From Hyphochytrium catenoides (lineage: Eukaryota; Protista; Hyphochytriomycota): DNA of 39,019 nt. This document shows, one piece after another, positions 1-39,019 of this stretch. Position 1 is the stretch's first letter. Each line of letters starts with the position of its first letter. The stretch lies in assembly GCA_900088475.1 (NCBI GenBank), contig FLMG01002943.1:1-39019 (forward strand), in the 5' to 3' direction. The notes under the pieces were generated by a model that worked only from the letters and a program-made list of their open reading frames with translations, did not search any database and was not told where the DNA came from. The position numbers and the translations under genes are program-made.

Positions 1-531
1 TGGATCCTCTCTCTCTCTCTCTCTTTTTCTCTCTCTCTCTCTCTTCTCCAATCGCCTCTCCTCCTATCATCATCTCCCTACTCTTCTTCTCTCGTCCCTC
101 CTTTCCCCACACCAAGAACCAGCTTTGTTTCGTCTCCAAATCGCTCCCTGCTCTTCTCTTTCTCCCTCCCTTCTCTCTTCCCTTCTTTCTCTTGCCTCTC
201 TGGTACTAGCGTTGCCTGAATTCAAATAACGAGCCCACCATCGCCGTTCTCCGCCGCAGAGGAGAAGGGAAGACGGCGCGGCGATCGAAGAAGATTCAGA
301 GACAGCCTCGTCTCTGACAATAGCTTGGCGCCCCTGCGGTACGAAGATTGGCGACTGACTGGGGGAAAAGACTCAGGAGAGAAGAGAAGACAGAAGAGAG
401 AGAGAGAGGAAACCCTAAAAGAGAAATCTCCGTTTATCAATCGCTTGCCGTGCGGTCCGTGGCTTACCTTCAGTTGAAACTTCTCTCCCAGAGATTCGAG
501 GGTCGAGGGCAATAGACTTCTGCAAGTAAAC

Positions 532-1060
532 ATGGAAGTCACGAGAAAGTCTGTCACGTCAAGGTAATGAGACTTTGGGAGCTCCTCTCTCTCTTTCTTT
601 ACTAGTCTTTTCCTCTTCTTTTCTCTCTTTCTCTCTTGTCTCCCTTTTCTCTCTCTCTTCGCTCCCTCTCTCTCTTTTCTCTTCTCTTTGTCTCTCTTTT
701 CTCTCTCTCACTCCGCCCTCTCTTTCCCTTTTCTCTCTTTTCTCCCCTCTCTTTACTTTCCTCTCTCTCTTAGAGTTACACTTCTCTCTCCCTGCCCTCG
801 ATAAGATCCGTTTCGGTAGGCCAGTATGCTTGCACCCCTTCTTCTGAGGTCCAATGGACGCTCTTTCTCTTGCGTTTCATAGCGCTTCTCTCTCTACTTT
901 TTCTCAACTTGGGGACTTCTTTCTCTCGCTTTTCTAGTGGCAGGATGAGCACGGAGGTGATGTCTCCGGTGAAGACTCGCCGAGTGGAGGAGAAGTCGGA
1001 ACTCCAGGTGCGAACACCGAAGTTTTTCGCCTTTCCGTTGAACATCCAGACTGTGTCTTT

Positions 1061-1102
<42 letters not shown>

Positions 1103-1237
1103 GTGGAGCTTCTTCATTGTGTGCCTTACTACGCTGTCACTCGCTTTTCTCTCTCTCTCGTTCCACCTTTATCTCTTATTGCCTTGTACTTAGAAGGCCA
1201 TAACATCACTGGCAGTACCTCATTACCTCTCTTTCTT

Positions 1238-1272
<35 letters not shown>

Positions 1273-1482
1273 TTCTCATGCTATCGGCATCGTTTCCTTT
1301 CTCCCAAGTTCCTCAACAACCGTCTGGAAGCATATGTTCTCCGTGTGAAGGAGATGGATGACGCTCGCTCCCACCTGGACCATGAGCTGAAGACAATCTC
1401 AACCCGTTATCAGAAGGAGATGGATGCTCTGAGAGAGAGACTCTCCAGAGATGTAGACACCCTACGAAGGTCGATTAATCTC

Positions 1483-1514
<32 letters not shown>

Positions 1515-4348
1515 TTTTTTTGTAGGCTTTTTGGCCTCAACGGTTTTGTCTTCAACCTCCTAACTCTAAAGCCCTCGCTCTTCGTTTTTCTCTCTCTCTC
1601 TCTCTCTCTCTCTCGTTTTTAAGCATTTTGGTCTCAACTGTTTTGTCTTCAACCTCCTAACTCTGAAGTCCTCGCTCTTCTTTTCTCTCTCCTCTCTCTC
1701 TCTCTCCGTGCGACAGTGAGCTGGAGTATGAGATCGACCAGAAGACGGTGCATCAAGTGAAGGCAGAGGACCTGACCCTGCAAGTCGAGAAGATGACCGC
1801 TCAGGTTAGAATAACGTCTAAGCTGAACCTAGAAGAAGAAGAAGAGAGAGAGAGAGAGATGGACCGGGACGAGAAGGAAAGCTGTGCCTTTAAGAGAGAG
1901 ATGACAGGAGAGCCTCCAGAACTCAGTTGCTCTAGGAGTAGTAATCTCATCACGCTCTAATTCTCCACAACCTCTTCTCTCTTTTTTTGCCGTCTTTGTA
2001 GCTCGAGGAGCTGAAGGGCGCGCGAGAGCAGGCCGAACAGCTGGAGAGCCAGCTGAGAAAGGAAAGAGAGGCTCTGAGAGAGGCTCAGGGAGAAGTTGAA
2101 CGCATTTCTCCTGAGAATAAGACCCTAAAGAGAAGAATTGCTCTTATTGAGAACGAGAACTCCAAGCTTCAGGACACGTGAGTCTCTCTCTCTCTTTCTC
2201 TCTCTCGCTTCAAAGGTCCCTCAGGGACCTCCTGCCTTCATTATTTCCGATGCAGTTCCTCTCTCTCTCGGGACCCTTCCTTGTGCATCGGAAGCCCTGA
2301 CAACTCATGTTGAAGGCTAAAAAACCTGGAAGAGAAGAGCTCTGAGCTACTGAAGGAAAACGCTGACCTGACGGCCACCAGAGACAAGCAACTTGGCGAG
2401 CTCACCAAGCAGGCGAATCAAAAAATGGTCCAGGCCAGGGAGCAATGGAAAAAGGAAGCGGAAGAGAGAATCTCTCAGGTGGGCTAAAGTACATTTAAAG
2501 AGAGGCAGGATATCTTCCTTGTCTCTATCTTCGTCTCTCTTTCCTTCGCATCTTTCTTTGTCATGACTGTGTCCGTCGTCTTCTTTCAAGTGTGCAACGT
2601 AGGCTTCTCACTGGGTCTTTCGTCCCCATGCTTGCCTGCTTTGCCCTCGTGCTATCCCTTTGTCTTTCATTCTCTATGTGTGAGATCTTCATCGCAGAAG
2701 TGTCTCTCTCCATTGTGGCGAATACCTTTCGTGTCTACTGACCAGTGCGTGTGTCTGTCTCTTTTCTCTTTCTTGTCACGCTCATTGCAGGTGGAGCAAG
2801 AGATCAAGTCACACTATGAGAAGACGATCAATAACATGGAAACCAGAGAGAAAGGAACCTCCAACGAGCTCAAGGGCGCCAGAGCGGAGATTGAGAGCCT
2901 CAACAGGCAGATTGAGACCCTACTCAAGACCAAGGATGTCAGTTATCTCTCTCTTTCTCTTACTCGCTCGCGTGCTCGCTCTCCTTGGACTCTCTCTTTG
3001 CTTTTGCGACGTTCTTCTCACGGCTCCTACCAAACAGGAGCTGGAGTTCAAGATTAAGCAGACTGAGGACGTTGGAAGAGAAGAAGCCAAGCGGTACAAG
3101 GACGAGATCAGGAGATTGGAGAAAGAAGTTTCCGCTCTTAGAGACTCTCAGGCAGAGTCAGAGAAACAGTTCAACGACCTCATGGATGTCAAGATCGGGC
3201 TCGACAATGGTATCCTGATCCTCTCTTCCTCCCGTCAAGCTAGCGCTCTCTCTCTCTCTCTCTCTCTTGACTCTCATCAGCGCATTTCTTCCTGCACTCT
3301 CTTATTCCTCCCCTTTTCATTTTCCTGTCTTTTCTAGCCCTCAATCTCCTTTATGCTGACACTGTCTCGTGCTATAGAAATCCGCCACTTTAAGGCAATT
3401 CTTGATATGGAGGAAGACAGAGTGGGCGTCTTCTCTCCTGAGAGAAAGAAGAGAAAGAAGTCTATAAAGACCCCAAAGAGCTCCGCCAAGAAGGCTCGCG
3501 TCGTTGCTGAGCCAGCTGTTCCTGACGTGGTCGTCCAGATGATTGATACAGAAAATGAGTGTGTGGTCATCAAGAATAACTCATCTGAGGCAAAGGATCT
3601 TTCTCACTGGACTCTCTCTAACAAAGCTGGAACCCAGGTCCGACCTATAGCGTCTGCTGCGCTCTCTTTCTTTCTTTTTCTCTTCTCTCTCTCTCTCTCT
3701 CTCTCTTTCCCCCTCGCCCCCCCCCTTAATTTTCAAGTCTGTTCCTGCGCTCTAACGTTACCTACTCTTTCTCTTGGCGACCCTGGAACTCTCGTAAAGA
3801 AGTCCTCTCCTCACTTTTCTCTCTTTCTCTCACTTTCCTCTCTCTTCTCTGTTCCCAAAATCCTACAGAAGTTTGAGTTCCCTGAGGGCTTCTCGATACC
3901 CGCGGATTCGAGCGTGCGCATCTGGAATGGAAAGAAGAACAAGTCAAAGCATTCTCCCCCTGAGAACATCTACTGGAGCTCTAAGTTTGTATGGAATGCA
4001 GATGGAGAGGCTGCACTGCTTCTCTCTCCTTCCGGAGACCTGGCCGCCTCCTCGGCTGGAGGCGAAGTGGCTGGAGGTGCTGAGACCGGCCCCTCTCAGG
4101 AATACGAGGAGGTGGAGGAGGAATATGAGGAAGAAGAGTACTACGAGGAAGAATACGAAGACGATCAGGCCGGAAAGGTAACTTCGTTGACTTGGCTTTG
4201 AAGTCCTTTTTGACGTCCATCTACCTGCCAAACATCCTTCTCTCCTGCATCCATCTGCCTCTTTCCCTCTCTTAATCTCTCGTCCTTTATCTAAAGACGT
4301 TGTCCTCTTGTGCAGGGAGATCAGGAGCAGAAGTGCACTATTATGTAA
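532..4348 (+). CDS. Nuclear lamin (B-type-like intermediate filament protein with lamin tail domain and CaaX box), 11 exons, 536 aa
   Basis: Exons 532-563, 938-1007, 1309-1469, 1717-1804, 2002-2177, 2316-2478, 2791-2937, 3038-3209, 3378-3637, 3869-4177, 4316-4348. All introns are GT-AG and phase-consistent, total 1611 nt. Head/coil 1A reads SPVKTRRVEEKSELQFLNNRLEAYVLRV (cf. lamin [28 protein letters not shown]). The IF end motif reads FNDLMDVKIGLDNEIRHFKAILDMEEDR. NLS is RKKRKK. The lamin tail domain reads VVIKNNSSEAKDLSHWTL...FEFPEGFSIPADSSVRIW...HSPPENIYW...VW. The C-terminus is CTIM-stop. Confidence 0.96.
1529..1680 (+). repeat. Direct repeat, two 55-bp copies (1529-1583, 1626-1680) in lamin intron 3
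   Basis: ttttggcctcaacggttttgtcttcaacctcctaactctaaagccctcgctcttc versus ttttggtctcaactgttttgtcttcaacctcctaactctgaagtcctcgctcttc; 4 mismatches. Confidence 0.95.
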
Positions 4349-4626
4349 TGCAGATAATCTCATAGACACATTTCCGCCATTGCGCGTCCCAGTTTACTTC
4401 ACGGCGTCTTTTGCACTCTCTCTCTCCCCCTCTCTCTCTCTCACGGTCTCTTTCCATCTCTCGCTTTCTTGCTATTAGTAACTGTCCTTGATGTAAAATG
4501 CCATTGTGAGGGGTCGAAAGCGTGAAAGCTGAACGAGCATGCATTGGGACCTGTAAGGCGCCTTCATTTTTATTAGGTTCGATAAGCATTAGCTCAGCTG
4601 AACACCGTCGCATTATAAGCCTTCCT

Positions 4627-7463
4627 TTATGTCGCTCGCCCGGCTGCCTCGACCCGTTGTTCCTTGAGCTTCTTCTTCTCCGCCTTCTTTCTTCTGATCT
4701 CCTGTAGTATCGCCTGTGCCTGCATCTCTTCCTCGACCATCTCTTGCTGCATCTGCAGCAATGCATCCTCCCAAGGCACGAGAGCCTTACCCATCATAAA
4801 CCGGCCGCTTTGCGGGTTGATCTGTGCAGTTTCAACCAGATAAGCCTTGCCCATCGTAGTTGACAGGTGTGCTTTCTGTTGAACAAAGAGGTCATTAGAA
4901 TCAACGGACAAGACGGCACTGCAGAGCTAGGAAAGTATGCAGAAGAGCGGAGAGTTGTGTCCAAGACACCTCGACAGGCTGCTGTGATGAATTTGAGGAG
5001 TAAAGAGAGCAGCCACCGTTGGGAACTAACCTTAATGAATGTGCCTTTAGCTCCCTCAGGCTTGGCTTGGGCAATAGCCATCTGAAGGATGCAGAAATAA
5101 GAAGATGCAGATGACCATGAGCGGGAAGCAGCTGAAGGTGTGTGGACAATGGTGGAAGAAGGTAAGCACAAGGGGTGGGGACAAAAGGGACAGCTCACGC
5201 TGACTGCTGACAATGCAAGTCCTAGATTTCACCCCCAAAGATACAAAGAGAAAGAGCAGACTCCTCTAGACAAATATTTCCGGCGTACAACACAGCTTGC
5301 TGACCCTGTTTTACCATGAAAGTCCTGATGTTCTCCAGAATCTTGTCCTCGTCCAGGTTTATCTATAAAGGAGAAGAAGAGAGAAGTCAGTGGAGATTCC
5401 TGCAGAGACTGTCAGAACTTCCTAGTCTCTTTCTGTAGCAAAGGGAGCCTTGTGAGCTACCGCTTCTAAATAAATGGCTTGGATCAACAAGGAAAAAGGA
5501 CAGCTTCATAAGAAGTTATCATTTACTAACCTTCCCGAGTCCAGCATGTAGGAGACCGTTCCTCTCGACTCTGAACTCGACCTGCCCTCCCTGTGCAGCC
5601 TAGTCGTGAAATGAAGAGAGTTAACAAGGTTGAAGAAGGGTGGCAAATGAACCGATCAGTGTACATTGACGCAACTAGCAGTAAAGTGGAGCTAGGCACG
5701 CAAAGAACAGAGGAGTAGATGGTGCGCTTTTTACAAAAGCAGGTTCCTTCAGACAAGTGAAAGACAAGATAAGCTTGTGACAAGTAGATTGACATCACGT
5801 GGAAGAGGACTCTCTTTGTCAGCAAGAAATCACTGATCCGGTTAAGAAGGGATGGTTACCTGAACAGCAGCTGCTACGTCTGTCGTCACAGTGCCGAGCT
5901 TTGGATTTGGCATTAACCCTCGCGGGCCCAGAATCTATAAGAGAGAGAAAGTAAGCAATCCGTAGCACGACCAAACGGCATGCATGAACCAATGGACAGA
6001 ACCAGGAGCAAAAGTGCTCGACGAAGCTAGAATAGAAGGCGAACTCTGGGCATAGAGAGGAAGGTAAGCAGCAAAAGCTAAGTCGAGATGAACATAGACA
6101 AAAAGAGAGACAAAAGCAGCGAGAGATCCCGGCAAGCCCCATCTTACTTTGCCTATTCTTCCCACGAGCGGCATCATGTCAGGAGTCGCGATACAGCGCT
6201 CGAAGCCGAGCTCTCCCTCTTGGATACTTTTCACAAGATCCTCTGCGCCGACAATGATGGCTCCAGCTGCCTTGGCTTCCTCTAAAATCACAGTGAAATA
6301 GAAAGAAGAAAAGAGAGGAGAAAAAAGGAGGAGTGAGAGGGCGGTAAGATACCATCCAACTGGAGCGCATTAACCCCGGCGCAATGCCAACGATCCCATC
6401 TGTAGCTTCTGCACTGTTGTTCACCCTTTGGGAGTCTTCCAATCTAGCGCCGTCTCTCTTGCTTCCTGATTATCTCTTTAGTCTTTCTTCCCAAGAATAA
6501 GCCCCACTTTGTCGTGGTCGTCTCATCGCCTCCTCGTCTTCCCTTTCTCATTTCATCGTTTGTCCGTTTTAGATACTTTGGACAGCCCTCTTTTCTCTCA
6601 TTTTGTTTTTCAGTGTGTCTCGGCATACTTACCAGCCTTAGCTCCACGAGCAAACACTGCGACTTTAATTGTCTTCCCTGTTCCATGAGGGAGCTGATAG
6701 GTTGTTAGAGAAGCAATAAGAAGAGAGAGAGAGAAGACACACTGGGCCTTGGTAGAAGGCAAGAATAGAGTTTGCGAGACATATTGACTGAAACTGGGAT
6801 TAGAATGAGAAAGTAGAGAACAGCAAACAAGGATAGCGTCAGGTCAGCTCAGACAAAAGGGTGAAGGCGCCTACCGTGACAACGCCTCTAACGCCCTGGT
6901 TGGGCTTTCTAGGATCCACTCCGAGCTTCACTACTATATCCACCGACTAATAACAGCCAAAGAGCGAGAGATAAAGCACTGATCAGTTCCAAGTCATTCA
7001 TTGAGATCAAGTCTACAAAAGAGAAGCGATTGGAGATGCAACGTGCTACATGGAAAAGTGGAAGGCCTAGTCTTAACTCACCTCAACGAATTTTCTATTT
7101 CTCTTCACACTATCAAGTTTTAGTCGGCGAACTGCTTCATTTACAGAAAAGACTTCCTGCAGAGGTTTGCTATCAGGCTCTGGCTGGCGTGAATGGAGAG
7201 GATCGGGGCAATCTCTCTTCGTCCTATATCCACCCACCCATACTCAGTGCGTAACTACTTCAGCTACTGACCTTCACTCTGTCCGCATTCGGATCATTAA
7301 AAGTAAGCTGTGCATGGTGAAATCCTCGTCTGTAGATTCGAGAAGACAAGTCAAATCAGTAACGCTTTAAGAGCCAGAGTCCTAAGATATAGGCCAGGGT
7401 GATGGACTACTACCTGGCCAGCAAGTGCCTGGGATTGTATAACAAGTGCCTTCCCCGATGCAT
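4627..7463 (-). CDS. MRPL1: Mitochondrial (bacterial-type) ribosomal protein uL1m, about 11 exons
   Basis: Minus-strand exons: 7414-7463, 7272-7329, 7082-~7216/7223 (junction uncertain), 6875-6946, 6633-6693, 6148-6281, 5860-5934, 5531-5599, 5315-5362, 5031-5081, 4627-4875. L1 motifs: [88 protein letters not shown]. The Arg-rich, acid-free N-terminus ([21 protein letters not shown]) resembles a mitochondrial presequence. Confidence 0.93.
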
Positions 7464-7599
7464 GGCTCTTGAAACACTGTTAATGTCCCCTGTACGGTCC
7501 TAGGCCCGCAATGTGCCACCCTCTGCCCCCAAGCGGACGAAAAAGCCGATAAGCTCCGGATATAGAGAGCTCTGGACGCAGATTTCTCTTAATCTCTTC

Positions 7600-8050
7600 A
7601 ATTCAGAGATTGATTGATTGGTTTAGTGGGGAGGACGGGAGGACAACACAGAGCTTAAAGCACCGCGCTTAATATTAACACCGTTTCAACCCTTTGACTA
7701 CCAAGAAGCAGGAGAAGAACCTTAAAGCACCATTGGGCATGAGATAATCGTAAATTGGTGATAGTAACTCTAAAATAGACGCATAAGTGCCGATATTGAA
7801 AAACGTATACTCTAAAACTTGGTCTGAACCGTTGCAAAATGGATTGATTAATGTCTGTCTCTCTTTTACCTATGACACTAAAGCTTCATTTCTTCTAATG
7901 TTTTCGCATTATTTACATTGTGACCAAACGTGAAGCGACATATTATTTCTTGAAGATAATGGGGGAATGAAGGGTGTTATTATTCCGAAGACTTAGGTAA
8001 ATCCTTGGCCATATTATAAATCCAGAATAATTATATTCGTCATAGCCTGC
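7600..8050. promoter_or_regulatory. AT-rich intergenic region between divergent uL1m and PH-domain genes (possible bidirectional promoter)
   Basis: Visibly AT-richer than its flanks (e.g. ttaatattaa, atattataaa) and located between two head-to-head genes. No specific motif identified. Confidence 0.3.
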
Positions 8051-8349
8051 CACGTAGAGTCTGCATTCTGAAACTCTCTTGAAGTCTTCAAGCGGAGGCT
8101 TCAACATCGCGAGGCAGATGCTTCCTCAGAAGAGACATCATCACCGATGATGATCTCTGTCGCTGCTTTAAAAAAGACGATGAGGAGGAGATCGAGGTTG
8201 GACAAATTGAGGTCTTGCTACCATTGACGCAAAGAAGTATCAACTCCATCTATAGACGAGAACTGTTTCTGGATCTTTCGAGTAGGAGATTGTTGAAGCA
8301 CTCGTTGGAGTGTTTGAGTGAAGTTAGACGTTCTGGTTGCATTTCTTAG

Positions 8350-9495
8350 GCCGATGCGAAGCATATGCAATCAGCAACTGGGCTGCTGCTAGACCTGGAT
8401 GGACGACCATTGGTGGGTAACTCCTTTGAAGCTCTGATTTGTCTACTCAGTCTTTTTAACATCGCTATGTAATGCGCGCCAGTCCTGACGTCTCTCCTGT
8501 TGCCAACGCTTTTGCACCGAGGCGGGCTGAAGCTGACAAGACTCTAAAAGAGAATCTATGGAGTCAAGTAAAGTCGGGATATCTGATCCGCCACTATGAG
8601 AGCAATCAGGCGGTGAGCGAACCCTTCTGTAGACCTAAGCTTGCTGAGGGTTGCCACTCTGCTGTGGGGATCTTCTCTTCTTGTCTCACAATTTCCCTCC
8701 TACTGTCGTCTCGCTGCAAGAAGTATATGGCTTCATTCTGTGAGTTTTTCCTACACGACACGAAACAAAACAGGTTCTGTGCTGACTTCCGGGACACAAT
8801 CTGCCCGTATTCAATACGTAGGAGCCTTTGTACTTTATGCTGAAGAATGGCAATCTGGAATACTTTACAAAGAAAGGCGGCAAATGGCTGGGAGAGCTAC
8901 AGCTTTCTGGAGCTCAGACAGAGATAGAGTTAGTCTCTGACGGCCAACGTTGCCCCTATCTTTTCAAGGTTCAAGTGTCCCGCAGACAGAAGGAGTTCCT
9001 CACAGGAGGAAAGGTCAAGGTCACTAAGGGCCCCGAAGATACCAAGGTAAGGAAGATCACACTCGGTGGCCTCACAAGTTCGCGTCTCTCTTCGTCTTGG
9101 ACTACCTATGTTCTTTGTCTCGTCCACCTTGTACTCTTTTGGCTTTATCCTTGACCTCATAATCTCCTCAGGTTTTCACGCTTAGTGCGCCATCAAGAAG
9201 AGCATTGAGCAGCTGGAAGGCTGCCTTCGAGAACTGGCAGAAGCGTTGTTGGCACGAAGCTTTCCCTTCCAGAATGAGGAACAGATCCCCACAGGAGCTG
9301 GCGGAGGCAGCATCAGAAGAGGAAGAGCTCCAAATCCTGGAGAGCTTCATCAAGGCCAACCGCTCAATAAAAAGGGCTCAGACGGCAGAGAAAGAACGCA
9401 GATCTGGGGCTTACCGACCCTACGCGCACCTTATATCTCCATCTCCTGCCATGGTTATGACTATAGAGAAGGCGGTACAGCCCCACACAGCTTAG
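8350..9495 (+). CDS. PH-domain protein A (5' end uncertain)
   Basis: Well-supported exons ~8541-8612, 8822-9046 and 9172-9495; probable exon 8350-8412. Spliced core VKSGYLIRHYESNQAEPLYFMLKNGNLEYFTKKGGKWLGELQLSG...CPYLFKV...VFTLSAPSRRALSSWKAAFENW has the pleckstrin-homology pattern (KxGYL, YFxL...LxYF, GxIxL, F.I, LxA.S...W). Confidence 0.8.
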
Positions 9496-12214
9496 CTGCA
9501 AGTGTCTGTAGCCTACAGCTAGGCAGCACAAAGTGGTGATTAGTCTCCTTCAGAGACGCGTAGTATCATTATTCATTGTTGTCTTTGAGGCTCCACCCGC
9601 TTCGATTATCTGTTTGGTTGAGAAAGAGGCAAGAGATGCCGCATTTCCTGGTCCATAGCACTATATTTAAGCACCAAAACTACTACATGTGGATGTCAGA
9701 CGCCTTCTTTCGATAGTCGACCTATCAAAGGGAACTGTCATTCGTGCTTCAATGATGGGAACCATCAACCTTCGTTTCCTCATGATGCTTGTGGTGTCCT
9801 AAATGCACCTGAGCTTAGAGTAGCTTTCGATTAGTTACAGCTTTAAGATGTACTCACTGTGATGTGCCCAGTACTCAATCCCGTATCCCACTGCAGCGAG
9901 CAAAGCGCAGGCATGTACAACTGGAACAAAGCTGCCATACCAATGTTAGAACCCTCCACACATCGTTGCCCGAAGATGATGTATGCTTACCTCCCTGTTC
10001 TGATGTATCTCTCCGCATAAGGCCGCATCACCCTCCTCAGCGTGGAATCTTGGTTTACGCGGCGGCCTAAGAACTAAGTAATAACCTTTGTCACACACCA
10101 GTGGACTTCTTTACCTAAGCAATAAGAGACCCTGCACTTCTTACCTCATCCATGTTTCTTTACTTCTTCCCTGTCGGCGACCGGCTGATGAATCCTAGTA
10201 TAGTTTAAAGTCGCAATGAAGCTCCAAAAATCCAAAAAGAATTGCATCTGAAAGACGGGGCTCTCTGCTGTCTTTCATCCGTAAAGTGCGGAAGTTCCTG
10301 GTTAACCCTGAAGATATTACTACTTCATATGCCCCTCATTATACATCGAAAGAGCTGTTGATGTGGGTATATTACTGCGAGTCAGTAAACAACTGGCTGC
10401 CTTCAGTGGCGTGCGAGAAAATCCATCCGCTAACCGCTAATTCCGCCTAGATCACAAATGTGGTAATCAGTCTTTAGTTTCAATGTTTAGTTATTGCCTG
10501 TACAATACAACGTACAACACAAGCAGAAAATCGAGAGAATGAGTCTGATTCTGAAGTTCTGAAGCTCCATCTGCAGATCTTGTTCTAGGAAGTTTGGAGT
10601 TCAGCACGGTCTTCGCTCTTTGCTCTGTGTACTCATCGCCATTCGTACAGAGAAATCACCCGGGACCAATGTCAGGAAATACAGCAAATCAGATGAGATT
10701 ATAGGGTATATTGGCCATCACCATAACAAATTCAGGAACGATAGCTTTTTCCACCTAAGGTATCTGATGCCTTTCATGACCTTACGAAACTCTGTCTGGG
10801 ACGAGAGGGTCTTCAGCTTTGTAGTACAGCACCTCCTAGCAGGTCCACCATTCCGGCACAGCAAACCGCGATATCCATTTGTCAGAGAACAACTGAAGAC
10901 TGCGGGTGAGCTCGTAACCCCAACATCGCATCTCCTGTTCCCTTACGTCATTGGCACAGAATCTGAGATCCCTTATGGGCTCTCAGTACCTTGTGGGAGT
11001 AAGCGCTGCTGCGAGAATCTTGGATGTTTCTTCGACAGCGTCATCTAAAGTCCCGAGCATCATCATGTGTACGGTTTTATAACTAGAGCCATTGGTTCTC
11101 TCTGTGAGCTCTCTTCAGCCTTGTCGAGCTTCCATAGAATCGCCTCGTTAGAGTATAACCATAGCCACAAACTCGGATACGTATTCACCTTTCGCCCTGA
11201 CGTCCATAATCTTCATTGCGCTTTGTAGTCTATATTCTATTCTTCAGATTATCGTAGGAGGAGCCATCTCGTAGCCCTCGATCAGCTTGTAAAATGAGAG
11301 ACACAGCTTTCTTCCTAGATCTCTTTAAAAGAAGTCAGCCTAGCTCTCTTTATGAGAGGTCAGCCCGTTGGATACGTTAAGAGGTTGAGACTTCTGATGC
11401 CTCGTTATATCGGGTACGAACGGATTTGATTCCAGCCCTGCTGATGAAGAGCTGTCTTCGAAAGCTCTTCTACTAGCTGTTCTGTCCTCTACCTCTTGGC
11501 CACCTCCGTATCTCTGGATAGGCACTAGCTCCTTGAAGGCTATCTTCGACGTCTGTGTCTGGGGTTCATCACCTAGCAAGTTTTCACAGTTTAGCGCAAC
11601 CATAAGACATTCGAGGTAGCATAATTGCTCTTTCTGTCTACTATCTTCACATCTGATGATGTATGTCAACTTTCATACTTTCTGGGACGAATTGTGGTCT
11701 TTATGAAGGAAGTTGACTGTTAGACAAGCTATTACCCTTAGCGCCCGTCCAAGATGGTGTTGTCGAGGCTCATCGCAAAGGAAAGAGAGAGTGTTAGTTA
11801 GCCATCATCACTCAAGAGCAGAGGGAGTGCACTTTCGTGACATCAAAGCAGGCACCCAGAGGATCATCTGACGACTTTCATGTGCCTTTCTCCTTATAAG
11901 CCTTAGATCCGAGGATGAGAAGGAAAAGACGGCAAGCTAGGGCTAAAGGCTGAAAGTGAAAACAGTGTATGTCTTTATAAATAGAGAAGCTGCCTAAGCG
12001 AACGGACATACGGCCTGATGGCGCTTCATGACAACAAAATCTCACAAATAAGATCAGGCCGCTAGAGTCATGATGGGGCTGGCAGCCTCCGTCTGACTCT
12101 TAGAGCGCCCACGAGTAAAGACAGCTGACCGTCTATGTCTCCGGTTGTACTTGTCTAGAACGGCGTTAGACACCTACGTAGCCGACAAGAGTAAGTCACT
12201 CTGTATACGAATAA

Positions 12215-13541
12215 TCAACAATATATAGAGTAAGGCTTTACCTTTCTTTGGTCCGTTTTGTCGCACTCGGCGCTCTTCTGTCTACTATCAGCTCTGAAAA
12301 TCTTTGTTCCGCTTGCTACAAGCTTCTCCGTGGCCTCAAAAAGAGAGAAGCGAACCTTTTTCTCTGGGCTGTCTCGCTTGCCTTGCCTTCCACTACTCCT
12401 CCCATCGTCCGAAGTAGCTCTACTGGAGCGAGAGGAAGTGGTCTCCCTTTCGGTGATACGTTTCTGTGAAATGATGTTAGACCCTGCGACTTCTGATTCC
12501 ATATCCTTGCCATGAACCCTTCTAAATCCGCTCAGTCGGAGTCTAGACTGAAGCGTGACGCCCTTGTATCTTCTTTGGAGCTTATTGACAATCCAAAGTG
12601 TAGCAATAGATCTTTCATAAAGGTTCTCTCACGTCTACCCTGACCCTTATCCTTCTCAATTCCTCTGTATCTCCTTCTTGCTAGTTGCACGTTATTTCTT
12701 GCGTCTTATATCTGCGGTCTCTGTTCACCAGCGCCAGAATAGTGAACTTCTGGGACGCTTGCGCTTACCTCATAATCTTCGATCTCTTTCTCCAGCTGCT
12801 TACACTTGGCATCGCGTACCACGTTTAGGAGGGCTCCGTACTCATCGTTACAGCTGGCGATTTCCTAAAGACGCCACATGGTGAATATAGGGATCTGCCT
12901 TCACAATCCTTTGCCCTAGCTCAACGGGGCGACGAACCCTTCTGATTTCCTCTAACAAGCGATATACCATCATTGTGGTGAGCTATACATCTACAGTTAC
13001 CCCGAAGTTCCCCTCTGCATCTGTTCGCCTCGTCCTTTCAATCTTCTTATGACTACGTGGTGGGAAATCATTTACCTGAGAGTCCTTAAAGGGCCGCCGA
13101 CGCCAAAGGAGTAGTGCCTTGCACCATCTGCGCCTGACCTCCACGCAGCTAGCGCTCAGGATCATTTGCTTCTGCAGAGGGTCGACCTTGTATCTATCGC
13201 CCATGACATGTATCTCATTCGCTATCACGGTGAATCTGTGAGGATAGAAGTTCTCATCTGGAAGAGCCTTCACAGAGACCTAAACGGAGACAATGGACCC
13301 ATTGAGGGAGCTGATGTGAGAATAAATAAGCTCTTAGACAAGGAATATCAGCCCAGCCCTTTGCAGGCATTCAAGCACGCGGCTAGTAAGAGGTAAGCGG
13401 AGGAGTATGTAGAGCCGCACCTTGTGCTTCGTAAGCTCAAAACTGCCTAGGAGAGATTCATTTTCATGCTCAAAGAACTGCAGGTTGCCCTCATTGATGG
13501 CAAAGTAACAGGGTACAGGCTCCCCTTCTTCCGGATGCAGC
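12215..13541 (-). CDS. PH-domain protein B (5' end lost in N-gap; 3' exon tentative)
   Basis: Exons 13421-13541+, 13076-13279 and 12769-12864 are GT-AG and phase 0; a last exon within ~12215-12630 is tentative. Core reads EPVPCYFAINEGNLQFFEHENESLLGSFELTKHKVSVKALPDENFYPHRFTV...MILSASCVEVRRRWCKALLLW. Confidence 0.72.
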
Positions 13542-13569
13542 NNNNNNNNNNNNNNNNNNNNNNNNNNNN
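13542..13569. other. Assembly gap (28 N)
   Basis: Run of N beside a CT microsatellite; it truncates the PH-B exon. Confidence 1.
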
Positions 13570-14041
13570 TCTCTCTCTCTCTCTCTCTCTCTCCCTCTCT
13601 TCTCTCTGTGTGTGTATGTGTCCTTTGGCTTCCCATCATCTGTCGCCTGGAGGACGGACAGCTTCAACCTTCCTATCAAGCCACATCATATCTCCTATTT
13701 ATTCGTAATACGACTAGCCAGATATCTTGCATCCCGTATCTATTAATATTTATCAAGAACCACTGTTGATTCTTATTTGCCGTCTATTCGTGTTGTGTAG
13801 GTTACTACAGTCATTAACCATAACAAGCTATCATTACGTTTTGATGGTTGAGCCCCAGTGATTCTTATTTAGTAATATTCTCTGACATGGTCCTGCTTTG
13901 AAGCTTAAATGTTAGGGTTAGGGAACCGTATATGGGTTTAGTAATGCGAAGAAAGCTGTGCTAATAATAACAAAGGGACTGTTGACCCAAAATAAGCTCA
14001 GCCAGAGGAAAAAATGTAACGGATGGAATCCTAACCAAGAG

Positions 14042-14061
14042 NNNNNNNNNNNNNNNNNNNN
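14042..14061. other. Assembly gap (20 N)
   Basis: Run of N. Confidence 1.
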
Positions 14062-14750
14062 CATGTTGCGAGAGAGAGACACAGGAGAGAGAACAATGTG
14101 TGAGAGAGAGAGAGGGAGGAGTACATGGGGGCAATTGGTGGGAAAGGAATCTTATCCAAGGAGGAAACATGAAGCAGCGTGGCATCTCGCCAATAGTTTT
14201 CTGTTCGGACGATGCATGGTCCAGGGCCACAGGGCCCTCTCATAATGATGAGAAGGGCAACTGCCCGGTGCGGCAATTGTCAAGTTACAAAGAAAGAATG
14301 TCCTTCTTTTCTCCCTCATCAAGAACCCATCACTCTCCCTATCTTTGAGTCAGCGTGGGCTATATCGGGAAGGCGATTGCCAGATCTTTTGCTGCGCTGA
14401 AAGATTGGCGAAGAGTGAAGAGAGGATGACGCAAGTTAGACCAGAATAAGTCCATGATCTCTATACCTTAGGCCTCCCATTCCCTATCTTGCAGATGGCG
14501 GCCGAGCTCTGGCGCAGAGCTGGAGGGGGCTTGCCTCCGGCCAAATCCTCGTTTGATGGGCTCACACTTGCCCCATGCAAGGAAGTGCAATGCCAGGATA
14601 CCTAAATATATATTCCAGTTGCCACGAATGATATTGACACTCACTCTCTCTCTCTTTCTAACCCTGATCATCCATCCCTTTCTGCCTGTCTGCTGGACCT
14701 GCTTCTCTCCTGTCTCTGCTTCGAGCCACTGGCTGCATCTAGCATATCTT

Positions 14751-17700
14751 TTAGATTGCCTCTATAGCACGTGACCGTCTTGTCGAGTTGTAAATGCTAA
14801 GGAACACAAGGACTGCTGTGAGAGCTGCTACCACGAGCTCATGGTCCTTGTTGGGTCGCACCCCTAGACCAACTTGGCAGATAGCCCAGGAAAGAGACTC
14901 CTTGGAGAAGACGGATGAGAGGCTATCTGCTTCTGACCAATCGAACTGTGAGCAATATTCCTCAGGTGTCATACGAGGGCAGCCGTTCAAAGGCCTATGC
15001 CAGCCGAACTGTGCTATAGCTTGCGTGACAGATGGATTCTCTCTCTGGATGACTGGTAGGTATTCTCCTTTCTTCCTTCTTGACCACCAAGAGGAGAGCG
15101 AAGCGTTTCTCGCTATGATCTCAGCGTTCGGCACAGTTCTGGCCCAAGCGGAATCCCAGCGTGTGAAGTCATAAACATAGAGAGAAGCCCTTACAAATCT
15201 GGGTGGTCTCTCCTTGAAGGGATACTGCTCGGTGTCCAAGAGAGAGAGGACAGGTTGGCAGTCCTCGAGTATTTTATCAATAAGGTGGATAAACCAGCCT
15301 GGGTAGTGAGGCGCCGAGCCTAGGGCAGCGAACCACATCTAGGGAGTCAAAAAGAGAGACAGAGAGACAATAGGCAGGCGGAAGAATGTTTAGTAAGCTA
15401 TTAGTTCAGAAGACTCACTTTGCAAGAACGAGATCGGACTAGGAACCAGAGCCATAATAGAACTAAGAGAGCACATGACGATGGTACGGAGATAAGTCTG
15501 TTGAACGATGCCAAAGGTTTGGACCATTGACTTAGCTAGAAGAGGTCTACCTTTGTGACAAAAGATGCGAAGAACAAGGCCAAATACCTGCCAATCAAGT
15601 CGTGGTTGGTGCGGTATCACGATCTTTGGAGCCTGGTAGACGTCTCCTGGCTTGTAAGAGAATGGTATCTCTGTCCACTTGCGCCCGTCCAGAGAGCCCT
15701 CAATTATAATCTCAGGCCTAACAGCAAACTGTCAGCGCCCACACATCGTTCGCCCTCTGACTGAACTTGCGTTCGTTCCTCACACCCAACTTGTCTCTTT
15801 CGTATAGCTTCAGGACTTCAATCCTTACTGTTTCCCTTTCTGTCACCTATCTCTCGACCACATTTTCCCTCTTAGGTCCCTTTTCTCTTTCAAGGCCTCT
15901 GTCTCTGTTTCTTCCTGGCTCCCTCGGTCTCTTCCTTGCTCCTTCTTTCTCTCTCTTTCTCTCTGCTGTCTTCTCCCTTCTTCTCTCTCTCTCTCTCCGT
16001 CTCTCTCTCTCTCTGTCTCTCGCCGTCGCTCCACAAGGCTTTTCGCTGTTCGAGGGGCCTTTACTGGTGTACCTAGCCACTGGCCCGGCCCCGTCTATTT
16101 GTTCAGTCCGACCTCGAGTTCACTCACCTCTCAACTACCGAGGGCTCCACCCCTGCCCAGCCCTTAACACCGCTTTCTTCTGCCTTTCCGACTCCAGTCA
16201 TTCTTCTAAAGAGTCCATATCCAGAAGTGATCATGAGACCCTTTTCCGCCTGAGCTTGATACGCCTCCAGAGCGTGGTGAGGGAGTGTGCTGCGCAGGGA
16301 GTTGCTTATCGAGATGAGAGGCACAGAGGACAGAACAAAAAGGGAAAGAGAGAGGACACCAAGAGATACGGCCCTAAACCCCTTCAAATACTGGAAAACG
16401 ACGCTTCCTCTTGACGAAAGCATCTCTCGCCTAATGGAATAGATAGACACCGCAGCCAACAGAAGCCCAAAGGCCCATATGATAAATGGCAAGCTGCTAT
16501 CTACCCAGACCTATTAATGAGAGGTGAGAGCTAGATCGTGACGAGCAAGAAGTAGCTAGGCAGGAAGTAGAAAGGCAGGCATTATAACATAAGTAGGTAG
16601 ACATACGTTACAGAGAAGAGGAAAGCACAGCGGGAACTTGTTCAGAGTGCTTCTAGAGCTCTGAGAGAAGAGCGCGATCCTACCTGCATCTGCTCCACAG
16701 TAAATGCTGTCTTTATATTCAGGTACTCCAATGATTCTTCTCGATGGGTGTAAACCACGAACATATGAGAAAGGCAAAGGGAAAGCAAAAGGACGGTCAC
16801 TGTCCACAGACCAGTGGATGACAGAAGAGCCGATGTGGTGCTCTGGTCGGGTAGAGCAGAGGAGAGCCCATCATCTTCTAGACAAGGGATATTGAGCGCC
16901 ATCGTTAGCAGGTTGAAGAAGTTATAGTTCCCTGTAAGAATGATCATTATCTGCCATTCGTGGGTAAGCACAATGGTTAGAGTTTCGAAGTTTGTACGGC
17001 ACATGAAGAGCGATATTTTGCAAGGGAGAAGAGATCTTCAGATAGACCAACAAGTGTAACAACTCTGATGGTAGGACGACAATAGAGAGAGAGAGAGAGA
17101 GAAAGAAAGAAAGAAAGAAGGCGACGCAGTGCCAAGAAAAGAAGAGAAGCTATGACCTAGATTGATCTGCTGTACCTGCAGCTGTATTTGTAGGCAAGCT
17201 CCTAGTACTCTCAACCTTCTTATAGGCATTATAAGGAGCAGGGTGCACGGGATCTCAATCAAAAGGGTCGCCGCCACTGACAGACGACTGAAAAATGGGT
17301 GAACTTGGTGCCCATACCAAGAGAGGGGGTTGGCCAGTGGCTGTGGATAGAAGAGAGAAAAGACCTCAGACAATGACACCACGGAGTAGGAAAGGCACAC
17401 ATTGTTTGGAAGGGCGAGAAAAGGCAAGGACTTTCTGTGTCTCCTCACCTCAATCTTAGCTGCAGGGAGGGCGTACAGAGAGAGATAGGGGCAGAAGTCA
17501 CAGCATGGGCAGTAGACGTTTTACCTGGGTTGCAAAATGATACTCTAAGGCGGTCAGGTTTAGCCAGGTGGGACAGTGAGCCTGCACCTTCACCACCCCT
17601 GCCATCAGCATGAGCTTGAAGAATATCCAGCGTAGAAGCCATACAATCGGCACACGATTACTCTGTCTCGCAGAAAAGCCCCAAAAGCTCGCATAGAAGA

Positions 17701-18349
17701 TAGAGATAAAGCCCACCTCTAGGAGAAGAATATCCCATTGGAAGGACATGAAGGTCTGTCCAACGTGGAACAAAGAGAGATAGATTGCCCACAGAAGGAG
17801 AAAAAGGAAGGAGTTATGCCATCCCAGGGCAGTCAGAGCACTGAAGACCAGACCAAGGAGGCAGAGCAGCTCGTGGAAGGCATCAAAGTCTATTCTGGGC
17901 CCCAGTTCGTTGGCCCAAGAGAGTACGGGAAGACGCAGATAGAGAGAGGAGAAGGCCTTAATGAACGTTAGGGTGTCTTCTGTGTGAGGAACCTCTCCAA
18001 GCCTCTTCTTTATATTGCTGAAGTAGGTCTCTGCAGGCATCAGCCCATGCCTGCCTACTAGGCCCGGGTATTGAAGATAAAAGGACAGAATGGCTGCGAA
18101 GTAGAGAACACCAAGGGAAGAGAGAAACCGCGGCCTCCATGGCGATTCTCTCGCGCTGTTCTCATCTCCGCCGCCCAGAAGTGCATTTGTGCCATCTGCG
18201 CTGATTGTGGTGGGGCTGCCATCATGACCTTTACCAGGTCCGTCATAATCATGGCCCTTATCCTTCTCTGTCGGGCTTTCATGACCTCGGGGACCTCCTG
18301 CCCTTGCTGAAGTGGTTGTCGGCCGCTTCCTCAAGTTAACTCCTGACAT
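14751..18349 (-). CDS. Lipase maturation factor family protein (LMF2-like), 6 exons, 785 aa
   Basis: Exons 17525-18349, 17176-17340, 16684-16950, 16128-16510, 15588-15717, 14751-15338, phase-consistent, 2358 nt. LMF motifs: GLVGRHGLMP, VGQTFMSFQWDILLLEVGF, FKLMLMAGVVK...CPTWLNLTALEYHFATQPL, ILTGNYNFFNLLT, YGLFRRMTG, RPEIIIEGS, YKPG...PHQPRLDWQMWFAALG. Confidence 0.95.
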
Positions 18350-19508
18350 ACTTCATCAGAGGGTCAATCAGCCTGTTAAACACTGGCTTTTAAGCCTACG
18401 CAGAAGAAGCCTAACCACCTCCTTCTCTTCTCACAGGGACAGATTATCCAATGCCCCTGCAAATCCCTTGATCTCTGAAAGTCTGCCATCAGCCCCGAAG
18501 TCTCAAGAAAGTATCCGTGCGTCCGATGGCGCCAAACATTGGATTTTCCTTGGCCGAGAAAACCTCTGTCACTTCCTTTGCTGTAAGTCAAATATTACCG
18601 TTAACCACCCGTAACGAGTTCAAAATCATCTTAAATGCGTCAATGTTAAGCCGCCTCTACGAGTGTTAAAAGTGCCTTGAAATTAGAGGCTTATTGTCCT
18701 AGAACTACTTATATTCCCAGAACCGATGGTATACTGAAAATACGACTTAATAGGGGAAAAGCGAAAGGTCATAAGATCTCTTCTCATTCTCATGCAGCAC
18801 CAGGCAGTGAGACCACCAGCTCATCACTGGGCAGAGAAGAAGCGGGTTGAACGCCTTTGTTTATCTTGGCTCAAAGAGGAGAAGCGCTCTTGGAAAGGCA
18901 GATGCGAAAACTTTGCTATCGGAGACGCACGAGGACTGTCGGGGCAAGGGCAGGGTAAGGGAAAGGAGCTTCCTCTTATGGAGCTACGAGTAGGAGAAGG
19001 GCCCATGAGCAGGACTACCTTAATCAGCACTTGAAGGGCAATGGCGCGATAGTACAGAGTAGCAAGTTAGTTGTAGGACAGCTACGTCTTGTTGAGCACT
19101 TTCACCATGCTCAAAAAAAGGCAGATGGCTTGGTCTGCAATAGGAGAAGTCCATTTGAATTCATTCATACTGAGGGAGTGCAAAGGACAGGTTCACTCAA
19201 CACGAGGGAGTCAATAAATAGGTTTAAAGATTGCCACGGAGGATGGCTGCCCTTGTGATCAACAGAGGCTTGAGATAGATCGTAAGCACAAAGTGAGGCG
19301 TGCTCCACGAGACGACAGAGGTACAAGAGGTGGAAAATGCTATGGAACTAGGAAACTGACAATGACCTGGCAAAGAGGGCGCAGTGCGCCAGAGACCTAG
19401 AGAGACAGACTAAAGAGAATGAGAAAGACTCTTTTCAGGTAAGGCCAGAGGAAAGAAATGGCAGTGGGAGAGAAGAGAGAAACAGTCTTCCGTCCGACTT
19501 GCTCTCTC

Positions 19509-22315
19509 CTAGCAGGGTCCACAGACTGGAATATTGCTCGACAGGACGAGTGTGAATTCTCGAGATAAATTTTGCAGAGACCACTTGCCCGTCATTCTTC
19601 CGTCCACTCGCACTCCTTCATAGGAGATCACATGCGTCTTATACGCCTTAGAGAAGGTAAAGGCGCCGTCTGTGACGCTATAAAAAGCCCCATAGACGCT
19701 GAAAGGCCCGATAGAGTCGATTCCAAAGCCTCTCATTATCTTCCTTCCTCCTCTCGTCGTACTCTCCATCAAATGCACTGACATTGGATGCTCTGTACCG
19801 AACTGAATGAAGTGTCCGTCCCAGGTCGAGACCACCGTATTGCGGATAACGGACCTGCTCCCCTGGGAGTCAACCTCCTGCAGAATAAAGTCGAACTCAC
19901 CCTGGCTCTGACTGCTCGGCAGCTCCCAGCGCCCGGTAACTCTTTCTTCCTTGAGGATCCCGTTGTAATGTACCACGTAGGTTCCATAATCCTTCTCGAA
20001 GTACACGCTGCCCGCCGACAGAGGTGCAACAGAAGAGGCGGACTGCAAGGTGCCACTTATCTTGAAGGATCCAAAGACGTCCATCCCCTTTCCTGACAGG
20101 GCGCCGCCTGCCCCTACCGTCAGTTTCACCTCTATAGCATAGCGGTTTGACCGATAGGTGTAGAAGCCAATGCATTGGTAGCTCTGCGGCAGAGAAAAGG
20201 ATGGAGGAGGTAGGGAGAGAGGAGGGGAACTCAATGAGAAGGAAGGGAGAGAGGCTAGTAACCCCGTAGAGGGAGAGGGGGAAGCAGACGCAGAGAGGAG
20301 CAAAGATGTCGGAGGAGTTTCGGGCGAGATAAAGGGTGTTCCACAAGTGTGCGGCCATCCCTCTTGATCCTCGGAGATGGAAGGCGAGGGAAATGTAGAC
20401 AGCTCTGGAGGAAGAACTTCAGGCTCCTCTTCTCTCTTCTCTTCTGCTTGTGTCTCTTCTCCCTTGCCCTCACTGCTGAAAGAGATGCAGTCAGCGCCCT
20501 CTCCTAAATTCCAGTCCAAGGTCATACTCGTCCCATAGGTTTCTTGGAGCTTCCACCTCAGGCAGCGGAGGACCTCTCTCTTGATAGCATTTATCTCTTC
20601 CTCTTCATGCTGTCTCATCCTGATGATGCTCTTCCTTTTTCTCTCTATTTGCCGCTTGACCTCTTCGGCAATATCAACCCGGATAAGCCCTCGGACCACT
20701 TCTAAGGCCAGAGAGAACTCAAATTTGGCAGAAGAGACATCACCAAAGGAGAGCGTCGCCTCTGACGATAGAGCAGATGAGATGAATCTCGCTACTCCAG
20801 CACCCGTAATCCTGGATGAGGGAGGTAGTTCTGCTAGCTTTAAGTTGGGCATCCTTGCCATTACCAGGAGACCCTCATCGGAGAGAGAAGACAGAAAGAG
20901 ACTCTCAGCGTCCTGGGTTGGCTCCTCAGCGTGGAGGCAGCGGATCCTTGGGCAGTGAGCTTGTAAGGAAGCCAACAGTGCATCCGAGGTGACAGCTGCA
21001 TTGGATGTTAATGGGGCAAGCGACAGGGATATAGATGGCACCAAACAATACGCCCAGGAGACAGCACAAAGCGTAAAGCGCCACAGAGGTTATGAGGAGA
21101 CCGAGGGGAGAGGAAAAGTTAGTCGGGTGGCCATTTACGAACTTCACTCAGTCCCTTACCATTCATAAAGTCTCTTCCCTGAATGCAAAGCTCTTCCAAC
21201 GCCGGGCAGCACCTCAGCAGCGCTTCGATATCTCTGTGCAGCGCCTCATTGGATGGAAGAACTCCTTCTCTCTCCCTTTCGCCCAGGCTGGCGATAGGAG
21301 TCTCTACTAGCTTTAAGCTTCTAATGCCCATGATGGACGCAGAGCTCATCGCCTGCACGAAGGAAAGAGAAGAAGCGCTTGTGGGAGAGAAATCTGCAGA
21401 TGTGAGCTCCCATCTGCAGAGATTCCGACAGTTCTCGAAGAAGTAACGCAGAACAGCGGGAGAGGGACCATTGCTAGCAGTGCGAGGACAGTCTAACGCC
21501 TCCAGACTTGGCGCCAAGTGAGAAAGAGACCCATAGAAATCATCCCCAAAGCCATCTGAGCCCAATAGAGGGCGAGAAAGAGATAGCGAGCGGAGGCCTC
21601 CATTAGCCTTTTTCCATCGAAACAGAAAGAGAGAAAAGGCTTCTGCCGTCGGGCCATAGACAGACAACTTCAGTCTCTTCTTTTTCCCTTGAGGAGACTG
21701 CCAAGCTTCAAACAGCGTAGTGTCATACATTTGACTCTGCACTGCGTGGCCTTTCAGTGTTAGCGATGTGACTCTGGGGCAGTACCGTGAGAGCAGGTCT
21801 AGCACCTTGTTCGTACCCATCCAGGGAGGAATGGACCTGGAGGTAGCACTAGCAGACGAAGAGAAGTTATGATACTCGAGCGAGAAAGAGCGAAGAAGAG
21901 AGAGAGATGTGACAAGCTCTTCCCAAAAAGAAAGAGAGGAAGGGCCCACATCATTGGGACGGAGAATGAGGCTGAGGCTGAGCTCCTGAATCGGTTGTTT
22001 GTGCTGCCTGATCACCTGCACCAGCTCCGAGAGAGAGCTTCTAAAGTTGTTAAGAGAGAGAGACGTCTCTTCGTCTCCCTGTCTCTCATCTCCCCTTCCT
22101 GCGGCGCTAATTGAGCGCAACATCCTGGAGAGCCTATAAAACTCTTTGGAGACGACCGACAGACTGTGAAGAGAAAGAGATGAAGAGGCTCCTCCTTCTT
22201 CCTCTCTTCTCTGTCCCTGGTCCAGGGTGAGGCAGAGCACTCTCAGCAACAGATGCTCTGGGAGAGAGAGTAATCCTCTCGTCGGTCGATCAGCAGCCAT
22301 GCCTAAGATAGCCAT
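19509..22315 (-). CDS. F-box / leucine-rich-repeat (RNI-like) protein with two C-terminal beta-rich repeats, 2 coding exons, ~880 aa
   Basis: ORFs 21119-22357 and 19509-21044 join in frame through a GT-AG intron at 20996-21159 (G|GTAAGG...TGCAG|CT). N-terminal F-box-like LLSLPEHLLLRVL...LSVVSKEFYRLS. Cys-containing LRR turns LSRYCPRVTSLTL, FFENCRNL, LRCCPALEELCI, LQAHCPRIRCL. The start ATG (22315 or 22300) is uncertain. Confidence 0.75.
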
Positions 22316-22452
22316 CTCAGTGCCCGAGAGAAACCGATGCTTGCGAAAGAAGGGCAAATCGACAAAACTAATGCAAGAATGAAAGATAGGCAGAGATTAC
22401 GTGCCAGAGGGAAAGGACGGACTGTCGTGGCAATAGAAAGGTACAGAGAGAC

Positions 22453-22487
<35 letters not shown>

Positions 22488-23320
22488 AGACTTAGAGAAT
22501 GGTATCCCTGGCTAAGGTGGTGGAAGAGAGTGAGGAGGGTGCGATAGGGGAACGCGGGGGAGATCGGAAGAGAGAGCGAGAGCGCCAGAGAGAGAAAGAG
22601 AGCGAGAGAGAGAGAGAAAGAGAGAGAGTATAGCCTCTTATACCAGAAGATAGTCTCCTTCTCAGACGATCCCGATGAGTGCACATCTGAATGCCCGGTG
22701 GCTATCTCCTGCTCTTTCTCTTTCTCATCTGCCCAGCGGATAACCTTCGTTCCTTTCCTTCGCCAAAGGAAAGGATGACACCGCTCTCCAAGAGAAGAAC
22801 GAAGAAGGAGAGAGAGCGAGAGAGCAAACGAGAGCGAGAGCGAGAGAGGTGCTGAGACAGAAATGACAGGGAAGAAAAGAGAGCTCTCTTCACTATCGAA
22901 GACCTTGTCAACTGACTAGCGGGGCCCGTCGAGCTCGATAAGACAGTTTATGACAGAGATAGGAGAAGCGAGTTGATTTTTGCTTTCAAGTCAACGGCAT
23001 TTGGACGAGCAGACCCAAGAGACAAGCTGAGCTTATCAGGAGAGGGGGAGAGAGAAAGAGAAAGAAAAGAGAGAGAGAGTCTGTGTTTTTGACTGATTGA
23101 TAGAGAGAGAAGGAGACGGAGAAGGGATAGAAGTGTGAGAGGCGAGAGCCAAAGACAGAGAGCAAGAGCACAGAGCACAGAGAATTTTCAAAAAGGTCTA
23201 GCTAGCAGTGCACAGTTGAAGGGCCAGCACTACTTGCCGCCGCTGGTCTGTGGCTTGCAGATGAGATGATGATGCGGTGACAGAACAGAGAGAGTAGTTA
23301 CGGATGCCTTTCTAAAGCGG

Positions 23321-23360
<40 letters not shown>

Positions 23361-23540
23361 GGAGTCTTGCCTCCTCTTCCATGCCAAACTCAACATTCGT
23401 TGTTCTCTATCATTCTGTCAGTCGTGGCTGCCTTTCCTTCCCTCCTGACCCTTGGAAGGCTGGTTGGTTTATCCTCTTCCGCTGCTTGGCTGTTGGAGAG
23501 AGTTTTGGTCCTATCAGAAGCATGTCATGAGTGGCTCTCT

Positions 23541-23577
<37 letters not shown>

Positions 23578-23673
23578 TGTGTTGGATTGGGGTTCTTTCC
23601 TCCCCGCGCCTCAACCTATTCACTCCCTTCTTCGGCACTTGGCAGGATGGACTCTGTTTAGAGGAACTAGAAA

Positions 23674-23756
23674 GTAGAGAGAGAGAGACAGGAGAGAGAA
23701 GGGTGAGAAAAGACAGCAAGAGAGAGAAAGACAGAGAGAGAAAGAGAGAAAGAGAA

Positions 23757-23801
<45 letters not shown>

Positions 23802-23832
23802 CAAAGAGAAAGAGAGAGAGAGGGAGGGAGAG
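23674..23832. repeat. Long imperfect (GA)n microsatellite
   Basis: Direct reading; representative of dozens of GA/CT tracts in the window. Confidence 0.95.
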
Positions 23833-25284
23833 CAAAGATAGTTTCAGATAAGAAGCCAGACCAAAAGTTGTGAGGATGGAGAGACAGAGTCATCTCTCCT
23901 CCACAGTAAGTTTCTATAGATTCCAATACTGAAATAGTTATTCTTTCAATAAGCAAGTTATAGACTCCAATGTTTCAAAACTGATACTTTCAACTTCAAA
24001 TACAAATCTCCCCCAGGAGCACAACACACTGCAAAGGATTATCAACGCTAGAGTTTGTCGCTTCTTCTTCCTGATCTCTCTTCCTCTTCTCCTCCTCTTC
24101 TTCCTTGTAACTCGAAAACCTTTTATCCTACTTATCTTTCTTTGCCGTCTTCTTCTCTATCTTTTTATGAGGAGGAGGAGGAGGAGAACAGGGTTGTGAT
24201 GGTAGGGATGTTTGAACGAGGATCGATGAGGACCTTGATCCCAAGAAACCCGAGAAGCACCAGCCACTAAATATTATTAGCCGCAGCTGGGGAGAGGCCG
24301 AGAAGATGTTATAATTATAAGAAGTTTCGATTATTGCTTGAACTAAGACCAGCGAACTTTTTAGAAGCAATGAGGCTTGTTCCTATCATATAACCAGACA
24401 ACTGCTGCCGCCCCTGCTGAAGGAGCTCTTCGCTATTCGTGATGATGATCTAAGGCTTACTACTAGTAGTAGAAGCCGTTTTTCCGCTGCAGATGGTTTA
24501 AAGGCAAAGGAAATGTGGGGTTTGTGATGGTTGTTGGGCACCGGTCATCCTGTTTTTCAGGAGAAGCCATCTTACCTATAAACCGCCAACGCAAGGAGAG
24601 TTTGGTTGCTAGTAAATTGGGCTTACTGGTAGACTGATGGCGCTCTCGTAGCAGCAGGACCACGTTTAAGGGCAGACGGATGTTATCATCACCATTCCTT
24701 GCAACTTATGAGTAGCAGCAACACAGTTGGTAGCAGACATCGAGAGTGATGATGATATTGATGATATGCGACCTCACTCGAAGAATACCTCGTCGCCTTC
24801 GGAAGCTTGAGGAACGAGGACCGAGGATGAAAGCATCGGACAAAATAAGCAGCAACAGCACCCAACGAGTGAAGGAGGAATCTGGTTCACTTCAACGATC
24901 CGAAGAAGACTTGTTGTCGTGCAAATACTAGGCCTTTTATTTATAATAATAACATTAGTCCATGTGGTTTGTGCCGACCATCACTCGTCATCATCAAGAA
25001 AGGTCAGTAACTGATATGTGTTCATACTGGTTATCAACCTAGAAGCGTACTTGATAACCGAGTCTAGATGACTCTGTCGTTAAGGGCCTGGGTTGCTCAT
25101 GTCGCTCAAATTCTTATCTAACACTCTCTATATAAGGGTCATCGCTTGAAGAGACACTCTTCCCACTTTTCTGATGCCGAATCCCCAGAAAATGAGGCGC
25201 CGCTTCTCTTCTCTCCTCCTCCTGGCCTCTCTCTCTCGCACTCTCTCTCTCTCTCTCTCACTCTCTCTCTCTCTCTCTCTCTCG

Positions 25285-25314
<30 letters not shown>

Positions 25315-25322
<8 letters not shown>

Positions 25323-25354
25323 CTCTCAATCTCTCAATCTCTCAATCTCTCAAT
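25315..25354 (+). repeat. (CTCTCAAT)x5 tandem repeat at the end of a (CT)n tract
   Basis: Five perfect 8-bp units directly after the CT microsatellite at ~25228-25314. Confidence 0.9.
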
Positions 25355-25866
25355 CTTCCTCGGTTTAGCTCATTCCTCCCTCCCTTCTCCCTCCCTTATC
25401 TCTCCCTCTCCTCTTTCAGTCCCACTCTCTCCCGTCTCTTCTCTCCTCACTCCCTCTCGTTCTCTTTCTCTCAATCCGCTTCCGCCCTCGTCGTTGCGGG
25501 TTCCTCTCTCGCAGTGTCGGCTTCCTCTCTCTCTCCTCACTCGTCGTGGTGATTGACCCCTCGAGATCACTGCCATAATTATCCTTAGTCTCTATTATTG
25601 CTAAACGTTCCTTCAACGTGACTCTGTCAGATAAGGGAGAGGCCACATATCCATGTTATGTTATAGTGCTACCTCCTAAAGACCCGCTCCGCGTCTGGGA
25701 CGGTGTTACGAGATCCTATGTCAGCCTGTCCTTACTCTCAAGCGGTAGGTGAGCACCAGTAAGACGAAGCACGACAGGCGGTGTTGAGAAAACAATCTCA
25801 GTACCTGCAGGACACTTCTTCTTCCAAAGACAAGCGCCTCACCAGTCCGATCTCCTTTGGTATAGG

Positions 25867-27417
25867 ATGAAGCTCCAAAGCAGCTCATCAACGCTTTTCA
25901 CAGCCATTGCACTGGCCCTGGTGCGCCTCTCATCGGTAGCTGACGGCACCGTCCTACCAATCTCCATCGAAAGGCTGAATAGAACCTACCATGAGAAAGA
26001 CTTCAGGCGCCATTTGCAGACAGAGACTCTCAAGAACCAGAATGGCGCCTACTATGCCAGCACAACCTTCTCAGTGGGCGGTCAGGCTTTTCCTTTCCTC
26101 CTTGATACTGGTTCATCAGATCTCTGGATAACGTCAGAGGCGGTGAGCGACCCGTCCACTATTTTCACTTCGTATGGGACAGAATGCTGTCAGGCTGGGG
26201 GCGGTGGGTGCTGCACTGGCTCAAACTATTGCAGTGCCCAAGGCGTAGGGAAAACAGACTGCAGCTTCAGCTTAATTTATGGAATGGGACCCACAACAGG
26301 ACTTGTAGGTCTTACTAGTGCGTCAATAGGGAGCTACTCCTTTGAGACACTACAGGCAGGGCTAGCCACGTCCACGAATAGCGGGACTAACTCTATCTTA
26401 GGCCTGGCCTTTCCTGGCGTCAGGGTCTTTACATCCCCTGTGCCACTGCTCAGCTTGGGGAGCTTTACCTTCCAGTTTAACTCGAACCTCCTAGGAACAT
26501 GGGGAAACAGTCTTCTGCTGGGAAATAGTGCAAATGTTAGTCTTCCCGCGTCTCTCTCCTGGCATACGCTTCCTGTCCTGAAAGATGGAGGACCGACTAA
26601 AGGACAGTATGGCCACTGGTCTGTCACGTTGACTAAGTTCTCTCTAGGGAGCAACACTCTGTCTAGCACTCCTCAGCCGATGCTGGTTGACAGTGGGACA
26701 TCCTATATAATCATCCCCAACCCGCTCTTCAAGCAACTGATCTCCTACTTAGGGATAACGACCAAGTGTACTCTGATGCAAGGGGCGTACACTTGTGCAA
26801 GCATAAAGGGCTTTCCTAGCCTCACGATTAGCTCTGTCACCTCTCCGACGTCGGTCACATCCTTCACCCTCACGCCTGCGCAGTATATGGGGCAGTACAG
26901 TGCAGGGCAATACACTTTGCTCATACAACCGTCTCCTGAGGGCACCACAGAGTGGATCTTGGGCCTATCTTTCATGAGAGCGTTTCCTTATGTTCGCTTT
27001 GATGCCAGTCGCGATGACGCCGCGACTATCAGCTTTGCTTGTGGCTCGGCTTGCGTTTCTAGCTATGCAGACAACACTCCTCTTGACGACTCAGAGGACA
27101 AGAATGACGCCGCAGAGGGACACAACTGGGTGTACTACGTGACAGTGATAGGCATTCCTGTCGTAGGAGCCATCATTGTACTCTTTGCTATTTTCGCTAT
27201 TCGTGGGCGAATCAGACGTAACAGAGCTAAGAGACAGCTGGCTCTGCAGCAGCAAAAGAGAGACCAGCACGAGCGACTGCAGGTACAATTCTACAATGAA
27301 ATCGAGACGCCTCCTCACTTTGTCGTGGACACCACGCCCCATCGGCCTCAGCCTCCTAGGGCTACGAATAGAGATGGAAAGACTCATCGAAGTCAAGCGC
27401 TTCATGCGTCGGTGTAG
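25867..27417 (+). CDS. Pepsin-family (A1) aspartic protease, type I membrane protein, intronless, 516 aa
   Basis: Signal peptide; catalytic motifs LLDTGSSDLW (Asp codon 26104) and LVDSGTS (Asp codon 26689); flap Tyr in FSLIYGMG; ILGLA and WILGLSFMR psi-loop motifs; TM helix YYVTVIGIPVVGAIIVLFAIFAI followed by basic RGRIRRNRAKR. Confidence 0.95.
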   Translation: MKLQSSSSTLFTAIALALVRLSSVADGTVLPISIERLNRTYHEKDFRRHLQTETLKNQNGAYYASTTFSVGGQAFPFLLDTGSSDLWITSEAVSDPSTIFTSYGTECCQAGGGGCCTGSNYCSAQGVGKTDCSFSLIYGMGPTTGLVGLTSASIGSYSFETLQAGLATSTNSGTNSILGLAFPGVRVFTSPVPLLSLGSFTFQFNSNLLGTWGNSLLLGNSANVSLPASLSWHTLPVLKDGGPTKGQYGHWSVTLTKFSLGSNTLSSTPQPMLVDSGTSYIIIPNPLFKQLISYLGITTKCTLMQGAYTCASIKGFPSLTISSVTSPTSVTSFTLTPAQYMGQYSAGQYTLLIQPSPEGTTEWILGLSFMRAFPYVRFDASRDDAATISFACGSACVSSYADNTPLDDSEDKNDAAEGHNWVYYVTVIGIPVVGAIIVLFAIFAIRGRIRRNRAKRQLALQQQKRDQHERLQVQFYNEIETPPHFVVDTTPHRPQPPRATNRDGKTHRSQALHASV

Positions 27418-28026
27418 AGGAACGACAAGCTATCGAGATTGACAAGCAGAGAGAGAGATAGCGGAAAGTAGATGACAACGGCTGATTAGGAGCCCTGGCT
27501 CTACGCGCTATAATGTATAAGCAAGAGTCATGGTTTGTGCTCATTAGTTATCTCTGTCCAAGCCTCGTGGAGGCTTGCTGTGGGAACAAAGGGGACTGAA
27601 AGAGAAAGTGACAAAGAAAAGAGAAGAGTGTAGCAGCGAAGAGAGAAAGAGCCTTCCTCTCTCGAAGGAATGACCTGCAACAGCCATTTCCTGCTATTTC
27701 AATCTGCTCCTTCAGTCTTTGTCTCTTTGTTCATTGATAACTCAGGCTCACTCTCCTCTACACGCCTTTTACGCGCTATGACTGGACTGTTTGGATTCCG
27801 TCGATCATTTCCCTAAGGATAGACGACTGTGAATGCTCTCACTGTCAGGGGAACAAAGGGAGAGAGAGAGAGGCAGAGAGAGAGAGATTTCTGGACAGCA
27901 TTTGGATGGCAATCGCTTCTTTCTTATAGGAAGACACTTTGCTCATCTACTAAATGACCCTGCTCACTGATCGCAGCACATTTCTATCCAGTTCTACTGA
28001 ATGACATCGTCTTCTCTTTCTTACTA

Positions 28027-28027
<1 letters not shown>

Positions 28028-28084
<57 letters not shown>

Positions 28085-28090
28085 CTCTCT
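28028..28090. repeat. (CT)n microsatellite
   Basis: Near-perfect CT run immediately downstream of the stop codon of the 28094-28779 gene. Confidence 0.95.
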
Positions 28091-28093
28091 GTG

Positions 28094-28779
28094 TCACGTT
28101 GCGAGCTTTTTGGGCGGGTTAACCTTTCTGACTGCTTCTTCAATCTTCCTCGCGACGTCTTCTGGCTCCTCCTCTGGCGCCACCTCGATAATTAGCTTTC
28201 TGTATGTCTCGTGGTCTGTAAGGTCAATGCCGATGGTTCTCTCAGCCTTGGACATGTAATAGAAGTCTCGAGCCTCATGGAGGTGGAAGAACGTCCCTGT
28301 AAGAGAGAGAGCGCCAGAGAGAAGGAGTGAGAGAGAGAGAGAAAAAAGAGAGAGAGACACACAGAGTAAGTGAGAGAGAGCGTAACAGAGAGAGAGGAGG
28401 AGAGAGAGAGAGAGAGCAGTAGCTGACGGGTATAATGAGCGCTGGAGAAGACGAGAGAGGCACAAAGCCGTAGAGAGAAGAGAGAGAGAATGGCACCTAA
28501 TGAGAGACAGAGGCAAAGGGAGAGAGAGAAAGAGAGAGAGAAAGACAATGATATCCCCTCGTCCTGACCTGCTGTGAAACCTCCTGGTACTTCTGTTCCC
28601 ATCTTGAAGCCTTCCTTCAAACATCTCCGCGCCTCCTCTGGCCTCACTCTGACGGGCAGACTGATGGCCGCCAGAGGAATAGAAAGATCTGAGAACTTTG
28701 CAGCAGCCAGTTTCTCCCAGACAGAGAGCTTGATTATCAGCGTCTGGTCCTCGGTGCTCGCAATAACTATGCTGGGCAT
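28094..28779 (-). CDS. Small bacterial-like hypothetical protein (possible PH-like fold), 2 exons, 137 aa
   Basis: Exons 28569-28779 and 28094-28296 join by a phase-1 GT-AG intron filled with CT repeats. Product: MPSIVIASTEDQTLIIKLSVWEKLAAAKFSDLSIPLAAI...KMGTEVPGGFTAGTFFHLHEARDFYYMSKAERTIGIDLTDHETYRKLIIEVAPEEEPEDVARKIEEAV. The family resemblance is from recall and is unverified. Confidence 0.8.
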
Positions 28780-29071
28780 CTTCCTAGGTGTTCCTCTGTC
28801 TCTCGTTGTCTCTCTCTATCTCTCCGTCTCTCTCTTATTCTTTTGGTTTTGGTCTACAATCTCTCTCTCCTTCGATTCTCTCTACGGATGCTCAAGCTTC
28901 TACGGCTTGGGCGGCGCCTTCAGCTTGTTGGTTAGCTGGGATTTTTGAAGTTGAAGAGGCAGACATGACTGGATGCTTGTAGAAGGTTTGGAGTGAAAGA
29001 GTAAGATCAAGGAGGAGGGTGAGAAAAAGAGAAAGGACAGAGACAGAAGAGGGAGGGAAAGAAGAGGGAGA

Positions 29072-29114
29072 AGAGAGAGAGAGAGAGAGACAGAGAGAGA
29101 CAGAGAGAGAGACA

Positions 29115-29172
<58 letters not shown>
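29072..29172. repeat. (GA)n microsatellite with GACA interruptions
   Basis: Direct reading. Confidence 0.95.
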
Positions 29173-29174
<2 letters not shown>

Positions 29175-29979
29175 AGACTAACCAACATGATGGTTTAACA
29201 TCAGCAGTCATTGACAACAACGCTTCAACAGTCACAGGAGGGAGAGACAGAGAAGAAGAAATTACACAATGAGGGGGTTGAGGTATGTTGTCGTTTGTAA
29301 ACAATAACTGTTGGAACGAGGAAGAGTATGGGAGAGGGAGACAGAGAGAGAGAGAGATCTGGGAGTTATTGTAGAGTGATGGTCAGTGGTCAGTTCCTCC
29401 TCCTGCCGCATCATAATCAACATCGTGGGACAGATTACGGAGTAACTTTTTTCTTCCCTCTGTCTCTCCTCCTTGCTTCTCTCTGTGTCTCTGTCTCTCT
29501 CTCTCTCTTTATCCCTCTCTTCAGGTTTTGTCATCATCTCTTGTGTTTCCTCTGTCTCTGCTTTCTCCTTCTGCTGTCCAGTCCGTTGCTCCTCCATTCT
29601 CTCTCTCCCTTGCTACGACCTCTGTCTTTCTCCTCTGTTTGGTGTCTCCTCCTCGTACGTGCTTGCTCCCTATTTCCCCACCCTGTCCCTGCTCTGTATG
29701 ACGGCTTATGCTTGTTAATCCACCGTCTTCCTCTCTTTCTCTTCCGCTTGGATTGTACAGCAGAAGAGAGAGACAGAGACTGACCGCAGTGGGGAGAGAG
29801 AGACAGTGATAGAGAAGAGAGTAAGGCATAACAGCGGCAATAATGATGGGGAAAGGGAAATAGCGGCGGAGGACAAGGGCAGAGAGAGAGAGAGACAGAC
29901 AGATAGAGATAGGGAGAGAGTGAGAGAGAGAAGAGACGTCTTCCAACTACTGAAGATAACGCTAGACTTTGTTTCTTTT

Positions 29980-30665
29980 TTACTTTAGCTCTAAAGGAAG
30001 AAGCTTGTTGGTTGGCACGGCCTCTCTTAGCTCTAGGAGACTCTCTCCTCCTCTCTCTCCTCCAGAGAGAGGAAGAGAAGGAGAAGCTTCTAACGCTTTT
30101 TGAAGACTAAGAAGCTTCTCCTCCAGCTGTCCGATCTGTTGTCGCTGCATCTCCACCTCCTTCCACAGCTGCTCATCGTTGTTGCCCTGCGACTCACCTG
30201 ACGAAGAGTGAGAGGAAGCGGGGTAAGGAGAAGAGCGCGCGGGGAGGGAGAGAGAGAGAGAGAGACACGGCGAAAGATAAGAGGTACACATGCTGCCAAG
30301 TTGAGAGAGAGACGAGAAAGGCGAGGAAGTCTGAGAGGGAAGATAAAAGTCTTGTCTTCTACGAGTGAAAAGAGTTGAGAGAAACATAGGGAGAGGGAAG
30401 ATGACAAGGAAAGAGAAGCAAGCAGAGGGAGAGGGTGAGAAGGAGCGAGAGAGAGAGAGAGAGAGAGAATGGAAGATGCCGGGGCGGAAGTGCCAACTTA
30501 CGCTTCTTGTTTGCCACTCCTTCCTCCACCTGCTCCGCCTTCCGATGATAGTATCGTCTCTCTTTCCTTAGCAAGTTCATCTCTCTCGTCAGCACCACCT
30601 GCTCCCGCATCAGACGCATCTGATCTCGGCGATGCATTTTGACGTCTATGCAAAGAGAGAGAGAG

Positions 30666-30713
<48 letters not shown>

Positions 30714-31234
30714 GTAAGGATGGATATAAAGGGAAGAGATAGAGTTGGAAAGTGAGAGAAAGTAGAGCTGAAGGAACATGAAGCGAGAGTGAGCTAGAGA
30801 CATAAGGAGAGAGAGACAGGAAGTTGGAAACCGAGAGAAAGGGAGAAAGGGTGAGACAGGAAAAGGAACGGAGAGAGAAGAGAGAGAAGCGGATCGGGTG
30901 GGGGGAAGAGAGTGAGGGAGAGAGAGACAGGGAGAAGAAGAAGAAGAAGAAAGGCGACAGATACCTTTTGCTAGCTTTCTCTGCAGGGTATTGATGCTCT
31001 TTTCTAGGTACTCTCTCTGTCTATTGTACTCTTTTTGGAGGTCGACTTCCGTTTCCTGGCCCGCTCCTCTCTCTCCTTCTCCCTTCTTGTCCAGATGTTT
31101 CTTCTGAAGCGCCACCAGTGCCGCGCGGAGTTTCTTCGGGTCATCTACACTTTGCAGGAGCTCGTGCAGATCCATTCTTTTAAACGAAGCGGATGGGGGC
31201 AAGTAGAGAAGAAGCCGAGGAGAAGAGGAATGGG

Positions 31235-31266
<32 letters not shown>

Positions 31267-34176
31267 ACGTGCGACGGAAGAGAAAGACAGGTTAGGATAG
31301 AACAAAGAGAGAGATCAGACCCTAGTTCTCACGATGTAACACTCAACGTCCGCGTTTTTGATCTCTCCTCTCTCTCGTCTATTCCTCGTCTTTCTCTTCT
31401 CTCTCTCTCTCTCTCTCTCTCTGCACTTTCTCTGTTGCTCTCTCCTCCTCTCCACTCCTACTAGGTAGATCTCCCTAACTTTTGGTTCCAGGCTCTCTCT
31501 ATGGCAAGTTTCTTTGTTCACTGTCTGACCTGAACCTCTTGAGCTTGGCACTGCCTTGTTCTCTTGTCTCTGTGAGCGTGTCTCTCTCTCTTTGCATGCC
31601 TTCGATCTTCAGCTTGAGCTCGCCAATCATCAGCTCTAGCGCCTGATGGCTTCGTCGGTACTGCTCCAGCTCCTGCTCCATCTCTTCCAACTGCTGAGTC
31701 AGAGCCACTATCTCTGTCTCCCTTGGCTCTATCTGGTGTTTCAACTCTTTGATCTGTCAGATTGAAGAGAGAGAGACAGAGAGAGACAGAAAGAGAGACA
31801 GAAAGAGAGTGAGGAGAAAGAAGTAGAGAGACAGAGAGAGCGTTGGGAAGAAAGTTGCGGGCAGAGGGAAAAACGAGAGACACAGAAAGGAAGATAGGAA
31901 TGGTGTAGAAAGAGAGCTGTAGCTCTCGAAATGCCAAAAGAAAGAAATGGAGAGGAGAAAAGAGAGAGAGAGAGAGCAGTGGTGGGCTGTACGGAGCGAA
32001 GAATCTAAGAACCGGAAAGGACTAAAACCCGAAAGAATGCACACTTGCGATAGAGAAGAAGAGAAACGAGAAAGACAGAGGGAGGCGGAGGGAGGGAGGA
32101 CGAACGAGAAAGAGACAAAGCGAGCAAACAGAGAGAACCCGAAGCAAAAGAGAAAGCCGCCAACTTGTCTTCCAAGGGAAGAGGGAAGGGCTGAACCTAC
32201 TTTATAGTCAAGGACAAACTTAAACTTCTCCAGCTCTTGGTTCTTCTTTTTCAGGTCAAAAATAGATTTTTCCTTGTCTTGGATGGTCTCTTCTCGATCG
32301 CGAATCTCTTTCTTATGACCCACTAGATCCTTCTGGCAGCCCTGTTCGGAAAGAAAAGCAGAGAGAAAGAGTGAGATAAGCAAGAGAGAGAGAGAGAGTA
32401 GCTGATTAATGAGAAGTATAGGGTCCTTAGCTTAGCTTACACAGAGCATCTGACGTGACTTGCTCAGTCTCTTTCAATTATCGCTTGCCAATCGCTTCTC
32501 TCGTTCCTATCATGCTCTCTCTCTCTCTGTATCGTCTTCGTCTCTCCCTCTTTCTCCCCCTCCATCTGTTCTCCCCAGTTTTCATTTCTTTCCTTCTGTC
32601 TCTCTAGCTCTTTCCTCTTTACTTTCTCATGTTCGGTCTCACTGAGGTATCCCTCTTACCGTGAGGATCTCATTAAGATCCTTGGTCTTTTGCCTCATCA
32701 GGGTGACCTTTCCCTTCTGCGCCTCCACCTCTTCTTGCAGCATATCGAACTTTTTCTTCATCAGGCCTGAAGAACCGCTTCAGCGGACGATCTTTATTCT
32801 CCCTCTCTCTGTCTCTTTCCTCTAGCTCCATCCATTTCTCCCTCTCTAGTCCGTAGCCTCTTTCTCGCTCTTGCTTTCAAGGTGTTTCGCTTTGCTTTGC
32901 TCTCACTTTCTCCTACTACGGGCATCAGTCGTCTTTGTACTTCCTCCTCCTCCAGTCTCCTTCTCTTTCTCTCTCTCTCTTGTCTCTTTCTCTCTTGATC
33001 CCACTTTGTCTCTCTTTTTCTTCTCTTTCACTCATTAAGGGTCTACGTTCCTTCCTTACACAGCCACGCACCACACCCCGGGCTGGGCACCTTACCATGC
33101 TCGCCTTTCAGTCTGAGAGTCTGCTGCCGCTGTTCCAGGAGCTCGGCATTGTACTTCCCTTTGAGCTCCTCAATCTCAAGATCCGCGTCTTCGTCAATTT
33201 TCTTCTGTGTGTCCTACAATGCCATGTTAGCACATATCCCGGCTCCTTTCTGTTGTTTGGGGCGGATGTCACGGCTTCTCTCTGTCATGTTTTCTCTCTT
33301 CTTGGCCCCAGGGAGGCCTTTCTCTCGCAAGTTGGTCTCTCTCCTTGCTTCTCACATTTTACCTTTCTTCCATGCGCTATCCAGGCTCTCTCTTCTTAGA
33401 TGACCCCATCTTTCCGCTCATTCTCTTCTCTTGCTTCCAGTTCTCTTTCCAATGCCAACCATAACCTTAATCTAGCGGTCGCTGTTTCTCTCTCTCTTTC
33501 TCTGTCTCTCTTCTACACATATCCTCCCTTCCATCTTACTCTTCTCTCTCGTCAAAACATCTCTTCTTACTTGCAGCTCCTTGAGGACGCCGTCCTTCAT
33601 CTTCTCAACCTCTTCTTGGCTCTTTTTAGCTCTCTCCTCCTTCTCCCTCAGGTCTTTCAACAGCTCCTCCATATACACTTGCTGCTGGGTCGCCAGGCTT
33701 CTGTCCTCTTCTGCCCATTTGTCTATGAGAAACTGCGTTTCCTCTTCTAGTTGCTGGCACCTAAAGAGGAACCATTGTCAGCCTGCAGCCCAGAAAGAAA
33801 AGAGGAGGCAAATTGTTGTCCCTCTCTACAATGTAAATGGGATAGCGCCTTTTCTTTCTCTCGCTTCTTCCTGTTCTTTGTCTCTCTCTCTCTCTCTCTC
33901 TCTGTGCCTCTGCCCCTCTCTCTCAATCTCTCTTGTTCTTCTACTCCCTATCTCTTTTCCTCCCGGTCTGAGGTGGCGCTACATGTCTTGCTCTTCTACC
34001 TGTTGACTTCAGTCTCGAGCTTCTGCTTGTAGTTCTCCTCCAAGGCCTCAAGATCTCCCTTCTGCACCTCCTCGGACCGCTTTAGCCTGTCCTGGTACTC
34101 CGCGTACCGGTCAGACTTCTGCTCGGAGAGTCCTTGGCAGCTATAACAGAGAGAGATGTGTGCGTGTGTGTGTGTG

Positions 34177-34210
<34 letters not shown>

Positions 34211-34928
34211 GGCGAGGAAGATGCGAGAGAGGCGAGAAAAATCAGCTTGACTGAAGAGGAAGGCAGCTAAAAAGCAAAGAAAGAACCAAAAGGGATAACA
34301 GGGAGAGCGTGCCCTATCTCTCTCGCCCTCTTTTGAAAAAAGAGAAAGTATGGTTCTCTTCTCTTTGCTAGCCCTGCTTCTGCTTGTGTCTTCCACTCCT
34401 CCCTTCCCTCTGAGGTGCCATCGTTCTAAGGTGCCATCCACCCTCTTTCTCCCTCTTCTGATGGGTTCGTTCTGCATTTAGATAGCGCACTCCCTCCTCT
34501 GATGTTTTTACTATCTATGCACTCTCTCTCTCTCTCTCTCCATCTCTCTCTCTCTCTCTCTCCATATCTCTCTCTCTTTTTATACCTCTCCCACTCTCTC
34601 TCTCTCTGCTTTTTATTTTTATTTGCAGTCACTCTTTCTTACATAGTCGTGATCTTCTCTAGCTCCACCTGGAACTTTTTTAGCAGCTCCTCAAGCTTCT
34701 GCTCGTGCTGCAGGTCCTTCACTCTCATCTCATACTCATTCTGAGAGATCAGGTTGTCTACTTTCCCCTTTAGTTCTGTGAGCTGGAGAGATTGCTCTTC
34801 AAGGTGTGACCGAGGAATGAGAACCTCTTCAGAGTAAGGAGAAGAGAGTTCGGCATCCTTCCGCAAGCCTTCCTTGGCCGCCTGACAGCGGAAGAACAAG
34901 ATAGGGAGAGGGATAGAGAGATAGAGAT

Positions 34929-34961
<33 letters not shown>

Positions 34962-36349
34962 TCCCGTAGAGGACAGGGAACACGGTGGGATGTCAGGATA
35001 AGAGGAGTAGCGGGGATAGGGAGACAGAGAAATAGACTTAAACAGGGAGAGACAGAGCGAGAAGTGAGATGGTACCAGGAAGGCAAAATGGGGCCCACAG
35101 CAGATATTGTCAACATACTTCGGAGCTAGTAAGACCCAAGTAAAAAGCTTCAGCTCGGCATGGAAACACGGAGAGGAAGAGAGAATGGATTGAACCGCAA
35201 CTTGCGGAAGAGTACGAGTATTTTCTAGAAGAATGCCGCGTTAAGAGAGACGGTTAAAGAAAGAGAAGCGCTGTGTCCTACCACCAGCATATCTGCACTC
35301 TGGAAGATCAGTAAAGAGCCATCTTCGCCAGCGGAGAGAAGAGTCTGTGCATCTCTTGACATAGAGAGAGAAGTTACCGGGAGAGAATGAGCCGAGTACT
35401 CTCGGCTCATCGAGGGGGAAGAAGGAGAGAGAGGAAGAGGAAAAGTGTAGATGACACTGCTTCGTCTCTCTCCTGCAGTGCCTGCGTACAAGGTCTTTCC
35501 CAAGGGATTGACATAGAGAGCGCTGATAGCGACGCCTACATCCACCTTCTGCAAAAGAGTGAAAGACGAGATATCTATCTCTCTGATGGAGTGATCACTG
35601 CCAGCTGTAGAGTTGAGAGGTAGAGAGGCGGAGGAGAAATGGAGGCGGGGGGAAGAGAGTAAGAGACAGAGTGAGAGAGCGGGAACACAAGAAGAGAACA
35701 AGAGAGAGAGCGAGAAGGAGAAGAGAGAGAAAGAGAGCGAGAGAAAGACAAGAGAGAGAATGAGAGAGATAAAAAGGGAGAGCAAGAGAGGGACGTCGGG
35801 GGAGAGACGAGTGAGAGAAAAAAGCGAATAAGAGAAGGACAAAGAGAGAGAGAAGAGGGAGCACAAATATAGAGCAGAGTCAGAGAGCGTGGGAGAGAAG
35901 GACCATGCCCCAGGGGACTGAGCAGGAGAAAAGACTGGCGTCATGACGATCTAGCATGGAGGTCCCCACTCATTTCTTTCTGCGCACTGCCGCTATATGG
36001 CCTCTCTTCCTCGCTCGCTCATTTCCCTCTGGCTCCTATCTCTCCTCTTTTCTCTATACTCTCTCTCTCTCACCTGCATAGACAATGTTAGGCTGGGATC
36101 CACAGCAGATCTGCGTGAAGGTAGTTCCCTCATCGCTGTACCCGGCGCCTAACTTTCTCCCTCCTCTCTTCAGCTCCCACGAGTAGATCCATCCATCCTT
36201 CCCCGCGGTGTACAGACGATGGTCGTCCTGCCGCCAGCAGATGTCGGCGATACTATCGCTGTGCCCTTGGATCATTGCAATCTGTAAGAAAGGAGAGAAG
36301 AGAAGAGAATAGGAAAAATTTTTCCGAGGGAGACCCCGGGGGTTTTGGT

Positions 36350-36382
<33 letters not shown>

Positions 36383-37343
36383 AGGACGAGGGGTAACGAG
36401 GAGAGATCACAGTAGGGGCAGGTCAAACGCATTTAGTCCTCTTTCTGTCGACTTATTAGCGGAGAGGAAGTGAGGGGAAGTTACGCAGGGAGGAGAGAGT
36501 CGAAACGAGCACGGAAGTGGTATAGAGAGAGGCACAAGAGAACGCGAAAGTGGGAGAGAGAGAGAGAGAAAGAAAGAAAGAAAGGAAAGGAGTAGAAGAG
36601 AGCGAGAGAGAGAAACGCCCGGTAAGGAAATGAAGAGGTGGACAAATAGAGCAAGAGAGGTAACGCTGCCTCAACCAAAGGGTCATTTTCACCTGGTCGA
36701 AAGAGAAAGTGTGGAAGAGAAAGACGGAATGGTTCTGCAATGCAGCGAAGAGGTGTCCGCCATGGGAGAACTTGACTTTCTTGCAGTTTCTGAGGTTAAA
36801 GTGCTTGAAAGGCTGAATATCGCTGATGATAATGTTCATCATTGTCACTGAGTTACTGAAGGCCGCTAAGAGAAGAGTGCCTGATGGATGAAAGGAAATA
36901 GAAGTGGGGACCTGGAGGAAAGAAAGAAAGAGTGGATAAGGAGAAGGAACAGAGAGACGAGGGACAAGAGACAGACAAAGAGAGAAGGAAAGAGAGAAAG
37001 AGAGAGAGAGACAGNNNNNNNNNNNNNNNNNNNNNNNNNNNNNNNNNNNNNNNNNNNNNNNNNNNNNNNNNNNNNNNNNNNNNNNNNNNNNNNNNNNNNN
37101 NNNNNNNNNNNNNNNNNNNGGTACAGAGAGGGAGGGAAAAGAGAGGTAGACAGGAAAGAGAGAGCGTTGTCCCAAGAGCCATTGGGATGAAGGGACACAG
37201 GAGGCATTGGGAGAGACGCGTGGGACGAGTGGTAAGAGAAGAAACAGGAGAGTAGGTACGTGCTAGCTAAAGGAAGCTAAAAACATTTGGAAATGCTTCG
37301 GACAGGGTTTAACGGATGCGCAGCGGGCTAGGTGAAAAGAGAC

Positions 37344-37376
<33 letters not shown>

Positions 37377-39019
37377 TAGACCAATAGGTGCAACGTCATT
37401 AGAGGACCGTAAAAGGGGAAAGAGAGAGATAGAAAAGAGAAAAGCTCCAAGAAAGAGAGAGAGAGAGCGAAGAGAATCCCCTAGATCACCTCCTCAAGTG
37501 TCTTGCTAAACACGGCTTCTTTATCCACAAAGTTCCAGACTCTGATGGTCCTGTCAGCGCCACAGGTCAAGGCCAGAGGTCGTCTTACACAGGTTTCCAC
37601 GGTATAGATCTTCCAGGTGCCATCGGAACCAGGTCCGTGCGACTCTGAGAAGAGGAGCTCAAAGTTGTTGGGCTGATCCTCCTGGGAGAGAGAGACACAC
37701 ACACCACGAGGAGAAGAGTGAGAGGGAGATAAAAGATATAGCAGAGAGAGAGAAAAGATAAACCTGAGAAAGGACTGAGGTGAAGAAAAATAGACAAAGA
37801 AGAGATATGGGAAAGAAACGGTCCAAAAGAACCTGGGACCTGTGGTAGATTTTGAAGGGGACAGTGACTTTTTGGATTGGAGACAGGGAGAGAGACAGAG
37901 AGGCCGAGACAGAAGACAATTGAGAGAAAAGACGCTGAGGGAGAGAGAAGGGAGAGAAGCAGAGAGAAGGCACGATGCACTGAGGAGGAGATGGAGAGGG
38001 AGAAGGTCACTTTCCCTAACGCTACCTTCATAAGGTCCACTGACGCGAGATGCAGAGAATAAACCTTGTTCCCATTCACTGCCACGGCTAAGTAGTCCTC
38101 CGAAGGACTGAGTGCCAAGTCAGTGATCCCACCTTCGTCCTCTCCGCCCCCTGCGCTCTCGGGCACATCCAACATTTTCAGAGGACGAAAGAACTCTTTC
38201 CCATCTGTCTCTCTCTCAAAAACCTCAAGCTCCCCGTTCTTACACCCCGCGACAAAGCCTTTAGAGAAGCTCTGGAGGCAGTTGATGGTGAGCCCCTCGC
38301 CTGGCGAGTGAGGAAGAACACATTTGAACTCAAAGTTATCGAAGTAGAGCAGCTCTCCAGTGTCTGTTCCCACGATGACCTTGTCTCCAAGCCATTCATG
38401 GCAGGTGTAGGTGTGATGCTCTCTTTTGATAGAGAGCTAAAGGCGAAGAAAGTGAGAGTGATAGGAGAAACAAGATGCAGGGGAGAATGGGAAAGAGAGT
38501 TAGGTGGAGAAAGAAAGATGCGAGAGAAAGAGAAAGGGAGACATAAGGCAAAGGGAGGAAGTAGTGAGAGGGATGGGTTCACGTGAGAGGTAAGTCTTTC
38601 TTCGGTATGAGGGCTGGGAAAGGAGTCAAAAGAAAAAATAGACCAAGGAGAGTAAAGGACCACAGGGCCACTTTGAAGACAATGACAATGTATGAAGCGC
38701 TATAGGAAAAAGAGAGAGAGAGAAAAAAGTGAACGCAGGCAAGTTGCACTAATATCGATAGACGATAGAGGACATTGGAGGAGAAAAGAGGCTAGAGAAA
38801 CAAGTCCCGTCATTTTATGCCAACTCTGGCTAGAGGACCATTCATCCGAACCCGCGGAGGGAAAGAAGAGGAACAGATGGAGTAAGGGCTTTCCTCTCTC
38901 TCTCTCTTTCTCTTCTCTCTACCTTAATAGACTCAAACTGGCCTTCCGTCGTGATCCTATAGAACCTTAGAATGCCAATGCCTGATACGCAGACGACATT
39001 TACATCCAGAGGACAAAAG
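29980..39019 (-). CDS. CFAP57: Cilia- and flagella-associated protein 57 (WDR65), 5'-partial, 16 exons in window
   Basis: Exons 38923-39019+, 38026-38436, 37490-37681, 36693-36911, 36074-36281, 35282-35604, 34643-34881, 34000-34140, 33571-33760, 33096-33213, 32660-32766, 32201-32341, 31530-31753, 30965-31176, 30502-30645, 29980-30197, all phase-consistent. WD40 repeats ([42 protein letters not shown]) are followed by a coiled coil with the family signature [41 protein letters not shown] and RQREYLEK. Confidence 0.95.
37015..37119. other. Assembly gap (105 N) inside a CFAP57 intron
   Basis: Run of N within a GA microsatellite. Confidence 1.

Follow-up and report, generated by a model that had tools for sequence, protein, structure and literature searches.

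The window, by which we mean the whole stretch of 39,019 nt of Hyphochytrium catenoides DNA analysed here, begins with a lamin gene on the forward strand. Its 11 exons, joined via GT..AG introns, give a frame of 1611 nt that is stop-free until the terminal TAA and predicts a complete protein of 536 residues (Table 1). An earlier, sequence-only reading of this DNA had described 11 spliced exons with a series of lamin hallmarks; all of these were recovered in the single stop-free frame. Its description of a complete lamin with a B-type-like architecture was upheld as well, by a lamin tail domain (LTD) above the Pfam cutoff, by pieces of the Pfam Filament profile in the correct order and by matches to lamin Ig folds. 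Downstream of the lamin gene, the window contains a lipase maturation factor gene, an aspartic protease gene, several open reading frames (ORFs) and assembly gaps.

Table 1 Parts of the lamin gene and other features of the window. The 2016 sequence is the H. catenoides entry of Koreny and Field (PMC5630835).
Feature	Position	Strand	Content and support
Lamin gene	532..4348	+	11 exons, predicted protein of 536 residues
Exon 1	532..563	+	Putative coding exon; start codon and residues 1-10 (MEVTRKSVTS); first ATG in the window; donor AAG/GTAATG
Exon 2	938..1007	+	Head with Cdk1-type site SPVK; start of coil 1A (RRVEEKSELQ)
Exon 3	1309..1469	+	Coil 1A consensus FLNNRLEAYVLRV onward; Pfam Filament profile 9-60; alignments to relatives
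Exon 4	1717..1804	+	Rod (coil 1B); both junctions gap-free against 8 relatives
Exon 5	2002..2177	+	Rod; needed for the 288-residue motif spacing; missing from the 2016 sequence
Exon 6	2316..2478	+	Rod (REQWKKEAEERISQ); aligns with oomycete AQWKKDTEERIEG; missing from the 2016 sequence
Exon 7	2791..2937	+	Rod (coil 2); Pfam Filament 187-229; missing from the 2016 sequence
Exon 8	3038..3209	+	End of coil 2B with FNDLMDVKIGLDN; Pfam Filament 243-297, E 8.5e-7
Exon 9	3378..3637	+	Rod end EIRHFKAILDMEED, candidate Cdk1-type site SPER, predicted NLS KKRKK, first LTD half; Pfam LTD 3-47; lamin A and B1 PDB matches
Intron 9	3638..3868	+	231 nt, in frame and stop-free; splits the tail domain; no insertion at this site in relatives
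Exon 10	3869..4177	+	Second LTD half with HSPP, acidic E/Y tract; Pfam LTD 50-104; PDB lamin A/C Ig fold
Exon 11	4316..4348	+	GDQEQKCTIM and stop; CaaX box CTIM
Small convergent ORF	4627..4911	-	94 residues; no Pfam match
Assembly gaps (N runs)	13542..13569, 14042..14061, 37015..37119		Within CT/GA repeats
Lipase maturation factor gene	14751..18349	-	LMF1, 87.6 bits, in the first exon; LMF1_C, 61 bits, in the last
Two long ORFs	19509..22357	-	511 and 412 residues; no Pfam match
Aspartic protease gene	25867..27417	+	Single exon, 516 residues; predicted pepsin type, Pfam Asp 89 bits

Domain architecture and rod length

Profile scans were run on the exon pieces and on the stretch 3380-4177, which is stop-free and includes the in-frame intron 9, and whole-length comparisons were made locally. 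The predicted protein carries SPVK, a full Cdk1 consensus, at residues 20-23, followed by EKSELQFLNNRLEAYV, the rod end motif FNDLMDVKIGLDNEIRHFKAILDMEED, KKRKK at residues 359-363, the LTD with HSPP and the terminal CTIM. The intermediate filament (IF) consensus motifs are present at both rod ends, LNNRLEAY at residue 36 and FNDLMDVK...FKAILDMEE at residues 324-349. Between them, the Pfam Filament profile was matched in three pieces in the correct order, 9-60 in exon 3, 187-229 in exon 7 and 243-297 (of 313) in exon 8, with 15.5, 15.7 and 29.3 bits, respectively, each of which alone is below the 40-bit cutoff. Over its full length, the H. catenoides lamin aligned to proteins carrying PF00038. 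The Pfam LTD profile reached 45 bits on the stretch 3380-4177, against a cutoff of 34.3, and the solved Ig-fold tails of lamins A/C, B1 and B2 were matched at E-values of 4e-6 to 0.04, with HSPP aligned residue for residue.

A basic nuclear localisation signal (NLS) is predicted between rod and tail in SPERKKRKKSIKTPKSSAKKA (residues 356-376). Candidate Cdk1-type sites flank the rod, SPVK on one side and SPER (residues 356-359), just before KKRKK, on the other; in the alignment, SPVK coincides with the SP site in the oomycete and shark proteins. The tail domain is followed by an E/Y-rich acidic tract and then by the CaaX box CTIM and the stop codon, and the full-length relatives all end in C-x-[IVM]-M. 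The terminal Met of a CaaX box directs farnesyltransferase; given this residue, CTIM is predicted to be farnesylated. As judged from its sequence, the protein qualifies as a nuclear lamin by its rod motifs, LTD, NLS, CaaX box, Cdk1 sites and position in the tree, and only its rod length, compared with an animal-type rod, is ambiguous.

The motifs LNxRLxxY of coil 1A and FNDLMDVK of coil 2B lie 288 residues apart, and exactly this spacing was found in all four relatives of the same clade that were measured, the Pythium, Aphanomyces and Plasmopara lamins and the transcript P0079. Elsewhere, keratin 20 had a spacing of 276 residues, a haptophyte lamin one of 299 and shark lamin B1 one of 321. The H. 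catenoides rod is 33 residues shorter than that of shark lamin B1, the only animal lamin measured, and longer than that of keratin 20. What sets a lamin-length rod apart from that of vertebrate cytoplasmic IFs is six additional heptads in coil 1B. We tentatively suggest, with somewhat less than even confidence, that the rod length is fixed at 288 residues in the lamins of hyphochytrids and oomycetes; if this is general, pseudofungal lamins would form a farnesylated lamina of another axial repeat. Should the 288-residue rod hold in more species, the culturable H. catenoides could serve to test the lamina in a walled, fungus-like cell.

The shorter rod also bears on whether the protein belongs to the lamina at all. 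Lamin duplicates with non-nuclear roles exist, and the lamin of Phytophthora infestans, which like that of Symbiodinium enters the nucleus and forms filaments in HEK293T cells, carries a CaaX box and yet does not become concentrated at the nuclear rim of human cells (PMC5630835). These points would fit a filament protein that derives from a lamin but is cytoplasmic or diverted in some other way, comparable to the second ichthyosporean copy or to animal cytoplasmic IFs. Diverted copies, however, are devoid of the Cdk1 site, the NLS and the CaaX box (PMC5630835), all three of which the H. catenoides protein keeps, and we regard such a diversion as quite improbable.

Splicing, start codon and read support

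When the protein was aligned locally with eight full-length relatives, the stretches around the junctions of introns 2-9 were all free of gaps. Exon 2 aligned without gaps to oomycete SPMKSKRLDEK and to shark lamin B1 SPTRISRLQEK, and continuing the frame from exon 4 into intron 4 leads to a stop codon (ORF 1748-1960). The introns of the lamin gene carry CT or GA dinucleotide runs, and on the coding strand the pyrimidine content is 39% in the exons versus 66-80% in nine of the ten introns. Within the rod, the splice sites are further supported by the shared 288-residue spacing, which a single misplaced site would break.

Exon 1, a putative coding exon, is the weak point of the model. Relatives possess nothing that corresponds to residues 1-10, RNA support is missing as well, and the proteins of the eight aligned relatives begin near residue 14 of the H. 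catenoides lamin, so that translation might alternatively start at ATG 945. The assignment of exon 1 is based on its good donor and on the gap of 374 nt to exon 2, which is CT-rich and resembles the other introns; ATG 532 is preceded by no other ATG in the 531 nt upstream.

Reads supported one of the ten junctions, that of intron 9, and came from runs labelled as other organisms. Contigs from the runs X6 and X5 join positions 3634/3637 to 3866/3869 exactly at the GT..AG borders, with the 231-nt intron removed. The form with exons 9 and 10 joined therefore exists, whether as cDNA or as intron-free alleles of relatives.

Could the neat protein be an artefact of splice sites chosen by eye at a decaying or mis-modelled locus? 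A search listed no RNA runs of H. catenoides, and exon 1 is without homology support. Against this stand ten canonical introns with an unbroken frame and gap-free junctions, the exact agreement in rod length with four relatives, the strong contrast in pyrimidine content between exons and introns (in nine of ten introns) and the presence of one junction in assembled contigs. Taking both sides into account, we consider a mis-modelled or decaying gene very unlikely, even less probable than a diverted filament protein.

The reads gave several further observations. The spliced lamin contigs, spanning 3476-4080, are 99% (X5, a run guessed to be DNA) and about 95% (X6, a run guessed to be RNA) identical to the window, and the labels of the two runs name two further organisms. 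The samples may thus have contained close relatives or strains of H. catenoides, unless the libraries were mislabelled. A second X6 contig shares only 38 nt with the gene (3168-3205, the FNDLMDVK region) and then encodes AEITAYRRIL; this further lamin-type rod end stems either from a paralogue or from a different organism present in the sample. In the best DNA run, X1, the region 560-2750 was covered by contigs in pairs, each of roughly half the depth, with many SNPs and small indels in the introns and 15 changes within 2601-2749. These pairs look like the two haplotypes of a heterozygous diploid.

Relatives, previous report and proposed function

A search of a representative library with the tail region returned 156 proteins at E-values up to 0.001, none of them above about 45% identity; the H. 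catenoides protein itself was absent from this library. When the whole spliced protein was scored locally, the best matches were full-length proteins ending in a CaaX box. The best named full-length matches in this local set were lamins of the oomycetes Pythium insidiosum, four Aphanomyces species and Plasmopara (annotated 'lamin-l-like'), with 31-33% identity over nearly the full length and E-values down to 7e-82. We calculated a maximum-likelihood tree of 35 rows, which included one animal lamin B1, that of shark, and was rooted on it. Here the H. catenoides lamin is sister to a clade of oomycete lamins and unnamed transcripts with a support of 100/98, and haptophyte lamins branch further out.

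With the oomycete lamins (Pythium, Aphanomyces, Plasmopara, Phytophthora), the H. catenoides protein shares the architecture, the rod spacing, an SP-x-K site in the head, the NLS, the LTD and a C-x-x-M end, but besides the identity of only 31-33% it differs in its tail, since the oomycete tails possess neither HSPP nor a long E/Y acidic tract. With animal B-type lamins, represented by shark lamin B1 and by the lamin A/C and B1 Ig folds in the PDB, it has in common the order of head Cdk1 site, rod, NLS, Ig-like tail, acidic tract and farnesylation box, and the tail HSPP, which aligns exactly. The CaaX box lies on a separate last exon, a possible further resemblance to animal lamin genes. The protein differs from them in having a shorter rod and only 24% identity to shark lamin B1, and it falls in a stramenopile clade apart from theirs. 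No descent from within the animal lamin B group was found, and the term B-type used in the sequence-only reading applies to the architecture only, not to orthology. Dictyostelium NE81, which was compared by description and not by sequence, is likewise a lamin from outside the animals and has a rod, an NLS and a CaaX box, but belongs to another supergroup. We take its tail domain to be much less recognisable than that of the H. catenoides lamin. In two reports, NE81 is described as behaving experimentally as a lamin (PMC6406624, PMC11816917).

Lamins of oomycetes and rhizarians were already reported by Kollmar in 2015 (PMC4448529), and Koreny and Field listed the Hyphochytridiomycetes among 12 lineages with lamins in 2016, mentioning also that several eukaryotes have LTD-like proteins devoid of coiled coils (PMC5630835). 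Supplementary Table S1 of the latter study contains a Hyphochytrium catenoides lamin, a compound of eight CAFC02 WGS contigs joined by hand. The paper on the H. catenoides genome from 2018 never uses the word 'lamin' (PMC5795050). Each of the peptides LNNRLEAYV, DLMDVKIGLDNEI and QKCTIM was found a single time in the supplement of the 2016 study, always within the H. catenoides entry or alignment. The match was judged from long identical stretches, extending from LNNRLEAYV to QKCTIM, because the text of the supplement was machine-read and noisy. In addition, the entry contains QVRITSKLNLEEE...KESCAFKRE, which is the translated intron 4 of the present gene (ORF 1748-1960). The shared peptides and the same read-through of intron 4 identify our gene as the one reported in 2016.

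The entry and the present model differ in several respects. In the 2016 sequence, which begins only within coil 1A, the head and SPVK are therefore absent, a run of X takes the place of exons 5-7, part of intron 4 is translated, and the end of the acidic tract is replaced by RCPLVQ, the last six codons of intron 10. A hyphochytrid lamin as such has therefore been known since 2016, and only the complete gene model is new, that is the head with SPVK, the SPER site, the missing part of the rod and the true tail EEEYYEEEYEDDQAGKGDQEQKCTIM. The sequence-only reading had assumed an uncharacterised lamina in this lineage, which is correct with regard to experiments on the hyphochytrid lamina but not with regard to the lamin itself, which was on record (PMC5630835). 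That lamins are older than animals and that hyphochytrids possess one has been in print since 2016 and carries little weight as a discovery. The value lies in a corrected full-length model of a protein that was previously gapped and partly mistranslated; it confirms that the ancestral motif set is preserved in full in the hyphochytrid lineage, and it also provides a clean construct for localisation and farnesylation tests.

The previous report and the tree also bear on the host. The H. catenoides genome has 3.64 introns per gene with a mean intron length of 208 bp, and the organism has one anterior flagellum (PMC5795050). A non-animal flagellated host, possibly a stramenopile, had been proposed from the sequence; this proved right, H. 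catenoides being a flagellated stramenopile. The HSPP, the acidic tract and the C-x-I-M end might bring to mind an ordinary animal lamin, whether the DNA came from an animal host or from a contaminating animal. This reading was rejected because of the tree, the oomycete-like rod spacing and the published H. catenoides sequence (PMC5630835), to which the higher identity to oomycete lamins and an intron size and density that fit the genome statistics (PMC5795050) can be added, and it has hardly any probability left.

We are highly confident that the gene encodes a single-copy-type nuclear lamin of the hyphochytrid stramenopile H. catenoides, inherited vertically with the lamins of the sister group, the oomycetes. 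This assignment draws on the architecture, homology, phylogenetic position and identity with the published entry, and the cellular steps are proposed by analogy with animal B-type lamins. According to this analogy, KKRKK would direct nuclear import, and CTIM would be farnesylated, then trimmed and methylated, so that the protein could be held on the inner nuclear membrane. The rod would form parallel coiled-coil dimers that assemble head-to-tail via the conserved end motifs of coils 1A and 2B, and the Ig-like tail may bind partners. Phosphorylation by Cdk1 at SPVK and SPER, on either side of the rod, might drive disassembly or remodelling at division. Anchoring at the rim is not assured, since the P. 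infestans lamin with its CaaX box was not enriched there in human cells (PMC5630835).

Other features of the window

Most introns across the window are crowded with (CT)n or (GA)n runs, and the assembly gaps sit in such repeats as well. The small convergent ORF starts about 280 nt past the lamin stop codon, which implies that the 3′ ends of the two genes are close or overlapping. Further downstream, the lipase maturation factor gene and the two long ORFs without Pfam match are encoded on the reverse strand. For the aspartic protease ORF, a word-based homology search gave no match at an E-value of 1e-10 and an exact look-up was also empty, which means only that the proteins of the H. catenoides genome are absent from the collections searched. 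The predicted protease has a signal-like start and a putative C-terminal membrane anchor.
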